A stretch of DNA of 63,841 bases, counting the filler, from an uncultured Methanosarcinales archaeon (GTDB lineage: Archaea; Nanobdellota; Nanobdellia; Woesearchaeales; CAYPCY01), in NCBI GenBank assembly GCA_964409385.1. It is 5 parts of 5 records of this genome, joined end to end, with 100 filler letters (N's around TTAATTAATTAA, not from the genome) between each part and the next. Parts side by side here need not be neighbours in the genome. Positions count along the whole stretch, not along the records: positions 25,072 to 40,300 come from CAYPCY010000008.1; 4 more parts are not named here. One strand, written 5' to 3'. Every line of letters begins with the position of its first letter. The stretch's first letter is position 1. Below, piece after piece: positions 1-63,841 of this stretch. The position numbers and the translations under genes were made by a program. The notes below the pieces were generated by a model. It did no database searches. It was not told where the DNA came from and saw only the letters and a program-made list of their open reading frames with translations.

Positions 1-1295
1 CCTCTCCCAACACCTAAATAATCAAAACCTGCATCTCTTAACTCTTCAGGATTGTAAATGTTCCGTCCATCAAAAATAAATGGTGTTTTCAATAATTCTT
101 TTGCTTTTTTCTTGTTAAAATTCCTAAACTCATTCCATTCAGTTAATAAAAGAACACCATCTGCATCTTTTAAAGCGTCATAAGGTGATGAAGCGTAATA
201 AATTAAGTCTCCAAATTTTTCTCTCATATTATTCATTGCTTCTGGATCATATGCTCTTATGCTAACTCCTTTGTGTAATAAACTATTTATTATAATTTCT
301 GAAGGTGCATCTCTAATATCATCAGTTTTTGGTTTGAAAGCCAAACCCCACATTGCAAAGGTTTTACCTTCTAGACTTCCTAATTTTTCTTCTAAGTTTG
401 GAACTACTAATTCTTTTTGATCAGAATTTGCATAATCAACAGATCTTAATATTGATAAGTCGACTCCTTTATTGTGTGCATCTTGAATCAAGCCAGTAAC
501 ATCTTTAGAAAAACAACTTCCTCCATAACCAATTCCTGCTTGCAAAAAAGCAGATCCTATTCTTGAATCCATACCCATTCCTCTAGCAACCTCCTTAACA
601 TCCGCACCTATAAATTTACAATATCTAGAAAGTTCGTTCATAAAAGAAATTCTTGTTGCGAGCATTGCATTAGATGCATATTTTATTAGTTCAGAATTTA
701 TTACTGAAGTAAACAATACTCTTTGATTGGTTCTTTCTATACCTTCATATAATTCACGCATTATTTCTTTGGCTCGTTCAGAATCTACACCTACAACAAT
801 CCTGTCAGGCTTAAAAAAATCATCTAATGCTGCTCCTTCCTTCAAAAATTCAGGGTTGGAAACAACATCAAAATCTTCATCAGATCTTGAAGAAATTAGT
901 TTTTTAACTAACTCTCCAGTTCCTGGGGGGACTGTTGATTTATTTATTATTACTTTGTAACCATTAATGTGCGTACTTATAGAATTTGCAACATTCTTCA
1001 CATAATCTAAATTCACTGTTTCATCATTATTTGAAGGAGTTCCCACAGCAATGAATATCAAATCATTATTTCTTATTGCATCTTCAGGATATGCAGTAAA
1101 ATTTAACCTTCCTACAGAATAATTTTTATGAACTAATTCTTCAAGCCCTGGTTCAAAAATAGGCATTATGCCATTTAATAATTGTTCTATCTTTTCAGTA
1201 TCATTATCTACACAAGTTACTTTATTGCCTAATTCTGCCAATCCAGTCCCAGTAACTAATCCGACATATCCCGTTCCGAAAATTGAAATGTTCAT
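1..1295 (-). CDS. ugd: UDP-glucose/GDP-mannose 6-dehydrogenase family protein (3' end runs off window)
   Basis: Translated by hand: MNISIFGTGYVGL (Rossmann), KSTVPPGT, SNPEFLKEG, KYASNAMLATRISFMNE, GYGGSCFSKD, GLAFKPKTDDIRDAP. Confidence 0.93.
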   Translation of the reverse strand, partial: MNISIFGTGYVGLVTGTGLAELGNKVTCVDNDTEKIEQLLNGIMPIFEPGLEELVHKNYSVGRLNFTAYPEDAIRNNDLIFIAVGTPSNNDETVNLDYVKNVANSISTHINGYKVIINKSTVPPGTGELVKKLISSRSDEDFDVVSNPEFLKEGAALDDFFKPDRIVVGVDSERAKEIMRELYEGIERTNQRVLFTSVINSELIKYASNAMLATRISFMNELSRYCKFIGADVKEVARGMGMDSRIGSAFLQAGIGYGGSCFSKDVTGLIQDAHNKGVDLSILRSVDYANSDQKELVVPNLEEKLGSLEGKTFAMWGLAFKPKTDDIRDAPSEIIINSLLHKGVSIRAYDPEAMNNMREKFGDLIYYASSPYDALKDADGVLLLTEWNEFRNFNKKKAKELLKTPFIFDGRNIYNPEELRDAGFDYLGVGR

Positions 1296-1297
1296 AT

Positions 1298-2623
1298 TTA
1301 ACCTCCAAATTTCTTCATTAATTTACTCATGTTCTTTTCTTTTCCTTTAAGCATTTTCATCATTTTTCTAGATTGTTTATATTGCTTTATCATTTCTCTC
1401 AGTTCTGAATGTTTTACTCCTGAACCTTTAGATATTCTATCTAGTTTTGAACTTCCTAGTTTACTCGGATCTTCTAATTCTTGCTTTGTCATTGAATCCA
1501 TCATAAACTTCCACTTTTCTATCTTTCCTTCTTGATTCTTCAATAATTCCTTAGGAACTTTTCCTCCCATTCCCGGTATCATATCAACAACTTTTGTTAG
1601 TGGACCTAATTTTTTCATTGATTGCATTTGATCATACAAGTCTATTAATGTAAAATCGCCCTTCAAAAATTTCTTTCCTAAATCCTTGACTTGATCTTCA
1701 TCTATTGAAATTTTCGCTTTTTCTAATAAGGCTTCTAAATCTCCCATTCCAAGAAGCCTTCCAACGAAACCTTCTGGCTTGAATTCTTCAATATCATCTA
1801 AATTTTCTCCAACTCCTATGAATCTGATTGGAGACTTAGTTGTTTTACAGGCGGCTAATGCGCCACCTCCTTTAGCAGTTCCTTCCATTTTAGTAATTAC
1901 CACACCTGTGACATTTACTTCATTCTTGAAAGATTCTGCTTGTTTTTCTGCAGCCTGGCCAACATCTGCACCTATAACTAAGAATGATTCTGATGGTTTT
2001 ACTGTTTTATTTATGCTTTTTAATTCCTTGATTAAGTCTTTAGATAAAGCGTCTCTTCCTGCAGTATCAATAAGTATAATATCGAACTTGTTAAGTTCTT
2101 TGCTGAATTTAGTATAGATTTTTGTAGGATTTTTAATTTTCTTATCCCCAAAAACTTCAAATCCTGCTTTTTTACCCAGTTGTTTTAGTTGGGCTAGTGC
2201 GGCTGGTCTTTGAATATCTAATGAAATAGCAGCTACTTTATGACTTCTATTCTTGAAATATTTACCTAATTTACCTATTGTAGTTGTTTTTCCCTGACCA
2301 AATAAGCCAACAAACATTAGTTTGAATGGTTTTTTAATCTTTAATTTTTTGAATTCGGAACCTACAAATTTTGTTAATTCTTCATATACTATATTTACAA
2401 TATGTTCTTTTTTGCTTAATTTGGCAGGTTCTTTCTCTTTTAATGCTCTTTCTTTAATTTCTTTTGTTAATTCAAGAACTAGTTTTACATTAACATCAGA
2501 CTGCAGTAGTGCTTTTTGAATATCTTTTATGATTTCGTTTATTAGTTTATCGTCTATAAACACTGCATTTGCTATCTTTTTAAGACTGTTCTTCAATGAA
2601 GTGCCTAACGTATCTAAAACCAT
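1298..2623 (-). CDS. srp54: Signal recognition particle protein SRP54
   Basis: GLFGQGKTTT, DTAGR, TKMEGTAKGGGAL, GRLLGMGD, Met-rich M domain; start moved to MVLDTLG. Confidence 0.97.
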   Translation of the reverse strand: MVLDTLGTSLKNSLKKIANAVFIDDKLINEIIKDIQKALLQSDVNVKLVLELTKEIKERALKEKEPAKLSKKEHIVNIVYEELTKFVGSEFKKLKIKKPFKLMFVGLFGQGKTTTIGKLGKYFKNRSHKVAAISLDIQRPAALAQLKQLGKKAGFEVFGDKKIKNPTKIYTKFSKELNKFDIILIDTAGRDALSKDLIKELKSINKTVKPSESFLVIGADVGQAAEKQAESFKNEVNVTGVVITKMEGTAKGGGALAACKTTKSPIRFIGVGENLDDIEEFKPEGFVGRLLGMGDLEALLEKAKISIDEDQVKDLGKKFLKGDFTLIDLYDQMQSMKKLGPLTKVVDMIPGMGGKVPKELLKNQEGKIEKWKFMMDSMTKQELEDPSKLGSSKLDRISKGSGVKHSELREMIKQYKQSRKMMKMLKGKEKNMSKLMKKFGG

Positions 2624-2728
2624 ATTATTTGAAAAGAATATTTCTTTTATAAAATTAATGGGATTATAAGTTGAGAAATAGTGTGCTTGACTGAAAGGAA
2701 CCATACTTCCAAGTATACGGAGGAAAAT

Positions 2729-2749
2729 GTATGCGCCGACAGGGATTCG
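2729..2749 (-). repeat. Degenerate copy of a tRNA-Gly 3' end (att-like scar)
   Basis: gtatgcgccgacagggattcg is 19/21 identical to 2822-2842 (T-loop to acceptor end of adjacent tRNA-Gly). Confidence 0.7.
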
Positions 2750-2752
2750 TCA

Positions 2753-2791
2753 CAGAATCATCGATTCTGAAGTTAAAAATCACTATTTTAA
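2753..2791. repeat. Twin-hairpin intergenic repeat, copy a
   Basis: CAGAATC-atc-GATTCTG, AAG linker, TTAAAAAT...ATTTTAA; similar to 42023-42065. Confidence 0.65.
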
Positions 2792-2824
2792 ACAACAAAG
2801 TTCGAATCACAAAAAGAAAAGGTA

Positions 2825-2895
2825 TGCACCGACTGGGATTCGAACCCAGATAGGCGGCTTGGAAGGCCGCAGTCATGCCGTTAGACCATCGGTGC
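2825..2895 (-). tRNA. tRNA-Gly(TCC)
   Basis: GCACCGA/TCGGTGC acceptor; GCGGC-CT-TCC-AA-GCCGC anticodon arm; GGTTCGAATCC. Confidence 0.96.
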
Positions 2896-2990
2896 TCAAA
2901 TTCTCTGAATTATACTTAATTTATATAGTTTATCACCCATTCCAAAAATAAATAGAAAGTAATATAAATGAAATATGTTATGAAAAGAAT

Positions 2991-3386
2991 ATGGCAAAAA
3001 ATGAATTGATTGACAAAAGATTTGATGTTGGTGAAGTAATAAAACTAGAATTGTTTAAAGAATTAAATGTTAAACAATTAAGACTGAAATCAACTGTTGA
3101 AATTTATAAAACTAAATCAGACGAGACTGGTGCAGGTTTCGTAAATGTAGATCCTTATTTAATAATAACTGCTAAAAAATTCCCAAAAACATATTTTACA
3201 ATAATAATTAAATTTTCTGAAGGAATAGCTGTTTCTGAATTGATTGTTAGGCCAGAAAGTGGTATCTCCAGATATCCTTTTAGTTCGTGGATTTTGGATA
3301 AACTAACTGTTATTTTTGAAAATCTTAAAAAAAATAATAATTTAAGAAAACATCTTAAGAATGCGAAAGTATCATTTGTCGATTAA
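2991..3386 (+). CDS. Hypothetical protein
   Basis: 131-aa ORF with TATA-like element upstream; no recognisable motif. Confidence 0.6.
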   Translation: MAKNELIDKRFDVGEVIKLELFKELNVKQLRLKSTVEIYKTKSDETGAGFVNVDPYLIITAKKFPKTYFTIIIKFSEGIAVSELIVRPESGISRYPFSSWILDKLTVIFENLKKNNNLRKHLKNAKVSFVD

Positions 3387-3418
3387 TTTTATAAATAACT
3401 AATAAATAACACAGTCTA

Positions 3419-3530
3419 GGACGACCATAGGGGCGTGGCCCTACCCGATCCCATTTCGAACTCGGAAGTCAAGCACGTTTCCGTTCTGGATTGTACTGTG
3501 TTTTTGCACGGGAACCCCAGAAAGTTGTCC
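3419..3530 (+). rRNA. rrf: 5S rRNA (stand-alone, not linked to 16S/23S)
   Basis: CCCGATCCCATTTCGAACTCGGAAGTCAAGC core; GGACGAC/GTTGTCC terminal helix; TTTTATAAA about 25 nt upstream. Confidence 0.92.
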
Positions 3531-3533
3531 GTC

Positions 3534-3710
3534 TTATTTTTTTAATTTCTCAGAAATCTCTTTTTTTAACAATTTAGCTTCATTTTCTATTTTTTCTAAG
3601 TAAGAAATGTCTGCAAATAGTTCTTCAGCACAAGGTTTACAATAATAATGTTGTGTGTTTTTCATTCTTAATGTAACATCCTTTTCCTTGCAAATAGTAC
3701 AATCAGGCAT
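3534..3710 (-). CDS. Small zinc-finger protein
   Basis: MPDCTICK...YYCKPC (two CxxC); start moved to ATG 3710. Confidence 0.7.
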   Translation of the reverse strand: MPDCTICKEKDVTLRMKNTQHYYCKPCAEELFADISYLEKIENEAKLLKKEISEKLKK

Positions 3711-3741
3711 GAATAAGCAAGAATGTTTTTTCTTTAAAAAT

Positions 3742-4977
3742 TTATTGTTGTGTTTTTCTTCTAGCGTATTGGGCAGGATTTTTAATTTTAGAACATAAAT
3801 TGTCAGGAGTGCAAACTCCACAACCTACATAATACGCTTCAGAATCACAATTAGGAGGTAATACTGGTTTTTTTCTAAAATGATAAGATAACTGGCTTTC
3901 TAAATAATTGCCTCTTAAAGGCTCTAAATGTTTCTTATTCCAGTCTTCGACGAATTCTCTAATTTGTTCTTCACTCCAACCCATACTACTTAAAAAATTT
4001 AATGTCGCGAACAATATTCTCTTTCTACCATCTTTCAATCCTTTTTTAAGATTAAACCAGCAAGGAGGAAAGAATTTTTCTGGAATTGCCTGTTCTGGGA
4101 TTACATATTCTTTTTTTATTTTTTTATCTTCAACAATTGGAGAATGATCTAAAGCCCTGATTAAAAGATCTTCAGCATCCCCTGACGAAGTTCTATCAAG
4201 AAATACCCTGCCTAACTTTGCCTTTTTTGGATTTGCAGTTTCTTTGTCAAACCCCAATATTTCTTCTGAAGAAATAGGTATGCTAATCAAACCAGACTTT
4301 TCATGAAATGAATAAGGCATTCTATATAAATGTCTTGAAGAAATCAATAAAGTGTCTATTTCAATGAATAAATCAGTATTTATGCTTAAACCAGCTGGTG
4401 TTTCAACCTTTAACTTTTCAACAGGAATTCCTGTATTTTCAGAAATTTTTGCTAAATCATTCCCTTCTCTCTTTAAAATTTCTTTTCTTAATGGTTTTTC
4501 AATTAAAAATTTAATATATTCTGCAATCTTCTTAGGTGCGTCAGGAAACATTTCTGAAACTTTTTCTCCCTTTATTGTTTCAGGAAAAGATTCCCAAGGA
4601 ACACCAATATGAAATCCTTTATTACCACTGAATTTTACGCCGACATTCTTAACATTACAATGTTTTAGTGCTTCAACAATATAATTTGTTGTTAATTTAC
4701 TGTATTCAAAAAATTCACAATCAATATCTATAACTAAATCCCATCCTTTTCTAGCATCTAATTTTAAAGGATTATTCCATAATTCTTCAGAACAATGTAA
4801 TGAAGACATTCCTTTTTTTGCAAGTTCTAAAACATCATTATCAAATTTTAAAGTGTCAGGTCTTTTCCCAAACCCATAACGGAATTTGAATGCTATTTCT
4901 TTATCTTTAGAAGCTTCAACCAATAATTTTTGGACTTCTGGTTTTTTATAGTAAGAAAGCGTTTTAGCAATTAACAT
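3742..4977 (-). CDS. priSL: Fused DNA primase (PriS catalytic domain + PriL Fe-S domain)
   Basis: AEP motifs DLVIDID, SGNKGFH, RMPYSFHEKSG; C-terminal FPPC...GRKR...PPNC..C..C. Confidence 0.9.
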   Translation of the reverse strand: MLIAKTLSYYKKPEVQKLLVEASKDKEIAFKFRYGFGKRPDTLKFDNDVLELAKKGMSSLHCSEELWNNPLKLDARKGWDLVIDIDCEFFEYSKLTTNYIVEALKHCNVKNVGVKFSGNKGFHIGVPWESFPETIKGEKVSEMFPDAPKKIAEYIKFLIEKPLRKEILKREGNDLAKISENTGIPVEKLKVETPAGLSINTDLFIEIDTLLISSRHLYRMPYSFHEKSGLISIPISSEEILGFDKETANPKKAKLGRVFLDRTSSGDAEDLLIRALDHSPIVEDKKIKKEYVIPEQAIPEKFFPPCWFNLKKGLKDGRKRILFATLNFLSSMGWSEEQIREFVEDWNKKHLEPLRGNYLESQLSYHFRKKPVLPPNCDSEAYYVGCGVCTPDNLCSKIKNPAQYARRKTQQ

Positions 4978-5027
4978 GTAATAAAGAAAGGGAAGGATTT
5001 TAAAAAGATTTACTGATTAATTAAAAT

Positions 5028-5855
5028 ATGCGAGAGATAATTAATGATCTTACTAGTAAAAAAGAACTACGTGGTTTAGAAGATTTCTTTAATGAATTCT
5101 TAAAAAAAGAGTTAAAACATAATTTTGAACTAAAAAAATTGATTAATTTACCCATAAAACAGTTAAAGAAGAAAAAAATTTACAATGAATTCTTTAAAAA
5201 ATCAAGAAGTGAGGCGAGAAGAATTTATGGAATGTTCTTTGATAAAAATTATAATAAAAAAGAAGTTTATCTTCAAGAATATGAAAAAACCAAAAATTCT
5301 GAATTGTTAAATAAAATTTTGGAATTGCACAAATCAAGCAGGGAAAGACTAGATTTCTATGAAACTTTTTATAATGAAATATTTAAAAAAATTGGAAAGG
5401 TAGAAACAATATTGGATCTTGGATGTGGCTTTAATCCATTTTCTTACAATCTACTGAATCAGAAAACAAAACATTATTGTGTTGAGATTTCAGAAGATAC
5501 TGTGAAATTCATAAATTTGTTTTTTAAGATAGAAGGAATAAAAGGAAAGGCTTTCAAAATAGATCTTGTTAAAAATCATGAAAAGATTAAGATGTTTAAG
5601 ACAGATGTGTGTCTTGCGCTTAAACTTTTCGACAGTTTAGAAGAAAGAAAAAGACATATTACTAAAAGAATAATTAACGAAATTAATGCGAAAGTTTTAG
5701 TTGCTAGTTTCCCAACAAAAAGTTTGGGTGGTCGACGAGAAATACAAAAAAATAAAAGAGCATGGTTTGAGAAAAATTTTGAAAATTTTTCAACAATAGA
5801 CTTTGAAAATGAAATTGTTTATTTGTGCCCATTGGACAATCATAAAAAAGCGTAA
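5028..5855 (+). CDS. ArmA/Rmt (FmrO) family 16S rRNA m7G1405 methyltransferase homolog
   Basis: LHKSSRERL, ILDLGCGFNP, LALKLFDSLE, ASFPTKSLGGR, WFE, ENEIVY in the ArmA/RmtB motif order. Confidence 0.85.
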   Translation: MREIINDLTSKKELRGLEDFFNEFLKKELKHNFELKKLINLPIKQLKKKKIYNEFFKKSRSEARRIYGMFFDKNYNKKEVYLQEYEKTKNSELLNKILELHKSSRERLDFYETFYNEIFKKIGKVETILDLGCGFNPFSYNLLNQKTKHYCVEISEDTVKFINLFFKIEGIKGKAFKIDLVKNHEKIKMFKTDVCLALKLFDSLEERKRHITKRIINEINAKVLVASFPTKSLGGRREIQKNKRAWFEKNFENFSTIDFENEIVYLCPLDNHKKA

Positions 5856-5906
5856 CATATTAATAGTAGTAGCACAACATCAATACATAAAAGGGGTGAA
5901 AATAAC

Positions 5907-6710
5907 ATGATTATCAAAGACGATGTGCTTAGCAGGCTAAGAAGATATTTTGACTTAAATCTTTACGAGGTTAAAATTTGGACGGCATTACTTTCTAGAG
6001 GAACGTCTACTGCAGGAGAACTAAGTGATATTGCTAATGTTCCGAGAAGTAGAAGTTATGATGTTCTTGAAAGCCTAGAAAAAAAAGGTTTTGTAGTGGT
6101 TAAATTAGGAAAACCAATCAAATACTTAGCTGTAGATCCCAATGAAGTAGTTGAAAGAGTTAAGAAAAATATAAAACAGCACGCTACTGAAGCATCTAAC
6201 AGACTAGATGAACTAAAAGATACAGAATTAATACAAGAATTAAATAGTCTTCATTCTCAAGGGGTAGAATTAATAGAACCAACAGATCTTTCAGGAAGTC
6301 TTAGAGGAAGACATAATTTATATAATCATATTGAATTGACGATAAAAAATGCTGAAAAAACAGTAACAATAGTAACAACCAGCCAAGGATTAATGAGAAA
6401 GGTGGAAGGACTAAAACCAGTTCTTGAACAATTACATAATAGAGGCGTTAAAATAAGAATAGCAGCTCCGTTGAATGAAGAAACAAAAGATGCTGTTAAA
6501 GACATCAAAGGAATTGCAGAAATTAGAAATAATAACTCTAAAGCAAGATTTGTTGTTGTAGATGGAAAAGAACTAATATTCATGGTTTTAAACGATCAAG
6601 AAGTACATCCTAGTTATGATGTTGGAATATGGGTTAATACTCCTTTCTTTGCATCTGCTCTTGAAGAATTGTTCGACATGGCATGGAATCAAATGGAACT
6701 TCCAAACTAA
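5907..6710 (+). CDS. TrmB-family transcriptional regulator
   Basis: LNLYEVKIWTALL...VPRSRSYDVLESLEKKG wHTH plus PLD-like effector domain. Confidence 0.92.
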   Translation: MIIKDDVLSRLRRYFDLNLYEVKIWTALLSRGTSTAGELSDIANVPRSRSYDVLESLEKKGFVVVKLGKPIKYLAVDPNEVVERVKKNIKQHATEASNRLDELKDTELIQELNSLHSQGVELIEPTDLSGSLRGRHNLYNHIELTIKNAEKTVTIVTTSQGLMRKVEGLKPVLEQLHNRGVKIRIAAPLNEETKDAVKDIKGIAEIRNNNSKARFVVVDGKELIFMVLNDQEVHPSYDVGIWVNTPFFASALEELFDMAWNQMELPN

Positions 6711-6714
6711 TTCT

Positions 6715-7332
6715 ATGAAAGACAAAAAAAAACAAATAGCAATAATAGGTTCTAGTAAAGCAATATGCACAAAAAAATCATATGAACAAGCATACAATCT
6801 AGGGAAAGAACTTGCTAAAAGGAATTGTATTGTTCTTACAGGAGGCGGACTTGGAGTTATGGAAGCCGCATTAAAAGGAGCAAAAGAAGCGGATGGATTA
6901 ACACTAGCAATACTTCCTTGGGAGAATATTAAGAAAGTGAATGATTATGCGGATGTTGTTGTGGCCACAGGAATAGGATGGAGTAGAAATTCAATAAATT
7001 TAAGTTCTTGTGATGGCGCAATAATAGTGGGTGGTGGTGCTGGAACATTAAATGAAGCAAGCTATGCGTACATGCTTAGCAAACCCATTGTTGCATTAGC
7101 CTCTAGTGGTGGAACTGCTAAAAAATTGGCAGGAACATACTTAGATGTTAGAAAAACAGAAAGAATATTCTCTGCAGAAAATACACTAGAAGCAGTAAAT
7201 AAAATATTAGATATAATAAAAAAAAGAGAAAAACAAAAAGGATTTTCAGAATTTGATAAGGATTTAGTTGATAGTGAAGAACAACAAGACTGGAAAGTTA
7301 TTGTAAACAAAAAGAAAAAAGAGTTGAAATAA
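6715..7332 (+). CDS. TIGR00725/LOG-like (SLOG) protein
   Basis: LTGGGLGVMEAA, TGIGWSRN, GGGAGTLNE; start moved to ATG 6715. Confidence 0.88.
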   Translation: MKDKKKQIAIIGSSKAICTKKSYEQAYNLGKELAKRNCIVLTGGGLGVMEAALKGAKEADGLTLAILPWENIKKVNDYADVVVATGIGWSRNSINLSSCDGAIIVGGGAGTLNEASYAYMLSKPIVALASSGGTAKKLAGTYLDVRKTERIFSAENTLEAVNKILDIIKKREKQKGFSEFDKDLVDSEEQQDWKVIVNKKKKELK

Positions 7333-7698
7333 TTATTTTTTCTTTGCTTTAGTTTTAGGTTTTGCAGCAGCAATTACTGATTTTATTTTAGATTTAGGTT
7401 TTTCTTGCTTAACATCTTCTTTTATAGTTACTTTCTTTTTTGGTTTTGATCGTTTAACTTCTTTTTTAACTTTGAGCAAACCTTCCTTTTCCAAAACCTT
7501 GTGAATATCCGCTGTTGATGCTTTGCTCTTAATGTCAAATTTCTTCTCTAAAGGTTCTAAATGTTTCTTATTGCATTTTTTTCTTCTTACATTGCCATCA
7601 ATAAGTACATAATTATCATCAAGAACTTCAACAATAATAGCATAATTATTAGAATCTCTTCCTTTTAATTTTAAACAAAGTCTGCCAACTTCAAACAT
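7333..7698 (-). CDS. rpl14e: 50S ribosomal protein eL14 with Lys-rich tail
   Basis: EVGRLCLKLKGRD...VLIDG..RRKKCNKKHLEP. Confidence 0.93.
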   Translation of the reverse strand: MFEVGRLCLKLKGRDSNNYAIIVEVLDDNYVLIDGNVRRKKCNKKHLEPLEKKFDIKSKASTADIHKVLEKEGLLKVKKEVKRSKPKKKVTIKEDVKQEKPKSKIKSVIAAAKPKTKAKKK

Positions 7699-7957
7699 TT
7701 CTAGCACTCTCCTTAATTAATTTAGTAGAACAAGTACTACAAAGAACGCCTCCAAATGGTCTTTCAGGTCTTCTTTTAGTCTTAGCTAATTGTCTAATTC
7801 CGAAAGGTCTCAAATGAGGAACTCCTGCCAAGTATTTAGAACAAGATGCGCATTGTGCTTTCCCCGGTTTTCTAAGTAAGTAATGAATTCTAGTTCCCTT
7901 TGTGGCTTTAACAAAAACTTTCCTTTTAGTATTGTTTCTTTCGCTTGGTTTAGGCAT
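7691..7957 (-). CDS. rpl34e: 50S ribosomal protein eL34
   Basis: CASC...LAGVP...RPERPFGGVLCSTC. Confidence 0.95.
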   Translation of the reverse strand: MPKPSERNNTKRKVFVKATKGTRIHYLLRKPGKAQCASCSKYLAGVPHLRPFGIRQLAKTKRRPERPFGGVLCSTCSTKLIKESARNV

Positions 7958-8034
7958 AAACTCGTAGAATTTTAGTTCGTTTATAAATATTACCTAGAGA
8001 AAAGCTTAAATAAATAACTAATAGTAACGAAGAG

Positions 8035-9240
8035 ATGCACCACCGATTTCATATGAAAATAGAATATTTCTTGAAAAAAGAAATAACTGAGTTATATATT
8101 ACGAATTCTTTAAGATCGCTCGGATTATCTTTAATATCTGTTTTTTTACCCATATTCTTCATAAAACAAGGATATTCTCTCTTAGATATTGTTTTATATC
8201 TGCTAATAAACATATTTGTTGGCATTATGTTAAGCTATAGTGCTTTAAAATTCATAGCTAAACAAGGGATAAAACATAGTATATTAGTAAGTCTTCCTTT
8301 TCTATTAGTTTTCTTTATAATGCTTCACAACCTGGAAGAACTCATAGTAATATTAGGTAAATATTGTTATTTGACAATTCTTTCAATTCTGAGTGCAATA
8401 TCTGTCAAATTCTATTATATGGGTTTTCATGTTGATTTTGCTAAATTTACACAAATAAAAGACAGTGCTAAACAATTAAGTTTTATTACTGCATTAAGCA
8501 TATTATTTTCGGTACTCGGGCCTATTGTCGGTGCATTAATAATAAGTTATTATTCATTTAAAATGTTATTTGTAATAATTATTCTAATAATAATGTCTTC
8601 CGTAACACCCTTATTTTTTACTAAAGACCATCCAGAACCTGTTGATTTTGATATTAAAAACACATTCTCAAAAGAAAAATTAAAAGAAAACTGGCCTTTT
8701 TATGCAGAAGGAGTTAGAGATTATGCTTCAAGAATTTACTGGCCAATACTTCTTTATTTTCTACTAATAAGCATTAGCCAAATAGGTGCTTTATTCACTA
8801 TTTCAAACGGAATTTTAGTTCTATTCACTATATACATCGGAAAAATAACTAAAGAAAAAAACAAAAAAACACTTTTGAGGACTGGAACAATAATTCATGC
8901 AATAAGTTTAGGAATAAGATCGTTCCTTAAAACAATGTCATTAATAACAATAGTACAAGGAGTGGGCGCGGCAGCTTTTACAATGATAAAAATGCCATTC
9001 TACTCTATTTTTTACAATAATTCTAAAAAAAAAGGTATTAGTAAAGTAATTCTTTTAAGAGAAATATACTTACACTTAGGAAGAGCCACAAGCCTAATAA
9101 TATTAGGAATTTCAATCTTCTTATTAAAAGATGTGAGAGCCGCATTAATAGTGGCAATAGTGATTGGTGCAATATCTACCTTATTCATGTCAAACTTAGA
9201 AGAATTTAATGAACCTTCAAAAGTTTTCTCAAAAACATAG
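8035..9240 (+). CDS. MFS transporter
   Basis: About 12 hydrophobic segments; lies antisense within the spc operon tail; start may be 8053. Confidence 0.8.
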   Translation: MHHRFHMKIEYFLKKEITELYITNSLRSLGLSLISVFLPIFFIKQGYSLLDIVLYLLINIFVGIMLSYSALKFIAKQGIKHSILVSLPFLLVFFIMLHNLEELIVILGKYCYLTILSILSAISVKFYYMGFHVDFAKFTQIKDSAKQLSFITALSILFSVLGPIVGALIISYYSFKMLFVIIILIIMSSVTPLFFTKDHPEPVDFDIKNTFSKEKLKENWPFYAEGVRDYASRIYWPILLYFLLISISQIGALFTISNGILVLFTIYIGKITKEKNKKTLLRTGTIIHAISLGIRSFLKTMSLITIVQGVGAAAFTMIKMPFYSIFYNNSKKKGISKVILLREIYLHLGRATSLIILGISIFLLKDVRAALIVAIVIGAISTLFMSNLEEFNEPSKVFSKT

Positions 9241-10030
9241 AAATTAAAATTGAAAAAATAATATACGTTCCTAACCATCCGGGTCTCCAACCAAGAATAG
9301 AAATGGATCCTAAAGGTTTTAGCTTTTCGTTAGAAACTACCATTCCTGAAATTACTGCATCGGAAGGTAAACTTTCTTCTCTAGAACTATAAATCCAACC
9401 AATAATATTGAATACAGAACTTGGAATTTTTACTGGATTTATGTATGTTTGTGACTTTCCTATAACAACTAGCTTACTATACGAGTTTGATCCTGCCCTT
9501 ACTGAAACATCATAATTCCCCTTGGGTCCTCTTAAACTCCATGAAACCATGCCTGTAGGTGATTCAAAATAATTATCAGATAATACTTCTAATCCGTCAG
9601 GATCTATAATTTCAATAGAGGAAATTTCATTCTTTAAATTAACACTTAAATTAAATGGTTCGTTCTCGACCAATGGAAGAAATGAAAATTGTCCCATCAT
9701 CCAACCAAATAAAATTATTATTGGAATAAAAGTATAAATCATGGACTTGAAAGATTTTCTCATATACTGAGAATTTAATTCCATCGCTCTCTTATTAAGC
9801 TTCATAGCTTTTTTAGGATCATTACGAGATTCTTTAATTTCTTGCTGTAATTTCTTCTGCATAGCCTTAATTTTTTTTAAGGATTCTTGATCTGTGGTAA
9901 ACTTGTAAATTAAAGTAATAATTAGTGTAATTATAAAAGAAAAAATCAATAATCCTAATCCTGGTGGAAATTCAACTATCCAAGATAATAAAAAATCAAG
10001 TCCTGGATCTAAAATATTGAATAAGCCCAT
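9206..10030 (-). CDS. DUF106 / EMC3-TMCO1 (Oxa1 superfamily) membrane insertase-like protein
   Basis: TM, coiled coil, TM, C-terminal GWLGTYIIFSI; conserved position after secY. Confidence 0.88.
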   Translation of the reverse strand: MGLFNILDPGLDFLLSWIVEFPPGLGLLIFSFIITLIITLIYKFTTDQESLKKIKAMQKKLQQEIKESRNDPKKAMKLNKRAMELNSQYMRKSFKSMIYTFIPIIILFGWMMGQFSFLPLVENEPFNLSVNLKNEISSIEIIDPDGLEVLSDNYFESPTGMVSWSLRGPKGNYDVSVRAGSNSYSKLVVIGKSQTYINPVKIPSSVFNIIGWIYSSREESLPSDAVISGMVVSNEKLKPLGSISILGWRPGWLGTYIIFSILISMFLRKLLKVH

Positions 10031-10031
10031 A

Positions 10032-11360
10032 TTATTTCCCCATAAACTTCCGCATCATAGGATTCATATCCATCATATGCTGTTGAGCGATTTCCTCATA
10101 TAATTTGTAAACAATCATTACAGTTAATAATATACCTGTACCTCTTGACAATGCCCCTGATAAATCTGCAAGAGCAGCCAGTAAACCAACAGCCAAACCT
10201 CCAGTTATTGCTAATGGCCAAATATACCTGTCTAACATCCTCTCTAAAATTCTTTTATCCCTTCTAAAACCAGGCACTTGGAGCCCTGAAGATAACATTT
10301 GTTTAGCTTGGCTTTTAGAATCCATGCCTGCACTAGTAACCCAAAATGCGGAAAATATTGCTGCCCCAACCATCATGAACAAAGTATAGAATAAAGCTCT
10401 TAAAACCATTCCAAAAGTTATTGAGGAAGTTATTAATGCTTCTAACATGTTAGGTGCTGAAAACCATTGAGTAATTGCAGAACCTCCACCCGAGAAAAAT
10501 TGTGCACCTAATTGAATATTAGCCATTAATGCAGCAACTAAAATAACAGGAATATTACTAGTGTAAAGAAAATTTAAAGGCCATCTTATTCCATGACCTC
10601 TTATTCTTCCAAAACTTAATGGTATCTCTACCTTCATAGACTGTGCATAAACAGCCAATCCAAAAACAAGTAGTGTTGCTAAAATAGAAAACAATGCTCC
10701 TCCAGCAACTACAAAATTAGGATCCATGAATAAAGCTTGCAATAATCTCCAAAATGCACCCACAGTATATGCTGAACCTTCAGGAATTGTCCAAGAGAAA
10801 GTTTGAACAAAAATTTGTTGAGAAACCCCTGCTGCAATGAATAAACTTAAACCAGAACCAAAACCCCACTTACTTACTACTTCATCCATTAGCATAATCA
10901 TAAAACCACCTATGAATAATTGCACAACCAGAATTAACGGACTGAATCCTGCTGCAGGACTTAACCCTCCTAAGAAAACAAAAATGAATGCTTCGAACAA
11001 TATAAAAAACAATGCTAAAAGCTTTTGTGTTCCTTGAAATCTCTTCTTTCCTTCAGGTGTTGTAGTATCAAAATTAATTATTCCGGACCCATTAAGTAAT
11101 TGTAAAACAATGGAAGCAGTAACTATTGGACCTATACCTAAACTTATTATTGAACCGAAACTAGCTGCTAGAACAATTGATAAAAATTCAAATTGTGAAA
11201 GTGCGTTAGATCCTAATCCGATTAAAGGAACCAATCCTAAAACATAGAATATAACTAGAATTATTAAAGTCCATTTAAGCTTTTCTTTAAATGAAAGCTT
11301 CTTTTGTAACGGTCCTTTAACCTCTGGTAAGAAACTCAAGAGGGTTTGATAAAATGACAT
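10032..11360 (-). CDS. secY: Preprotein translocase SecY
   Basis: LGIGPIVTASIVLQLL, KWGFGSGLSLFIAAGV, YTSNIPVIL, GTGILLTV. Confidence 0.98.
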   Translation of the reverse strand: MSFYQTLLSFLPEVKGPLQKKLSFKEKLKWTLIILVIFYVLGLVPLIGLGSNALSQFEFLSIVLAASFGSIISLGIGPIVTASIVLQLLNGSGIINFDTTTPEGKKRFQGTQKLLALFFILFEAFIFVFLGGLSPAAGFSPLILVVQLFIGGFMIMLMDEVVSKWGFGSGLSLFIAAGVSQQIFVQTFSWTIPEGSAYTVGAFWRLLQALFMDPNFVVAGGALFSILATLLVFGLAVYAQSMKVEIPLSFGRIRGHGIRWPLNFLYTSNIPVILVAALMANIQLGAQFFSGGGSAITQWFSAPNMLEALITSSITFGMVLRALFYTLFMMVGAAIFSAFWVTSAGMDSKSQAKQMLSSGLQVPGFRRDKRILERMLDRYIWPLAITGGLAVGLLAALADLSGALSRGTGILLTVMIVYKLYEEIAQQHMMDMNPMMRKFMGK

Positions 11361-11361
11361 A

Positions 11362-11760
11362 TTATTTTATAGTTACAGAGCCTTTAGCAGACTCTATTTT
11401 CTTTATTGCTTTACTTGTTGCTTTTTCAACCTGGACTTTTATTGGTTTAGACACCATTCCAGATCCTAAAAGCTTACCATAACCTAATTCTGTTAAGTTT
11501 ATTAATTTTCCTTCTTCAGCAATAATCGCTAATCTTGTTAGAGTTATTGCTTTTTGTTTTTTTAGTATTGAAAAGAAACCTTGTTTTCCAAAATATCCTT
11601 TTTTCTTATACAAAGATGCTTTTTGGTCTGCTTTCTTTCCTGATCCTGCCTTTCCTCTCCCACCTCTATTGCCTGCGCCCCTTCTTTTCTTTTTTGAACC
11701 TCCACCATGAGTATGTGATCCTCTATATCTTGATAATTTGCTTCTTTTATTAACTGTCAT
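11362..11760 (-). CDS. rpl15: 50S ribosomal protein uL15
   Basis: RGSHTHGGG..KKRRGAGNRGGRGKAG; operon position. Confidence 0.96.
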   Translation of the reverse strand: MTVNKRSKLSRYRGSHTHGGGSKKKRRGAGNRGGRGKAGSGKKADQKASLYKKKGYFGKQGFFSILKKQKAITLTRLAIIAEEGKLINLTELGYGKLLGSGMVSKPIKVQVEKATSKAIKKIESAKGSVTIK

Positions 11761-12125
11761 AACATCCTCTCAACTAATTTAGACATTTCTTTTCCTCTGT
11801 CTCCAAGAACTCCACCTTCTTTGAATGTTTTTTTAATTCCTTTTCTTTCAAAACCGCCTTTTGGAGGGTGAAGTCTAAAAAAAGGTTTTAGTTTTCCATC
11901 TGTATTTTTTAATCCTCTTTTCGAAATTAATTTTTTGTTAACATTTTCAGAAATTTCTCCGTAAGTAACATAATCTTTTACTTTGATTAACATTCCAGAA
12001 TAATTAGGAGTGTCAGGAACTACAGTACAAGCGTGTTTTCTTTGAAGGTTTAGAAATTTTAGAGTATCTTTAATTTCTTTCTTGGCGCTGATTGTTCCTC
12101 TTATTTGAATTACTGCTATCTTCAT
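11757..12125 (-). CDS. rpl30: 50S ribosomal protein uL30
   Basis: IAVIQIRG, FRLHPPKGGF; operon position. Confidence 0.95.
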   Translation of the reverse strand: MKIAVIQIRGTISAKKEIKDTLKFLNLQRKHACTVVPDTPNYSGMLIKVKDYVTYGEISENVNKKLISKRGLKNTDGKLKPFFRLHPPKGGFERKGIKKTFKEGGVLGDRGKEMSKLVERML

Positions 12126-12895
12126 GCTAATCCCTCTCTAATAGAAACATTATCCCCGAAGTTTTGAATTATTTTTGTTGAAGTTAGTTTTCTTAATGCC
12201 TTTTCTGTTGCTTTAATTAAATTAATCTTGTTTTTTGTTTGACCTAAAGTTCTACTCCAAACATCAGTTATTCCTGCCAAGGTTAATATTTTAGCTATTT
12301 CGCTTTCCGCACATAATCCTGTTCCTTTAGGTGCGGGTAGTAAAGTTACTTTAACAGAACCTTGTTTTCCTTCTACTTTGAATGGAATACTGTGTGGATC
12401 TTTAGAAGTACTCTCCCAAGAACCACTACCCCTAGAAATTTTAAAAATGTTCAATTTTGCATTTCTTAATGCTTTTTCTCTTGCAGGAACTGTCTCTTTG
12501 CTTTTTCCATAACCTATACCTACAAAACCATTTTTATTTCCAACCACTGCAACCGTGGAAAATCTTGGTTTGTTTCCCTCTCTTGTTTTCTTTTGTGTTT
12601 GTCTAAAAACTCTTCTTTGACCTCCTCCGAACTTTCCCTTCGCCTGTCCTATAAGTAAAAGTTCAGATTCTGATTCTAAAAGAGAATCAACTATTTGAGG
12701 TTCTAAAATTTTCTTTCCTGAATCTAAAATTGTTGAAAGATCAGTTATTTTTTTGTTAAAAACTTCCTTTCCTAACCCTGTTCTTGGTGTCCAGTCTTCA
12801 CTAAGAACAACACCTATCTTCACTATTTCTTCTTCTGTTTTTGGAATATTTTCTATTTCTTCTTGTTTATCTTCGACAGGTTTTTTCTTAGTCAT
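12122..12895 (-). CDS. rps5: 30S ribosomal protein uS5
   Basis: WTPRTGLG, VVGNKNGFVGIG, PAPKGTGL. Confidence 0.96.
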   Translation of the reverse strand: MTKKKPVEDKQEEIENIPKTEEEIVKIGVVLSEDWTPRTGLGKEVFNKKITDLSTILDSGKKILEPQIVDSLLESESELLLIGQAKGKFGGGQRRVFRQTQKKTREGNKPRFSTVAVVGNKNGFVGIGYGKSKETVPAREKALRNAKLNIFKISRGSGSWESTSKDPHSIPFKVEGKQGSVKVTLLPAPKGTGLCAESEIAKILTLAGITDVWSRTLGQTKNKINLIKATEKALRKLTSTKIIQNFGDNVSIREGLA

Positions 12896-13362
12896 TTTAA
12901 TTTCTCCATGATTTTTGAAATGGATTGTGAAACTTCTTTTTTCAAGTGTATTCCTGAAATTCTTTCTTCTGAAGGAAAAATTTCTTTATTGTGAGGAATA
13001 TCAACCCCTCCATCTATAACTCCTTTTAATGCTGCGTAAATCCTTCCTTTATGTTGGTTTTTTTGTAATCCTATATCCAAAACCGCTTTTTTAAGTTTGG
13101 ACTTTTTAGCAAATAATAAGCCTGTTAAATATGCTGCAGGAATGTTTGTTCTTGAATGTTTCCAACCAAGCTTTTCTAATTCTTTTGAACTACTGCCAGT
13201 AACAACTTTATCTCCCGATTCAGAATATTCAGTTAGTTGAAAATAAATATTTTTATTAGATAATCTAATTACTAGTCTTGGAATCCTGCTTTTAGTTAAT
13301 AAAAGTCTCTTCCTGTAATTTGTTTTCTTTTCCCTTTTCCTTTTAAATTGTAATATTTTCAT
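12892..13362 (-). CDS. rpl18: 50S ribosomal protein uL18
   Basis: KTNYRKRL, RLVIRLSN, NIPAAYLTG. Confidence 0.96.
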   Translation of the reverse strand: MKILQFKRKREKKTNYRKRLLLTKSRIPRLVIRLSNKNIYFQLTEYSESGDKVVTGSSSKELEKLGWKHSRTNIPAAYLTGLLFAKKSKLKKAVLDIGLQKNQHKGRIYAALKGVIDGGVDIPHNKEIFPSEERISGIHLKKEVSQSISKIMEKLK

Positions 13363-13814
13363 TTTTTCTTATTTATCAAATTGTGTTCTTCTAAATATAA
13401 TTTAATATGTCTTTTATTTCTAAAAAAACCGCCTTTGGCTTTTAAGTAAAGAGGTCTGTACGTTTTTGAATCTAATAATTTTTTCTCTTTTATTTCTGCC
13501 AAGAATTTTCTTTGAATTCTTATTTTAGCCATCCAACTTTTCTTTTTTGGAATTCTTGCTGTTGCTTTTCCTTTTTTGGATCCTGAACCTTTCTGTCTTC
13601 CTTTTGCTCTTTGCTTTTGTTTTTTATTAGCTCTTGATCTTGAAATTCCTCTTTTTGGTTTTACAAGTATTACTCCTTCAGATATTAAATTTTTAATATC
13701 TTTTTTTGTTATTGCTTCTTTAATATCTTCTGAACTAGCTTCGTCTAGTTTAATTCTTTTTTTCGAAACTCCAGAGAGTTTTGCAGCCAGTTTTTTTTGT
13801 ATTTTAAGGTTCAT
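13359..13814 (-). CDS. rpl19e: 50S ribosomal protein eL19
   Basis: QKKLAAK, GSKKG..AR.PKK..W..IR, YLKAKGG. Confidence 0.96.
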   Translation of the reverse strand: MNLKIQKKLAAKLSGVSKKRIKLDEASSEDIKEAITKKDIKNLISEGVILVKPKRGISRSRANKKQKQRAKGRQKGSGSKKGKATARIPKKKSWMAKIRIQRKFLAEIKEKKLLDSKTYRPLYLKAKGGFFRNKRHIKLYLEEHNLINKKK

Positions 13815-13818
13815 TTTC

Positions 13819-14364
13819 TCAAATTTTCTTAGTTAAAACTTTATCTTTCTCCTTTTTCTCTTGTTCTTCTGTTTTTTCTTCTTCTTTTTCTTCCTTTTTC
13901 TTTATTTGTTTTTCTTTATTCTTTACTTTTGCTTTCTTTTCTTTCTCTTTTGCTTTCTTTTCTTCCTTTGCCTTCTTTAAAGAAGATTCTACAGTTTCTA
14001 TGAATTTTTTAGTATCAAATGAAAAAGTTATTTTATTTTTTAACCCTTCTTTAACTAATAATAATTTTTTCTTTTTTCCAACTGTTGAAGAAATTACTGC
14101 AACAGAATTTTTATCCATTGAAGAAAAATCTTTAATGTTAGAAATTAAAACTTCTTTTAATCCTTTATTGTTTAATCCTCTCACTAAATTAGGACTTCTA
14201 AATCCTTGAGATGGTTTTCTAACATATCCTTTTTTGGAAAGTCTGACTTTTGATTGTAGTCCTTTTGGTCTTCTCCAAGTATTTGATATTCCTTTTATTT
14301 TATGAGCATCCTGTCTAGTAAATGTTGGCTTTTTTGATTTTATTCTTTTTCTTACATCTATCAT
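13819..14364 (-). CDS. rpl32e: 50S ribosomal protein eL32 with charged C-terminal extension
   Basis: KKPTFTRQD, WRRPKGLQSK. Confidence 0.95.
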   Translation of the reverse strand: MIDVRKRIKSKKPTFTRQDAHKIKGISNTWRRPKGLQSKVRLSKKGYVRKPSQGFRSPNLVRGLNNKGLKEVLISNIKDFSSMDKNSVAVISSTVGKKKKLLLVKEGLKNKITFSFDTKKFIETVESSLKKAKEEKKAKEKEKKAKVKNKEKQIKKKEEKEEEKTEEQEKKEKDKVLTKKI

Positions 14365-14906
14365 TTTACTATCTTTCCCGCTTTTTCAGTAATATAAATT
14401 CCATCTTGAAAAACTCGTCTATCAAATCCGCTTCGTCTAGTTAATAATTCTATATTCGCTGCTGTTTGTCCTGCGAGTTCTTTATCTGAAGATTCTACAA
14501 CTACTTCCTCTCCATTAATGGTTACTTTTACATTCTCAACAAGATTTAATACTCTTGGAACTTTTTCTCCCAAATAATTTTTTACTTCTAGTTTATTTCC
14601 TGAAACAGAAACACTCATTGGGAAGTGACTTGAACAAACTTTTAATTTGTAAACGAATCCTTCTTGGACTCCTTTTATTAAATTGTTAATGTGTGCAATA
14701 TCTGTATTGATTTGTTTTTTTTCTCGTTTAGTTGCAGAATTACAAGAGAAAATTATTTTTGAAGAGTCAGTTTTGACTGCTATTTTTGGATTGTTAAAAT
14801 TTCTAGTTAAACTACCTAAATTTCCTGTTAGAGTTATTTCTTTTTCTTTAATTTGAGAAGTTACACCTTCTGGCAACTCAACAAATTCTGATATTTTTTC
14901 ATTCAT
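14361..14906 (-). CDS. rpl6: 50S ribosomal protein uL6
   Basis: SHFPM, NYLGEK, DRRVFQDGIYI. Confidence 0.97.
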   Translation of the reverse strand: MNEKISEFVELPEGVTSQIKEKEITLTGNLGSLTRNFNNPKIAVKTDSSKIIFSCNSATKREKKQINTDIAHINNLIKGVQEGFVYKLKVCSSHFPMSVSVSGNKLEVKNYLGEKVPRVLNLVENVKVTINGEEVVVESSDKELAGQTAANIELLTRRSGFDRRVFQDGIYITEKAGKIVK

Positions 14907-14907
14907 T

Positions 14908-15300
14908 TTAATAACAAAAAATTAATAATCTTCCTCCTAGTTTTTTTTCTTTTGCTTCGTTATGAATCATTATTCCTTTAGATGTTGAAACGACTAAAAT
15001 TCCAAAATCTTTAGCAGGTAAAAATCTTTTTTCGAATTTTTCATAATCTGAAAGTTTTATTGAATATCTTGGTTTTATGACACCAATACTGTTTATGTTG
15101 CCGAGCAAGGATATTTTCAAACTATTTCCTTGTGGTGTTTCTATTTCTTCAACAGTACCTACAAAGGAAAGTTTATTCAATAATTCCAAAACATTCTTTA
15201 TTAGTTTTGAATTAAATCTTGTTATTACTTGCTTCTTTCCTATTCTTTCAGCATTTTTTATTTCTGAAAGCACGGCCGCCAATGGATCATTTAAACTCAT
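14908..15300 (-). CDS. rps8: 30S ribosomal protein uS8
   Basis: GVIKPR, FLPAKDFGILVVSTSKGIM. Confidence 0.97.
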   Translation of the reverse strand: MSLNDPLAAVLSEIKNAERIGKKQVITRFNSKLIKNVLELLNKLSFVGTVEEIETPQGNSLKISLLGNINSIGVIKPRYSIKLSDYEKFEKRFLPAKDFGILVVSTSKGIMIHNEAKEKKLGGRLLIFCY

Positions 15301-15311
15301 TTTTACCTCTG

Positions 15312-15542
15312 TTAATTATATTTTTTAAAACCTATTCTTGAAGCAATATCTCTAAAACATTGTCTGCATAGGTGTAAACCATAAGATTTTATGTGTGCTG
15401 ATGTTCTACCACATCTTACACATTTGTGTAAAGACCTGCCACAAGATCTTTTTTTAATAGTGTTATGTTTTTTGAATTTCTTAAACGTGCCTTTTTTATG
15501 GCTTATTTGTACAATTGTTTTCTTATAATCGCTTGTCGTCAT
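15312..15542 (-). CDS. rps14: 30S ribosomal protein uS14
   Basis: CVRCGR...[11 protein letters not shown]...GFKKY. Confidence 0.95.
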
Positions 15543-16057
15543 TCTTCCACCACAATATTGAATTTTGATTTCATAAAATCTACTGCATCTTTCTTTCTTA
15601 CTATTTGATTTTTGCCCACTTTTGATTGTTTTATTCTTCTTCTTTTAATCCTGAATCCTGGTCTTTCAAGAGTTATTGCCACTTCAAAACCAACAACTCC
15701 CACGTCAGGATTGTATTTTACTTCAGGAATATCTATATATTCTTTAATACCAAAAGAAACATTTCCTAAATTATCAAATTGTGTTTCTTTTAATGAGTTA
15801 TCATTAGCTGAAAGTAGTCTTTTTAACAAATCTTCTGCTTGTTTTCCCCTGATTGTTAGTTTGCAACCTATTGGCAGTCCAGGTCTTAATCCCCATGCTT
15901 GAAGTCTTTTTTGTGTCACTGTCTTAAGCGGTTCTATTCCTGTTATGTGTTTTAACAAAATTAAGCCTTTCTTCAAATTATTAGGATCTTTTCCTGCTCC
16001 AACATTTAATGTGATCTTGCTTAATTTCAAATTCCTCATATTGTTTTCTTTTTTCAT
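15539..16057 (-). CDS. rpl5: 50S ribosomal protein uL5
   Basis: [28 protein letters not shown]. Confidence 0.97.
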
Positions 16058-16728
16058 AATGTTATTTTTGGTTTTGTCCCTAGTGCTAAAGCATATGCTT
16101 TTTTTGATTCGAAATGATCTTTTCCTACTTTGAACTTAATTATTGTTCCTTCTACAGATTCAACATCAACAAGCTTTCCTTTTTGATTTCCTTTTACAAG
16201 AAATGCTTTGGATCCTTTTTCTAAAGAATAAGTATTTTCTATTTTTTGTTCAGGAAGTTTTAGTAATAGTGATTGTCCTGTTTTTAATTTATTATCTTTA
16301 GTTAAAATGTTCCTTCCATCAGATAAGTTCAACTGCAGTCCTTTTTTTGTTATTGTTTTATTGTATACAGTAACTACTTTGAAATTTGCTTCTTTGTCAG
16401 AAATTTCTACATCTTTTAATTTACCTTTTTCATTTAGTGAAAGTCTATACTGTTTTTTACCTATAGAAACAACTGAAGCAAATCCTACAGGGAATTTGTG
16501 ATCTTTTCTTTTTCTAGAATCAACAAATACTGTTCCAAAAGTTAATAATTGTTTAACTTCTTTATTATTTCTACAAATTCTTGTCATTTCTATTAAGAAT
16601 GAACTTATTGGAACTGTTAATTCAAGAGGTCTTGAACCAGGATTTGGTCTTTTAATGAAAGTGTTTTTCTTTCTATTAAAAGGCCAGGTTTTTGGCATCG
16701 AAATCCTTTTCAAATGTGCTTTTGTCAT
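16054..16728 (-). CDS. rps4e: 30S ribosomal protein eS4
   Basis: HLKRISMPKTW, FPVG, QLNLSDGRN. Confidence 0.94.
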   Translation of the reverse strand: MTKAHLKRISMPKTWPFNRKKNTFIKRPNPGSRPLELTVPISSFLIEMTRICRNNKEVKQLLTFGTVFVDSRKRKDHKFPVGFASVVSIGKKQYRLSLNEKGKLKDVEISDKEANFKVVTVYNKTITKKGLQLNLSDGRNILTKDNKLKTGQSLLLKLPEQKIENTYSLEKGSKAFLVKGNQKGKLVDVESVEGTIIKFKVGKDHFESKKAYALALGTKPKITL

Positions 16729-17105
16729 TTTTTCCTCTCTAAAACCTTTAATCTTCTTTTATCATCTAAATTCAAGTCAACTATTAGTAAATTTGAAGGT
16801 TCTAAAGGCGCTTGTGTTGTGGACTTGTCTTTTTTTGTTATTGTTAATTTTGAACTGTATATTTTAGAAGTTGTTACATTAATTGAATCTACTTTTACTT
16901 CTTGTCCTTTGAAATTGCCTCTTAAAACCTTAATTTTATCTCCTATTCTTACTCTTAAACTCCTACAAACATATTTTTTTCTAAGATTTTTATCTAAATG
17001 GATTGAAAGAAATTTATTTTTAATGTGCACGGGTGAGTTAGCTCTATATTTTCTTTGTTTCTTCGGGTTTTTGCTTTTAATCCAATATTTTGAAAAAATC
17101 TTCAT
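16725..17105 (-). CDS. rpl24: 50S ribosomal protein uL24
   Basis: SKNPKKQRK, VRIGDKIKVLRG; start moved to ATG overlapping uL14 stop. Confidence 0.94.
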   Translation of the reverse strand: MKIFSKYWIKSKNPKKQRKYRANSPVHIKNKFLSIHLDKNLRKKYVCRSLRVRIGDKIKVLRGNFKGQEVKVDSINVTTSKIYSSKLTITKKDKSTTQAPLEPSNLLIVDLNLDDKRRLKVLERKK

Positions 17106-17503
17106 ACTATTATCCTCGCTACTTTGGCTATGCCTGGCCACCTGTCACATGCTTCTTTTGCGATTGGTCCTTTGAATATTGTTCCTTTAGGATTGCCTTT
17201 TGTATCTTTACAAACGACCGCTGCATTATCTTCAAATTTTATTCTTATGCCGTCTGGTCTTCTGTATTCTTTTTTTTGTCTCACAATAACTGCAGTAACT
17301 ACTTGTTTTCTCATGTCTGGACGACCCGATTTTACTGCTGCTACAACCATATCTCCTATGCCTGCCGCGGCTATTCTACCCTTAACTGTTTTTGAGCCTT
17401 TCACACCAAATATTTTTATTGTTTTAGCTCCTGAATTATCACAAGTTGGGATTGTTGCCTCTAAAGGTAGTGCATTTGTTACTGATGCTTTTATTGCTTT
17501 CAT
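17102..17503 (-). CDS. rpl14: 50S ribosomal protein uL14
   Basis: [25 protein letters not shown]. Confidence 0.98.
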
Positions 17504-17772
17504 TCTTTTATTACCTCTACAACTATGAAATGTTTAGTTTTTGATAATGGTCTTGTTTCCATTATTTTCACTTTGTCTCCTTCTTTCGCATTTATTAAAG
17601 CTGGATTGTGTGCTTTTACTTTGGAACGTTTTTTCTCATATCTTTCGTATTTAGGTATGTATTTCCTGTGTGTCCATTCTACTGTGACTGTTTTACTGGC
17701 CTTGTCGCTAATTACTTTGCCAACAAAACTTCTTCCTCTCGAACTTATTTTCTTTTTTGTTAGTTCATTCAT
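17500..17772 (-). CDS. rps17: 30S ribosomal protein uS17
   Basis: [24 protein letters not shown]. Confidence 0.97.
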
Positions 17773-17981
17773 CTTATTCTTTCTTCTGGTCTTTTCAAAA
17801 TGTTATTTCCTTGAATTTTATTGTTGTTTATTCTGAATTCTTTTCCTTTTTTCAATATTGTTTTATCTCCTTGTTGTGTTCTTATTGTGAAAGTGAATTT
17901 TGTTTCATTTATTATTGTTCCTGTGATATCTTTATTTTGAAAGTCTAACGAGACCTTCTTGCCGATAAATTCTTTTTCCAT
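17769..17981 (-). CDS. rnp1: Ribonuclease P protein Rpp29
   Basis: EFIG...GTIINETK...G..ILKRPEER; conserved position before uS17. Confidence 0.85.
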
Positions 17982-18301
17982 CGTATGTTTATTGTTTCTG
18001 GAGGAAATCCTAAATCCACTAGACTGTTTGTGAAGTTGGTTTGTGCGTCTTGTGTCCTTATGTGATTTCCTTGAAGTTCGATTTTTCCTTCTTTTGCTGT
18101 TCCTCCACAGGCAAATTTATTCTTTAGTTTTTTTGTTAAATCTTTAATATCTATATCTTTTGTGTCGAGTCCTGTTATTATGGTATATTCTTTTCCGAAT
18201 TTTTTCCTTTCGATCTTTATTGTTATTTCTTGGCTTTCTTTAGCTATTTCTTCACACATGCAAAGATCGTTTGGTAAGCCGCAAGTTGTACATACTGTCA
18301 T
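17945..18301 (-). CDS. Translation initiation factor SUI1/aIF1
   Basis: [29 protein letters not shown]. Confidence 0.95.
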
Positions 18302-18480
18302 TTGTTTAAAGTTTTTAACCTCGCAATTGTTCTTTTTAATTTTTTTATTTGTGAAGGGCTTTTTGGGTTTGAACCTGTGGATACTTGACCTTTTAATTTC
18401 ATTAATTCTAAACTAATTTCTGCTAGTTTTTTCTTCGTGTCTTGTTCGTTCAAGTTCTTTAATTCTTCAGTTTTTTTCAT
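18298..18480 (-). CDS. rpl29: 50S ribosomal protein uL29
   Basis: ELKNL...[13 protein letters not shown]. Confidence 0.92.
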
Positions 18481-19252
18481 TTTTCTTCTTTGTTTTTGTT
18501 TCTTTTACTTCTTCTTTTGGGGTTTCTTTAACTATTTCTTCTTTAACTTCTTTTTTAGGTGTTTTTTTAACAGTTTTTTTCTTTTCTTTAGTTTCTTTTT
18601 TAGTGATTTTTTCTTTAGATTCTTCTTCAGGTTCTTCAGTAACTTCTTCAATGGTTGGTTCTAAAAATCTAACATCATCTGGGAGTCTTACATTTGGTGG
18701 CATTATTGTGACTTTAATACCTACAACTCCGCTTTTTAACTTTACATTTTTCTTGGCGGATAAAATATCTGTTATTGCAATATCCCCGCATTTTTTTAAG
18801 TATCCTTGATAGAATCTCCATGTTTTTGCTCTCATACTTGGTATTCTTCCAGATATTAAAATTTCAACACCTTTAGCGCCTGCACCCATTACTTCTGACA
18901 TTGACTTATGGCCCAGTCCTTTGAACCTTGCAACTCCAAATCTTTCCATTGCAGAACCTATTTTTTCAGCAATAATAATAGGATCTAAACTCGGATTTTC
19001 AATCTCGCTAATTTCTACTTGTGGGTTTTCAAGATTGAATCTTTCTTTCAATTCTTTTGTTAGTTTTGTAATATTAGTACCGCCTCTACCAACTACCAAG
19101 CCAGGTCTTGAAGTAAATATAACTATTTTATCTCCTAATGGTGTTCTCAAAAGTTTGGATTTTGAATGACCAACTCCTGACATTTTAGAGTCTATAAACT
19201 CTTTAATTTGAAATTCTTTTATGTTTTCCTTAACAAATTTTCTTTCTATCAT
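18467..19252 (-). CDS. rps3: 30S ribosomal protein uS3 with K/E-rich tail
   Basis: RTPLG, RPGLVVGRGG, GAKGVEILISG; start moved to MIERKF. Confidence 0.96.
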   Translation of the reverse strand: MIERKFVKENIKEFQIKEFIDSKMSGVGHSKSKLLRTPLGDKIVIFTSRPGLVVGRGGTNITKLTKELKERFNLENPQVEISEIENPSLDPIIIAEKIGSAMERFGVARFKGLGHKSMSEVMGAGAKGVEILISGRIPSMRAKTWRFYQGYLKKCGDIAITDILSAKKNVKLKSGVVGIKVTIMPPNVRLPDDVRFLEPTIEEVTEEPEEESKEKITKKETKEKKKTVKKTPKKEVKEEIVKETPKEEVKETKTKKKNEKN

Positions 19253-19674
19253 TTTTTTATTTCTGCCACTTGAATTTGTAAATGTGTTCTTTTTGCTTTT
19301 CTTCTTCTTTGTCTTCCATATTTCCAAGGTCTTGATGCTTTTTGGGCGAGTATTGTTGAAATTTTTAACTCTTCTGATAATCCTTTATCTGTAGCGTTTG
19401 CTTTTGCTAAATTTAACAAGGTTAGGAAACTTTTTGAGGCATTCATAGGATATTTTCCGGAACCTATTCTTGGTTTATGACCTGCTCCGTTAGTGAATCT
19501 TCTAAAAGGGACTGCTTCTTTCTTTGAAATTACTCTTTCAAGAAACGCTGTTGCTTTTTCTAAATTCATTTTTCTTAGTTTATTGCATAATTCTATACTG
19601 TCTTTAGTTGATATAGACATGTCTAATAATGCTGCCCTTGCTGTTTTTTCCTCTTGTTTAAATGCATATTTCAT
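19249..19674 (-). CDS. rpl22: 50S ribosomal protein uL22
   Basis: ISTKDSIELC, AVPFRRF, GKYP. Confidence 0.95.
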   Translation of the reverse strand: MKYAFKQEEKTARAALLDMSISTKDSIELCNKLRKMNLEKATAFLERVISKKEAVPFRRFTNGAGHKPRIGSGKYPMNASKSFLTLLNLAKANATDKGLSEELKISTILAQKASRPWKYGRQRRRKAKRTHLQIQVAEIKK

Positions 19675-20051
19675 CTTACTGATACTGAAGCGCTTGACTT
19701 TGTGGCTCCAACTCCTGGTGCACTATGTGCTGTTCTTTTTCTTGTTAGAGCAAATTCTCCAAGTCTGTGTCCTATCATTTCTGCAACTATTTCTAGCTTT
19801 TCAAACTTGTTTCCTTTATGTATAAGAACTGTTTTTCCAACCATTAAAGGAATGATAATTATTGTTCTACAATGTGTTTTTACATTATTCTTAACTGATA
19901 TTTTATTCATGAACGTTTTTTCTGCATCTGTATATCCTCTATTTATACTTCTTCTATATTTAGAAGGTAGTAATTTAGCGAATTCTTTAATATCTAAAGC
20001 TAATAATTGATCTAGTGTTTTTCCTCTATACGTAAATTCTTTCTTTGCCAT
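19671..20051 (-). CDS. rps19: 30S ribosomal protein uS19
   Basis: FTYRG, KTHCR, MIGHRLGEF, PGVGATKSS. Confidence 0.97.
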   Translation of the reverse strand: MAKKEFTYRGKTLDQLLALDIKEFAKLLPSKYRRSINRGYTDAEKTFMNKISVKNNVKTHCRTIIIIPLMVGKTVLIHKGNKFEKLEIVAEMIGHRLGEFALTRKRTAHSAPGVGATKSSASVSVR

Positions 20052-20052
20052 T

Positions 20053-20757
20053 CTACTTCTTCCTTCCTGTTCTTCTTGCTCTTAACTTACCAACTTTTCT
20101 TCCTGGTGGTGCGTTTTTTGGCGCGTTCAGTGGTCTTCCTTTGTGAGAACTTTTTGTTCCTCCGAAAGGATGGTCTACTGAATTCATTGAAGTTCCTGAA
20201 ACTGATGGATATAATCTGTTCTTTGCTTTCATTGCGTGGTGTTTCTTTCCTGCTTTTAGGAATGGTTTGTCAAGTCTTCCTCCTCCTGCAACAGTTCCTA
20301 TTGCTGCCCTGCATTTACTATTGAATGTTTTGTTTTTCTTAGAAGGTAATTGTATTGTTGTGATTCCGTCTGCATGAGTTAATATTTTTGCAAAAGTTCC
20401 TGATGCTCTTACGAACTTTCCTCCGTCTCCTGGTGTGTTTTCAATATTGAATATTAGTGTTCCTTCTGGAATAGAATTTAATTCTAGTACGCTCCCTAAT
20501 TTAATTTCTGAGGCTGTTTCTAGTGAGATTTTCTGTCCTACTCTTAATCCTTCTGGTGCAATCATTAAACCAACTGAAGAATTATCATATTCAATTGCTG
20601 CTAATGGTGCTGAATGTCCTGGACATTTTATGAAATCAATTATTTTTCCTTCTTTCACTTTGTTTGGGAATCTTGCCCTCCCTACATAATTAAAGGATGG
20701 AGCCCTATATCTGGGTCCTCCTTTTCCTCTTGCTTGTTGAATTAATCTTTTTCCCAT
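20053..20757 (-). CDS. rpl2: 50S ribosomal protein uL2
   Basis: MGKRLIQQARG, PGDGGKFVRASG, MNSVDHPFGG. Confidence 0.98.
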   Translation of the reverse strand: MGKRLIQQARGKGGPRYRAPSFNYVGRARFPNKVKEGKIIDFIKCPGHSAPLAAIEYDNSSVGLMIAPEGLRVGQKISLETASEIKLGSVLELNSIPEGTLIFNIENTPGDGGKFVRASGTFAKILTHADGITTIQLPSKKNKTFNSKCRAAIGTVAGGGRLDKPFLKAGKKHHAMKAKNRLYPSVSGTSMNSVDHPFGGTKSSHKGRPLNAPKNAPPGRKVGKLRARRTGRKK

Positions 20758-20758
20758 A

Positions 20759-21004
20759 TTACATCAATCCTAATTTTGTAGCTATATCTAAAGCGGGTGT
20801 TTCTTCAGAGAATTTAATGTATGCTCTCTTCCTGCCTTTCGTGTCTACTTGTGTGTTAATCTTCAAAACTTTCGCAGTAAACATTTCTTCAATGTTTTTC
20901 TTTATTTTTTTGGTGTTGTCTTTTAAATCTACAACAAAAACTAATTTGTTTTCTGCTTCTAGCATTCTTATGCTTTTTTCCGTGCTTAATGCATATTTTA
21001 TCAT
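20759..21004 (-). CDS. rpl23: 50S ribosomal protein uL23
   Basis: STEKS...ENKLVFVV...KRAYIK. Confidence 0.96.
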   Translation of the reverse strand: MIKYALSTEKSIRMLEAENKLVFVVDLKDNTKKIKKNIEEMFTAKVLKINTQVDTKGRKRAYIKFSEETPALDIATKLGLM

Positions 21005-21804
21005 AGGAATAGTTTTTCTTTCTCCATTTTTTTGATTGCTGATTCTGTGAATAATGTTGCCCTTCCAGGTAGTGTTCCTGGTGCTAGTAAGTTTGCAGTT
21101 AAATCTTCTACTTTTATTATATCTGTTCCTGGAATGTTATTTGCTGATTTTAACAATTTACAATCTGAAGAAACAACTATTAGTAATCCTTTCTTTTTCT
21201 TATATGGTCTTGCTCTTCCTTTTCCTCTTCCAGGCCTTACTTTCTTTATTGCTGCTCTTTCTAATTCTTTATCAAAACCTAGTTTTTCTAAGGTTGTTTT
21301 AACATCTTTTGTTTTGTTTAGTTTTTCAAAAGAATCTGCTAATACTAGTGGATAATTATCTGGTATTAAATGTCCTCTTTGTGAAACGCTTTCTTTATCT
21401 ACAGTGTAGGAAATTCCTGATCTTAAAGCTAGTTTTTTTTCTTTATTGTTGATTTTTTGTTCCCATTTCTTTTCTGCTTTGGGTGGGTGTGCTTTTCTTC
21501 CTCCGACTGTTCCTGGCGCTTCGGCTCCTACCCAATTAAATCTTGTTCCTCTTCTAGAAAGTATTTTTCTTGGAACTCTTGATATTCCGAAACCGTATGC
21601 TCCTCTATATTTTCTTCTTCGTCTTGAAAGTTTTGCAGAATATTTCTTTCCTGCTTCTGGATCTGTCCCGTATGGTGTTCTTGATGCGGATTGTTCTGCT
21701 AAAACTGCTCTTTTGATGATGTCTTCTCTTTTTTCTTCAGAGAATTGACTAGGTAGTGTGATGTCTGTTTTTTTCTTGTCCTTTTCGTAAATTGGTATTT
21801 TCAT
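21001..21804 (-). CDS. rpl4: 50S ribosomal protein uL4
   Basis: SRVPR, GTVGGRKAHPP, LLAPGTLPGR. Confidence 0.97.
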   Translation of the reverse strand: MKIPIYEKDKKKTDITLPSQFSEEKREDIIKRAVLAEQSASRTPYGTDPEAGKKYSAKLSRRRRKYRGAYGFGISRVPRKILSRRGTRFNWVGAEAPGTVGGRKAHPPKAEKKWEQKINNKEKKLALRSGISYTVDKESVSQRGHLIPDNYPLVLADSFEKLNKTKDVKTTLEKLGFDKELERAAIKKVRPGRGKGRARPYKKKKGLLIVVSSDCKLLKSANNIPGTDIIKVEDLTANLLAPGTLPGRATLFTESAIKKMEKEKLFL

Positions 21805-22724
21805 TGTTTTGATTTTTTACTTATTTCTGAAATTGTTGGTGCTTCTTCTTTTGTTTTTCTTAATGCGGGTGTTAGTCTTATCAATCTTTTTTTTGGTCCT
21901 GGGATTGACCCTTTTATTAAAATGAAGTCTGATTTCACCAAACCATAATTTAAAAATCCTCCTGTTGGGTTTACTTCTTCTGGTGTGTTGGATATTTTCA
22001 TTATGAACTTTGAAAGTTCTGTTCTTAGATGGAATCCTGTCTGTCCTGCTTTTGGTACTCTATAACCCATATAGTGATAACTAACCCAAGGTCCTAAGGA
22101 TCCTGGATTTCTTATTGATTTTTCTGACTTATGGCTTCTTTTTGAAATTCCGAATCTTTTCATTGGTCCTTGGAATCCTTTTCCTTTTGTTATTGAGTGT
22201 GTGTCTACAAAATCTCCTTCTTCAAAAACGTCAGTTATTGAAATTTCTTTTTTTTCTTTTAGTAATTTGTATGTTTCGTTTATGTCTCCTGAAAGTTTTG
22301 CTTCGAAAATTTCTGGAGTTTTCTTAAATGGTGGGTTTGTTTGAACGATCGCTCTTAATTCAGTGCAATTTTCTAGAGATAAAGATTTTGATTTTTTAAT
22401 GTTTGATTTTCTTAATGTTTTTTTGTTGGTGTTAAAAAATTCTTCGCTGAGAAGTGTTGAGTTGGAATATGATCTGAAGCCGATAATGATGAGTTTTGGG
22501 CATTCGATGACTGTGACTGGAATTGAAATTTCTTCGCCTTTTGTTGGTGATGCTTTTCTGTTATCTGTCATTAATGCATGTGTCATTCCTGACTTATATC
22601 CTGCGAATTCAGTGAGTGGTTTGTTAGAAAGTCTTACAGTCCTTACTCTTGGAGTTAATTTTTTAGCTCTAACTCTGGGCCAGAACTGCATACTTCCTGA
22701 TCTTGGTTTGTGACTTTTTGCCAT
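21801..22724 (-). CDS. rpl3: 50S ribosomal protein uL3
   Basis: PRSGSMQFWPR, GYKSGMTH, TKGKGFQG, AGQTGFHLRTE. Confidence 0.97.
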   Translation of the reverse strand: MAKSHKPRSGSMQFWPRVRAKKLTPRVRTVRLSNKPLTEFAGYKSGMTHALMTDNRKASPTKGEEISIPVTVIECPKLIIIGFRSYSNSTLLSEEFFNTNKKTLRKSNIKKSKSLSLENCTELRAIVQTNPPFKKTPEIFEAKLSGDINETYKLLKEKKEISITDVFEEGDFVDTHSITKGKGFQGPMKRFGISKRSHKSEKSIRNPGSLGPWVSYHYMGYRVPKAGQTGFHLRTELSKFIMKISNTPEEVNPTGGFLNYGLVKSDFILIKGSIPGPKKRLIRLTPALRKTKEEAPTISEISKKSKQ

Positions 22725-22863
22725 TTTTTTAGTGAAATAAGCCTAAAAAGAATTCCTGACCTATTGATGGAAATCTCCTTTTCAGGTCTTGTGTACTCGT
22801 TCTTGTTTTAATAACATGAACTGTCTATTTCTGGTGAATAATGGGCTCTTTAAAAAGGTTTGG

Positions 22864-23817
22864 TTATAAGTCTAGAATTAGTTGTTTTTTTTTGTGGTTT
22901 ATTTCTTTTACTTCTTTGTAATTTTTGGCGTTTTTGATGTCTTTTATTATGTTTTTTATTAAAGTGTAGTTTTCATATATTTTTTCTGCTGCTTGTTTGT
23001 TATTAACTATTTGTTCTTTTACTTTTTTCAATTGTTTTGTTTGTTGTTCTACTATTGTTTTTTGTTTGTCTTTTGTTTTTTCTTCTAGTTCTGGTTCTAT
23101 AATGGAAGTTAGTATTTCTGAAAATGTTTTGAATTTTTCGCTGTTTTTTTGTTCAAAAAGTGCGAAATTGTTTTTTGTCAGGGATGGTTTTGGTTTGAAA
23201 GTATTTAGGAAGTTAATTATTTTCTTTTTATTTTGTAATGTTGGTTTTGCGGTTTTTTCTATTTTTAATTGTTCTAGGATATAATCTGAATATTTTCCTC
23301 CTAGTGCGTAATCTGTCGCGAGACTCTTCCCTATTGGCTCTTTTAAGTCGGTTAAATTTTTGAAAGGGGTTGGTTTTTCTTCTAAAGGATATTTTTTTCC
23401 TTTTTCGAAATCTCTTGAAATGTTTGACTTTCTGTAAGCGCCTAGTATTATATAGTCATTATCACACAATGTTATGTTGTTTTTTCCGAATAATTCTATT
23501 AATAGTTTTCCTTTGTTTGTGTTGAATTCTATTATTCTTTCAAAACTTAATTGTTTAACTTCTATAATTCTTGAATTTGAAAGATGTTTTCTTAAGAACA
23601 TACAAAATCCTGGTGGTTGTAAAGATATTTTTATTTTTTTGTCTGAGAAAAACAATATTTTGTTTATTAAATTTAGATATTTTTTCCCTTTGTTTGGAAT
23701 GTGCATTTGAAAAGCAAAGTTGTCTTTATACTGGAAGATTTTATCAAATTTTGCTCCTTTTAAGTTCCATTCTTCTATTAAAAAATGCAGTTCTAACGCA
23801 CTAATTTCTTTTTTCAT
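22864..23817 (-). CDS. NFACT/Rqc2 (FbpA N-terminal) family protein, short form
   Basis: ISALEL, PPGFCMFLRKHL, Q.SFERII, LIELFGKNNI, C-terminal coiled coil. Confidence 0.85.
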   Translation of the reverse strand: MKKEISALELHFLIEEWNLKGAKFDKIFQYKDNFAFQMHIPNKGKKYLNLINKILFFSDKKIKISLQPPGFCMFLRKHLSNSRIIEVKQLSFERIIEFNTNKGKLLIELFGKNNITLCDNDYIILGAYRKSNISRDFEKGKKYPLEEKPTPFKNLTDLKEPIGKSLATDYALGGKYSDYILEQLKIEKTAKPTLQNKKKIINFLNTFKPKPSLTKNNFALFEQKNSEKFKTFSEILTSIIEPELEEKTKDKQKTIVEQQTKQLKKVKEQIVNNKQAAEKIYENYTLIKNIIKDIKNAKNYKEVKEINHKKKQLILDL

Positions 23818-24266
23818 TTTATTGCTTGTTTTAATTTTTCGTAATTTTCTTTTATTGTGTTGTTTGTTTTTATTAATTTAATGTTGTGATTGTTTTCTTC
23901 TGCTTCTATTAGTGAATGTTCGAAAGATTCTGCTTCTAAATTATCTTTGATTTTTTGTTCTGAATATTTTTTTTTCTTTAATCTTTCTTTTAATATTTTT
24001 AGGTTTGTTTCTAAAACTATGCAAATATCTACTTGTTCTTTATCTAGCCAGTATGCTAGGAAACCATCTAGTAGAAAGTTTTTTTTGTCTTTGAAGAAAT
24101 TGTTAAGGTGTTTTTTTGTTTGTTTTTCGTCTAAACTGAGTAATGTTTTGTTTTGTTTTTTCATTAAATCAATGAATGAATAGTATTTTATTCCTTTTTC
24201 AGCACATAATTTCTTGCTTAGTGTTGTTTTTCCCGTGCCTGGCGTGCCTATTATTATTATTCTCAT
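23814..24266 (-). CDS. AK6/Fap7-like adenylate kinase
   Basis: IIIGTPGTGKTT, LKERL..KKYSEQKIKDNLEAE. Confidence 0.85.
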   Translation of the reverse strand: MRIIIIGTPGTGKTTLSKKLCAEKGIKYYSFIDLMKKQNKTLLSLDEKQTKKHLNNFFKDKKNFLLDGFLAYWLDKEQVDICIVLETNLKILKERLKKKKYSEQKIKDNLEAESFEHSLIEAEENNHNIKLIKTNNTIKENYEKLKQAIK

Positions 24267-24320
24267 GTTATCAAGTAGAAATTAGTAATATTTAAAACAA
24301 TGTTTTAATTGTTGTTTCTT

Positions 24321-24608
24321 GTAGGGTGGTACTCGACTTCCGCGTAAGTGAGGAAAGTCTGCCCACCATGAAAAGCAACTCATAGAGATCCTTCAAAGGG
24401 ATGGCAACCACGCAGCAACGAAACCACTTATTAATAGGATGATAGTTGAGAATTTCGGGGTGACCTGGGAGAGTTAACCACTGGACGTTTTAATAAGAAA
24501 GGATGAAACGGTGAGCCCTTGCTGGTGCAAGCTAAAAGTGCTAAGTTAAATGTCGAGAAACTCTGTTCGTGGAGAAGAGTTACAGAAGGCAGCTTATAAC
24601 CACCCTAC
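24321..24608 (+). ncRNA. rnpB: RNase P RNA
   Basis: P1 GTAGGGTGGT/ACCACCCTAC; CR-I GAGGAAAGTCTGCC pairing with CR-V ACAGAAGGCAGCTTA; TGAAACGG and TGCAAG motifs. Confidence 0.93.
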
Positions 24609-24829
24609 TTTTTCTTTTTTCTTGGTTTTTTCTTTGTTGTTCTCTTCTTGCTTATCATTCTTTCTATCTTTAGTTCTTCTGCAAGAATTTTTTTGGTTAG
24701 AATACCTATGTTGTTGTCCATTCTGGCAATTCTTCTTTCTAAAAGAATAAGTACTCTTAAACTGTAAACAATAGCTGCTAATACACCTAGAATGATTGAA
24801 ATCATTGCGCTATCAAGATTGGATACCAT
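24605..24829 (-). CDS. Small membrane protein with basic tail
   Basis: One TM plus coiled segment; GAGGTG Shine-Dalgarno upstream. Confidence 0.7.
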   Translation of the reverse strand: MVSNLDSAMISIILGVLAAIVYSLRVLILLERRIARMDNNIGILTKKILAEELKIERMISKKRTTKKKPRKKKK

Positions 24830-24971
24830 AATTCACCTCTACAATATTGTTTATGATTTGATATATAAACTTTATTATTTAATATTTTATAATTACTTAT
24901 TAATTAGTACAAATTGAATGTCTCGGAAGAATTTCGAAGGTTGAAGAATATCTCACAAGATTGAAGAAAAT

Positions 24972-25071
24972 NNNNNNNNNNNNNNNNNNNNNNNNNNNNN
25001 NNNNNNNNNNNNNNNTTAATTAATTAANNNNNNNNNNNNNNNNNNNNNNNNNNNNNNNNNNNNNNNNNNNN
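24972..25071. other. Artificial contig linker
   Basis: N run - TTAATTAATTAA - N run. Confidence 0.98.
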
Positions 25072-25210
25072 AATCTTGAACACAATCATTACTAGAATCA
25101 GAATCACAAACACCACACATATCCTCTACTGAACTCCCACCCCATTCATCAGCACAATCTTGAACACAATCATTACTAGAATCAGAATCACAAACACCAC
25201 ACATATCCTC
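25072..25210. repeat. Intragenic tandem repeat, 84-bp period, at contig end
   Basis: aatcttgaacacaatcattactagaatcagaatcacaaacaccacacatatcctc occurs twice. Confidence 0.9.
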
Positions 25211-26977
25211 ACTGAAACAATCATCTTCAATAGTTGCATAAGGATTATAATTACAATATTCTTCTTCTAGACAACCACTAGTTGGTAAAACTTCTATATT
25301 AAGATACTTTGTTATTTCCATGTCCTCAACTGTGGCAATTATTTTATGAGAATAATTTCCAAAATTTTGGTTTCCTGGAGTATTAAAAGTAACACCTATT
25401 GTAGGTATTGTGTATGTATAGCCTTGAACCCAGTCTTCACATTCACCAAAGAAAGAATTACATGAATAGGGAGTGTAATTTCCTCCAGGTCCTGTTATTT
25501 GTGCAATTATTAAGAAAGAATCTCCTGCAGAATATTGTACTGTCATGCCAGTTATATCGTTTTGAAATCCACTATTATAAAAAATAACTTGTGGAGGTTC
25601 TCCTGTCATCAAATCATCATCTATCATTGCTACTGTTTGAACAGCATCTGCAACATCTACATCTCCATCTCCATCAACATCGGCTGCATTACTTTGTTCC
25701 TCTGTTAAGACTCCGTCTATTATTGAGTTCATAATTAAATCAACATCTGCTTGAGTTACTAAACCATCATTATTAACATCTCCACTACAATAATTAACAT
25801 AATCACAACTTCCTAGATTACAATATAATGCATCAGGATCATAATTACAAGCTGTAGACTCGCAACAAGTGGCAACTTCAAAAAGTCCGTCTTTAGGATT
25901 CATAAAAATTTGTATATCTTCAGGACCTTCAATACCTATCCTGTATGAAGTTCCCATTTGAACAGTTTCTAAAGTCGAGACTTTATCAGGTTGTAATACT
26001 GGATTGAACCAGCAAGAAATTAATTCCTCATTTGAAGCAGAACAACCATCAAATGAAATTGGATTTCCAGTTTCATCATCACAACAAACAATACTTCCAG
26101 GAGCAATAAACTTCACGTAATTGTTTAGAAAGTCTGCAGGAAATGCTTCTTCAATAAGTACTGGTTCTGTATCTTCCCATAAGAAATGAACAACATTATT
26201 CCCACCAAGTTCTGTAATTGTTGAAGTATCTACCATTACACCTTCAAAAGTAATATCTAAACTTTCTGGCTCTTTTAATTTTATAAACAGTCCCTTATCA
26301 GGAGTTATAGGCAGATTCAGCATATTACCTTGCCATGAAGAACCCACACAAAAAGCAGCCCCATCCCCAATTATATCAATTTGTATTTCACTATTACAAT
26401 AAGCATCAAATAAGTCATGAAAATCAGCAGTATTTGAATTTTCTGGAAAAACATACACACCTACTGACTTGAAAATTCCTTGTTCTAAATGTATTGTTTG
26501 TGTTTCTAAAGTTTCTTCTTGTTCTCCTGAATAATCTCCTTGTATTATTCCAACAATATCTTTATAATCTACAAATCCGCTTTTATCAACATCACCTATT
26601 GAGAATTGTTCTCTTAATAATCCTTTATTATTAACTAATGAATCCATTATTAATCCCGCATCTTCAGGAGTAACTCCTCCACTTCCATCAACATCTCCAG
26701 AAAGTTTATCATACAATGGTTCTACTCTTATTTTCTTTAACAAGTCAGGACATAACTTGGTAGTCATTTTCAATAATGCATCTCCTTTCAAATGAGAATT
26801 CTTAACCCATGCTTGAACATCACAATTTTCTGTTGATTTAACATTTAGTTCTATTTCAACCGTTTTTGTCTGTTGTAATCCTCTAAAAGCCTCTCCAGCA
26901 ATATCATTTTGAAAAAACATTGTAGCCATTAATAGAACTAGAACTAATACTGACGCTGCAATTAAGTTTTTTCTCAC
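25072..26977 (-). CDS. Secreted dockerin-like/EF-hand and Cys-rich repeat protein (3' truncated)
   Basis: N-terminal hydrophobic segment (GTG start proposed); GDVDGSGGVTPED, GDVNNDGLVTQAD, ADVDGDGDVDVAD; ACNYDP; 28-aa CGVCDSDSSNDCVQD repeat. Confidence 0.8.
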
Positions 26978-27127
26978 AGTTAAATTAATTAGAAGTTCTA
27001 TATAAAAGTTATGAAAACAAAGTTTAACAATTAGAACTTTTGTTTCAAACTTGAAGAATTTCAATATTAAGATTTTAATAAATCAAAACAGCAAATTTTA
27101 TAAACACGTACTTGTATGTTTAAACAT

Positions 27128-27349
27128 ATGGCTACTAAAACATTAACCATTACAGAAGAATCTTATAATTTGCTTGATTCAAGAAAGAAAGAAAGAGAAA
27201 GTTTTTCAGAAGTTATAAGCAGAATTCTTAAAAAAAATAGGTTGGCCAATTTTAAGGGGGAAGTTTCTTTAGAAACCGCAAATAAAGTTTTGAAAACTAG
27301 AAATGCACTAAACAAATCCTTCGAGGAAAGGTTGGACCGTTTAAAATGA
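27128..27349 (+). CDS. vapB: VapB-type antitoxin (DUF217-like)
   Basis: MATKTLTITEESY..L..RKKERESFSEVI; stop overlaps vapC start (ATGA). Confidence 0.85.
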   Translation: MATKTLTITEESYNLLDSRKKERESFSEVISRILKKNRLANFKGEVSLETANKVLKTRNALNKSFEERLDRLK

Positions 27350-27714
27350 TTTTAGATTCTGATATTTTAATTGAATTTCTTAGAAATAACAAAAAAGTCA
27401 GAGAACTAATTTCAGAGATTGAAAAAAAGGAATCGATAGGGACTACATCAATTAATACATTCGAAATTTGGCTTAATGTATTGCCTAAAGAGAAAAACAC
27501 TGTTGAACAATTTTTCAAATTAATTCACATTATTGAAATAGATTATGAAACTAGCAAACTAGCTGGTGAAATATTTCAAAAACTAAAATTAAAAGGTAAA
27601 GAAATTGGGAGTTCTGATTGTCTTATTGCTGCAGCTTGTATTCTAGGCAGAGAAACTCTTTTTACTAATAATAAAAAACATTTTGAAGGAATTGCTGGTT
27701 TGAAACTTTATTAA
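27346..27714 (+). CDS. vapC: VapC PIN-domain toxin
   Basis: ILDSDILI, E, DCLIAA, TNNKKHF. Confidence 0.92.
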   Translation: MILDSDILIEFLRNNKKVRELISEIEKKESIGTTSINTFEIWLNVLPKEKNTVEQFFKLIHIIEIDYETSKLAGEIFQKLKLKGKEIGSSDCLIAAACILGRETLFTNNKKHFEGIAGLKLY

Positions 27715-27768
27715 ATACATTAACTAACTTGAATAAAATTTATTAAGAAGCTTCTCTTCAAAAAAAAG

Positions 27769-28947
27769 ATGATTATTGGTATTGTTGGAAAGCCAAATTG
27801 TGGGAAGTCCACTTTTTTCAAGGCTTTAACTCTTGCAGAGGTTGAAATTGCTAATTATCCTTTCGCTACTATAAAACCAAATCATGGTGTTGGGTTTGTC
27901 AAGGTTGATTGTCCTGACAAATTCTTTAAGGTTTCTTGCAATCCTAGAGAGGGTTATTGTCATAATAATGAAAGATTCGTGCCTGTTGATGTTATTGATG
28001 TTGCGGGATTAGTTCCTGGAGCTCATGAGGGTAAGGGCATGGGTAATCAATTCTTAAGTGATTTGAACCAGGCTGATGCTTTAATTCATGTTATTGATGT
28101 TTCTGGATCTACTAATGAAAAGGGGGAAACTGTTGATAAGGGTTTTTACGATCCTGCTAATGATATTAAATTTTTAGAAGCTGAACTTGATCATTGGTAT
28201 TTAGGTATTTTGAAGAAAGGTTGGGAAAAGTTTGCTAGACAAGTTCAACAAACTAATTCTGATATTACTAAAGCATTAACAAAACAACTTTCAGGGCTTG
28301 GAGTTGATGAGGAAATTTGTAAATCTGTTTTAAGAAAATTAAACTTTACAGAAAAACCAGCTACTGAATGGGCTAAAGAAGAATTATTGGAACTAGCTAC
28401 TGAATTTAGAAAAGCAACTAAGCCGTTAATAATTGCTGCTAATAAGATTGATGTTTCCAAAGATAATTTTGAAAGATTAAAAAAACAATTTCCTGAATTA
28501 ACTATTATTCCTTGCTCTGCAGAATCAGAACTTGCTTTGAAAGAAGCTTCTAAACATAAATTAATAGATTATATTTCTGGAAGTACTGATTTTAAGATTC
28601 TTAAGAAAATGACTGAACAACAAGAAAATGCTTTAAATTTCATAAAAAATAATGTTTTAGAAAATACTACTGGCGTTCAAAAAGTTATTAACAATGCAGT
28701 TTTTAAAATTTTAAAATATAAAGCAATATTTCCAGGAGGGGTTAATAATCTTGCTGATTCTGACGGTAATGTTCTTCCTGATTGTTTCTTAATGCCTCCT
28801 AAAGCTACTGCTTTAGATTTTGCTTTTAGGATTCATACTGATATTGGTAAAGCATTTGTAAAAGCGATTGATGTTAAGAAGAAATTACCTGTTGCTAAAG
28901 ATCATATGTTAGAATCTGGTGATGTTGTTGAAATTATGACATCTTAA
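27769..28947 (+). CDS. ychF: YchF/Ola1 family ATPase (OBG GTPase superfamily)
   Basis: GKPNCGKST, ANYPFATIKPN, DVAGLVPGAHEGKGMGNQFL, TGS domain. Confidence 0.96.
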   Translation: MIIGIVGKPNCGKSTFFKALTLAEVEIANYPFATIKPNHGVGFVKVDCPDKFFKVSCNPREGYCHNNERFVPVDVIDVAGLVPGAHEGKGMGNQFLSDLNQADALIHVIDVSGSTNEKGETVDKGFYDPANDIKFLEAELDHWYLGILKKGWEKFARQVQQTNSDITKALTKQLSGLGVDEEICKSVLRKLNFTEKPATEWAKEELLELATEFRKATKPLIIAANKIDVSKDNFERLKKQFPELTIIPCSAESELALKEASKHKLIDYISGSTDFKILKKMTEQQENALNFIKNNVLENTTGVQKVINNAVFKILKYKAIFPGGVNNLADSDGNVLPDCFLMPPKATALDFAFRIHTDIGKAFVKAIDVKKKLPVAKDHMLESGDVVEIMTS

Positions 28948-29957
28948 AGAAGAATATTAAATAGATATCCTATGAATAAAACTTGTGGTACTGTTATTAT
29001 TGGAAGCCAAATTGCTGTTTTTTTTCCTATATTATTCCATATTAATCCAATTTCAGTATAGTCTGTTGCTACTCCTGCCATTAGGAAAACAAATGGATTT
29101 CCTAGAGTTCCTACTTTACTAAAAATTTCAAATGCAATTGGTGAACTTCCTTCGCTACATACTTCTATTATTGTTGCGAAAAGTAAAGTTAATAATACTC
29201 CTGTGAATGAAGGTCCAAAGTATTGCATGAAAATATGAGCTGGAACGTATGCTCTTATTACTGCAGCAATTGTGAAGCCTATTAGTATCCACCATAAAAC
29301 CATATTTGCTAAATGTATTGTTCCATTATAAGTGCCTTTAATGCTTTTTTTAAGATTGAAATTTTTAATATTTTTCCAAGTATAAGTTTCTTTAAATTTC
29401 ACTTTTTTAGATTGTTCTATTAATTTGCTTTTTTCTAATATTGTAAAAATAAATCCTGTGATTAATGCTATTAACATTGCACCTAGTACAAATAATAATG
29501 CCTTCCAACCAAAAAATCCGAATAAGAGAATTGTTACTGGGAGATTAGCCCAAGGAGATGCTAATAAGAATGTTATTACTGCAGGAATTCCTGCACCTTT
29601 TTTATAAAGTTGCATGGATATTGCAAGTATTCCATGAGAACATGCAGATAATAAAAATCCTGCTATTACTGCATACAATAAAGTTGTTTTTTTCTTTCTT
29701 CCTAAATATTTAAAGATGAATTCTTCAGGAACAAAATATTCAATTAAACCTCCGATTACTAATCCTAAAAGAATTGCCCACCATATTAAACTAATATAAG
29801 ATAGTACACTTTCATTCAATGCTGTTAAGAATGGATGAAAAGAAACCAGCAAAATTATAATGAAAAGTGTTCCAACAATTTTTAGTTTCTTTCCTATTTT
29901 TACTAATGATCTATTCTCTTTTTCAGGTTCACAATGATGACAAGTTTTATCTTTCAT
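28944..29957 (-). CDS. DUF318/ArsP-like permease
   Basis: About 8 TMs in two repeats; SACSHG, FLLASPW, EVCSEGSSP, FLMAG; N-terminal CHHC. Confidence 0.85.
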   Translation of the reverse strand: MKDKTCHHCEPEKENRSLVKIGKKLKIVGTLFIIILLVSFHPFLTALNESVLSYISLIWWAILLGLVIGGLIEYFVPEEFIFKYLGRKKKTTLLYAVIAGFLLSACSHGILAISMQLYKKGAGIPAVITFLLASPWANLPVTILLFGFFGWKALLFVLGAMLIALITGFIFTILEKSKLIEQSKKVKFKETYTWKNIKNFNLKKSIKGTYNGTIHLANMVLWWILIGFTIAAVIRAYVPAHIFMQYFGPSFTGVLLTLLFATIIEVCSEGSSPIAFEIFSKVGTLGNPFVFLMAGVATDYTEIGLIWNNIGKKTAIWLPIITVPQVLFIGYLFNILL

Positions 29958-30302
29958 TTACTTATACGCATTTAAATTTTCTAAATTTTCGAAATAATAA
30001 ACTGTATTGAAAAGATCAACTCCTATTATTGCAGTTGCTTTATCTACTGAAGATCCACTTACTGGATCTATTGCAAATCTTATTGATGGATCGTTTTCTA
30101 ATTTTGCCTTGCAGCCCATGCAACAACCATAATATGTTTTTCCGTCTACTTCTACTGGTATTTGTTCTGTTGTGTATGCATCATCATTTACCATACAAAC
30201 ATATTTGGATTCTATTATTGAGAGTTTGGCTTCTTCAGTAACCATTCCTGTCGTTGTACATCCCATTATAAAAACTAAAAAAATTGCTATTATTATTTTC
30301 AT
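29958..30302 (-). CDS. YHS/TRASH-like exported metal-binding protein
   Basis: Signal/lipobox-like IMGC; VCMVND, YYGCCMGC, AIDPVSG..VDK. Confidence 0.8.
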   Translation of the reverse strand: MKIIIAIFLVFIMGCTTTGMVTEEAKLSIIESKYVCMVNDDAYTTEQIPVEVDGKTYYGCCMGCKAKLENDPSIRFAIDPVSGSSVDKATAIIGVDLFNTVYYFENLENLNAYK

Positions 30303-30424
30303 TTTATCGCATTCCTTATTATTTCAGAATTGCAAGCATTGTGTTTCTTGCAATAATCTTCGCATTGTTTGGCTAAACTTTCTTCAGAATATTTAAAACC
30401 ACATTCTTTACAAGTATAGCTCAT
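30299..30424 (-). CDS. 41-aa Cys-rich zinc-finger microprotein (absent from ORF track)
   Basis: MSYTCKECGFKYSEESLAKQCEDYCKKHNACNSEIIRNAIK; ATGA overlaps with both neighbours. Confidence 0.8.
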   Translation of the reverse strand: MSYTCKECGFKYSEESLAKQCEDYCKKHNACNSEIIRNAIK

Positions 30425-30744
30425 TCTAATGGGCATTCTGAAAGTTGTGCTAGTGTTTCTAGACTTTGCTCTCCTGAATATGTTTCTCCATTAATATACC
30501 ATGTTGGATAACCTTGTACTCCTGCATTAGTACATGCTTGAGGATTATTATCGCAATTCACATAAGCTACATTTTTGAATGAATTTCCAAACTGTGATTT
30601 TTGATTTTGACAGTATGAACACCAATCTGTTCCATACATTATTACGCCATTATCAGTTAGACAATTTGCGAACTCATCATAATTTCCTGTTCCTGAACAT
30701 GCTGCTAATAATAACAAACTTATGATAAAAATTGTTTTTTTCAT
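30421..30744 (-). CDS. Thioredoxin/glutaredoxin-like lipoprotein
   Basis: LLAAC lipobox; MYGTDWCSYC, YVNC...C...VQGYPTW. Confidence 0.85.
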   Translation of the reverse strand: MKKTIFIISLLLLAACSGTGNYDEFANCLTDNGVIMYGTDWCSYCQNQKSQFGNSFKNVAYVNCDNNPQACTNAGVQGYPTWYINGETYSGEQSLETLAQLSECPLE

Positions 30745-30768
30745 TTTATTACCTCTGATTATTTTATT

Positions 30769-31227
30769 TTAATTTTGTTCAGTTATTGGATAGTCGTATT
30801 TTTCAAATATTATTTGTTTTAATGTACTTAAATGTTGTTCTCCTACTTCTTCTGCTATAGCCGTCGCAAAATATTCTGCGAGGTAGGGATTACCATGTCC
30901 TTCTAATATTTCACCAATACACTCTCCACAGGGGTGTTTTCCTAAAATTATATCATTTAAACAATCGCATGAGGCTCCTTCTCCGTGTCCTGGTGTTTTT
31001 TCTATACAGTACATACAAGGTTGATCTAAGCAACATCTGTATTTATGTTCTGGTCTTAGTTCTTCTTGAATTGAATTTTTTAATGATGTGAATGTTTCTG
31101 TTTTGTGTTCCATACTTTGATGGTCTTCCATAAATCCATTAAATAGTTGGACTACTATTATTACTGAAATTATTAATACTAGGTTTTTGATAAACAGATT
31201 TCTTTTATTTCTTTTTTTAAATCTCAT
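30769..31227 (-). CDS. Membrane-anchored Cys-rich hypothetical protein
   Basis: N-terminal TM; eight Cys in YRCC..PCMYC...CDC...HPCGEC. Confidence 0.75.
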   Translation of the reverse strand: MRFKKRNKRNLFIKNLVLIISVIIVVQLFNGFMEDHQSMEHKTETFTSLKNSIQEELRPEHKYRCCLDQPCMYCIEKTPGHGEGASCDCLNDIILGKHPCGECIGEILEGHGNPYLAEYFATAIAEEVGEQHLSTLKQIIFEKYDYPITEQN

Positions 31228-31237
31228 TTTTCACACC

Positions 31238-31699
31238 TCATATTGTTATTCTTTCAGAATATTGTCCGTTTGTTAAATGATATATTGTCCATGGTTCTGT
31301 TTTTGGTCCTGGCATTCCTGGTGTGCCTGATGGCATTCTCGGTAGTGAAACTCCGTCCACATCTGGTTTTTCTTCTAAAAAATTGATTACTTCATCTATT
31401 GGAACATGTCCTTCAATAAAATAATCGCCTATTACCATTGTATGACAACTTTCCATGTTTTTTGGGATTTGATATTTATCTTTTATACTTTTCAAATCTT
31501 GAGAATTGACTGTTTCTACCTCAAACCCTTGCTTTCTCAACTCATCTATCTACCCTACACAACAACCACAAGTTTCTGATTTATAGACTAAAGCTTCATT
31601 ATTTCCTATCTTGTTAATTAACTCTTCAGAATCTACGCTTGGAGTACAACTAACAATAAATATTGTTAATACTAACAATAACAGAGGAAAAAGTCTCAT
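31238..31699 (-). pseudogene. DUF411 (CopG-like) metal-binding lipoprotein interrupted by in-frame TAG at 31550-31552
   Basis: MRLFPLLLLV..VSC...YKSETCGCCVG*IDELRKQGF...SCHT...YFIEGHVP...MPSGTPGMPG in one frame. Confidence 0.8.
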
Positions 31700-31701
31700 T
31701 C

Positions 31702-31902
31702 TCAACAACCACCTACCATTGTTGCTGGTGCTTGTATTCTTGTTGATTCTGCTGTTCTTTGACTTGTTGTTACTGGGGTATTTATTTCTCCCGTTTCAAT
31801 TTGTTCTTTTATTGAGTCTATTTGTATTGTTTGTGCTATTGAAAAAATTAGTAAGAAAAAAACTAGCACCATCATCAAATAATTTTTGTTTTTTATTTTC
31901 AT
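31702..31902 (-). CDS. Small single-pass membrane protein ending MVGGC
   Basis: TM, Thr/Ser-rich linker, PATMVGGC; start 2 nt after upstream stop. Confidence 0.75.
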   Translation of the reverse strand: MKIKNKNYLMMVLVFFLLIFSIAQTIQIDSIKEQIETGEINTPVTTSQRTAESTRIQAPATMVGGC

Positions 31903-31904
31903 TT

Positions 31905-32561
31905 TTAACATCCCCCTACCATTCCGCCACTTGCTTGTCCTTTTTCAATTCCTCTATTTGCATTTGTGGCTAATGATAAAAAATTCACTTCTATTCCTTG
32001 TTCTTTCATTATTTGTTCTTTCCCTTCATGTATTCCTGGGAAAAAGAGCATTTTTAGTTTAGAAACTTCTTCTAATATTAATGTATCACTCATATCAGGA
32101 TAATTTCTTATTAAATATTTTGTGATTCCTCTCATTGCATAAGCATGTGCACAACCGCATGCTGACTGTCCATTTTCTGAAATTATTGATCTTGCACCAC
32201 AGCAGTATTCACATGAAATTCCTCCAAAATCAGTATATAATATTTTTATGTATCTTTCTAATTCATTACTTGTTAATGTTATTGATCTGTCTAGATTTGA
32301 AAATTTTGAAATTGCCACATCTGCTTTTGCAGGGTCGTAAGGATCTATATCTTCATAATAAAAGTCTAGATCATTTCCATAAAATTCAGGAATTCCTTTT
32401 AATGAAGCTACTAATGAAGTTGTTACAGATCCTGTAGCTAAACTTCCCATATTATTTGAAGAAGTTGTTAATGAACTTAATTGATAAGCATTTACTACTA
32501 TTATTAATAATGTTACTGCTATTAATCCAAATAAAATGTTTTCGTTGTTTTTTTTATTCAT
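31905..32561 (-). CDS. Single-pass Cys/His-motif protein ending MVGGC
   Basis: TM; ISCEYCCGA, ACGCAHAYAMRG; GGMVGGC; GAGGGG SD and TATA upstream. Confidence 0.8.
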   Translation of the reverse strand: MNKKNNENILFGLIAVTLLIIVVNAYQLSSLTTSSNNMGSLATGSVTTSLVASLKGIPEFYGNDLDFYYEDIDPYDPAKADVAISKFSNLDRSITLTSNELERYIKILYTDFGGISCEYCCGARSIISENGQSACGCAHAYAMRGITKYLIRNYPDMSDTLILEEVSKLKMLFFPGIHEGKEQIMKEQGIEVNFLSLATNANRGIEKGQASGGMVGGC

Positions 32562-32615
32562 TATTTTTCCCCCTCTATTATAAATTAAATATGAAACCCT
32601 TTATAAAAGCTTGTT

Positions 32616-32629
32616 TGAAACTAGTTTCA
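32616..32629. promoter_or_regulatory. Perfect palindrome TGAAACTAGTTTCA beside TATA box (candidate operator)
   Basis: 14-bp palindrome just upstream of minus-strand TTTTATAAA (about 32599-32608); extra TGAAAC/GTTTCA half-sites at 32592 and 33071. Confidence 0.5.
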
Positions 32630-33067
32630 TTCCTTTAGAATAACTACGTTTGTCATGCCTCGTCTTTTCCTTTCTATAATTCCTTTTCCTTCTAATTTAT
32701 CTAGAAGTCTAGAAACTTTTACTTTATTTAGTTCTAATTTTTCTACTAGTTCTGATTGGAAACTTGTTCCTTCTGATTGTCTTAATTTCCTAACTATTTT
32801 TTTTTCTTCATTTGTTAAATCATATTTCTTTCTTATTATTTTATTATCTGCAAAGAACACAAGATATATTCCTATCAATACTGTTAATGACATAACTAAT
32901 AATCCTATGTTTGTTTGTAATTGTATTGTTCCCCACATTGGACAAGTATTTCCATGAGTGCATGCTGAAGCAACTATTTCTTTTAGTGCTTTATTAAACA
33001 TTAAGATTATTATTCCTATTATTATTGCAAAGCCTATTATTATTCCTCCTACTATTTTGTTTTTCAT
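32627..33067 (-). CDS. Membrane-anchored winged-helix regulator
   Basis: Two TMs flanking CTHGNTCPM; C-terminal FQSELVEK..LNKVKVSRLLDKLEGKGIIERKRRGMTN. Confidence 0.85.
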   Translation of the reverse strand: MKNKIVGGIIIGFAIIIGIIILMFNKALKEIVASACTHGNTCPMWGTIQLQTNIGLLVMSLTVLIGIYLVFFADNKIIRKKYDLTNEEKKIVRKLRQSEGTSFQSELVEKLELNKVKVSRLLDKLEGKGIIERKRRGMTNVVILKE

Positions 33068-33118
33068 ATTGTTTCAGAAAGAAAACTAATTTATATTATT
33101 ATTCTTTTTATTGCTATT

Positions 33119-33508
33119 GTGATGCCTTCAGTTCATTTTTTGAGTTCTTCATTATTATTTTTAATTTTATTTCCTTTCTTTGGATGGTTTTCTTTGATTG
33201 TTTATTTAGGTGGTTTTTTTATTGATGTTGATCATTACTTAATTTTTGTTATTAAGAAGAAGGATTTTAGTTTGAAGAATGCTTATTATTATTTTTTGAA
33301 GGGTAAGTTTAATTGGAAGACTGAACCTTTGGTATTTCATTTTTTAGAATTGACTTTTATTTTGGTTATTTTTTCTTTTTTTCATTGGATTTTTTTCTTA
33401 TTAGTTTCTGGAATAATATTGCATTTAATTTTGGATTTTATTCATGAGGTTAAACATAATAAATTCACTAAACACTGGTCTTTCTTTTACTGGTACTACA
33501 ATAGATAG
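33119..33508 (+). CDS. Membrane protein, metal-dependent hydrolase-like (YdjM/DUF457-like)
   Basis: H near N-terminus, GGFFIDVDH, FH..E, HLILD; hydrophobic. Confidence 0.6.
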   Translation: MMPSVHFLSSSLLFLILFPFFGWFSLIVYLGGFFIDVDHYLIFVIKKKDFSLKNAYYYFLKGKFNWKTEPLVFHFLELTFILVIFSFFHWIFFLLVSGIILHLILDFIHEVKHNKFTKHWSFFYWYYNR

Positions 33509-33569
33509 TTTCTAAACTATACTTTCTAAACTAGGAAATATTATATACATTATTTATCTTATATTAATA

Positions 33570-34100
33570 ATGAAAACATTTAAGAAACTTTTAGGAATTG
33601 ATGAATCTAATCACGGGAAATATCCTGAAATTTTTGTTGGTGTTTATTCTGAAAATTTAGAAGATCTTTTAGAAACTGAAGGTCTTGGAAAAATAAGAAG
33701 AAACAGTAAATTAAAAGATGCATTAACAAAAAATCAAGATTTTAGATATGTGGTTATTCCAAAAGAATACGCTAAAATACTAGGCAAAAAAAATATTCCT
33801 AAAGTTGCATGTGCAGAATTAATAAAATCATTTAACGGAATAGATTCTATAATTATAGACGGAGAATTCCCAAAAATTTTCAAAACAGATATAAGAAGAA
33901 TAGCATATCCTGTAAAAGCAAGAAACATTAAAACAATACCCAGGGCAGATATTACCTATCCATTAGTAAATTCTGCAGATCACATAGCAAATTTACTTCA
34001 TAGACATTATTCTCACGGCAAAAATATTGGAAATAATGATTTTATTGAAAAAATTATAACCTTAAAAGTTGAAGATTATCTACCACTAATTAAGAAATAA
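33570..34100 (+). CDS. Divergent RNase HII-like protein
   Basis: LGIDESNHG, IIIDG, RADITYPLVNSAD resemble GIDEAGRG / IVDG / KADxxYPxVxAAS. Confidence 0.6.
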   Translation: MKTFKKLLGIDESNHGKYPEIFVGVYSENLEDLLETEGLGKIRRNSKLKDALTKNQDFRYVVIPKEYAKILGKKNIPKVACAELIKSFNGIDSIIIDGEFPKIFKTDIRRIAYPVKARNIKTIPRADITYPLVNSADHIANLLHRHYSHGKNIGNNDFIEKIITLKVEDYLPLIKK

Positions 34101-34755
34101 TTACTGTAGCATCTTCTCTTAAAGAATTAATAAACTCATCAAATACTTCTCTCTTTTTCATATCTAACAAGTAAGCAGTAATATCCGCTTCTATATCTTC
34201 AAAAGGAGGAACTTCAGAATTTTCAGTATCTACCGCAACATTCATTTCATAAAAGTTTAAAACTTCTTCTTGAGTTACGAGAACGTCTGAAGAAACAGCC
34301 TCTACCAATTTAAAAATTCCTAATTGAATTTGATAATAAGCAATTATTTGATCATAATCAGCACCTTGTTCTTCAACATTAGCCTTCAAATCTTCCAAAG
34401 TTGAATTTTGCAATGTCAACAATTCACTTAAAGCATTTTCTGCATATTCTAATGAAACAGTTAAGCCTCTCGAATTAAGTTCTTGAATTAATAATGCTTG
34501 AGTTATTGCCTGATCCATTAAAATATCATCACTTATAGGTTGACCAGTTTGTTGTTCAAGAATTCCTTTTAATTGCATAAGCTCTGCTTGAGTAATATCT
34601 TCTCCATTAACAGTAGCAACAACATAATTAGGATTTTCCTGATTGTTAAAGATAAAAAATAAGAAAACTGCTATCAAAACAAAAATTCCAACTAGAACAC
34701 CATAGTAAAGATTGTTTTGTTTTTTCTTTCTAATATTTCTTTTTACCTTCTTCAT
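34090..34755 (-). CDS. SurA N-terminal-domain membrane-anchored chaperone
   Basis: TM then VATVNGEDIT, LLIQE, VTQEEV..FY, FI.SLREDA. Confidence 0.8.
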   Translation of the reverse strand: MKKVKRNIRKKKQNNLYYGVLVGIFVLIAVFLFFIFNNQENPNYVVATVNGEDITQAELMQLKGILEQQTGQPISDDILMDQAITQALLIQELNSRGLTVSLEYAENALSELLTLQNSTLEDLKANVEEQGADYDQIIAYYQIQLGIFKLVEAVSSDVLVTQEEVLNFYEMNVAVDTENSEVPPFEDIEADITAYLLDMKKREVFDEFINSLREDATVIIS

Positions 34756-34802
34756 TTTATTATTAAATTATTATTTATTTTATAAAATTTTTGGATATTT
34801 AA

Positions 34803-35069
34803 CTACGCCTTTCCAGGTTCTGAAGCAAAATAAGTCTTTCCATCAGTAAATACTTCTTCTTTCTTCTTATAAGCAATACCGTACCTTTCTTCTATTTTAC
34901 TTAATAATTCGTATTTTTCCATTAAATCATCAATTTTGTTCTCAATATGTTCCATTTCATTACTTACACTCTTAAATTTCTCTGCTAATTCAAAAATGTT
35001 CATTTCCTCTAATTCTTTTTCAGAATACGCTTTAAATTCCAAAAGTTCTTCTAAGACTGGCTTTACCAT
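34803..35069 (-). CDS. Hypothetical coiled-coil protein
   Basis: 88-aa Glu/Lys-rich ORF with upstream TATA. Confidence 0.6.
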   Translation of the reverse strand: MVKPVLEELLEFKAYSEKELEEMNIFELAEKFKSVSNEMEHIENKIDDLMEKYELLSKIEERYGIAYKKKEEVFTDGKTYFASEPGKA

Positions 35070-35146
35070 AATAACAAGAAGTAATCATTTTTTATAACCT
35101 TTTGCCTTAGATAAAGTTTTTATAGTAAGTTAATGTAAAAAATAAT

Positions 35147-36463
35147 ATGTATGATATAATTATTGGCAGAAGCGAAAAAGACAAGAAGAAATTCGGCCTT
35201 AAAGGAACTGTAATGATCGGCAAACAATATGTTCAAATGGGCAGAACAACCAGCCTTAGTAATCCAATATATTTAGATGTTGCAAATAGTCATGTTGTTT
35301 TTGTATGCGGAAAAAGGGGTAGTGGAAAAAGCTATTCTCTTGCAGTTATTGCAGAAGGTGTTGCTGATTTACCTGATGAAATAAGACAGAATATTTCTAT
35401 TGTAATGCTTGACACCATGGGAATTTACTGGAGTATGAAATATCCTAATGTTAGGGATAAAGATCTTTTGGATGAATGGGGTTTGGAAGGTAAGGGCTTG
35501 AACGTTCAAATATTCACCCCCAGTGGTTACTTTAAAGAATATAAGGATAAAGGAATTCCTACTGACGTTCCTTTCAGTATTTTACCTTCAGAACTTAATT
35601 CTTCTGATTGGACCAGAACTTTTGCAATTGAAGAAAATTCTGACGTTGGAGTTTTGATCCAAAGAGTAATTCATGAATTAAAAGATAAGAACGAAACTTT
35701 TTCTATGAATGATATAATAAAAGCAGTTGATTCAGATACTAGAGCTTCCCAGAACATTAAAGATGCTGCAAATAATCATTTTCTTGCAGCTAAGGATTGG
35801 GGTTTGTTCGAAGATAAAGGAACTAAAATTTCTGATTTGGTAACTGGTGGAAAAGTTACAGTTTTAGACTTATCATGCTATGCTACTATGGAAGGAGGTT
35901 GGAATATTAAAAGCTTAGTTGTTGGTTTAATAAGTCAAAAATTATTTATTGAAAGAATGATCGCAAGAAAAAATGAAGAATTTGAAGAATTAAAAGCATC
36001 CATAGAATATTTTTCTGAAGAGAAAAAGAAAAAACAAAAATTTCCTCTTGTTTGGCTAGCAATAGATGAAGCACATGAATTTCTTCCTGTTACTGGTAAA
36101 ACCTTAGCTACAGATCCTTTAGTAACTATTTTAAGAGAGGGTCGTCAACCCGGAATTTCATTACTTCTTGCTTCTCAACAGCCCGGGAAGATTCATACTG
36201 ATGTAATGACACAATCCGACACTATATTGAGTCATAGAATAACTGCAAAGCTAGACACGGACGCTCTAGGATTATTAATGCAGAGTTATATGAGAGAAGG
36301 TCTTGATAAAATGTTAAACGAATTACCTCGTGTTAAAGGCGCTGCTTTAATCCTTGATGATAATAATGAGAGGCTTTTTCAAATAAAAGTCCTTCCCAGA
36401 ATTTCTTGGCATGGTGGTGCATCACCAACTGCTATTAGTGAAGAAAAAGAATATTTCAAATAG
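35147..36463 (+). CDS. HerA/FtsK-like (DUF87) ATPase
   Basis: CGKRGSGKS Walker A, LDTMG, IDEAH Walker B, REGRQPG, ASQQP. Confidence 0.9.
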   Translation: MYDIIIGRSEKDKKKFGLKGTVMIGKQYVQMGRTTSLSNPIYLDVANSHVVFVCGKRGSGKSYSLAVIAEGVADLPDEIRQNISIVMLDTMGIYWSMKYPNVRDKDLLDEWGLEGKGLNVQIFTPSGYFKEYKDKGIPTDVPFSILPSELNSSDWTRTFAIEENSDVGVLIQRVIHELKDKNETFSMNDIIKAVDSDTRASQNIKDAANNHFLAAKDWGLFEDKGTKISDLVTGGKVTVLDLSCYATMEGGWNIKSLVVGLISQKLFIERMIARKNEEFEELKASIEYFSEEKKKKQKFPLVWLAIDEAHEFLPVTGKTLATDPLVTILREGRQPGISLLLASQQPGKIHTDVMTQSDTILSHRITAKLDTDALGLLMQSYMREGLDKMLNELPRVKGAALILDDNNERLFQIKVLPRISWHGGASPTAISEEKEYFK

Positions 36464-36520
36464 GAAATTCACTAGAAAATTCTAGCCAAACTTTATAAAA
36501 ACGTTTTTCTTAATTAGTTC

Positions 36521-36814
36521 ATGACCTTTTCAAAGAGCTTTCCTAAAAAGAGCAATAAAAGTGTTTATCCTAACTGGGAAGAAATTGTTTTATCTAATGA
36601 AGAAGAGAAAGAAATAGAAAATAAGGCCAGGATTGAAAATAATAAATTATTTGCTGAATGTGTTGAAGATGCTAAAACATTATTTCAAGAAAAGAATTTG
36701 AAAGAGTATCAAACAGATATTATAAACACTGCAATTTCTTTATTTGAAAAACGTGCTTCTCACGAAATTTTTTGGAAGGAAAATGCTGCTAAAGAAAAAT
36801 TTGACAAAGTTTAA
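36521..36814 (+). CDS. Hypothetical protein
   Basis: 97-aa ORF, TATA 30 nt upstream; AISLFEKRASH motif. Confidence 0.7.
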   Translation: MTFSKSFPKKSNKSVYPNWEEIVLSNEEEKEIENKARIENNKLFAECVEDAKTLFQEKNLKEYQTDIINTAISLFEKRASHEIFWKENAAKEKFDKV

Positions 36815-37023
36815 CGTTTATGTTTCTTAGTATGAATTGCTAAATCATCTTCATTCATTGCATGAGTTGCTGAAATTACAGATGCTATGAATGTTAATGC
36901 AAAAAATATCATAAAAGTTAATCCCCAAGTATTTCCTAAAACATCAAAATAAATAAAACTAGCAAAAAATGCTAAAATACTTATTATCATGAATGTGCTG
37001 CTTAATGGGGCTGCTTTGAACAT
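36811..37023 (-). CDS. Small two-TM membrane protein
   Basis: APLSSTFM...WGLTF...FIAS. Confidence 0.7.
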   Translation of the reverse strand: MFKAAPLSSTFMIISILAFFASFIYFDVLGNTWGLTFMIFFALTFIASVISATHAMNEDDLAIHTKKHKR

Positions 37024-37072
37024 AATACTTCTTTTAAATGAATTAATATTTAAAACTTACGAAAAGGTTTCC

Positions 37073-37127
37073 ATAAGTTACAGAATCAAGATTTTGAACT
37101 TATGTATTCTTCGAATACAGTAAGTTT
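37073..37127. repeat. Twin-hairpin intergenic repeat, copy b
   Basis: First 29 nt 28/29 identical to 42015-42043; second half matches 41637-41668. Confidence 0.7.
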
Positions 37128-37153
37128 TTATACTAGTTTCCATATCTTTATTT

Positions 37154-37792
37154 ATGAATTACGAATTATTGTTTGGTGATAATTATGTTCCTTCTAAAAA
37201 ACTTGTTATTATTGGTTGGAGTTTTAACATTCATAAATGGTTAGGACTTGAATTTTTTGATTTTGATGATAGAGGTACTGGTAAAAGAATGAATTTGAAA
37301 AGTAAAGATTTTTTTAGGGATTTGTTCAAGTATAAACTTAATGATTATGACATTAGTTTAACAACAGGAGAATTTTCTAATCATACTAGTTTCCATAAAG
37401 AAAATGAACAATTCCTTCATGAATATGTTAGGAGAATGTTTGAATCTGCTGAACCGAATTATTCTAAATTTTCTGAAAGAAACTTAATTGATGAAACTTC
37501 TGAGCAATTAGATTTGCTTGTTGAATTTGAACTTCACAGAAGATCAATCACTCATTCTGTAAACATACAAGATAGGCTTCATAAGATATCTATTCAAAAT
37601 ATTAATAATCGAATTTTTAACGAAAAGTATAAACTTATTGAAATGAATTATTTGCTCGACTTAATTCCTTTGGATAGGAAAGAAAATTTTAAGAAGTGTA
37701 TGATTGGTAAGATAGAAAGTATTTATTCAGAGAATTATGCTGCTGCTAGTTCTTTCAATAAAAAAATGAATGATCTTCAGAATAAACAATAA
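37154..37792 (+). CDS. Hypothetical protein
   Basis: 212-aa ORF, no motif recognised. Confidence 0.6.
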   Translation: MNYELLFGDNYVPSKKLVIIGWSFNIHKWLGLEFFDFDDRGTGKRMNLKSKDFFRDLFKYKLNDYDISLTTGEFSNHTSFHKENEQFLHEYVRRMFESAEPNYSKFSERNLIDETSEQLDLLVEFELHRRSITHSVNIQDRLHKISIQNINNRIFNEKYKLIEMNYLLDLIPLDRKENFKKCMIGKIESIYSENYAAASSFNKKMNDLQNKQ

Positions 37793-37824
37793 ACTTATTA
37801 ATTAAAACCTTCTTGTTTAATTGT

Positions 37825-38760
37825 ATGAAGCATAGAGTTGACATTACTGTTTTTATTTTAATAATATTTTTCTTAACGCAAGCTTTTGGGTTGGGATTGC
37901 TTGCTAAAGAAGCAGAAATAGTCACGACCATTGAAGATAATGTTACTACTATTTCTGTATATCATGGCGATACTGCTATTGGTGAAAGACCTCAAACTGA
38001 GGGCTTTTCTAGTTTTGCCTTAATTGTTTTAGTTATTATAATAAGTACTGGCTTATTTTTATTAATAGTTAAGTTTGCCAAGCATAAAATTTGGAAGACT
38101 TGGTTTTTCCTTGCTGTTTGGCTTTCTGTTACGGTTTCATTAGGTGTTTTTTTTGATGTTTGGATTGCTTATGTTCTTAGCTTAATGATTACTTTATACA
38201 AACTTTCTGGAAAGAGTGTTTTTGTCTATAATATTGGTGAGATACTAATGTATGCGGGTATTGGATTAATTTTTTCTCCTATGTTTGATATGTTATGGGT
38301 TTTTGTTTTATTAATTGCTATTTCTTTGTATGATATGTATGCTGTTTGGAAATCTAAGCATATGGTTAGAATGGCTGAATTTCAGAGAAAGAGTAAATTA
38401 TTTGCTGGGATTGCTATTCCTTATCATGAAGAAAAAGGCGCTTTGAAGAAAATGACTCATACTACTTCTGTAGCTTTTAAAACTTCTAAGTCTAAAACTA
38501 AACTTGCCATTCTTGGTGGTGGTGATGTTGTTTTTCCTTTAATTTTTGCTGGGGTGGTTCTTGAATTTTTTGTTAGTAAGCAAGTTTCCTTAGTTTCAGC
38601 TTATTTTCTATCTTTAATAATCGTAATTTTTTCATTGGCTAGTCTTGCATTATTATTTTATAAGTCTAAAGAAAACAAGTTCTATCCTGCCATGCCTTTT
38701 ATTTCTGCAGGTTGTTTTATTGGTTTTGGAATTAGTTATTTGGTATTTTTATTAATGTGA
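37825..38760 (+). CDS. Presenilin/signal-peptide-peptidase-like intramembrane aspartyl protease
   Basis: SLYDMYAVWKSKHM, LGGGD, PAMPF; about 9 TMs. Confidence 0.92.
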   Translation: MKHRVDITVFILIIFFLTQAFGLGLLAKEAEIVTTIEDNVTTISVYHGDTAIGERPQTEGFSSFALIVLVIIISTGLFLLIVKFAKHKIWKTWFFLAVWLSVTVSLGVFFDVWIAYVLSLMITLYKLSGKSVFVYNIGEILMYAGIGLIFSPMFDMLWVFVLLIAISLYDMYAVWKSKHMVRMAEFQRKSKLFAGIAIPYHEEKGALKKMTHTTSVAFKTSKSKTKLAILGGGDVVFPLIFAGVVLEFFVSKQVSLVSAYFLSLIIVIFSLASLALLFYKSKENKFYPAMPFISAGCFIGFGISYLVFLLM

Positions 38761-38792
38761 ATATTTATTAATAATACTTATTAGTTATTATT

Positions 38793-39134
38793 ATGAAAAA
38801 ACTATTTTTGATTATTGTTTTGTTTTTAGTGAGTTGTTCACCATCTTCGCAAACAACAATTGTGGATAACGAAAATTTGAGAGTTTGTGAAATTGGTCTT
38901 CCTGATTTATATTGTGACGCTTGCGCTTCTAATTCAGAGTTTATTCTTGAAAATTTGAATGGTGTGGTTAGTGCTAATGTTAATTTTGATAATAAGAATG
39001 CTATCGTAATTTATGATCCTAGTATTATTTCAAAAGATGAATTATTATTAGATACTGTGATTCAATATTATAGTGGTGTTATTTTGGATGATTCTGTTTG
39101 TGATTTTGATGAATTATTAATTGTTTGTAATTAA
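38793..39134 (+). CDS. HMA (CopZ-like) domain lipoprotein
   Basis: LVSC lipobox; LYCDACA...GVVSANVNF....VIYDP. Confidence 0.8.
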   Translation: MKKLFLIIVLFLVSCSPSSQTTIVDNENLRVCEIGLPDLYCDACASNSEFILENLNGVVSANVNFDNKNAIVIYDPSIISKDELLLDTVIQYYSGVILDDSVCDFDELLIVCN

Positions 39135-39391
39135 TTAAAAGAAATTATTTGAAATCCGTATTTGTTGATTTCTTCTTCATTCCAGAACTTAATATTTTTT
39201 GTTTTTCCTATATATGTTACTTTTTTTTCTATTGTTCTTCCTGTGTACGTTTTAGTTTCAGGATCCCATTCTTTTAGAATTAGTATATCTCCTATTTCAC
39301 AAGTCCAGTCTGCAAGTCTTAATTCGTAAGTTTTCTTTCCTTCTATTATTAATTGGAAATATTTTGGCCATACTTTCTTTTCTATTCTCAT
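39131..39391 (-). CDS. ASCH/DUF3850 domain protein
   Basis: KVWPKYF..I.EGKKTYELR...GDILILKEW...YTGR. Confidence 0.88.
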   Translation of the reverse strand: MRIEKKVWPKYFQLIIEGKKTYELRLADWTCEIGDILILKEWDPETKTYTGRTIEKKVTYIGKTKNIKFWNEEEINKYGFQIISFN

Positions 39392-40203
39392 TTGTATAAT
39401 GATAGTGTTTTTTGTCTTAATGTTGCACTGTATGATATTGGATTTATTGATAGTCCGTCTCTTGCTGCTATTACTTGAACTTTTGATGCGTGTTGTATTT
39501 CTCTTGCTTCATATAGTGGGTCTGCTTGTATCATTTTTATTCCGAATCCTGTTATTATTGCTAGTTTTGGTTTTATTTTTTTTAATAGTTCTATTACATC
39601 TTCTGAATTCATATATCCTCTTTCTTCTATTCCTTTCGGATTTTTACAATTTATTATTAGTATTTTACTTCCTTTATGAGCGTCCATTACTAGATTGTTT
39701 AATTCTGAAACTCCTGTGTATGTTAAAACAAATTCTGGAGTTTTGAATTTTAGTCCTATTGGTCTTTCTTTTCCGTGCCTTGCGTATAATGTGTTTACTT
39801 CGACATCGTTTATTCCTATCTTTGCTTCTGATTCAAAACAAATTGCTTTTTCTACTAGTCTTTTTGTTTTTTTTGTTATTATTGAATCATTATTTCCAGT
39901 TCCATTAAAGCTTGTTTTATTTGTTATTAACACTCCTGTCTTATCCATTCCGTCATAGGTCATTGCGGTTATTACTGCATTTACATCATTACTTTGTATC
40001 CAGTTTGAACTTGTTACAAAAACTGCAATGTTTTCTCTAATGTTGACATTTAATGCTTTGGCCATGGTTAATGCGCCTGGTCCGGGATCTATATGGAATT
40101 GTAATCCTGCAGTTTTTAGAATTATTCCGCCTGTTGCCCTATCTTGTTTTCCTGCAAGTATTGCATCTCCTGCAGTACCTAAGAATATTATTTCTGGTTC
40201 CAT
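39388..40203 (-). CDS. Metallo-beta-lactamase-fold protein with degenerate metal site
   Basis: IFLGTAG, IDPGPG, KPKLAIITGFG, IAARDG; HxHxDH replaced by SSNWIQ. Confidence 0.75.
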   Translation of the reverse strand: MEPEIIFLGTAGDAILAGKQDRATGGIILKTAGLQFHIDPGPGALTMAKALNVNIRENIAVFVTSSNWIQSNDVNAVITAMTYDGMDKTGVLITNKTSFNGTGNNDSIITKKTKRLVEKAICFESEAKIGINDVEVNTLYARHGKERPIGLKFKTPEFVLTYTGVSELNNLVMDAHKGSKILIINCKNPKGIEERGYMNSEDVIELLKKIKPKLAIITGFGIKMIQADPLYEAREIQHASKVQVIAARDGLSINPISYSATLRQKTLSLYK

Positions 40204-40252
40204 GTCCCCCTAGTAATCTTAGTTTCAGATATTAATAAAGGTTTGGAAACAA

Positions 40253-40300
40253 CAGAAATCAAAGATTTCTGGGAGTCAAAACTCAAAGAGTTTAGAAACA
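40253..40300. repeat. Twin-hairpin intergenic repeat, copy c (contig end)
   Basis: CAGAAATC-aaa-GATTTCTG then AAACTC-aaa-GAGTTT. Confidence 0.6.
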
Positions 40301-40400
40301 NNNNNNNNNNNNNNNNNNNNNNNNNNNNNNNNNNNNNNNNNNNNTTAATTAATTAANNNNNNNNNNNNNNNNNNNNNNNNNNNNNNNNNNNNNNNNNNNN
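40301..40400. other. Artificial contig linker
   Basis: N run - TTAATTAATTAA - N run. Confidence 0.98.
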
Positions 40401-40401
40401 A

Positions 40402-40495
40402 TGCTCCGTACGGGATTCGAACCCGTGTCCTTGCCTTTCTTTGGAGAATAATCCTCGAAAGGGCAAGATGATTGGCCGGACTACACCAACGGAGC
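40402..40495 (-). tRNA. tRNA-Glu(TTC) with 19-nt intron at 37/38 (40437-40455)
   Basis: GCTCCGT/ACGGAGC acceptor; TTGCC-CT-TTC-G|intron|A-GGCAA; BHB helix CTTT/AAAG. Confidence 0.93.
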
Positions 40496-40544
40496 CTAAA
40501 AATCAAGATTAAACCTTTGTTTTTAAACTTTTTCAAAAAGATTA

Positions 40545-40646
40545 TGGGCCTGAGGGGAGTTGAACCCCCGACCTCTGGCTGTCCTAAAATGTGCAGAACA
40601 CTGTCATATAAGACCAGCGCTCTAAACCAGACTGAGCTACAGGCCC
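40545..40646 (-). tRNA. tRNA-Ile(TAT) with 26-nt intron at 37/38 (40581-40606)
   Basis: GGGCCTG/CAGGCCC acceptor; CTGGT-CT-TAT-A|intron|A-GCCAG; BHB helix CTTA/TAGG. Confidence 0.9.
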
Positions 40647-40743
40647 ACACTCAAGCAAGTAAAATAATATAATGTTTTTAAAATTATCTAAATATAACTA
40701 TCTAAAAACCAAATTTTATATAGTTCTTTCAAATTAAAAATTT

Positions 40744-41316
40744 ATGAAATTAATAAGGTGTGAATGGGCTAATAAAGCTAGCTTTCAGGATTATCACGAT
40801 AAAGAATGGGGAGTTCCAGTCTATGAAGATAAACACTTGTTTGAAATGTTAATCCTTGAAGGTGCACAGGCAGGATTATCCTGGGAGACAATCTTGAAAA
40901 GAAGATATACTTACAGGAAAGCATACAAAAATTTCGATCCTGGAATTGTTGCAGAATTTACAGAAGTGGATAAGAACAGATTATTATCTGATAAAGGAAT
41001 TATAAGAAATAAACTTAAGATTAAAGCAAGTATAATCAATGCAAAACATTTTTTAAAAATTCAAGAAGAATATGGTTCTTTCAGCAAGTATTTATGGAAT
41101 TTCACAAATAATCAGGTTATAAACCATAAAATTAAGAAACTGGGAGATATATTACCTAATAACAATCTCTCAAATACTATCTCTGAAGATTTAAAGAAGA
41201 GAGGATTCAAATTTGTAGGATCAACAATAATCTATGCTTATCTCGAAGCTATAGGGATTATTAATGATCATGAAATCTCTTGCTTTAGATATTCACAATT
41301 AAATAAGCTTAATTAA
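40744..41316 (+). CDS. tag: DNA-3-methyladenine glycosylase I
   Basis: RCEW, YHDKEWG, LEGAQAGLSWETIL, IIRNKLKI, GFKFVG, NDH..SC. Confidence 0.96.
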   Translation: MKLIRCEWANKASFQDYHDKEWGVPVYEDKHLFEMLILEGAQAGLSWETILKRRYTYRKAYKNFDPGIVAEFTEVDKNRLLSDKGIIRNKLKIKASIINAKHFLKIQEEYGSFSKYLWNFTNNQVINHKIKKLGDILPNNNLSNTISEDLKKRGFKFVGSTIIYAYLEAIGIINDHEISCFRYSQLNKLN

Positions 41317-41327
41317 TAAGTATAATT

Positions 41328-41552
41328 CTAGAAATAATCATTAATTATTTTTTCAACTGATGAATTATTCATGACCTTCTTAATATATTCTTTTTCTTGT
41401 TTTGATTTAACAGAATATCCTTTTCTAAATTGATCTTTAATAAAATCTAAATCTTGCTTGATTAAATCAACAGTTCCATCAACATAAGATTTGAACTCTT
41501 TTTCAGATATTGACACTAATCTTTCTAATTCTTCAGTTATATTTTCAACCAT
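41328..41552 (-). CDS. Hypothetical protein
   Basis: 74-aa ORF. Confidence 0.5.
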   Translation of the reverse strand: MVENITEELERLVSISEKEFKSYVDGTVDLIKQDLDFIKDQFRKGYSVKSKQEKEYIKKVMNNSSVEKIINDYF

Positions 41553-41618
41553 TTTAGGCTGAGAAAATGAGCTCCTTTAAAAAGTCAATTATAATTGATT
41601 CTGAAATCTACAATTTAA

Positions 41619-41668
41619 CTAAACACTCAGTGTTTAGAACTTCTGTATTCTCCTAATACAGTAAGTTT
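41619..41668. repeat. Twin-hairpin intergenic repeat, copy d
   Basis: CTAAACAC-tca-GTGTTTAG, AAC linker, CTGTATT...AATACAG TAAGTTT. Confidence 0.65.
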
Positions 41669-41708
41669 AATAAATAAAATTTAAAAATAATCTTTAACTC
41701 ATAACATT

Positions 41709-41960
41709 ATGAGTATAGAACAAATAATTTCAAAAAATGAACTTATTAAACTAGTAGGGAATGAACCAATAACTAATGATTCTGTAGATGAAATATACTT
41801 GATAGTGAAGAAATTCCAAAGGAATTATCAAAGAAATAATTTTGTAAATAAATTCATGCACGAGTTTAGTTTTGTTGATAAGGCATTCTTAACTAAAGAC
41901 TTGGATTATTTCAATAAATCAGTATTAGCACTTGTGAAGGAATTAAAAACTTATTCTTAG
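41709..41960 (+). CDS. Hypothetical protein
   Basis: 83-aa ORF flanked by hairpin repeats. Confidence 0.5.
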   Translation: MSIEQIISKNELIKLVGNEPITNDSVDEIYLIVKKFQRNYQRNNFVNKFMHEFSFVDKAFLTKDLDYFNKSVLALVKELKTYS

Positions 41961-42014
41961 AAATTTAGTGTGCTTGAGTGCAGAGCACGAAACATACCAT
42001 CCCGTTAAAACCTG

Positions 42015-42065
42015 ATAAGTTACAGAATCAAGATTCTGAACTTCAAAATGGTCAAACATTTTGTA
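42015..42065. repeat. Twin-hairpin intergenic repeat, copy e (downstream of tRNA-Val)
   Basis: CAGAATC-aa-GATTCTG, AAC linker, CAAAATG...CATTTTG. Confidence 0.7.
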
Positions 42066-42073
42066 AGGCTTTA

Positions 42074-42146
42074 TGGACCCAGCCGGAGTCGAACCGGCGA
42101 TCTTCGCCTTGTAAGGGCAACGTCATAGCCACTAGACCATGGGTCC
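42074..42146 (-). tRNA. tRNA-Val(TAC)
   Basis: GGACCCA/TGGGTCC acceptor; TTGCC-CT-TAC-AA-GGCGA; GGTTCGACTCC. Confidence 0.96.
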
Positions 42147-42184
42147 TTAAAGTAAAAGTATTAAGAAACGATTTATAATATTTT

Positions 42185-42736
42185 CTACTTATTAACAAAT
42201 AACAAGTGCTTTTCAGGCTCTGAAATCTCTCTAAGAATTCTTTTTAAGATTAAATTTTCAGGGTCTGGAATTAGTTTAACCCTTTCTCTAATATCATCAA
42301 AACTTTTAAAATCACCATCACGCCTTTCATCCAATATTTCCCACATGTGCTTCTTCCCAATACCAGGAAGTAATTCAATAGCATGCATTCTAGTACTTAA
42401 AGGCTGAGCCTTATTAAAGAATTCAAGGTAGGGATCTTGAGTCTTATGAATTAATTCCTTAATAGAAATTTCCAAGTTTGACCTTGCAGTATTAGTTAGC
42501 TTATCATAATCAACCTTACCATTAATATGATGAACCTGATCTCTCTTACCCTCGCCCAAGTAAATTTTATCGGAAAGGTTCAAGTGAATATCTCGTTTAG
42601 GAACTACTTCTAACAAACTAAACCGTCTAGTACCTAAGACTTGAGCTATAGGAGTCTTCTTATGACTAGGTCTGGTGTCAAACGGATAACCATTTGGCAA
42701 AAAATCTAATACTATTCCATATTCTTCCTTTTCCAT
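42185..42736 (-). CDS. DUF655 family protein
   Basis: VLDFLPNG, FFNKAQPLSTRMHAIELLPGIGKK; follows rpoF. Confidence 0.93.
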   Translation of the reverse strand: MEKEEYGIVLDFLPNGYPFDTRPSHKKTPIAQVLGTRRFSLLEVVPKRDIHLNLSDKIYLGEGKRDQVHHINGKVDYDKLTNTARSNLEISIKELIHKTQDPYLEFFNKAQPLSTRMHAIELLPGIGKKHMWEILDERRDGDFKSFDDIRERVKLIPDPENLILKRILREISEPEKHLLFVNK

Positions 42737-42785
42737 AATAATCCCCTGCTTAATTAAAGAACAAAATATTATTTAAACCTTTTCA

Positions 42786-43118
42786 TTAGAGAGTTTTAAT
42801 AATCTTCTCCATGGATTCCTTACTTATAGAAATTGGACTTCCCTGAAAAATAATTTTTAATTCTTCAAGAGTCTTAGGTTGTAAATTAATAATCTTCTGG
42901 ATCATATTATCTTTTAATCTTGGAATTTCTAAATCTTTTAATTTAGTGAATAATTCGTCAGCTTCTTTCTTCTTAAGAACAGGAACTGCCTCAAAAAATT
43001 CTTGCATTTTAGAAAGTCTATAGTTTAATTCTTCATCTCTCTTCTTAAGTTTAATAAAAATACTTTTAAGATTAGCAAGATTGATCGGTGTTTCCTCAAT
43101 AATTTTCGGATTTGGCAT
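42786..43118 (-). CDS. rpoF: RNA polymerase subunit Rpo4 (RpoF)
   Basis: ELNYR...KIINLQPKTLEELK; eL21-rpoF-DUF655 synteny. Confidence 0.82.
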   Translation of the reverse strand: MPNPKIIEETPINLANLKSIFIKLKKRDEELNYRLSKMQEFFEAVPVLKKKEADELFTKLKDLEIPRLKDNMIQKIINLQPKTLEELKIIFQGSPISISKESMEKIIKTL

Positions 43119-43119
43119 T

Positions 43120-43410
43120 TTAAACCTTCTTTAAATGAACAGGATGTACTACTAATGTTTTTTCTTTCTTAAAATCTTTAATTAATACTTTATAACATTC
43201 TCCATCTTTACCTTCTACTATTCCTCTCTTACCATAATATTTTAAGTGGTAAAATCCTTTATGAACTGCAGGTTCTAACAAAACTTGAACTTTATCTCCA
43301 TTATTTAATTGTTTTAAATATTCTGAAATCTTAATTTTTCCCTTTAAAGAAACATTCTTAGTAAGTTTATGCCTTGCCTTTCTCTTCTTTCCACCAATTC
43401 TTTGCACCAT
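43120..43410 (-). CDS. rpl21e: 50S ribosomal protein eL21
   Basis: GDKV...EPAVHKG.YH..YYGKRG...HPVHLK. Confidence 0.95.
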   Translation of the reverse strand: MVQRIGGKKRKARHKLTKNVSLKGKIKISEYLKQLNNGDKVQVLLEPAVHKGFYHLKYYGKRGIVEGKDGECYKVLIKDFKKEKTLVVHPVHLKKV

Positions 43411-44096
43411 TATTCCTTACTCTCCTCTTTAGGTTCTTCCTTAACTTCTGCTTCTCCATCAGGTTTTTCTTCACCCTCAGTCTCTGCTTCCTTTTCAGCC
43501 TCTGCAGCTTCAGCAGCTGCTTTCTCTTCAGCCTCAACCTCTTTAGCGTGAGCTTGTAATTCTTTTCTTTCAGCGTCTAATTCTGCCTTCTCTTCCTCAG
43601 TTAATTCAGTCTTCTCTTCCTTAATCTCCTTATCAAACTTACCAGCATTAACGTCTTGAATTGTTTCTCTGGCTTGTTTTCCCTCAACTAAAATACCCAT
43701 TGAATCACAAGTACCAATAATCTCTTTAACTTTATTCTTCAAATCATGCCCTAACAATGCATCTTCCTTCATTTTAGCAACTTTAATAATTTGAGGAATT
43801 TTTAAATCAGCAACTTTTAATGAATTAGGCTTTCCAGAACCCTTCTTAATATTAGCTTCTTTAATAATTAATGAAGCAGCAGGAGGAGTTCCAATACTAA
43901 TCTCAAAAGATTTAGTATCAGCATCTACAATTACCTTAACTGGAACTTGCATTCCCTTAAAAGAAGTGGTTTTTTCATTAATTTTAGCAACTACATCACC
44001 AATATTAACTCCTAAAGGTCCTAGTGCAGGTCCTAAAGGCGGTGCAGCACTTGCTTTACCACCTTCTACTAATGCTTCTACAGTCTCGGTAGCCAT
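43410..44096 (-). CDS. rpl11: 50S ribosomal protein uL11 with acidic tail
   Basis: GGKASAAPPLGPALGPLG, GMQVPVKV, IIGTCDSMG. Confidence 0.96.
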   Translation of the reverse strand: MATETVEALVEGGKASAAPPLGPALGPLGVNIGDVVAKINEKTTSFKGMQVPVKVIVDADTKSFEISIGTPPAASLIIKEANIKKGSGKPNSLKVADLKIPQIIKVAKMKEDALLGHDLKNKVKEIIGTCDSMGILVEGKQARETIQDVNAGKFDKEIKEEKTELTEEEKAELDAERKELQAHAKEVEAEEKAAAEAAEAEKEAETEGEEKPDGEAEVKEEPKEESKE

Positions 44097-44131
44097 GAGT
44101 TTCAAGAATTATGAAGTGTTTAAATATCTTG

Positions 44132-44590
44132 CTATTCTTCAGTCTCTCTTCTTATAACTTTAACAGCAGATAATTTTAGAGTCATAGGTATAGGAATTGT
44201 TGCTTCAAGAAGTTCAATAACAACCTCTTCCTTAGCCTTATCAATCCTAGAAATTTTAGCTTGTTCCCTCTTGAAAGGACCAGTAATTATTTCAACAATA
44301 TCATTCTTTTGAATATTAACTTCAACCTTAACTTGTTCAATCATATGCTCAATCTCTTTATAATTAACTTCTTTAGGTAATACACCACGAGAATAAGGAA
44401 CATTATAAGCAGCTTGTTCAGCATTAATCTTATCAAGAGATTCAACAAAAATATAACCTCTCATTCCATGAGGTCTAATAACAGAAAAAACTTCTAACTT
44501 TTTCCTAGCAGCATTACTAGCTATAAAACTAGCAACTTGGTCTTCCCTGTTAGTCATAGTTCTAACACCAAAAATTTTTGATTCAGTCAT
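44132..44590 (-). CDS. spt5: Transcription elongation factor Spt5
   Basis: RGYIFVE; KOW DIVEIITGPFK. Confidence 0.95.
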   Translation of the reverse strand: MTESKIFGVRTMTNREDQVASFIASNAARKKLEVFSVIRPHGMRGYIFVESLDKINAEQAAYNVPYSRGVLPKEVNYKEIEHMIEQVKVEVNIQKNDIVEIITGPFKREQAKISRIDKAKEEVVIELLEATIPIPMTLKLSAVKVIRRETEE

Positions 44591-44748
44591 TGAAACATCA
44601 CGTTTGTCATATAAATTAAGAATCCTAATAATCCAACAACTAAAATTCCCAATCCTGACATTTTAACTATTGTAAGGTATTCTTGCTTACTAGGTTTCTT
44701 AGTAACCTTTAAAACTCTTACGCATTTATGAAAAAAATCTTTAATCAT
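44587..44748 (-). CDS. secE: Protein translocase SecE/Sec61-gamma (absent from ORF track)
   Basis: MIKDFFHKCVRVLKVTKKPSKQEYLTIVKMSGLGILVVGLLGFLI; ftsZ-secE-spt5 synteny. Confidence 0.93.
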   Translation of the reverse strand: MIKDFFHKCVRVLKVTKKPSKQEYLTIVKMSGLGILVVGLLGFLIYMTNVMFQ

Positions 44749-44750
44749 TT

Positions 44751-45857
44751 TTAATCCACGAATTCAATGCCTAATTCTGACTCGAACTCCTTCTTTTTCT
44801 CTCCAGTAATACCAGAACCTATAATTTGAGAACTTTTAACTCCAGTAATAATAACCATTGTTCTAATAGAACCTTCAAGATCATCACTAATTTGAGCACC
44901 CCATATAATCCTAGCATCATCCTCCAATCTAGAATTAACCTCTTCAACAACTTTACGAGCCTCATCCAAAGTCATATCCTGACCTCCAGCAACATTAACT
45001 AAAGCACCATTAGCTCCAGAAACATCAACATCAAGTAAAGGATTATTTAATGCCTTCTCAACAGACTCTGCAGCCCTATTATCAGAATCAGACTCTCCAA
45101 CACCAATCAATGCAACACCACCATTACCCATCACAGTCTTAATATCAGCAAAATCAAGATTCACAAGACCAGCCTTAGTAACAAGTTCTGCAATCCCCTT
45201 AACTGAATTAGTTAATATCTCATCAGCAACTTTAAATGCGGTATGTAAAGGAAGATCAGGAGCTAATTCTAACAATTTATCGTTAGGAATTACAATTAAA
45301 GTATCAACAACATTCTCTAGTCTTTCAAGACCAATCATAGCATTTTCGTAACGTCTATTACCCTCCATAGCAAAAGGTAGTGTAACAACACCAACAGTTA
45401 AGCAACCAAGCTTCTTAGCAACTTCAGCAATAACAGGTGCAGAACCTGTCCCCGTACCACCACCAAGTCCACAAGTAATGAATACCATATCAGCACCATC
45501 CATTGACTTCTTCAAATCTTGCTCAGACTCTCTGGCAGCCTCTTCTCCAACTCTAGGAATACTGCCAGCACCCATTCCCTTAGTAACATCCTTACCGATA
45601 AGAATCTTCTTCTCTGCAGAAGTATATAATAAATCTTGAGCGTCAGTATTAACAGCTATCGTTTCAGCACCTGCAACTCCAACCTCTGCAATCCTATTAA
45701 TAGTATTATTACCACCACCACCACTTCCAATAACCTTAATTTGAGCTTTTTGCTTTGCAAGAATCTTTTCTAGTTCAGCATCCATATCATTAGTTTGTCT
45801 AGGAGCTTCTATTGGTTCTTCAGATAATTCCCTTGCAGTTGTAATAAATGATTCCAT
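44751..45857 (-). CDS. ftsZ: Cell division protein FtsZ
   Basis: [26 protein letters not shown]. Confidence 0.98.
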
Positions 45858-45897
45858 AAATCCACCCAATTTTAATTTGATTTACTACTATTTAAAC

Positions 45898-46497
45898 TTA
45901 ATCCTCAAATTTTATTTTTACTTTAACATGATCTTCAATTTGTTTAGAGATCATCTTTTTTAATTCTTCAGGAACTTTAGATTTTATAATCACAGTATCA
46001 TCCTTAAAATCCCTCTTAATCTCTTTAGGAAGTAAAGCGTCAACCTGCTCTTTCTTACTAGTAACCAACTCAATAATTTCATAATCGTAAGAAACATTTC
46101 TGCCTGCTAGGGGATGATTAAAGTCAACAATAATTCTTCCACCACTAACTGTCTTTACTAAACCCCTATTACCATCAATATTAACTTCTAATCCTGGCAG
46201 TGGCTTAATATTTTCTTTCTTAAATGCCCTAATTGGAATTAAAGTTAGTAAGTCAGCCCTTTTCTTTCCAAAAGCTTCATCAATTTTTATTGTATATTTT
46301 CCTAAACTTTTCCCTGTGAAATCCTCATCTAAACCTTTCACTAAAAAATTATTACCTACACAAACAACTACTGGTTTTAAATCGTGCAAGTGTAAATGTT
46401 CCTTCTTAGCAATGGCCTCATCAGTAGTATCAAAGACTTCTCCCGAGTCTAGCCTGCCAGTATAATTCAATTTTATAAAATCGTTTTTTTTGATCAT
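45898..46497 (-). CDS. FKBP-type peptidyl-prolyl isomerase (SlyD-like)
   Basis: YTGR..GEVFDTT, GGRIIVDFNHPLAG. Confidence 0.93.
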   Translation of the reverse strand: MIKKNDFIKLNYTGRLDSGEVFDTTDEAIAKKEHLHLHDLKPVVVCVGNNFLVKGLDEDFTGKSLGKYTIKIDEAFGKKRADLLTLIPIRAFKKENIKPLPGLEVNIDGNRGLVKTVSGGRIIVDFNHPLAGRNVSYDYEIIELVTSKKEQVDALLPKEIKRDFKDDTVIIKSKVPEELKKMISKQIEDHVKVKIKFED

Positions 46498-46517
46498 AGA
46501 ACATGCTGGATAAAAAA

Positions 46518-47057
46518 CTAATTTCTTTTAAAGGTTTCTATTTCATCAACTAATATTTTGAATGTTTCATTAACAGTTTTATTACTAGTGTTAATAACAA
46601 TATCAAAATGTTTTTCGTCATAAGGATTAATCCTGTAATATTTAGAATATCTTTTCTTGTCTGACTCAATCCTTTCAATAATCTTAATTTTTGTTTCTTC
46701 AAAATTTGAATATTTTTCTTCCTTTCTAGAACTATTAAAAATTCTTAATGCACCCTTATCAATAGAAACTGTTAAGAAAATCTTTATTGAAGAAGGAATA
46801 AAATAATAAGATAACCGACCATCAACAATAAAATTGTTTTTAGAATCTAACCCTTTCTGAAATTCGTCAACAAACTTGTCAGTTTCAAAATCTTGTTCGC
46901 CCAATTTATTTAATTCTTCAAGAGTTAAACCTTTAGAAATTGCATATTCTCGCCTCATACCACCCATTGAATATTTCTTTAAAGAATACTTTTTAGCCAA
47001 TAATCTGGCAACAGTACTCTTTCCACTACCAGGAATTCCTGCAATAGTCAACTTCAT
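46518..47057 (-). CDS. cmk: Cytidylate kinase (archaeal type)
   Basis: GIPGSGKST, MRRE.A, VDGRL, R..SD.KRY..YY. Confidence 0.9.
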   Translation of the reverse strand: MKLTIAGIPGSGKSTVARLLAKKYSLKKYSMGGMRREYAISKGLTLEELNKLGEQDFETDKFVDEFQKGLDSKNNFIVDGRLSYYFIPSSIKIFLTVSIDKGALRIFNSSRKEEKYSNFEETKIKIIERIESDKKRYSKYYRINPYDEKHFDIVINTSNKTVNETFKILVDEIETFKRN

Positions 47058-47092
47058 AAAAGCAAGATAATAAAGAAAATATATTAAATTTT

Positions 47093-47419
47093 CTATCTAA
47101 TATAGTTAGTATCAAAATATTCATTAGCAATACTAGCCCAAACATAATCTGCAGCAATTTTACTACTGGTAAATTCTGGAGTCAAGCAAGTACTCTCTCC
47201 AGGAGATTTGGAAAGAAAGAACACTACACTATTCAAGTTTGAATAAACACTATTCTCTAAATTTTCATAATCTACAATTTTAGGAAAATACTGAATTATC
47301 TTATGGCTTAAATTAGAAATATCCTCCTTATCCAGTAATTTTTCAGACAAACCTTTCTTTTCGAAAAAAGATCTGATTTCTTTTTTTGTCATATACAATG
47401 AATCATCAGTCCAAGTCAT
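47093..47419 (-). CDS. Hypothetical protein
   Basis: 108-aa ORF. Confidence 0.55.
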   Translation of the reverse strand: MTWTDDSLYMTKKEIRSFFEKKGLSEKLLDKEDISNLSHKIIQYFPKIVDYENLENSVYSNLNSVVFFLSKSPGESTCLTPEFTSSKIAADYVWASIANEYFDTNYIR

Positions 47420-47503
47420 TTCAAAAAGTAATAATCAAGATTATTTAAGCTTTACCATTCTAGAGTGAGTAAGTTTATAAATTAACAGAATTAATATCAT
47501 TCT

Positions 47504-49051
47504 ATGAATGACCAACCAAACCATATTTTATCAGAAGGAACTGAAAGAAATTATGGACGGGAAGCTCAAAAAAACAATTTCTTTGCTGCAAGATTAGTTG
47601 CCGAAACTGTAAGGACAACATTAGGACCTAAAGGAATGGACAAGTTAGTAATGAATTCAATTGGCGATATAACAGTAACTAATGATGGAGTAACAATATT
47701 AGAAGAGATGGACATAGAACATCCAATCGCACGAATGATGGTTGAAATTTCTAAGACTCAAGAAAATGAAGTGGGAGATGGAACAACAACAGCAGTAGTA
47801 CTAGCAGGAGAACTACTAAAAAAGGCAGAAGGACTAATTGAAAAAAATATTCATCCAACAATAATAACTAAAGGATACAGACTAGCAAAACAAAAAGCAA
47901 TAGAAGAACTAACAAAATTATCTAAAAAAGTAACTATTGAAGATACTCAAACTTTAGAAAAAATAGCCCAGACTGCCATGACAGGAAAAGGTGCTGAAGA
48001 TTCAAAAGAAAAACTAGCTAAGATAGCAGTGGAAGCAATTAGAAGAATAAATGCTGAAGATTTAGATAATATAAAAATAGAAAAGAAAAGTGGCGGTTCA
48101 ACTAATGATACAGAATTAGTTAAAGGAGTAATTATAGACAGGGAAGTACTAACTAACATTAGTAAAATTGAAAATCCAAAAATAGCATTATTAAATACAG
48201 GATTAGAACTGAAAAATACTGAAATAGATAGTAAAATAACAATTACAGATCCTCAACAAATACACGCATTTCTAGAACAGGAAGAAAAATTAATTGAAGA
48301 AATGGTATCTAAAATTCTAAAAACAGGAGCTAATGTTATTTTTTCACAAAAAGGAATAGATGAACTAGCACAACATTTTCTATCAAGACAAGGAGTTTAT
48401 GCATGCAGAAGAATAAAAAAATCAGACATGGAAAAACTAGCCAAAGCGTCAGGAGCTAGAATAATAAATAATATTAACGAATTAGAAAAAGAAGATTTAG
48501 GAACGGCATTATCAGTAAAACAAACCAAGATAGGAGAGGAATCCCTAACATGGATTCAATCAAAAAATCCTAAATCAGTAACTATCCTAATAAGAGGAGG
48601 GACAGACCATATAATTGATGAAGTAAAAAGAGCAATGGATGATGCACTCGGTGGTTTATTATCAGCAATAAAAACAGGAAGCATAATTACAGGAGCTGGA
48701 TCTGTAGAAATGGAACTTTCAAGAATATTAAGCAAATATTCAGAAAGTTTTTCAGGAAGGGAACAATTAGCAATTCAAGCATTCGCGGATGCTCTAGAAA
48801 TAATTCCTAAAACACTAGCAGAAAATGCAGGTTTAGACCCTATAAACGTAATTACAGACTTGAAATCAAAACATGAAGAAGGGAAAAAACTAGCAGGAAT
48901 TGATGTTTTTAGTGGCAGGACAGTTAATACTTGGAAATTAGGAGTTATAGAACCATTAATGATTAAACAACAAGCGTTAAATTCTGCATCGGAAGTGGCT
49001 AATATGATATTAAGAATAGATGATGTAATACTAAGTTCAAAAAAAGATTAA
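47504..49051 (+). CDS. ths: Thermosome (group II chaperonin) subunit
   Basis: TTLGPKGMDK, TNDGVTIL, GDGTTTAVV, LRIDD; no GGM tail. Confidence 0.97.
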   Translation: MNDQPNHILSEGTERNYGREAQKNNFFAARLVAETVRTTLGPKGMDKLVMNSIGDITVTNDGVTILEEMDIEHPIARMMVEISKTQENEVGDGTTTAVVLAGELLKKAEGLIEKNIHPTIITKGYRLAKQKAIEELTKLSKKVTIEDTQTLEKIAQTAMTGKGAEDSKEKLAKIAVEAIRRINAEDLDNIKIEKKSGGSTNDTELVKGVIIDREVLTNISKIENPKIALLNTGLELKNTEIDSKITITDPQQIHAFLEQEEKLIEEMVSKILKTGANVIFSQKGIDELAQHFLSRQGVYACRRIKKSDMEKLAKASGARIINNINELEKEDLGTALSVKQTKIGEESLTWIQSKNPKSVTILIRGGTDHIIDEVKRAMDDALGGLLSAIKTGSIITGAGSVEMELSRILSKYSESFSGREQLAIQAFADALEIIPKTLAENAGLDPINVITDLKSKHEEGKKLAGIDVFSGRTVNTWKLGVIEPLMIKQQALNSASEVANMILRIDDVILSSKKD

Positions 49052-49082
49052 ATCAAAAAGTATATAAAAATCAAATTCTGAA

Positions 49083-49586
49083 ATGAAGCATATGGTAAAA
49101 GATGATCTAGAAATATTTGATACTCCGCTAGTTTACAAATATAAAGGAAAATTCAATTTTAAACAAATTTATGATTCTTTAAGAAAAATAATTAAGAAAG
49201 ACAAATATGAATTAATAGAGAAACAATACAAAAATAAAGGTTCAGGAGAAGTATTTGAGAAGGAAATAGTATGGGATATAAACAAAAAATTAACTTCATA
49301 CATACAATTTGAAATAAAACTAAAACTACAAATATACCCAACAAGTAAAAAAGCAAAAGGAAATATTATTGATGGTTTTTTCAAGACTGAAATGCAAGCT
49401 CTACTAATTACAGACTATACTGACAAATGGACTGGGAAGTTTGAAAATTTAGAAAAGTTTTTGAAAAATCATATTTTAGAATTTTACATAAAATCACAAG
49501 CAGGAAAATTAGAAGAGTATTGTTTCGAACTAAATAGTAAAGTTAAAGAACTAGTTTCGTCTAGTACTAAAAAAACAGGGTTTTAA
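49083..49586 (+). CDS. Hypothetical protein (paralog of downstream gene)
   Basis: YKGKFNF..IY...LLITDY.DKW. Confidence 0.7.
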   Translation: MKHMVKDDLEIFDTPLVYKYKGKFNFKQIYDSLRKIIKKDKYELIEKQYKNKGSGEVFEKEIVWDINKKLTSYIQFEIKLKLQIYPTSKKAKGNIIDGFFKTEMQALLITDYTDKWTGKFENLEKFLKNHILEFYIKSQAGKLEEYCFELNSKVKELVSSSTKKTGF

Positions 49587-49590
49587 AAAA

Positions 49591-50097
49591 ATGCCAGAGA
49601 AAGACAAGATTGTTTCAGGAAAGAAAATAAGTTATCAAGGCTTATTCAATATGGAAGAACTATTTCACACTATAGAAAAGAAACTTTCTAACATTGGATA
49701 CTTAAAGGTCGAATCTGCAAATATAGAACAAGTACTAGAATCAGGAACTGAATTTGATATAGTACTAACACCAATAAAATCATTAAATAGATATGCCAGG
49801 TTAGAATTTCAAATAGACATTACAGGAAATAAAATAAAAAAGGTAGAAGTTGAAATTGATGATGAAATACATGAAATGAATAAGGGAACAGTAACTTTTG
49901 TTATAGACGGATTCTTAATAACAGACTATTCAGAACATTGGACTAACTCACCAATATATTTTCTATTAAAAATATTATTTGACAGGTTTATTTATCCAGG
50001 ACAATTCTCCAAGTATGAACAGGAAATTAAGGATGACTCTGCCTCTTTGATTAGGGAGATTAAAAGCTTCTTAAACTTAGGAAAGTATATAAATTAA
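49591..50097 (+). CDS. Hypothetical protein (paralog of upstream gene)
   Basis: YQGLFNM..LF...FLITDY.EHW. Confidence 0.75.
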   Translation: MPEKDKIVSGKKISYQGLFNMEELFHTIEKKLSNIGYLKVESANIEQVLESGTEFDIVLTPIKSLNRYARLEFQIDITGNKIKKVEVEIDDEIHEMNKGTVTFVIDGFLITDYSEHWTNSPIYFLLKILFDRFIYPGQFSKYEQEIKDDSASLIREIKSFLNLGKYIN

Positions 50098-50117
50098 ATA
50101 ATTTTTCTTTTGGCCAT

Positions 50118-50271
50118 GCGAGGGTAGCAAAGTCTGGTCAAATGCGCAGGACTTAAGCCCACAAAAGCAAGATTTCGTTTTTGTTGATAGAAATCCTGTC
50201 CCTTAGTGGGTTCGGGATGGGTGACAGTTGCGTGCTGCACCCACGAAAAGGTTCGAATCCCTTCCCTCGCA
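50118..50271 (+). tRNA. tRNA-Leu(TAA) with two introns: 50158-50192 (37/38) and 50217-50249 (51/52)
   Basis: GCGAGGG/CCCTCGC acceptor; CAGGA-CT-TAA-G|..|A-TCCTG; long variable arm; second intron has TTCG/CGAA helix flanked by GGA and AAG triplets. Confidence 0.88.
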
Positions 50272-50276
50272 TACTA

Positions 50277-50319
50277 AAGTAGGGTCTTCCGGGATGAATG
50301 CGCATGGAAGGCTTTACTT
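50277..50319 (+). ncRNA. Unassigned 14-bp RNA hairpin between two tRNAs
   Basis: AAGTAGGGTCTTCC / GGAAGGCTTTACTT with G-U pairs on the + strand; 15-nt loop. Confidence 0.4.
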
Positions 50320-50328
50320 AATTTTAAC

Positions 50329-50353
50329 GCCTCCGTGGCTTAGTGGCTATAGC
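50329..50353 (+). tRNA. 5' part of a tRNA truncated by gap (isotype unknown)
   Basis: GCCTCCG TG GCTTAGTGGCTATAGC = acceptor 5' strand plus D arm. Confidence 0.75.
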
Positions 50354-50453
50354 NNNNNNNNNNNNNNNNNNNNNNNNNNNNNNNNNNNNNNNNNNNNTTA
50401 ATTAATTAANNNNNNNNNNNNNNNNNNNNNNNNNNNNNNNNNNNNNNNNNNNN
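50354..50453. other. Artificial contig linker
   Basis: N run - TTAATTAATTAA - N run. Confidence 0.98.
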
Positions 50454-50505
50454 CACAACCTATGATTGTTGCTAATCCTGTTTTTAAAATATTTCTTATT
50501 TTCAT
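50454..50505 (-). CDS. 5' fragment of a secreted protein (possibly S-layer)
   Basis: AGGTGA SD then MKIRNILKTGLATIIGC, runs into gap. Confidence 0.5.
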
Positions 50506-50698
50506 TTTGTTTTTCACCTATTAAAAATTTTTAAATTTTTAGAGGTTCCAGAAATTTATTATTTCTAAGAACCTTTTTTTTAAGTTTGTTATAGTTTTAA
50601 ACTAGTTAGTCATTTTTAAAGCTTTCGGTGTTTTACTACTTGTTGGTAAAAACAAAACATATCTAAAACTTTTTAAGCAGTTTATTCTTAACAAAAAT

Positions 50699-50962
50699 TG
50701 CTAGACCGGGTCGGTAGTCCTGACCTATAACCCTAAATGGACTTCACGAGGGGGTCGAAGCCTGGAGGGCGGCGTATTGTACTTGAATAAGTCCTTGTTC
50801 GTACGATGATCCGGTGTCCTTTGGGATTTTTTACTTTGCGAACCTGGTCAGATCCGGAAGGAAGCAGCTATAAACTCTGTGAAGGATGCTCAAAGGGTCG
50901 CACTGGTAAGGAAAATCAAGGGTTGCTTGTTTAAGTATGTGCATCCACCTTCAGGCGTGCAC
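50699..50962 (+). ncRNA. ffs: SRP (7S) RNA
   Basis: 5' TGCTAGACCGGG Alu-like start; helix 8 TCAGATCCGGAAGGAAGCAGC; helix 5 CCGGTGTCCTTTGGG/CTCAAAGGGTCGCACTGG; 3' GGCGTGCAC then T run. Confidence 0.88.
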
Positions 50963-50999
50963 TTTTTAGAACTTAGTTTTTCTTATATTAAAATTCCGA

Positions 51000-51270
51000 T
51001 AGAATTTTGGAACCAAAAAATTTTCAATTTTTTTTAAATCTTGAAGATGTCTTTGCCAAATCTATCTGTCCTAAAAACATTGATCTACAACAATATCTTT
51101 CAATACCAAGCTTGTCCAAAACATCCTTTAATGATTTTTTGTTCTCTTTTGCTTCTGCAAATTCTTCCCATGCTTGAGCTATTGGTTTTCCACAACTCCA
51201 ACATCTTATAGGTATTATCAAAATTTTACCTCATTAGAATTTTGTAACCAAAAAATTTTCAGTTTTTTTT
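51000..51270. repeat. 36-bp direct repeats (51000-51035, 51235-51270) flanking rpoN
   Basis: TAGAATTTTG(G/T)AACCAAAAAATTTTCA(A/G)TTTTTTTT, 34/36 identical. Confidence 0.75.
51024..51221 (-). CDS. rpoN: RNA polymerase subunit Rpo10 (RpoN)
   Basis: IPIRCWSCGK...LDKLGIERYCCRSMFL; TTG start with GAGGT SD. Confidence 0.96.
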   Translation of the reverse strand: MIIPIRCWSCGKPIAQAWEEFAEAKENKKSLKDVLDKLGIERYCCRSMFLGQIDLAKTSSRFKKN

Positions 51271-51283
51271 GTATCATATTTAA

Positions 51284-51694
51284 TCACCTGTACGATTTTT
51301 GTTTTTTAGACCTTGCTTTTCCATGCCTGTTTGGTTTGCTAGGCTCTCTTTGTCTAACATCAGCAACTAGTAAATGTCTATCATACTCTCCTAATGCTTT
51401 TTCTAAATTTTCATCTTTTGAATATTTTACTAATGCTCTTGCAATTGCTAATCTAATAGCGTCTGCTTGAGAAATAACTCCTCCACCCTTAACAAATATG
51501 TTTAAATCAATAGTTTCTGAAAGTTTTCCTGCAATCATTAAAGGTTCCTGAACTTTCATTCTTGAAAGTTCAGTTCCGAAACTATCAAAAGCTTGCTTGT
51601 TAATTTTAATTTTTCCAGTGCCTTTCACAATTATTACTTTTGCGATTGCACTTTTTCTTTTTCCAGACGTTATTATTTGTATTTTTTTCTTCAT
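51284..51694 (-). CDS. rps9: 30S ribosomal protein uS9
   Basis: GKRKSAIA, VKGGG, YDRHLLVAD.R, QKSYR. Confidence 0.97.
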   Translation of the reverse strand: MKKKIQIITSGKRKSAIAKVIIVKGTGKIKINKQAFDSFGTELSRMKVQEPLMIAGKLSETIDLNIFVKGGGVISQADAIRLAIARALVKYSKDENLEKALGEYDRHLLVADVRQREPSKPNRHGKARSKKQKSYR

Positions 51695-52095
51695 AATAAT
51701 TCACTTAATTTTTTTAGTGTCATGAACTTTAAATTTGGTAATTTTTTAACATTTGCTTCTTCTAATGTTAATGTTTCCTTTCCTTGAAACTGTTCAGGAA
51801 CTGTATTATAACATTTGATTTTTTTAAATGCTGCATTTCCCCTTGGTTTTTTGTATGGAAGCATTCCCCTAATAATTCTTTTTAACATTTTTTCAGGACT
51901 TCTATGATATACAGGTCCTTTTGTTGGAGTTCCCATACTTCTCTTTCTTTGATACGCACTTAGAATTTCTTTTTTCTTTCCTGTTAATATAGATTCGTTA
52001 CAATTCAATACTGTAACATCCTCTCCTAATAATGCAAGCTTTGCTACTTTAGTTGCCAGTCTTCCAACAATTAAATTTTTTGCATCTATAATCAT
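51691..52095 (-). CDS. rpl13: 50S ribosomal protein uL13
   Basis: IIDA...VGRLAT.VAK, IRGMLPYKK. Confidence 0.97.
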   Translation of the reverse strand: MIIDAKNLIVGRLATKVAKLALLGEDVTVLNCNESILTGKKKEILSAYQRKRSMGTPTKGPVYHRSPEKMLKRIIRGMLPYKKPRGNAAFKKIKCYNTVPEQFQGKETLTLEEANVKKLPNLKFMTLKKLSELL

Positions 52096-52439
52096 CCTAT
52101 AAGCCTCACTCTTCTTCCTTTAATTTCTTTCTTCATGAAATCCTCTAAATGAATTATTTCTCCCTTTGCTTCTTTTATTTTGTTTATTGCTTGCTGTGAG
52201 AATTTCCAAGCAACAATACTCACTTTATGATCTAATTCGCCATTTGCTAAAACTTTTCCAGGGACTAATATTGTTTCTCCTGATTTAGTATGAAGATTTA
52301 TTCTTGTAAGATTAACTATTCTTCTTCTTCTTCTATTAGATTTTTCTAGTTCTGTAGCTACTCTTTTCCATAAAGGTATCTTTTTCTCTATGGAAATCTT
52401 CTTCAATTCCTGTATTGTTTCTTTTAGTTTGGCATTCAT
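52092..52439 (-). CDS. rpl18e: 50S ribosomal protein eL18
   Basis: LWKRVA, VNLTRI, VPGKVL, FS..A..KI. Confidence 0.95.
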   Translation of the reverse strand: MNAKLKETIQELKKISIEKKIPLWKRVATELEKSNRRRRRIVNLTRINLHTKSGETILVPGKVLANGELDHKVSIVAWKFSQQAINKIKEAKGEIIHLEDFMKKEIKGRRVRLIG

Positions 52440-52446
52440 TGAAAAT

Positions 52447-53205
52447 TTACTTTAGTACTTTCTTGAAATTATCAGCTTTCAAATTTAGCTTTTCAACTGC
52501 TTTTTTCAGTATTTCTTTAGGATCTAATTGACCCCATGGTTCAACATAAAATATGAAATCTTCCTTATTAGGTTCAAATTCTACTTTATTCTTGATTTGT
52601 TTCATTATTTTAGGATTGAATTCTGTTTCTACATTTTTATAATCTGAAACTTTTATTTTTCCTTTGTCTTCTTCAACAAATGGTTTAATTAGTTTTTTTA
52701 CATTAGTTTTATCTTCTTTTATATTTACAAAAGTCATATCCTTATAATATGCAATTCCGGGACTCCATTTAGCATGTTCTTTACCCATTCCCAATGTTGC
52801 TTTTGCAATTAGTTCAATTTCTTGATCTTCTAATAATTCACATATTAGTGTTTTTGGATGTACAGGTTTTACGGCTGGATCTTTAGATTTCAATTGTTTT
52901 GCATAAACTGATCCTGGACCTTTAGCTTTTAATGTTAATTGTAAAGTGTTTTTTGCAGATTCTGCTTCTCCTTCTTTTCTTTCTGAATATGTTTTTAGAT
53001 CTGTTGATAATACTAATAATCCTAATCTTAACGCAATCATTTCATCATATAATGCCGAATCATTTTTTCTAATTTCTACTTCGTCAATAGCCATTGTTGG
53101 AACTTCGCTCAGTATCATTCTTCTTAGAGTATTCAAATAAACTGCACTAGTTCCTTCAATCTTCAATACTAGCTTGTTTTTATTATCTAATTTTTTTAGT
53201 TTCAT
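52447..53205 (-). CDS. rpoD: RNA polymerase subunit Rpo3 (RpoD)
   Basis: [37 protein letters not shown]; no Fe-S cysteines. Confidence 0.95.
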
Positions 53206-53600
53206 GGCCTTCTACCTCTTCTTCCACCTTTCTTCCTACAACCATCGTGAGGAATTGGTGTTACATCCTCAATAAGTCCCATTCTCAATCCCATTCTTGA
53301 TAATGTTCTTATTGCTGCTTGGGCTCCTGGTCCTGGATTACTAGGCCCATTATGACCTCCAGGTGCTTTAATCTTAATATTTAATGCAGTTATTCCTTTT
53401 TCTTTTGCTAATTCTCCTGCTTTTTTAGCTGCTGCCATTGCTGCAGTTGGTGAACTTTCCATTCTATGACTCTTAACGACTTGACCGCCTGAAGTTCTTG
53501 CTATTGATTCTGAACCTGTAATGTCTGTAAGATGAATTATTGTATTATTGTATGAAGAGTAAATATGTGCAATTCCCCAAATTTCTTTTCTTTTATCCAT
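53202..53600 (-). CDS. rps11: 30S ribosomal protein uS11
   Basis: [31 protein letters not shown]; start moved to MDKRK. Confidence 0.97.
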
Positions 53601-54468
53601 TGTTCTCTTTAGTTTCTTCAACTGGTTCTTCTTTAGGCTTTTTTTCTTTAACTTCTTCCTTAACTTCTTCCTTAACTTCTTCAACAGTTTCTTTTACTAC
53701 TTCTTTAGCTTCTTTAGCTTCTTCTTTAGGCTTTTCTTCTTTAACTTCTTCCTTAACTTCTTCAGCAACATGAACTGCTTCTTCTATCAAAGCCTCTTTT
53801 TGAACTGTTTCATCAGCTTCTGGTTCTATTTCTTTTCCCGCCTCTTCAGTTACTATATTTTGTTCTTTTCCTTCTATAGGAACATCTTCCGCAGGTTTAA
53901 TTTCTACTTCCTTCTTTAATTCTTCAGTTTTTCTTTTTAGATCTTGAGCTTCAGTAACTATTGACCTTTCAGGATGTTCAGGATTCTTTAACGAAGTATT
54001 ATCAACAAAAGAAATTTGAGCATCTTCTTTAATAGATACAATATATGCTGGAGAATTAATTGATTTATCTCCTATTTTAACATGTTCGTGAACTATGAAT
54101 TGTCTTGCTTGATTAATTGATCTTGCCAATTCTTTCTTAAAAATTCTTGATTGTAATCTTCTATCTAAAATTGATTTTAAGTCTAGAGCCAAAACATCTC
54201 CTAATTCTTGATCTTTCTTCAATAAATCTAGCTTTTCAAGTTTTTCTCTTAATTGTTGTTTTTCTTTTATAACTTGCTCTCCGGATGATGCAGTTAATCT
54301 TTTTACTTGATCTTTAAAATTAGCAAGAATTTTTTCCATTCTCCATAATTGCTTTTTATTTTTTAAACCGTATTCTTTCATTAATATTTTTTCAGAATCA
54401 ATTCTTGACTTTACCCAGGGGTGTGAAGGTCTTGAATATTTCTTTCTTGATTTTTTTGGATCTCCCAT
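53593..54468 (-). CDS. rps4: 30S ribosomal protein uS4 with long acidic repeat tail
   Basis: [29 protein letters not shown] repeats at C-terminus. Confidence 0.95.
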
Positions 54469-54469
54469 T

Positions 54470-54946
54470 TTAAACTCTTCCAGAATTCTTATTAGTAGAT
54501 GATTTTTTTACTTTTATTCCTGCTTTTCCTTTATTTTTTCTAAAGTTTCCTTGTGTTCTTTGTCCTCGCACTGTTAATCCTTGAGCATGACGTAATCCTT
54601 TGTAAGTTTTCATCTTTTGAATTTTCTTAATATCTTGTTCTTTAGCAAATCTTAAATCAGACATTATAAGATGTTTATCTTCTCCTGTTTCAGGATCGTT
54701 TCTTCTATTCATAAGCCAAGAAGGTATATTGAATTTTGTAGGATTAGTAATGAATTCTTCTAATTGTGTTATTTCTTTTTCTGAAAGCTCTCCTGCTTTT
54801 TTTGTTTTGTTTATTTTAGTTACTTGACAAGCAGCATTTGCTAGAACTCTTCCTACTCCTTTGATAGCTGTTAAGGCTATTCTAATCTGTTTAGTACCTT
54901 TAATGTCAGTGTTCGATATCCTTAGGAATTCTCTAAATTCAGCCAT
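54470..54946 (-). CDS. rps13: 30S ribosomal protein uS13
   Basis: IKGVG, PSWLMNRRND, YKGLRH..GLTVRGQRT. Confidence 0.97.
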   Translation of the reverse strand: MAEFREFLRISNTDIKGTKQIRIALTAIKGVGRVLANAACQVTKINKTKKAGELSEKEITQLEEFITNPTKFNIPSWLMNRRNDPETGEDKHLIMSDLRFAKEQDIKKIQKMKTYKGLRHAQGLTVRGQRTQGNFRKNKGKAGIKVKKSSTNKNSGRV

Positions 54947-55076
54947 TTTATTTATTAGAACGAGATTTTGTGACCCTAAAACGCTCGTTCTGAACTCGGG
55001 TTCTTAATTTCTGGAAAGGTAAATTGTTTATAAAAGTTTTGGAACAATATAAAAGTTTGAAATCTTTAAAGATTCA

Positions 55077-55322
55077 TTATTTGTAAATGTTTTTTCTGTG
55101 GTCAAAACAATTAATAATTATTTTTTCTTTTTCTAGCCTATATATTATTCTATAAGGGGGGATTTTTAAGCTTCTATGACCTTTTAACTTATATCTTAAG
55201 GGTTTTCCTTGTTCGGGTAACCTATTGAGTTTTTTTATTTGTTTAATTATTTTTAATCTTAAATTTTCTTCTTTAATTTTAATAAATTCTTTTTTGAAAT
55301 TATTTGAGAATACTATTTCCGT
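55077..55322 (-). CDS. relE: RelE/ParE-family toxin beginning at ACG (absent from ORF track)
   Basis: (T)EIVFSNNFKKEF.KIK...PEQGKPLRYKLKGHRSLKIPPYRIIY...FDHRKNIYK; 2 nt after antitoxin stop. Confidence 0.8.
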   Translation of the reverse strand, partial: TEIVFSNNFKKEFIKIKEENLRLKIIKQIKKLNRLPEQGKPLRYKLKGHRSLKIPPYRIIYRLEKEKIIINCFDHRKNIYK

Positions 55323-55324
55323 TT

Positions 55325-55600
55325 TTACTTCATTAATAATTCGTCTATTTCCTCATCAGACATAGAATTGTTCGCTTTAATGGATTTTCCAGAAGATATT
55401 TGTTCTTCACTATTGTGGATTTTTTCAATCAATTCAATATCTTTCTTTAATATTTCTTTTCTTATTTGTTTTAACAATATATTTCCTCCTTCATTAAATA
55501 CAATAAATTTTGTTGAGGGTTTTAATCCTGCTTCTTTTCTTATTTCTGAAGGTATTACTACTTGTCCGTTTGGGGATAATTTAGTTAAAGATATTTCCAC
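55325..55600 (-). CDS. AbrB/MazE-family antitoxin
   Basis: TKLSPNGQVVIPSEIRK; GTG start after AGGTGA SD. Confidence 0.88.
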   Translation of the reverse strand: MEISLTKLSPNGQVVIPSEIRKEAGLKPSTKFIVFNEGGNILLKQIRKEILKKDIELIEKIHNSEEQISSGKSIKANNSMSDEEIDELLMK

Positions 55601-55774
55601 AAGTATCACCTACTATGTATTTTAATATTAAAACACATAGTACATTATAAACTTTTTGGAAACAATTTACTTTTTAGTCAGTTTAGATAATTTTTAATTG
55701 TTTTTTATGAATAAACAAACTATTTACAAAACTTTAGAAATATTTACAATAAACCAAAATTATTTGTTAAAAGG

Positions 55775-55846
55775 GGCAATGGGCGAGAATCGAACTCGCG
55801 TTTGAAGATCCACAGTCTCCTGTTCTACCATTGAACTACCATCGCC
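55775..55846 (-). tRNA. tRNA-His(GTG) with encoded G-1
   Basis: G-GCGATGG/CCATTGC-C; GGAGA-CT-GTG-GA-TCTTC; GTTCGATTC. Confidence 0.93.
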
Positions 55847-55871
55847 ATTGTCTAAAGAAAAAATAATACTA

Positions 55872-56726
55872 TTATAAAGATTTTTGTTCTTGCAATTGTA
55901 ATTCTTTCTGATGTAAATAAGCTAGTTTTTGGGCTACTTTTCTATGTCTAAGAATGTTTTCTTTCTTCAAATACTCAACTCTTTCTTCTTTTCTTTCTAA
56001 TAAGTCTTCTCTCTTTCTTAATTCAGCCCTTTTCTCATGCATTAAAGACATCTCCTTAAGTGTTTTGTTAAACTCTAGTGTTTTAGCTCTTATACTCTTG
56101 TTAATGCCCTTCTCTTGCTCTTTCAACACAGTAACATGCCTTAAGAGTTTCTCCTTCTGTCCATTAAATAAATTAACTTGCCTTTCAATGTTTACTTGTT
56201 CTCTTTCAAGCCTAGATATTGCTTCTTGTAATGCCGTCTCTCTAGATTCAGACATACTCTTCTTTTGTAATAGAACAACTTCTAATTCTCCCAGTTTTTG
56301 TTCCTTATTTACTAATTGAACATCTTTATTTTTTATCTTTGTTCTCTCTTTCTTAAGACCTGAATGAGCATCTGCAATATTACTAAATATACTTAAATGA
56401 TCTTGAAGAATATTTCTTAATTCTTTCTTTGCCATTAATATCTTCATCTCTTCCTGGAATAAATCATTTTCTTTCTTCTTGAATTCATGTTCTAACTTAG
56501 TAAATTTAGAACTTGCTATTTTCTTCTCTAGCTTTTCCAAGTCTTTAAGTTTCTTAGGAAGTCCCTTCATTAAATCCTGGAATTCCATTCTCTGCTCCTC
56601 TAACAAATCTCCTAGTTTACTTGCAGAAACATTAGTTTTCTTAACCAAGTCTAACCAAGCCTTATGACTCCAAGAACCTCTATGTCTAACTACAAAAGTC
56701 CATAAAGTATCTTTTAACTCCCCCAT
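55872..56726 (-). CDS. Coiled-coil hypothetical protein
   Basis: Short N-terminal W.FV....G.W.H..W domain, then long heptad-rich region. Confidence 0.7.
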   Translation of the reverse strand: MGELKDTLWTFVVRHRGSWSHKAWLDLVKKTNVSASKLGDLLEEQRMEFQDLMKGLPKKLKDLEKLEKKIASSKFTKLEHEFKKKENDLFQEEMKILMAKKELRNILQDHLSIFSNIADAHSGLKKERTKIKNKDVQLVNKEQKLGELEVVLLQKKSMSESRETALQEAISRLEREQVNIERQVNLFNGQKEKLLRHVTVLKEQEKGINKSIRAKTLEFNKTLKEMSLMHEKRAELRKREDLLERKEERVEYLKKENILRHRKVAQKLAYLHQKELQLQEQKSL

Positions 56727-56767
56727 AATAGAATTGTTGACAGATTAACTATATAAAATTTGTGAAA

Positions 56768-59700
56768 TTAAAGAAGATCTTCTTCATCCTTACCCTTTCC
56801 TTTACTCAAGTAAATAACTGCTAATATTCCCATTATTGCAATAACAGCAACTCCCACAAGTATTGGAAGGTCACTCTTTTCAGCAACATCAGGCGATAAA
56901 GAACCAGTATCATTAGTAGTGGTTGTTACACAATCAGCAGGACAGTTATCAGTATCCTCTCCATCCCCACAAACACCATCATTATTACAAACATCAACAG
57001 TATCATTATCAGACGCTGCTGGACAGTCCGCAGAACAATTATCACTTGTTTCGCCCTCATCACAAACACCATCATTATTACAAACATCAACAGTATCATT
57101 AGTAACTACAACACAATCAGCAGGACAATTATCTACCGTCTCTCCAGTTTCACAAACACCATCATTATCACAAGTCGTGTTGGTTGTTGGAGGTGCTGTT
57201 GTATCATCCGTTGTTGTATCACCACCATTAGTTGAAGGAGTACTTCCACCACTAGGTGCTGGATTATTATCATCACTCAAGAAGAATGAGAATCCAACCT
57301 CTGAAGGATCAACCTGCCAAGTTGATGAATTAGCACTTGTTGTTACCAATGTCGAACTATTAGTTACATTAGTACAACTACTTGTTGAATCATTAAGACA
57401 ATGCCAAATACTAGATCCATTATAAGGAACCGTAATTCGTATCTTTTGACAATTAAAATCTGACTGGAACTTATTCTTAAAGTCTGAAGTTGGCATTCCA
57501 ACCATACCATTACCAGCAGAATCATTAATATCAATTTGTGAAGAGTTGAAACTTACTGATTTTGGAATTGTTCCATTAATACATTCAATACCCCAATCAA
57601 TTGTAGAGTTAGGATTTTGAATCTTAATATTAACAAGTCCTGTATTGTTTAATGTCTCTTGACTACTAGCGTCGCCATAAGTTTTATTGTAATCATAACT
57701 TCCATCAGCTCCTAAATCATATTTTATTTGTAAATTTCCTAAAGGTTGTGAAACATTTGAAGTTGGAGGTTTGAAATCCATATCATTAATGAATGTCTTA
57801 CATTTAATTCCACAACTTGAATAATCCAATGGTGTTGTGAAATTACTACACGCACTCACAATACAATTTTCACTAATATCACACAGTTTATACTTGTAAA
57901 AATATGTTTTGTTTCCTGTAAGATCATAACTTATATTTCTCGGATTATTAGCAAAGTTATCTATCGGCATATCGTGCCATGGCTTATATTCTAAAGTGCC
58001 TGGTTCATCAATCGTAGCATTCAATATTGTACAACTTGAATCGTTATAGTAGAAACTAACGTTAGCATTTGAAGGTTCAAAACTATCTATAAGTATTAAC
58101 GCACCATCTGGCATTGCATTAACTTCTAAGAATGCTAATTGAGGAGGTTCTTTATCATTAGCATCAGCAACTAAACTTCCTCCACAAGCGTAAATATCAT
58201 ATTTACACATTGGATCGTCACAATCTGTATTACCATCATTATTATCATCTATTTTATTATAACAATCTTCGAAAGGAATAAATCCGAACTTGTTAAACAT
58301 CATACAATCAGGATCTTCACTAGGTAAACAACCATCACCATCCATATCTGCAAGTCCATAACAATCTTCAGCAATAAAATCAAATGATCCTTGCAAGTAA
58401 TAACCCTCTGCAGAATCTAACACATTAGACTCATTACCAGTAGTGTTTGAACTCGCCACTAATGCTCTCATTGAAGCAGTCTTATTGAAAGAATCCTCTG
58501 CTTCCAAACTCTCCCTATCAATAGCCAATATTACCGCACCCATTTCTGAACATGACTTTTCAGGCCATAAACTAATACCTATACCTGCAGAAGCCCAAGT
58601 TCCACTATTACATCTATAAGATAATTTACTTTCAGTCAAGTTTCCTGTTGAAAAATCAGCTTCATATTTAAACTTAAATTCAAAACCTGCTGTTCCATTA
58701 CCACTATTACAACCACCTGTTGTAGTACCATCAGTATCTAAGTATAAATAAACACTAACTGTTTCAGTTCCAGTTCCAGCAGAACCACCGCCACCACCCA
58801 TTCCTCCCGCCATAGGATCTACAACATATTTCCCATTACAGAATGAAGCATTTTCTAAAGAGCCCATCATAACACCAAATCCATAAGCTGCATCCATTTC
58901 TTTAACTCCAACACCACAAACATCAACAGATGCTGGCATTGTTTCACTCCAACCCGGATCAAATGCTGAACAACCTTCTGGATCATCAGCTATTATTGTT
59001 GGCATTCCAGCCTCCATTCCATCAAAGTGTTGCATCATAAAAGCATCATTACACCAACCTGCTGGTTCAGATCCAGAAACATTATTTCCTGCAAAAGTAT
59101 CTGTAAAGTATAAACATTGAGACTTAGTTTCACAAGCAGTTTTATTACCATCATTTGCCCAACAACCACCCGATGCAAAAGCAGTAGGTTCACAAAATCC
59201 TGATTTTAATTCACAACTTGAATCAAGACCACACTCAGCATCATTCTTACTGAAACAAATAGGATCACACCATCCACCTTGTGGTGAAAAACTATCATTA
59301 GTCCAAGTGCATGCAGTATCAACTTCACATCCTGAAGCATCACCCCAATAATTATTGAAACAACCAAAAGGCTTAGGATCACAAAAACCATTATCATCCG
59401 TTGAATTTCCATGAGTTGAAATCCAAGTACAATTCTCAGTATCTAAACCACAACCAGTATAATTTTGATCATACTGGAAACAACCTTGATATGCAGTGAA
59501 GTTCACATCACACATTCCAAAACTTCCGCCCATGAAAGAAGTCATCCAAGTACAACCTGATTCTGTACCACATGCTGTTTGATTATCATCATAATTCCAA
59601 CAATTAGCACCTTCAATATCACACCAGGACTCATTAGTATGAGGGTCTTCAATCCATGCACAACCAGATTGTGCCAGACAAGTATCATTATTAGTAGAAG

Positions 59701-60172
59701 TACCACAATTAGTTCCTCCAGTACCTCCACAGAATGGATCACTCATACAATTAGAATCAGCACAATCAATCATTCCATCATTATCATTATCTATACCATC
59801 AAAACATACTTCATTTGAAGATCCACCTCCCTCACCACCAGAAGATTTACATAAATAAGTATTTGAATCCCATTGACAAGAACCATTTCCTCCACCACCA
59901 TAAGTAGAACATTCTGTTTGATCCTGACATTGTCCACAATCTTGATCGCAAGATTTCGCATTAGCTCCAGCACACCAACCATGGGTAGGATCTGCAGGAT
60001 CAGTCATCCATTTACAATCAACATCAGCACCACAATCTGAACTAGCATTAGAATAATAATTATAATCTTCACAATTAGTTTCTGTTCCACAACCAGAGGT
60101 TTGCAGTTCAAAAGGAATATCACACCAACCAAATCCGTTAAAAGCATTAGCATCAGTTGTGAACTCACAATA
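56768..60172 (-). CDS. Very large Cys-rich cell-surface protein with C-terminal TM anchor (5' truncated)
   Basis: Frame open to the gap; C.DGIDND.DG..DC.D..C motifs, CxW/GWC repeats, three CxNDGVCxxGExxxNCxADC repeats, many N-x-S/T. Confidence 0.85.
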   Translation of the reverse strand, partial: YCEFTTDANAFNGFGWCDIPFELQTSGCGTETNCEDYNYYSNASSDCGADVDCKWMTDPADPTHGWCAGANAKSCDQDCGQCQDQTECSTYGGGGNGSCQWDSNTYLCKSSGGEGGGSSNEVCFDGIDNDNDGMIDCADSNCMSDPFCGGTGGTNCGTSTNNDTCLAQSGCAWIEDPHTNESWCDIEGANCWNYDDNQTACGTESGCTWMTSFMGGSFGMCDVNFTAYQGCFQYDQNYTGCGLDTENCTWISTHGNSTDDNGFCDPKPFGCFNNYWGDASGCEVDTACTWTNDSFSPQGGWCDPICFSKNDAECGLDSSCELKSGFCEPTAFASGGCWANDGNKTACETKSQCLYFTDTFAGNNVSGSEPAGWCNDAFMMQHFDGMEAGMPTIIADDPEGCSAFDPGWSETMPASVDVCGVGVKEMDAAYGFGVMMGSLENASFCNGKYVVDPMAGGMGGGGGSAGTGTETVSVYLYLDTDGTTTGGCNSGNGTAGFEFKFKYEADFSTGNLTESKLSYRCNSGTWASAGIGISLWPEKSCSEMGAVILAIDRESLEAEDSFNKTASMRALVASSNTTGNESNVLDSAEGYYLQGSFDFIAEDCYGLADMDGDGCLPSEDPDCMMFNKFGFIPFEDCYNKIDDNNDGNTDCDDPMCKYDIYACGGSLVADANDKEPPQLAFLEVNAMPDGALILIDSFEPSNANVSFYYNDSSCTILNATIDEPGTLEYKPWHDMPIDNFANNPRNISYDLTGNKTYFYKYKLCDISENCIVSACSNFTTPLDYSSCGIKCKTFINDMDFKPPTSNVSQPLGNLQIKYDLGADGSYDYNKTYGDASSQETLNNTGLVNIKIQNPNSTIDWGIECINGTIPKSVSFNSSQIDINDSAGNGMVGMPTSDFKNKFQSDFNCQKIRITVPYNGSSIWHCLNDSTSSCTNVTNSSTLVTTSANSSTWQVDPSEVGFSFFLSDDNNPAPSGGSTPSTNGGDTTTDDTTAPPTTNTTCDNDGVCETGETVDNCPADCVVVTNDTVDVCNNDGVCDEGETSDNCSADCPAASDNDTVDVCNNDGVCGDGEDTDNCPADCVTTTTNDTGSLSPDVAEKSDLPILVGVAVIAIMGILAVIYLSKGKGKDEEDLL

Positions 60173-60272
60173 NNNNNNNNNNNNNNNNNNNNNNNNNNNN
60201 NNNNNNNNNNNNNNNNTTAATTAATTAANNNNNNNNNNNNNNNNNNNNNNNNNNNNNNNNNNNNNNNNNNNN
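60173..60272. other. Artificial contig linker
   Basis: N run - TTAATTAATTAA - N run. Confidence 0.98.
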
Positions 60273-61603
60273 CCACCATATTCCTTGACTATTTTTGCTT
60301 CGGGCATTTGTTTAAAATCTTCAGGATTGTAATCTCCTCCTTTTATATGAATATTTGGTTTTAACTCTGAAATTATTTTTACTGGAGTATCCTCTCCGAA
60401 AAACACTACAAAATCAACAGCGTTTAAGTTTGCTAATACTTCTGCTCTTTCTTCTTGATTATTTATTGGTCTTGAAGGTCCTTTTAATTTTTTTATTGCT
60501 TTGTCAGTGTTTAATCCTAAAATTAAAACATCACCAAAACTTTTTGCTTTATTTAAGAGTTTTACATGCCCAACATGTAAAATGTCAAAACAACCATTTG
60601 TAAATACTATTTTTTTCTTTTCTGCCTTTAGTTTTTTTATTAAAGATTTCATTTCTTTAACTGATTTTACTTTGGAAATTTCTTCTTTTATTGTTTGTTT
60701 AAATTCAGATCTTGTTAATGAAGCTGTTCCAAACTTACTAACAACAAGTCCTGCTGCATGATTTGCAATAATAGCAGAATCATAAGCAGATAAACTAGCT
60801 ACTGTTGCTAATGCAAACACTGCTGTAAACGTGTCTCCTGCTCCAGAAACATCATAAACTTCTTTTGCTTGAGAAGGAATATATTGATGAGTTCCTTTCT
60901 GAAATATTGAAAGACCATCTGGGCCTCTAGTTAGTAAAATTATAGAATTCAACATTTTTTCGAGTTTCTTTCCTGTCTTGATAAATTCTGTTTCTTTAGT
61001 TATTTCTTGAGCTTCTTTCAAATTAGGAGATACAGCGTATACATTCTTGAATAATTCAATATTGTTTGGTTTTGGATCGGCAACTATTTTGATGTTTAAT
61101 TTTTTTAATTCTTTAATTAAACTTGGAACTGCAACTCCTTTATTATAATCTGCCACTATAATTACATCAAATGATCTACCTTTGACAAAAGACAGTATCT
61201 TTTTTACTTGATTTTCTGAAATCTTCTGAATTTCCTCACTATCTACTCTAATTACTTGTTGATTTTGAGCTATTATTCTTGTTTTTTTAATAGTTGGAAT
61301 GTTATTTTCAACAAAAAAATAATCAATACATTTCTCTTTTAATTCTCTAACTAGTTCATTTCTTATATCATCATTACCAACTTGTCCTATTAAAGTACAA
61401 TTGGCTCCTAAAGAGGTTATATTATAAGCGACATTAGCAGCGCCTCCTAAACGATATTCTTTAGATTGTACTTTTAATACAGGAACTGGTGCTTCAGGAC
61501 TTATTCTTGATGTGTCTCCTTTAATGTATTCATCAAGCATTACATCTCCAACTACTAAAACATTCTTTCCCTTAAACTTTTCAATTAGTTTGGATAAGTC
61601 CAT
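60273..61603 (-). CDS. hldE: Bifunctional heptose 7-phosphate kinase / heptose 1-phosphate adenylyltransferase (3' truncated)
   Basis: GDVMLD, RISPEAPVPV, GGAANVA, DVSGAGDT, FTNGCFDILHVGH, KGGDY. Confidence 0.96.
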
Positions 61604-61606
61604 ACT

Positions 61607-62140
61607 CTACAGAATCGTGTTTTCTTTAATAAATATTGCTGCTTCTAGAAGATCATTTGCAACAAATACAGGAGTTATTGGATAATTATGTGATTTATCT
61701 TTTTCTCCTGTTCTTAAAAGAATTGATTTTACGCCTAAATTCTCTCCAAACTTAACGTCTGCGGGTTTATCTCCTATCATGAACGAATTTTTTAGATCTA
61801 TATTATTATTTTTCAAAAATTCTGAAAGCAGTCCTGTCTTTGGTTTTCTACAATTACAATTATCGTCTGGTTTATGAAGACAATAAAATACCTTTTCAAA
61901 AAATATTCCTTGAAAACTACATTTTTTTAAAAATTCATTATTAAATTTTGAGAATGCCTCTCCAGAAAATAATTTCCTTCCAACTCCTGACTGGTTAGAG
62001 ACTATGAATAACTTAAAATCTTGTTGAAGAAGTTTTAAACCTTCGATAGACTTAGTTTCGAATTCTAAATCTTTATGCTTATGCAAGTAGCCCTTATCTA
62101 CAATTATAGTTCCATCCCTGTCTAAAAAAATGGCTTTCAT
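61607..62140 (-). CDS. gmhB: D-glycero-D-manno-heptose 1,7-bisphosphate phosphatase
   Basis: FLDRDGT, SNQSG, CLH...CNCRKP, MIGDK..D. Confidence 0.92.
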
Positions 62141-62715
62141 ACATCTGGAAATAATTCATCATCAACTAATTTACACCAACTATGAAGTGCTGTTTCGTGC
62201 GATTCTTGAATTCTCGCAGTAATATCTGAAGGAACAACGAAATTAGAGTCTAATTCCAAGTTTTTAGTTTTTCCACCATCATTTCCTGTTAAACATATTG
62301 TTTTTATTCCCTTCTTTTTTGCTTCCTCAAACGCTTTTAATACATTTGGAGAATTTCCAGATGTTGAAATTCCAATTAGAACATCTCCTTTATTTCCTAA
62401 ACCTTCAACTTGCTTGGAAAAAATATTTTCAAAACCATAATCATTACCACACGCTGTTAATATTGAAGTATCTGTAGTTAAGGCTATTGATGGAAGACTA
62501 TCTCTATCCTTCGCATATCTTATAACTAATTCTGCTGCGAAGTGTTGAGCATCTGCAGCACTTCCTCCATTACCACAAATTAGTATTTTGTTTCCTTTTT
62601 TCAATGCGGAAATTATTATGTTAGCCCCTGTTTCCAAAGTATCTAATTCTGTTTCAACAACTTTTCTTTTTGTTTCTGCAGAATCCTCAAACATTTCTTT
62701 TAATCTTTCTTTCAT
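62137..62715 (-). CDS. gmhA: Phosphoheptose isomerase
   Basis: [33 protein letters not shown]. Confidence 0.97.
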
Positions 62716-62737
62716 AATATAGCCTTTAACATTGAAA

Positions 62738-63838
62738 TTATTTTCTCTTTAATAATTTTATTGATTCTTTGAAAACTTCATCTACACTTATTTGTTCCAT
62801 ACAAAAATGTTTTGGTTTTTCAAAACTTCCCAAGTGAGGATTCACGTATGGTTTATGTTTGCAATTATATATTGAAGTGTTTCTTTTTCCATATGGTGCA
62901 AACCTTACTGGAGTATTAGGACCAAACAAACCAATTGTTCTTATTTTTTGAGCTGCTGCAATATGCATAGGACCAGTATCATTAGAAATGTATAAATCAC
63001 ATTTTTTTACTAGACAAAAGAAATCTTTAAAGAAAAACTTTCCCGCTAGATTAAATGCTTTTTCTTTATGATTCATCATTTCAATAATATTTTGAACATA
63101 AAAGTTATTACTTTTGGCGTCAGGAAATAAAATTATGCAATCTGTTTTTTCTATGAGTTTATCAGCTAATTCTGCAAATCTTTCCGGAAGCCAACGTCTA
63201 TACTTTGAAGTTTCTGCACTGGTTGTTGTTAAACCAATTATTACTTTTTTTCTGGGATTTATTTTTTTAATAAAGGCAGTAATATTATTCATTCTTTGAA
63301 TACTACAGCTTAAAGATATTAGTTCTGTTGGTATTTTTATTTTATACTTGAAAGGTTTTAACAAATCAAGATATGTTTTCATAATGTGTTGTTTATCATT
63401 ATATTTTACTGTAATATCATAAAGTAATCTTCTTATACTGTGGGAGAAGCCAATGGTTGTTTTGGAAAGATAAAAACTGAGTATTGCTGATATTTTTAGG
63501 TAGGGTTCTAGATCGAAAGCCAAATCATAATTTTTGAATGAGTTTAGGATACTCTTAAAAGTATCTTTTTCGAAGACAATAATATTATCAATAAATTTAA
63601 GATTTCTATAAACTGAAATATTTCTTCTTCTGCAAAGAATTGTTATTTTAGATTTTTTATTTCTTTCCTTGAATTCTTTAATAAGATTTAAAGTTAATAC
63701 TGATTCTCCAACTGCCCATAATTTAATAAATAAAACCTTGTTTTTTGAATTTACCTTGTTTTTTTTCTTGAAAAAACTTAAAAGAATAATAATAATTGTC
63801 CCAACATAATTATCAATAAGTCTTTCTAATTTAATCAT
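62738..63838 (-). CDS. Glycosyltransferase family 9 (heptosyltransferase-like)
   Basis: [38 protein letters not shown]. Confidence 0.92.
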
Positions 63839-63841
63839 TTT

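Follow-up and report, generated by a model that had tools for sequence, protein, structure and literature searches.

We describe, from a very small marine archaeon, a conserved and so far undescribed set of cysteine-rich surface proteins that is under its own DNA switch. With a probability of roughly 60%, and judged from sequence, this set belongs to a copper-stress regulon of Nanoarchaeota that would be made up of two modules, with copper exported through a permease and captured by thiols at the cell surface. The cluster lies in a window of 63,841 nucleotides, the whole stretch of DNA that was analysed, and the nine minus-strand frames that the original prediction had placed there are all present on one contig (28944-33067), with the following features:

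32627..33067, minus strand: membrane-anchored one-component regulator with two transmembrane (TM) helices, an outer Cys-pair loop and a C-terminal wHTH domain (DUF7343/MarR-like, PF24034)
32616..32629, unstranded: perfect 14-bp palindrome TGAAACTAGTTTCA, overlapping the regulator stop codon; putative operator (de novo motif)
32592..32615, minus strand: predicted archaeal promoter, read from the sequence, with a purine-rich BRE-like hexamer (32615-32610), a TATA box (32608-32600) and an operator half-site GTTTCA (32597-32592)
31905..32561, minus strand: CEYCC protein, 218 aa, with an N-terminal anchor, an outer helical domain CxxCC...CxCxH and a C-terminal MVGGC tail (conservation and model)
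31702..31902, minus strand: MVGGC microprotein, 66 aa, with a TM anchor, a flexible linker and one C-terminal Cys (ORF conservation)
31238..31699, minus strand: CopG/DUF411 lipoprotein gene (PF04214), split into two pieces, a lipopeptide of 49 aa that stops past CxCC and a rest of 100 aa lacking a signal
30769..31227, minus strand: 8-Cys/His anchored protein, 152 aa, of no known family or fold (homolog alignment)
30421..30744, minus strand: thioredoxin-fold lipoprotein (PF00085) with WCSYC and the lipobox LAAC
30299..30424, minus strand: 41-aa cytoplasmic Cys-rich finger, CxxC...CxxxCxxxxxC
29958..30302, minus strand: rare YHS/TRASH-like lipoprotein with GCCxxC (PF04945 below cut-off)
28944..29957, minus strand: DUF318/ArsP-family permease (PF03773)

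The tight packing proposed for the cluster applies to the eight genes from the CEYCC gene through the permease gene, with intergenic gaps of 2, 2, 10, 24, -4, -4 and 0 bp, but not to the regulator, which is set apart by 65 bp containing the operator and the TATA box. There is no GC anomaly (0.299 versus 0.298), and a sigma-70 promoter scan did no better than chance, which is what an archaeon should show. No Pfam family reaches its cut-off for the products of the CEYCC, microprotein, 8-Cys and Zn-finger genes. The microprotein, although listed as Cys-rich, has one Cys only.

Comparison of the core (membrane wHTH, CEYCC protein, MVGGC-tailed microprotein and CopG) over 80 DPANN loci with a CEYCC gene revealed the wHTH in 67, an MVGGC-type ORF in 75 (two or three copies in 27) and DUF411 in 55-57. 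Among the accessory genes, the 8-Cys gene was found in 8, the thioredoxin in 11 and the Zn finger in 14-16 of the same loci, and neither the YHS-like gene nor the permease in any of them. A second module, DUF411-8Cys-(ZnF)-permease, was observed separately, in 3 of 80 metagenome loci. The relatives are draft genomes, and absences among them are therefore soft. The cluster is a mosaic of two modules and not a single conserved nine-gene unit; the co-occurrence expected of the nine genes holds for the core.

The surroundings of these loci indicate copper. A Cu-ATPase with CPC/CPH-type motifs lies within 10 kb in 39 of the 80 CEYCC loci, cupredoxin, HMA and multicopper oxidase genes are also close, and CopA is present in 60/67 CEYCC genomes compared to 124/234 genomes without CEYCC, kin not being independent in these counts. 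To this extent the earlier reading of a surface system for metal sensing, capture and transport is supported, but without its nine-gene unity and with a broken CopG copy. The HMA lipoprotein noted near 38793 does exist (38793-39134, plus strand), but since its gene has no operator and no tie to the operon, it was ruled out as a member of the regulon. The CEYCC islands are also rich in genes for thiol redox and oxidative stress (DsbA 22, TrxR 9, SOD 7 and hemerythrin 9 of 80), and the inducing signal may therefore be redox.

The regulator scores 46.6 bits against DUF7343 (cut-off 27.6), and of the CxHxxxCPM loop described for it, each Cys is kept in 73/79 homologs but the His in only 20 and the Met in 31. 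It is the probable binder of the palindromic operator. The TGAAACTAGTTTCA-type site ranked first among gapped palindromes sought de novo in front of CEYCC genes, occurring with at most one mismatch in 58 of 80 upstream stretches versus 0.1 in shuffles, and the copy in the cluster is the sole such site in the 798-kb genome. Moreover, the palindrome stands beside 40/69 regulators of the same clade versus 0/32 of the sister clade, a split read from a quick tree; the other 29 of the 69 have no palindrome within ~220 bp. The same palindrome precedes six operons containing copA and one permease operon, and the operator-BRE-TATA spacing is alike in related loci. Pyrococcus CopR is reported to be an activator acting from a palindrome directly 5' of the BRE (PMC7830388). 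The wHTH protein would bind the palindrome 5' of BRE/TATA and probably activate the eight-gene transcript, sensing through its outer Cys pair either copper or copper-caused thiol oxidation. Membership of the CopR/CopT family itself was rejected, since the regulator, which matches neither TRASH nor Lrp, has two TM helices and goes with another palindrome.

In the CEYCC protein, residues C117, C120, C121, C135, C137, H139 and C218 are invariant in 118 aligned rows, 135/136 distant rows keep the His and all five inner Cys, and the positive-inside rule gives an N-in/C-out topology in 111/118. In the microprotein, the sole invariant residues are the tail's M, V, G and C, and a single Cys past the TM helix is found in 101/101. 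We suggest that the MVGGC tails of both proteins capture Cu(I) or copper-oxidised thiols outside the membrane and hand this cargo on to the CEYCC domain at its CxxCC/CxCxH site. A complex prediction for the domain with the microprotein tail scored 0.21 (mark 0.32), which counts neither way.

The CEYCC model (pLDDT 90.7) has its best fold match in the three-helix thiol oxidoreductase CcmH (PDB 2HL7; Z 5.9, rmsd 2.9, 76 aligned, 16% identity; next match 4.1), below the tool's clear mark of Z 8. A rival reading that draws on this match takes the cluster for a regulon of surface thiol-disulfide repair of the Dsb/Scs/CcmH-like kind, with CEYCC as a dithiol oxidoreductase, the MVGGC tails as mixed-disulfide shuttles, a regulator sensing the disulfide state and copper as one inducer, and with no metal relay. 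The frequent neighbours DsbA, DsbD/CcdA, VKOR, glutaredoxin and TrxR, and the sensor loop, in which only the Cys pair is conserved, would fit such a system. However, Z 5.9 falls among common helical arrangements, and PF03918 (CcmH/NrfF) was absent among the best 25 of the 31 families that the 118 CEYCC members hit at E<=1; in this genome PF03918 had no match, and its weak rows in four other genomes sit away from the CEYCC genes. Furthermore, five clustered Cys and a His are more than a dithiol requires, the links to CopA, CopG and CsoR are copper-specific, and the queries used detected no DsbD/CcdA in this genome. We therefore regard thiol repair as unlikely, though it is the strongest competitor of the copper regulon.

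Foldseek with the CEYCC and 8-Cys models found nothing at E<=0.001, also on a repeated look, which is not proof of new folds, and the best fold for the 8-Cys model reached Z 3.9. Searching PDB sequences with the profile of the CEYCC family returned chance rows only, hhalign against PCYCGC (PF13798, a 5-sequence alignment) gave a probability of 5.8% over the TM helix only, and the CEYCC and 8-Cys families have no detectable relation to each other. Atlas look-ups retrieved hypothetical clusters only, and the longer CEYCC relatives offered no informative fusion, one of them carrying an FKBP domain.

The DUF411 product is a CopG homolog (PF04214, 78.7 bits, gathering 27; PDB 6WIS, E 2.9e-20), and the ligands C44, C46, C47, M122 and M129 are present and invariant in 119/119 homologs. 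In a review, the CopG ligand set is given as CxCC plus two Met, and DUF411 is tied to copA (PMC7558416); CopG is unmentioned in PMC7922089. However, the lipoprotein originally predicted is not encoded intact, because a TAG stands in frame at 31550-31552, three codons past CxCC, and parts this motif from the Met ligands, at a position where 101/119 homologs have Tyr. The call rests on assembled contigs; 7-8 contigs of several origins carry both pieces, and at 90% identity an unbroken version was not found. Recoding of TAG was ruled out, and we read it as a stop, since TAG ends 98 of 600 long ORFs of the genome, no CUA tRNA is among the 21 tRNAs found and a PylS was not detected.

The 8-Cys protein, whose eight Cys and three His vary little or not at all among 119 homologs, is encoded directly 3' of DUF411 in 66/69 loci having room upstream, and in 9 of 80 loci the pair is accompanied by a CsoR/RcnR-family repressor, whose best NCBIfam match is the copper-sensing RicR, below cut-off. 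Going by CopG, the two proteins would oxidise or store Cu(I), an arm that the stop codon disables in this genome. A near strain apparently lacks both genes, and in this lineage the pair seems to be in decay. These losses, together with the missing CopA, could be taken to mean that the entire cluster is a remnant of little function, but the eight other frames are unbroken and keep every conserved ligand, and the operator palindrome is perfect, making decay of the whole very improbable.

Three small cargo genes separate this pair from the permease. The thioredoxin lipoprotein passes PF00085 (29.9 bits, cut-off 23.5) with its CxxC present, an Lgt homolog is encoded in the genome, and the protein may serve to reset thiols. 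The 41-aa finger is a candidate Cu/Zn chaperone; its relatives keep the Cys, and one of them passes the DUF7128 cut-off, whereas the cluster's own finger does not. The assignment of the third product to YHS/TRASH was not upheld, as it scores 20.5 bits against PF04945 (cut-off 30.3) and 16.4 against TRASH PF08394 (cut-off 27), and of the order's 301 genomes 2 were seen to carry its gene, this one and one other.

Copper export in prokaryotes is mainly attributed to P1B ATPases. The predicted lack of a P-type ATPase inside the cluster was borne out, and in the entire genome, rated 100% complete in 15 contigs, a P1B-1 Cu-ATPase was likewise not found (TIGR01511 no match, TIGR01525 below cut-off), the one DKTGT protein being an 890-aa ATPase without CPC. 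The permease (PF03773, 143.5 bits, gathering 32.3) has invariant C-S-H and C-S-E membrane motifs, and its subfamily has an N-terminal CxxC or CC in 22/24 members and a TRASH-like start in 14/24. This subfamily appears, from its genomic distribution, to replace CopA. It is present in 27 of 301 genomes of the order, and CopA occurs in 3 of these 27 versus 181 of the 274 others; both are thus found in 3 genomes and neither in 93 of 301. The permease occupies the CopA slot in two operon types; of the 23 genomes with a marker gene, 14 have CopA behind it and 8 the permease, no genome having both, and a ninth permease genome with this gene is interrupted by a contig end. Three of the seven CEYCC genomes without CopA, including the present one, have the permease within ~8 kb of CEYCC. 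The permease would then export cytoplasmic Cu(I) instead of the missing CopA, supplied by its own N-terminal CxxC and by the small Cys finger.

The PF03773 family name derives from the arsenical exporter ArsP, and the permease with part of the cargo might instead export arsenic or zinc/cadmium as a general heavy-metal island, the CopA exclusion being an effect of habitat or lineage. ArsR-family genes close to the permease in five loci would agree with this, as would a Shewanella DUF318 gene that is required under zinc stress according to a preprint (bioRxiv 10.1101/072470). Nevertheless, the permease takes the exact CopA slot in both operon types, the exclusion holds inside nine families that contain permease-only as well as CopA-only genomes, ArsR genes flank copA too, and no arsenate reductase or arsenite pump was seen among the annotated recurrent neighbours; we hence consider this explanation improbable. 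The distant relative SO_0444 is required for Cu and Zn resistance (PMC3219624), and an SO_0444 homolog is Cu-induced (PMC10092412).

In its most specific form, the copper regulon would be an ATPase-free copper defence in which the TM sensor reads outside copper, the DUF318 permease truly substitutes CopA, and the MVGGC arms relay Cu(I) between the exporter, the CcmH-like multi-Cys domain and the CopG/8-Cys oxidase pair; we put this forward tentatively, as a doubtful though possible version. A permease subfamily that alternates with CopA across families makes an ATP-independent copper route conceivable and would link a substrate with some members of the large DUF318 family. Together, operator and regulator delimit a regulon of uncultured DPANN archaea, organisms that lack a periplasm and of whose stress regulation little is known, and two highly conserved Cys-rich families of no known family or clear fold, as well as a shared Cys-tail motif, are targets for new metal or thiol chemistry.

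Compared to known systems, CEYCC, by its model, would resemble CcmH/NrfF in its anchored helical domain with CxxC following the first helix, but differs by an additional Cys/His cluster, a C-terminal Cys tail, the lack of a sequence match and neighbourhoods without sign of cytochrome c maturation. SoxY carries a Cys on a Gly-rich C-terminal swinging arm (GGC); the MVGGC tail, which may be a comparable arm, differs in being membrane-tethered, Cys-terminated and common to two proteins. Among the copper-linked Scs/Dsb thiol systems, Scs links extracytoplasmic thiol chemistry to copper tolerance, a chemistry that the cluster may share. The CopR/CopT regulon of Pyrococcus and Sulfolobus also has its palindrome immediately 5' of the BRE before copper genes (PMC7830388), but CopR is soluble and Lrp-like, with a TRASH sensor and a different motif, TTNNCAWWWTGNNAA, whereas the present regulator is a two-TM DUF7343 wHTH protein with an outer Cys pair. 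CopG/CutG (PDB 6WIS, 6WJE) shares the CxCC and two Met, aligned to 6WIS, the export and the copA linkage, while the CopG of the cluster is lipid-anchored, split by a stop and paired with the 8-Cys protein instead of a multicopper oxidase. Finally, the permease shares PF03773 with SO_0444/ArsP, but falls under the cut-offs of SO_0444 NF033936 (119.9 bits, cut-off 300) and SaoE (107.4 bits, cut-off 325), belongs to a subfamily with an often TRASH-like N-terminus and alternates with CopA.

The nine-gene cluster is a real feature of the genome under study (G000); all nine reading frames of the original prediction were confirmed in the sequence, and the whole cluster lies on one contig, C8, of the several joined in the window. 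The features discussed here are:

25072-27064, minus strand: large secreted protein with D-x-N-x-D-G and Cys-rich repeats, running past the contig end
28944-33067, minus strand: the nine Cys-rich genes, from wHTH regulator to DUF318 permease
31550-31552: in-frame TAG in the DUF411 gene
32616-32629: operator, a 14-bp palindrome between the regulator and CEYCC genes
38793-39134, plus strand: HMA lipoprotein

Eight of the genes are separated by gaps of -4 to 24 bp, and 65 bp separate the regulator gene from these eight. Pfam cut-offs were passed by DUF7343, DUF411, thioredoxin and PF03773, and the Pfam and NCBIfam profile search returned no family for the CEYCC, microprotein, 8-Cys or finger products; the protein predicted to be YHS/TRASH scored below the Pfam cut-off for YHS. 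The nearest named relatives are Nanoarchaeota (Woesearchaeota, Pacearchaeota), and near-identical DNA is present in marine metagenomes, with at least half of the words found in six of eight listed runs from two studies, one run possibly being the source. The D-x-N-x-D-G repeats of the large secreted protein are dockerin-like.

Relatives of the CEYCC protein accounted for 560 of 757 candidates at 90% clustering (295 at 50% clustering) and for 465 of 490 GTDB pattern matches, and 67 of the 301 genomes sampled from the order encode the protein. For gene content we used the best 80 of these 465 CEYCC loci, a set in which close relatives are over-represented and contig ends cut many loci (31 are full length), and counted wHTH in 67, an MVGGC-type microprotein in 75, DUF411 in 55-57, Cu-ATPase in 39, cupredoxin in 27, DsbA and ArsR in 22 each, a Cys finger in 14-16, thioredoxin in 11, 8-Cys in 8, and the YHS-like gene and the permease in none. 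The expected co-occurrence was borne out for wHTH, microprotein and DUF411, usually in the order wHTH, CEYCC, microprotein, DUF411 as in the window, and failed for the YHS-like gene and the permease. A system devoted purely to thiol repair appears a rather doubtful reading. Unannotated genes also recur behind CopG in the CEYCC islands (L077:12154-12681, L026:3859-4350, L088:7244-7684, L053:8740-9180): one for an HCPLC membrane protein in 52 of the 80 loci, two that alternate as its next neighbour (25 loci each), and one for a CCAHH membrane protein in 30. These genes rarely occur together with the 8-Cys gene.

M-[VI]-G-x-C forms the C-terminus of each of the 120 nearest CEYCC proteins. Among distant members of at least 150 aa the linker differs, yet 122 of 136 still carry Cys within the last two positions. 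The microproteins share solely an anchor and an MVGGC-type tail, and charge bias places the C-terminus outside for 111 of 118 CEYCC proteins and 82 of 101 microproteins. In loci L023-L092, the linker of 34 of 101 microproteins holds an additional Met/His motif (EMHG or MHP), and these proteins are often encoded in tandem with a copy that lacks it. The CEYCC structure model was confident (pLDDT 90.7, tail 85-88) and matched CcmH best (Z 5.9, rmsd 2.9, 76 aligned; next match 4.1), a suggestive likeness that is below the tool's bar and for which profile searches gave no sequence support.

A de novo search upstream of CEYCC genes gave GAAAC-N2-GTTTC as the top gapped palindrome (49/80), and the 14-mer occurred within one mismatch in 58 of 80 upstream stretches compared to 0.1 in shuffles, the consensus coming from the same set. 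Such sites across the CEYCC loci are intergenic in 72 cases and within a gene in 3. The window operator is the only site within one mismatch in G000 (shuffled expectation about 1). In the direction of transcription it is followed immediately by a BRE-like hexamer and a TATA box, and then by a half-site. We placed 103 wHTH proteins on a quick tree (SH-aLRT 89 and 94). In the window regulator's clade, 40 of 69 members adjoin the operator and 29 have none close by, compared to 0 of 32 in the sister clade and neither of two long outliers; since the operator tracks this clade, the wHTH protein is probably its binder. Pyrococcus CopR activates from a position immediately ahead of the BRE (PMC7830388), and by this analogy we infer that the regulator acts as an activator. 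Only two Cys of the sensor loop are conserved in its homologs. The 32 membrane wHTH regulators of the sister clade, which is paralogous (L016-L095, L128-L172), never beside the operator, often precede DsbA or copA operons.

The nearby HMA lipoprotein has a CxxC and exceeds the PF00403 cut-off, but lacks the operator; a similar anchored HMA protein lies inside a CEYCC island (L137). Island-type genes are also scattered outside the cluster in G000, namely a VKOR gene in convergent orientation with that of a cupredoxin lipoprotein (C1:194194-194937) and a separate anchored Dsb-like protein (C3:27513-28610), both with the operator absent.

The 8-Cys family (611 relatives among 618 candidates) has near-invariant Cys and His, and its model, built from residue 13 onwards, was fair (pLDDT 84.7) with no fold match found. 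Among the best 80 of 129 metagenome 8-Cys loci, 69 have room upstream, and 66 of these place DUF411 immediately before the 8-Cys gene. Nine of the 80 encode a repressor of the CsoR/RcnR family, which exceeds the PF02583 cut-off and has RicR as its best NCBIfam match, below cut-off. Two loci (L180, L193) have the window order DUF411, 8-Cys, finger, permease, and L221 has repressor, DUF411, 8-Cys, permease. Of 36 8-Cys loci of at least 5 kb, 12 have CopA, 3 a cluster-type permease, none both and 21 neither.

The predicted DUF411 lipoprotein matches its family, but its gene is interrupted by the TAG, at a position that is Tyr in 101 of 119 homologs. In the protein collection, the 49-aa piece occurs on 7 assembled contigs and the 100-aa piece on 6+8+1, from up to four sources; samples may be shared among these contigs. 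An unbroken form within 90% identity was not found there. The 56 DUF411 matches in GTDB loci are all free of stops; a single metagenome fragment (L247) contains one, inside CxCC. TAG ends 98 of 600 ORFs of at least 150 aa in the genome and a search for PylS there found none, making recoding unlikely. That the cluster is a remnant we consider highly improbable. Since a microprotein variant read through TGA (database protein P0520, on a 1536-bp contig) continues into sequence that corresponds to the beginning of the thioredoxin gene rather than to DUF411, a near strain about 94-96% identical appears, indirectly, to lack the DUF411 and 8-Cys genes, its microprotein gene abutting the thioredoxin gene.

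No Cu-ATPase was found in a search across G000. The permease is part of a distinct subfamily, set off by 54-73% identity and E below 1e-60 from the next genomes at about 1e-23. This subfamily is present in 27 of the 301 genomes, and CopA occurs in 3 of these 27 (3 of 25 leaving out the unpublished G131 and G207) compared to 181 of 274 others, although kin are not independent and the Fisher p overstates the difference. Nine families (f14, f21, f24, f59, f72, f99, f109, f119, f133) contain both permease-only and CopA-only genomes. A marker gene preceding the permease in several loci is present in 23 of the 301 genomes. CopA comes after it in 14 of them (within the locus in 13, 2.7 kb further along in one) and the permease in 8, a contig end splitting the locus of a ninth permease genome; none of the 23 has both. 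Absent from G000, the marker gene has a wHTH gene on one side and CopA or a DUF318 permease on the other. Its product (L147:5938-6774), for which no Pfam or NCBIfam match was found, is a membrane protein that combines a PHxGC motif with an HMA-like CPGH domain and a Cys-rich tail. Of 24 full-length permeases of the subfamily, 14 open with a TRASH-like motif, and 22 carry an N-terminal CxxC or CC. Against a permease standing in for CopA, we counted three genomes with both and 93 of 301 with neither, a permease score far below the SO_0444 cut-off, and ArsR genes near the permease in five loci. Growth on either Zn or Cu requires SO_0444 (PMC3219624), a homolog is induced by Cu and Cd (PMC10092412), and in Shewanella a DUF318 gene has a role under zinc stress (bioRxiv 10.1101/072470). 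An arsenic or zinc system seems unlikely.

Gene content and its conserved order, the operator, the invariant ligands, the coupling of CopG with the 8-Cys protein, the complementarity of CopA and permease, and the stop codon are direct observations. We favour a system of copper export and surface capture, at a probability of roughly 0.6. Copper would be both signal and substrate, the regulator would activate transcription, the permease would transport outwards, the tails may mediate hand-off and the thioredoxin lipoprotein might reset thiols. No published description of the cluster was found in the literature searched, which included the main text and two supplementary files of PMC8204110 and lay outside subscription papers and bioRxiv supplements. 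The CopG features compared were those in a review (PMC7558416) and in an alignment with 6WIS. Scs and SoxY serve as further comparisons for the cluster. The regulator differs from CopR and is not one, and by the defining ATPase the cluster is not a member of the cop/cut operons, but its working would be similar to theirs.

Follow-up and report, generated by a model that had tools for sequence, protein, structure and literature searches.

Two adjacent genes of a tiny DPANN archaeon (genome size, 798 kb) encode otherwise dissimilar proteins that share the C-terminal residues MVGGC. This locus raises the question of whether the common ending is accidental or is a functional part of both proteins and, if it is functional, what it might do. 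The gene pair sits on assembly contig C8, within a stretch of 63,841 nucleotides of concatenated contigs that we refer to as the window (Table 1). On the evidence of sequence comparison, the MVGGC ending is the mark of a widely conserved cassette of genes, so far undescribed, that resides in copper-handling gene clusters, and the terminal cysteine is probably used as a working arm. No literature on the cassette or its motif was found.

Table 1. Features at the locus; positions are counted along the whole window.
Feature	Positions	Strand	Evidence and remarks
Membrane-bound MarR/DUF7343-type regulator	32627..33067	-	Pfam DUF7343 3.1e-12, MarR 3.1e-9
Large tail protein, 218 aa	31905..32561	-	ORF read directly; ends GGMVGGC-COOH
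Large-gene tail codons ATG GTA GGG GGA TGT + TAA stop	31905..31922 (31922-31905)	-	Read from sequence
Small tail protein, 69 aa (66 aa from second ATG at 31902)	31702..31911	-	ORF read directly; ends APATMVGGC-COOH
Small-gene tail codons ATG GTA GGT GGT TGT + TGA stop	31702..31719 (31719-31702)	-	Read from sequence
DUF411 (CopG-like) lipoprotein gene, CGCC motif	31238..31708	-	Pfam PF04214 2.6e-22 when read through
152-aa TM-anchored Cys/His-rich protein (CC...PCMYC...GHGEG..CDC...PCGEC...GHG)	30769..31227	-	No family; homolog in 8/80 loci
Thioredoxin-like lipoprotein (WCSYC)	30421..30744	-	Pfam Thioredoxin 5.9e-7; homolog in 9/80 loci
Lipoprotein with weak YHS/TRASH-like metal-binding motif	29958..30302	-	Pfam YHS 4.8e-4, TRASH 9.7e-3, both below cut-off
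ArsP_1-type permease, N-terminal C-H-H-C	28944..29957	-	Pfam PF03773 1e-41

As the sequence-only reading of this DNA had reported, the large protein ends in ASGGMVGGC and the small one in PATMVGGC, each directly before the stop codon, and the glycine codons indeed differ between the two genes (GGG GGA in the large gene, GGT GGT in the small one). The two genes overlap by 7 nt (ATGTTAA), with the small ORF's first ATG (31909-31911) falling within the final codons of the large gene. Endings in MVGGC or VGGC are exceedingly rare in this genome: among 18,495 stop-to-stop ORFs of at least 20 aa, exactly two have such an ending, and these are the two neighbors. Amino acid composition leads to an expectation of 0.00026 such endings in 5,634 ORFs of at least 40 aa, and, genome-wide, just three pairs of ORFs lying within 2 kb of each other have identical last five residues.

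The ending is also conserved well beyond this organism. Searches with the large protein yielded 560 homologs (E ≤ 0.001). We evaluated the 120 closest homologs, 150 distant representatives, and a set of 108 diverse members. All 120 of the closest homologs end in M[VI]Gx-Cys, and 110 end in MVGGC. A terminal cysteine is present in 129 of the 150 distant representatives, for which the consensus is LPx[M/Q]VGGC. These 129 proteins have glycine at position -2 in every case, valine at -3 in 115, and proline at -6 in 91; position -4 is glutamine in 34 of them, tryptophan in three, and isoleucine in one. Moreover, 75 of 80 related loci carry one to three extra tail-bearing ORFs, mostly small and anchored by a transmembrane (TM) helix, directly downstream of the large gene and on the same strand. 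The 80 loci were gathered with an alignment of closer family members and include two labeled as bacterial; the contexts of distant LPxMVGGC members lie outside this set. Rarity in the genome, conservation in homologs, and recurrence across loci together rule out that the two proteins came to share the tail by chance or through recent duplication. The earlier proposal that MVGGC-COOH is a selected functional module is supported by its retention in close and distant homologs, and its occurrence in separate ORFs indicates that the module is portable.

The 218-aa protein is composed of an N-terminal TM anchor, a low-complexity spacer, a helical cysteine-rich ectodomain, and the C-terminal GGMVGGC. 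Its ectodomain contains two Cys/His motifs, C117-E-Y-C120-C121 and C135-G-C137-A-H139. Residues C117, C120, C121, C135, C137, H139, G145, P175, G216, and C218 are invariant in the 108 diverse members, which gives the family six invariant cysteines and one invariant histidine. Pfam contains no family matching this protein at E ≤ 0.01, and NCBIfam, applied to the window proteins and three relatives, assigned no family to the tail proteins. A Pfam comparison of the 108 family members likewise gave them no family; at E ≤ 1, neither CcmH nor PF13798 was among the 25 most-matched families listed of 105. The PCYCGC domain (PF13798) also does not match the 218-aa protein itself, and PF04214 (CopG/DUF411) matches neither tail protein. 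The ESM Atlas gave unnamed clusters only, with scores of 0.93, 0.92, and 0.88.

The small protein has a lysine-rich N-terminus, one TM helix, a juxtamembrane segment (IAQTIQIDSIK), a Thr/Ser/Gln linker, and the tail. It had been described from sequence as only an anchor, a linker, and the tail; these parts are present, but an alignment of 17 small proteins of its type additionally reveals a conserved juxtamembrane motif, FSxVQAxQIxxIK. In that alignment, which comprises the small protein and 16 relatives from other loci, M1, L20, Q27, and MVGGC are invariant. Of 101 small proteins, 33 matched a regular expression for the juxtamembrane motif, as did 4 of 81 large ones and 15 of 1,596 other ORFs. 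Because the motif is typical of small type-3 proteins and is otherwise found in a few large ones only, we no longer regard the small protein as simply a large one lacking its domain. Among the small partners, one type carries a Met/His motif, WTENE[IK]MNYEMHGT[IL]PAR or ETYEEMMARMHPDQV, and several have an N-terminal Cys-Cys motif.

An AF2 model of the 218-aa protein is all-helical with a mean pLDDT of 91.5, and the tail (pLDDT 84-87 for the last 18 residues) is predicted to dock onto the domain of the same chain. For P0151, a distant member, the AF2 model has a pLDDT of 54 in the linker (residues 251-260) and of 80-90 in the tip (261-273). In the model of the window protein, the invariant C117-x-x-C120, flanked as ISCEYCCG, is part of the loop that connects helices 98-113 and 138-153. 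For both models, the top match among 48,161 chains was the periplasmic domain of CcmH (2hl7_A). The resemblance is weak (Z 6.0, rmsd 2.9, and 75 of 82 residues aligned for the window model; Z 5.8, rmsd 3.3, and 77 of 82 aligned for P0151), and with this tool, a similarity may be no more than a common arrangement when Z is under 8 (under about 13 for helical bundles). Foldseek gave no match in the PDB at E ≤ 0.001 for the large protein, a second structural comparison (VIA) of Foldseek's 177 matches gave none above Z 2.3, and a profile search of the sequences of solved structures gave DsbA as its best match (E 0.62, not significant). A predicted complex between the tail-less ectodomain (45-204) and the small protein (28-69), computed without controls, reached a best score of 0.23 versus a mark of 0.32, which speaks neither for nor against such a complex.

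The neighboring genes provide further information about the cassette. The MarR-type regulator has two TM helices around an apparently outward loop, ACTHGNTCPMW, followed by a C-terminal winged helix, and Cys-x(n)-Cys loops are present in its relatives. An in-frame TAG (31550-31552) interrupts the DUF411 gene at a position that is tyrosine in 22 of 34 homologs. Recoding of this codon was considered and rejected, because TAG terminates 96 of 574 long ORFs in the genome and is therefore an ordinary stop. Among NCBIfam models, the ArsP_1-type permease comes nearest to NF033936 (SO_0444 Cu/Zn efflux transporter, 1.3e-34) and NF040736 (SaoE, 9.2e-31), without reaching the cut-off of either. Neither this permease nor the YHS lipoprotein is a neighbor in any of the 80 other loci, and no CPC-type ATPase was found in the window's genome. 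With these features and the in-frame stop in its DUF411 gene, the island in the window is a reduced version of those found elsewhere.

Related loci show the fuller context. We counted neighbors either by phmmer over the fetched locus, up to 8 kb on either side, or by clusters within 5 kb. A MarR-TM regulator is present in 62-66 of the 80 loci (66 by phmmer), and DUF411, the most faithful named neighbor of the cassette, in 51-54 (54 by phmmer). A 176-aa membrane protein starting with AHCPLC is found in 51 loci. P-type ATPases occur in 28 loci, and these carry the motifs CPC (26 of 28), YNx4P (28 of 28), and MxxSS (27 of 28), a combination that we take to be the signature of Cu(I)/Ag(I) pumps. 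The islands also contain cupredoxins, HMA-DsbD_2-cupredoxin fusions, YHS proteins, and thioredoxin-like proteins, as well as DsbA-like proteins in 18 of the 80 loci and separate PCYCGC genes in six. In several membrane proteins of the islands, a TM helix contains CxxC or CC and the C-terminus carries a CC (for example, a 146-aa protein with FCVIC...ECCKRW). Among 301 sampled genomes of the phylum, 76 carry the family and 38 carry DUF411, and 35 of these 38 also carry the family; tables were compared by hand, and the association is overstated because the counted genomes are related.

The sequence-only reading was to be given up if the tail were not conserved in homologs or were not associated with metal-related neighborhoods. 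The tail is conserved, and DUF411/CopG, Cu(I)-type ATPases, cupredoxins, YHS, and HMA proteins are encoded near the tail genes, so the reading stands in this respect. It had offered three possible functions for the tail. For the first, a Met/Cys arm carrying Cu(I), an obligatory Met/Cys chelate is weakened by the residues other than methionine at position -4. Because glutamine occupies that position in 34 of the 129 representatives, the tail is not universally such a chelate. The second suggestion, a redox tail serviced by the thioredoxin-like lipoprotein, is disfavored by the fact that this gene is a neighbor in only 9 of 80 loci.

We tentatively favor, with somewhat less than even confidence, the view that the tail proteins form an extracytoplasmic system of cysteine-tipped arms for handling Cu(I) and thiols. 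In this tentative view, the tail genes would be the core of a "cysteine-arm" cassette belonging to islands for copper and thiol homeostasis in DPANN archaea and in certain ultra-small bacteria. The observations behind it are that the tail and the gene pair are conserved, that they have an operon context, and that the family co-occurs with DUF411; the fold and the tail docking are predicted, whereas copper as the cargo, an outside topology, and a hand-off are inferred. The single TM anchor of the 218-aa protein would expose a helical, possibly CcmH-like, domain with five invariant cysteines and one histidine. Its own C-terminal GGMVGGC would bend back onto that domain, as modeled, and the terminal cysteine would thereby become a sixth thiol. 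The small protein would serve as a membrane tether and flexible linker presenting the same tip. At the cell surface, the terminal thiolate, aided where present by the methionine at -4, might take up Cu(I), and the loaded tip might then dock in a pocket of the large protein beside the CxxCC/CGC-H site. From there, metal could be passed on to DUF411/CopG or to the Cys-pair membrane proteins, with the arm maintained in its reduced state. Counting against a copper arm, a lone thiol is by itself a weak Cu(I) site; moreover, the rhodanese, DsbA-like, and DsbD_2 genes of the islands fit a sulfur or disulfide role equally well.

CopG/DUF411, the putative recipient, is described as an extracytoplasmic CxCC copper-resistance protein that is linked to CopA and Cus systems and binds a tetranuclear copper cluster through its CxCC motif (PMC7558416). 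It is distinct from the tail proteins, being encoded by a separate gene and having a thioredoxin-like fold.

A more elaborate version of the copper proposal, which we regard as doubtful, envisages a new class of extracytoplasmic metallochaperones. Tethered "fishing-line" mini-proteins and a CcmH-like Cys5-His hub, all with a common terminal-Cys tip, would relay Cu(I) by swapping tips in a single docking pocket. The membrane MarR-type regulator would control the system by sensing the same species via its outward Cys-x(n)-Cys-Pro-Met loop. Such a system might be a surface copper defense special to ultra-small cells that are wall-less or have only an S-layer (DPANN, CPR).

The structural match to CcmH raises the alternative of a pure thiol-disulfide relay that does not involve metal, a reading that we consider unlikely. 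The large protein would then be a CcmH-like oxidoreductase, and the MVGGC tips, both its own and those of the small proteins, would act as shuttle thiols or as substrates by entering mixed disulfides with CxxCC/CGC. Reducing or oxidizing equivalents would thereby pass between conduits in the membrane (CcdA/DsbD_2, Cys-pair TM proteins) and those surface proteins that copper or oxidative stress has damaged. CcmH itself is described as a single-TM-anchored thiol-oxidoreductase whose redox CxxC sits in the loop joining helices 1 and 2, beside a pocket for a Cys-containing peptide (PMC3884852); its periplasmic domain is a three-helix bundle. Like CcmH of System I cytochrome c maturation (PDB 2HL7), the large protein has a single TM anchor and is predicted to be extracytoplasmic, and it may also resemble CcmH in having a small helical bundle with a CxxC after the first helix. 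In the model, this CxxC lies in the loop following the helix that aligns with CcmH helix 1, although the exact register is inferred. A relay would also accord with CcmH being the top structural match for two models, with the DsbA-like proteins, DsbD_2 fusions, and thioredoxin-like proteins of the islands, with the even total of six invariant cysteines, and with the tolerance of glutamine at -4, which suits a recognition peptide rather than a ligand. However, the fold likeness is weak, and Pfam CcmH does not match: PF03918 gave nothing in the whole genome at E ≤ 0.001 and was found in 4 of 14 control genomes. The motifs differ as well (SCEYCCG and a second motif, CGCAH, versus LRCPKC in CcmH), and the modeled domain is about twice as large as that of CcmH and has a docked C-terminal cysteine tail. 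Furthermore, a lone terminal cysteine is unable to cycle via an intramolecular disulfide, and the Met/His and N-terminal Cys-Cys motifs of many small partners, together with the link to DUF411 and Cu(I)-type ATPases, point to metal.

We scanned with Pfam the window cluster, 46 proteins from three loci (L004, L049, and L012), and 20 cluster representatives. No Ccm genes were seen among the scanned neighbors. No Sox, Dsr, or sulfur-oxidation families and no Mer families were found among the Pfam matches of the window cluster and the scanned neighbors. Likewise, within the clusters and families scanned, no conserved protease, sortase, ligase, or transferase gene lies beside the cassette.

These results bear on a second alternative, in which the tail is an arm carrying sulfane sulfur (persulfide or polysulfide) in the manner of SoxY, loaded by the rhodanese-type lipoproteins of some islands, and perhaps precipitating or buffering thiophilic metals as sulfides. 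A precedent exists in SoxY, which carries intermediates in the periplasm on the cysteine of a C-terminal GGCGG swinging arm, its glycine-flanked working residue, and presents it to several partners (PMC6067878, PMC5336275). The tail proteins resemble SoxY in having a Gly-Gly-Cys tip with a putative working cysteine at the extreme C-terminus, and rhodanese-domain lipoproteins occur in loci L004 and L012. We nevertheless judge this alternative improbable. Sulfur-oxidation families are lacking from the scanned neighbors, and rhodanese is absent from the frequent neighbor clusters. In SoxY, the cargo belongs to the sulfur cycle, the arm ends in GGCGG, SoxZ is the partner, and the fold, a beta-sandwich, is another one than the all-helical model of the large protein. 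In the tail proteins, by contrast, the cysteine of VGGC-COOH is the very last residue with no GG after it, and the proteins are membrane-tethered, occur as a large and small set, and are encoded among copper rather than Sox genes.

Another thiophilic metal, such as Hg(II), Ag(I), Cd(II), or Zn(II), might instead be the cargo, with MerP-like thiol-scavenging arms feeding MerC/MerT-like Cys-pair membrane proteins. The layout of MerC and MerT is similar to that of the island membrane proteins with CxxC or CC in a TM helix and CC at the C-terminus, and the permease in the window is nearest to a Cu/Zn efflux model. This possibility also appears to be a slim one: Mer families are missing from the Pfam scans, DUF411 and cupredoxins are copper proteins, and the CPC/YNx4P/MxxSS motifs are present in 26-28 of the 28 island ATPases.

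The third function suggested from sequence was a Gly-Gly-Cys processing or conjugation signal. Such a signal would serve for C-terminal processing, lipidation, or conjugation, anchoring or cross-linking the proteins with no chemistry of its own. The lipobox pattern is [LVI][ASTVI][GAS]C directly after the h-region of an N-terminal signal peptide, and in the sorting signals of sortases, exosortases, and archaeosortases, a TM helix and a basic cluster come after the motif. Although V-G-G-C conforms to the lipobox pattern or resembles a site of Gly-Gly cleavage, is strictly terminal, and occurs in an organism with N-terminal lipoboxes on neighboring genes (IMGC, LAAC, and IVSC), a signal of this kind is highly improbable, given that VGGC stands at the extreme C-terminus some 40-190 residues after the TM helix, that nothing, and hence no TM segment or basic cluster, follows the terminal cysteine in the homologs examined, that the proteins are already TM-anchored, that the scanned clusters and families include no transferase, protease, or sortase-like gene as a conserved neighbor of the cassette, and that AF2 sets the tip with high confidence on the protein's own predicted domain.

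More general parallels are found in other proteins with terminal-Cys or Cys-arm tails. In DsrC, HypE (PRIC tail), Erv2 (CGC tail), and MerA (C-terminal Cys pair), a flexible C-terminal peptide brings a reactive cysteine into an active site. To our knowledge, these proteins are cytoplasmic or unrelated and have other motifs, and none has its tail duplicated onto separate mini-proteins.

A hub accompanied by tethered mini-proteins with one common tip is an unusual set. Although neither Pfam nor NCBIfam has a model for it, the cassette occurs in one in four of the genomes sampled from the phylum (76 of 301). The genomes of DPANN archaea and CPR bacteria are tiny, and much of the cell-surface biology of these organisms is uncharted. 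If the terminal cysteine is a cargo-carrying arm, it would represent a new answer to copper and thiol stress outside the membrane. The five-residue ending would then be a compact and portable functional tag, and it would provide a function for hundreds of "hypothetical" proteins.

The large (218-aa) protein and its small partner are encoded on C8, a 15.2-kb contig of a 798-kb genome (30% G+C, 100% complete by marker genes). The sequence-only reading had noticed that the two adjacent proteins share an MVGGC tail, and this is correct and not a product of chance. No other ORF ends in MVGGC, or even in VGGC, among 18,495 stop-to-stop ORFs of at least 20 aa in the whole genome, and composition alone predicts 0.00026 such ORFs among the 5,634 of at least 40 aa. 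Pairs of ORFs at most 2 kb apart with identical last five residues number only three in the whole genome. The two genes overlap by 7 nt, with the first ATG of the small ORF falling at the very end of the large one. The same ATG overlap is seen at four other loci with relatives of the large protein (L004, L005, L061 and L071), and several small proteins of the window's type (type 3, below) begin with ML.M because their first ATG sits in the large gene's final codons. The arrangement suggests that the two genes may be translationally coupled, with either the first or the second Met as the start.

Coordinates of the features discussed (window positions unless a contig or locus is named)
Feature	Position	Strand	Remarks
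Large ORF, 218 aa	31905-32561	-	ends ...ASGGMVGGC; ATG GTA GGG GGA TGT TAA
Small ORF, 69 aa (66 aa from second ATG)	31702-31911	-	ends ...PATMVGGC; ATG GTA GGT GGT TGT TGA
First ATG of small gene, in overlap	31905-31911		large-gene GGA TGT TAA read as ATG TTA A..
Regulator, MarR/DUF7343	32627-33067		outward loop ACTHGNTCPMW
DUF411/CopG-like gene	31238-31708	-
In-frame TAG in DUF411 gene	31550-31552		right after CGCC
45-aa Cys-rich protein	30299-30436	-
ArsP_1-type permease	28944-29957		end of cluster; N-terminal C-H-H-C
N spacers	24972-25071, 40301-40400, 50354-50453, 60173-60272		paired N runs joining separate assembly contigs; neighbourhoods not readable across them
Sole P-type ATPase of genome	contig C1, 39612-42290		without CPC
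MVGDC on large and small protein	L021:7881-8826
Second, paralogous LPxMVGGC-type ORF	L020:12771-13773		complete large+small pair
Second, paralogous LPxMVGGC-type ORF	L053:3318-3536
Second, paralogous LPxMVGGC-type ORF	L065:14980-15222
Membrane families downstream of DUF411	L004:9372-10333
Membrane families downstream of DUF411	L049:9708-11093

The tail is retained throughout the large-protein family. Among 757 candidates, 560 are homologs at E<=0.001, and those named come from Pace-, Woese- and Nanoarchaeota MAGs; a few cluster members are named from Micrarchaeota, Burarchaeum, Magasanikbacteria (CPR) and Desulfobacterales MAGs. All 120 homologs listed end in Cys (MVGGC in 110, MIGSC in 6, MVGAC in 2, and MVGDC and MIGAC in 1 each). 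An exhaustive search of 50%-identity representatives recovered 249 proteins at E<=0.001, and 129 of the best 150 have the terminal Cys. In five of the remaining 21, between 1 and about 18 additional residues come after the motif; the other 16 are without it, many being short or ending inside the domain. The consensus of the 129 Cys-ending tails is L(74) P(91) x [M 91 / Q 34 / W 3 / I 1] V(115) G(129) G(111) C(129). Ten positions do not vary among 108 diverse, full-length members that are 24-53% identical to the window protein: C117, C120, C121, C135, C137, H139, G145, P175, G216 and C218. They comprise six cysteines and one histidine together with Gly and Pro.

The tail also recurs on other proteins. 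We fetched 80 loci encoding relatives, the best 80 of 260 confirmed hits; two of the 80 are labelled as bacterial MAGs. Further ORFs ending in [MQ][VIA]G[GSADE]C are present in 75 of them (one in 50 loci, two in 23 and three in 2), and nearly all are small, on the same strand and directly downstream of the large gene. The five exceptions are L018 and L051, where the contig ends just past the large gene, L003, and the two bacterial-labelled loci, L069 and L076. The 101 small proteins all share one plan (a single hydrophobic helix, a linker that varies, and the tail) and divide into three types. Type 1, with about 53 aa, ends in ...AGQAASAYSGMVGGC. Type 2 (about 80 aa) has a Met/His motif, D[TM]SGWTENE[IK]MNYEMHGT[IL]PAR or ETYEEMMARMHPDQV, and this motif, from WTENE onward in the first form, lies in the linker of many mini-proteins (L008, L016, L038, L049, L059 and others). 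Type 3, the window's type, has a juxtamembrane FSxVQAxQIxxIK and ends in ...AP[TAS]MVGGC. Several small proteins have an N-terminal Cys-Cys motif (for example, MDCCENK) before the helix, on the side opposite the linker. The rare MVGDC occurs on both proteins of one locus (L021); five other loci combine a variant large tail (MIGSC, MIGAC, MVGAC or QVGSC) with MVGGC small tails, and therefore co-variation of large and small tails is not a rule. Three loci have a second tail-bearing ORF a few kb from the first.

Genes near these cassettes of large and small genes suggest copper and thiol islands. A membrane-bound MarR/DUF7343 regulator accompanies 66 of the 80 loci by homolog search (62 by clustering within 5 kb), and DUF411 accompanies 54 (51 by clustering). 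CopG/DUF411 is described as a periplasmic copper-resistance protein whose CxCC binds a tetranuclear Cu cluster (PMC7558416). Of 301 genomes sampled evenly across the phylum, each at least 90% complete, 76 (70 of 225 genera) contain the large-protein family and 38 contain DUF411; the family is found in 35 of these 38 (exceptions G048, G115 and G197), a figure that overstates the association because related genomes are not independent. Clustering within 5 kb also yields P-type ATPases in 28/80 loci and DsbA-like proteins in 18/80. The 28 ATPases exhibit CPC (26), YNx4P (28) and MxxSS (27), which we take to be the Cu(I)/Ag(I) P1B-1 signature. Other neighbours with Pfam domains are cupredoxin-like proteins, HMA-DsbD_2-cupredoxin fusions, DUF302, DUF5676, rhodanese lipoproteins, YHS, hemerythrin and PCYCGC. 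In the regulators, two TM helices flank an outward-facing loop that contains two Cys, and Pro-Met or Pro-Ala-His frequently comes next; these proteins are candidate one-component sensors of extracytoplasmic metal or redox state.

Three unannotated membrane families are conserved downstream of DUF411 (51, 24 and 27 of 80 loci). Within 5 kb, a 176-aa protein starting AHC[PA]LC occurs in 51/80 loci, a 146-aa protein with CC in a helix in 27/80, and each of two alternative proteins (about 146 and 164 aa) in 24/80. Besides the AHCPLC and CC proteins, the three families include a four-helix protein of 146 aa whose first helix contains CxxC and whose C-terminus carries ECCKRW, reminiscent in layout of MerC/MerT.

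The window's own island is reduced. Homologs of its Trx-like lipoprotein, 152-aa Cys-rich protein and 45-aa Cys-rich protein occur in 9, 8 and 9 of the 80 loci, and those of its ArsP-type permease and YHS lipoprotein in none. The permease comes closest to the model of the SO_0444 Cu/Zn efflux transporter, scoring under its cut-off. Against the aCcr1 cell-cycle regulator family (NCBIfam NF053762), the 45-aa protein scores below threshold (E 2.7e-5, 23.9 bits versus a cut-off of 60). At the TAG within DUF411, 22 of 34 homologs have Tyr, and a one-base change from TAT or TAC would therefore explain it; a nonsense mutation or a variant in the assembly is the likeliest origin of this TAG. Recoding was rejected: TAG is an ordinary stop that ends 96 of 574 long ORFs of the genome. 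No CPC-type ATPase was found in the source genome; in contrast, ATPases of this type lie near the cassette in 28 of the 80 related loci, with CPC itself present in 26 of the 28.

No Pfam or NCBIfam model matches either protein, Pfam searches with the 108 family members gave only scattered chance-level matches, and a profile search of solved-structure sequences gave no match (best, DsbA, E 0.62). An AlphaFold2 model built from the 108-sequence alignment is confident and all-helical (mean pLDDT 91.5, pTM 0.78), with a TM helix at 7-32, a spacer, and helices at 77-93, 98-113, 138-153, 159-173, 175-187 and 194-198. Loop 114-137 of the model contains both CEYCC and CGCAH, and pLDDT is 84-87 over the last 18 residues. 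In the model of P0151, a distant 273-aa member, pLDDT falls to 54 in a low-complexity linker (251-260) and returns to 80-90 at the tip (261-273), the pattern expected if the tail were to dock back on the domain.

We tentatively favour an arm with a Cys tip for handling Cu(I) on the outer side of the membrane, a placement suggested by the Lys-rich N-termini. The tip would dock beside the hub's CxxCC/CGC-H site for loading, unloading or reduction. Against this Cu(I) arm stand the replacement of Met at -4 by Gln in 34 of 129 representatives, the window's reduced island, and a weak fold match. Foldseek found no structural match for the large-protein model. For both models, an exhaustive VIA comparison with 48,161 chains placed the CcmH periplasmic domain 2hl7_A at the top, a weak match by the tool's own standards (Z 6.0, rmsd 2.9, 75/82 residues aligned for the window protein; Z 5.8, rmsd 3.3, 77/82 for P0151), and the CcmH Pfam model does not match. 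CcmH is described as a single-TM-anchored thiol-oxidoreductase with a three-helix bundle, its LRCPKC in the loop that connects helices 1 and 2, beside a pocket that receives the Cys-containing peptide of the apocytochrome (PMC3884852). The likeness of the modelled hub is attractive but weak. Among the main rival explanations, a metal-free thiol-disulfide relay of the CcmH type is unlikely. A SoxY-like sulfane-sulfur carrier, suggested by the C-terminal GGCGG arm on which SoxY is described as carrying its cargo (PMC6067878, PMC5336275), is improbable. We likewise doubt strongly that the cargo is another thiophilic metal, and a C-terminal lipidation or processing signal, of which the sequence-only reading had offered processing, is very improbable.

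A full-text literature search for the tail motif returned nothing relevant. The large-protein family is undescribed; the kinds already known are terminal-Cys carrier arms and CcmH-like oxidoreductases. The proposal that MVGGC acts as a module holds: kept in homologs and recurring on further ORFs, the tail is a selected, portable module that is borne by one Cys-rich hub and by one to two (rarely three) further ORFs, mostly tethered mini-proteins, and it sits inside copper and thiol islands.
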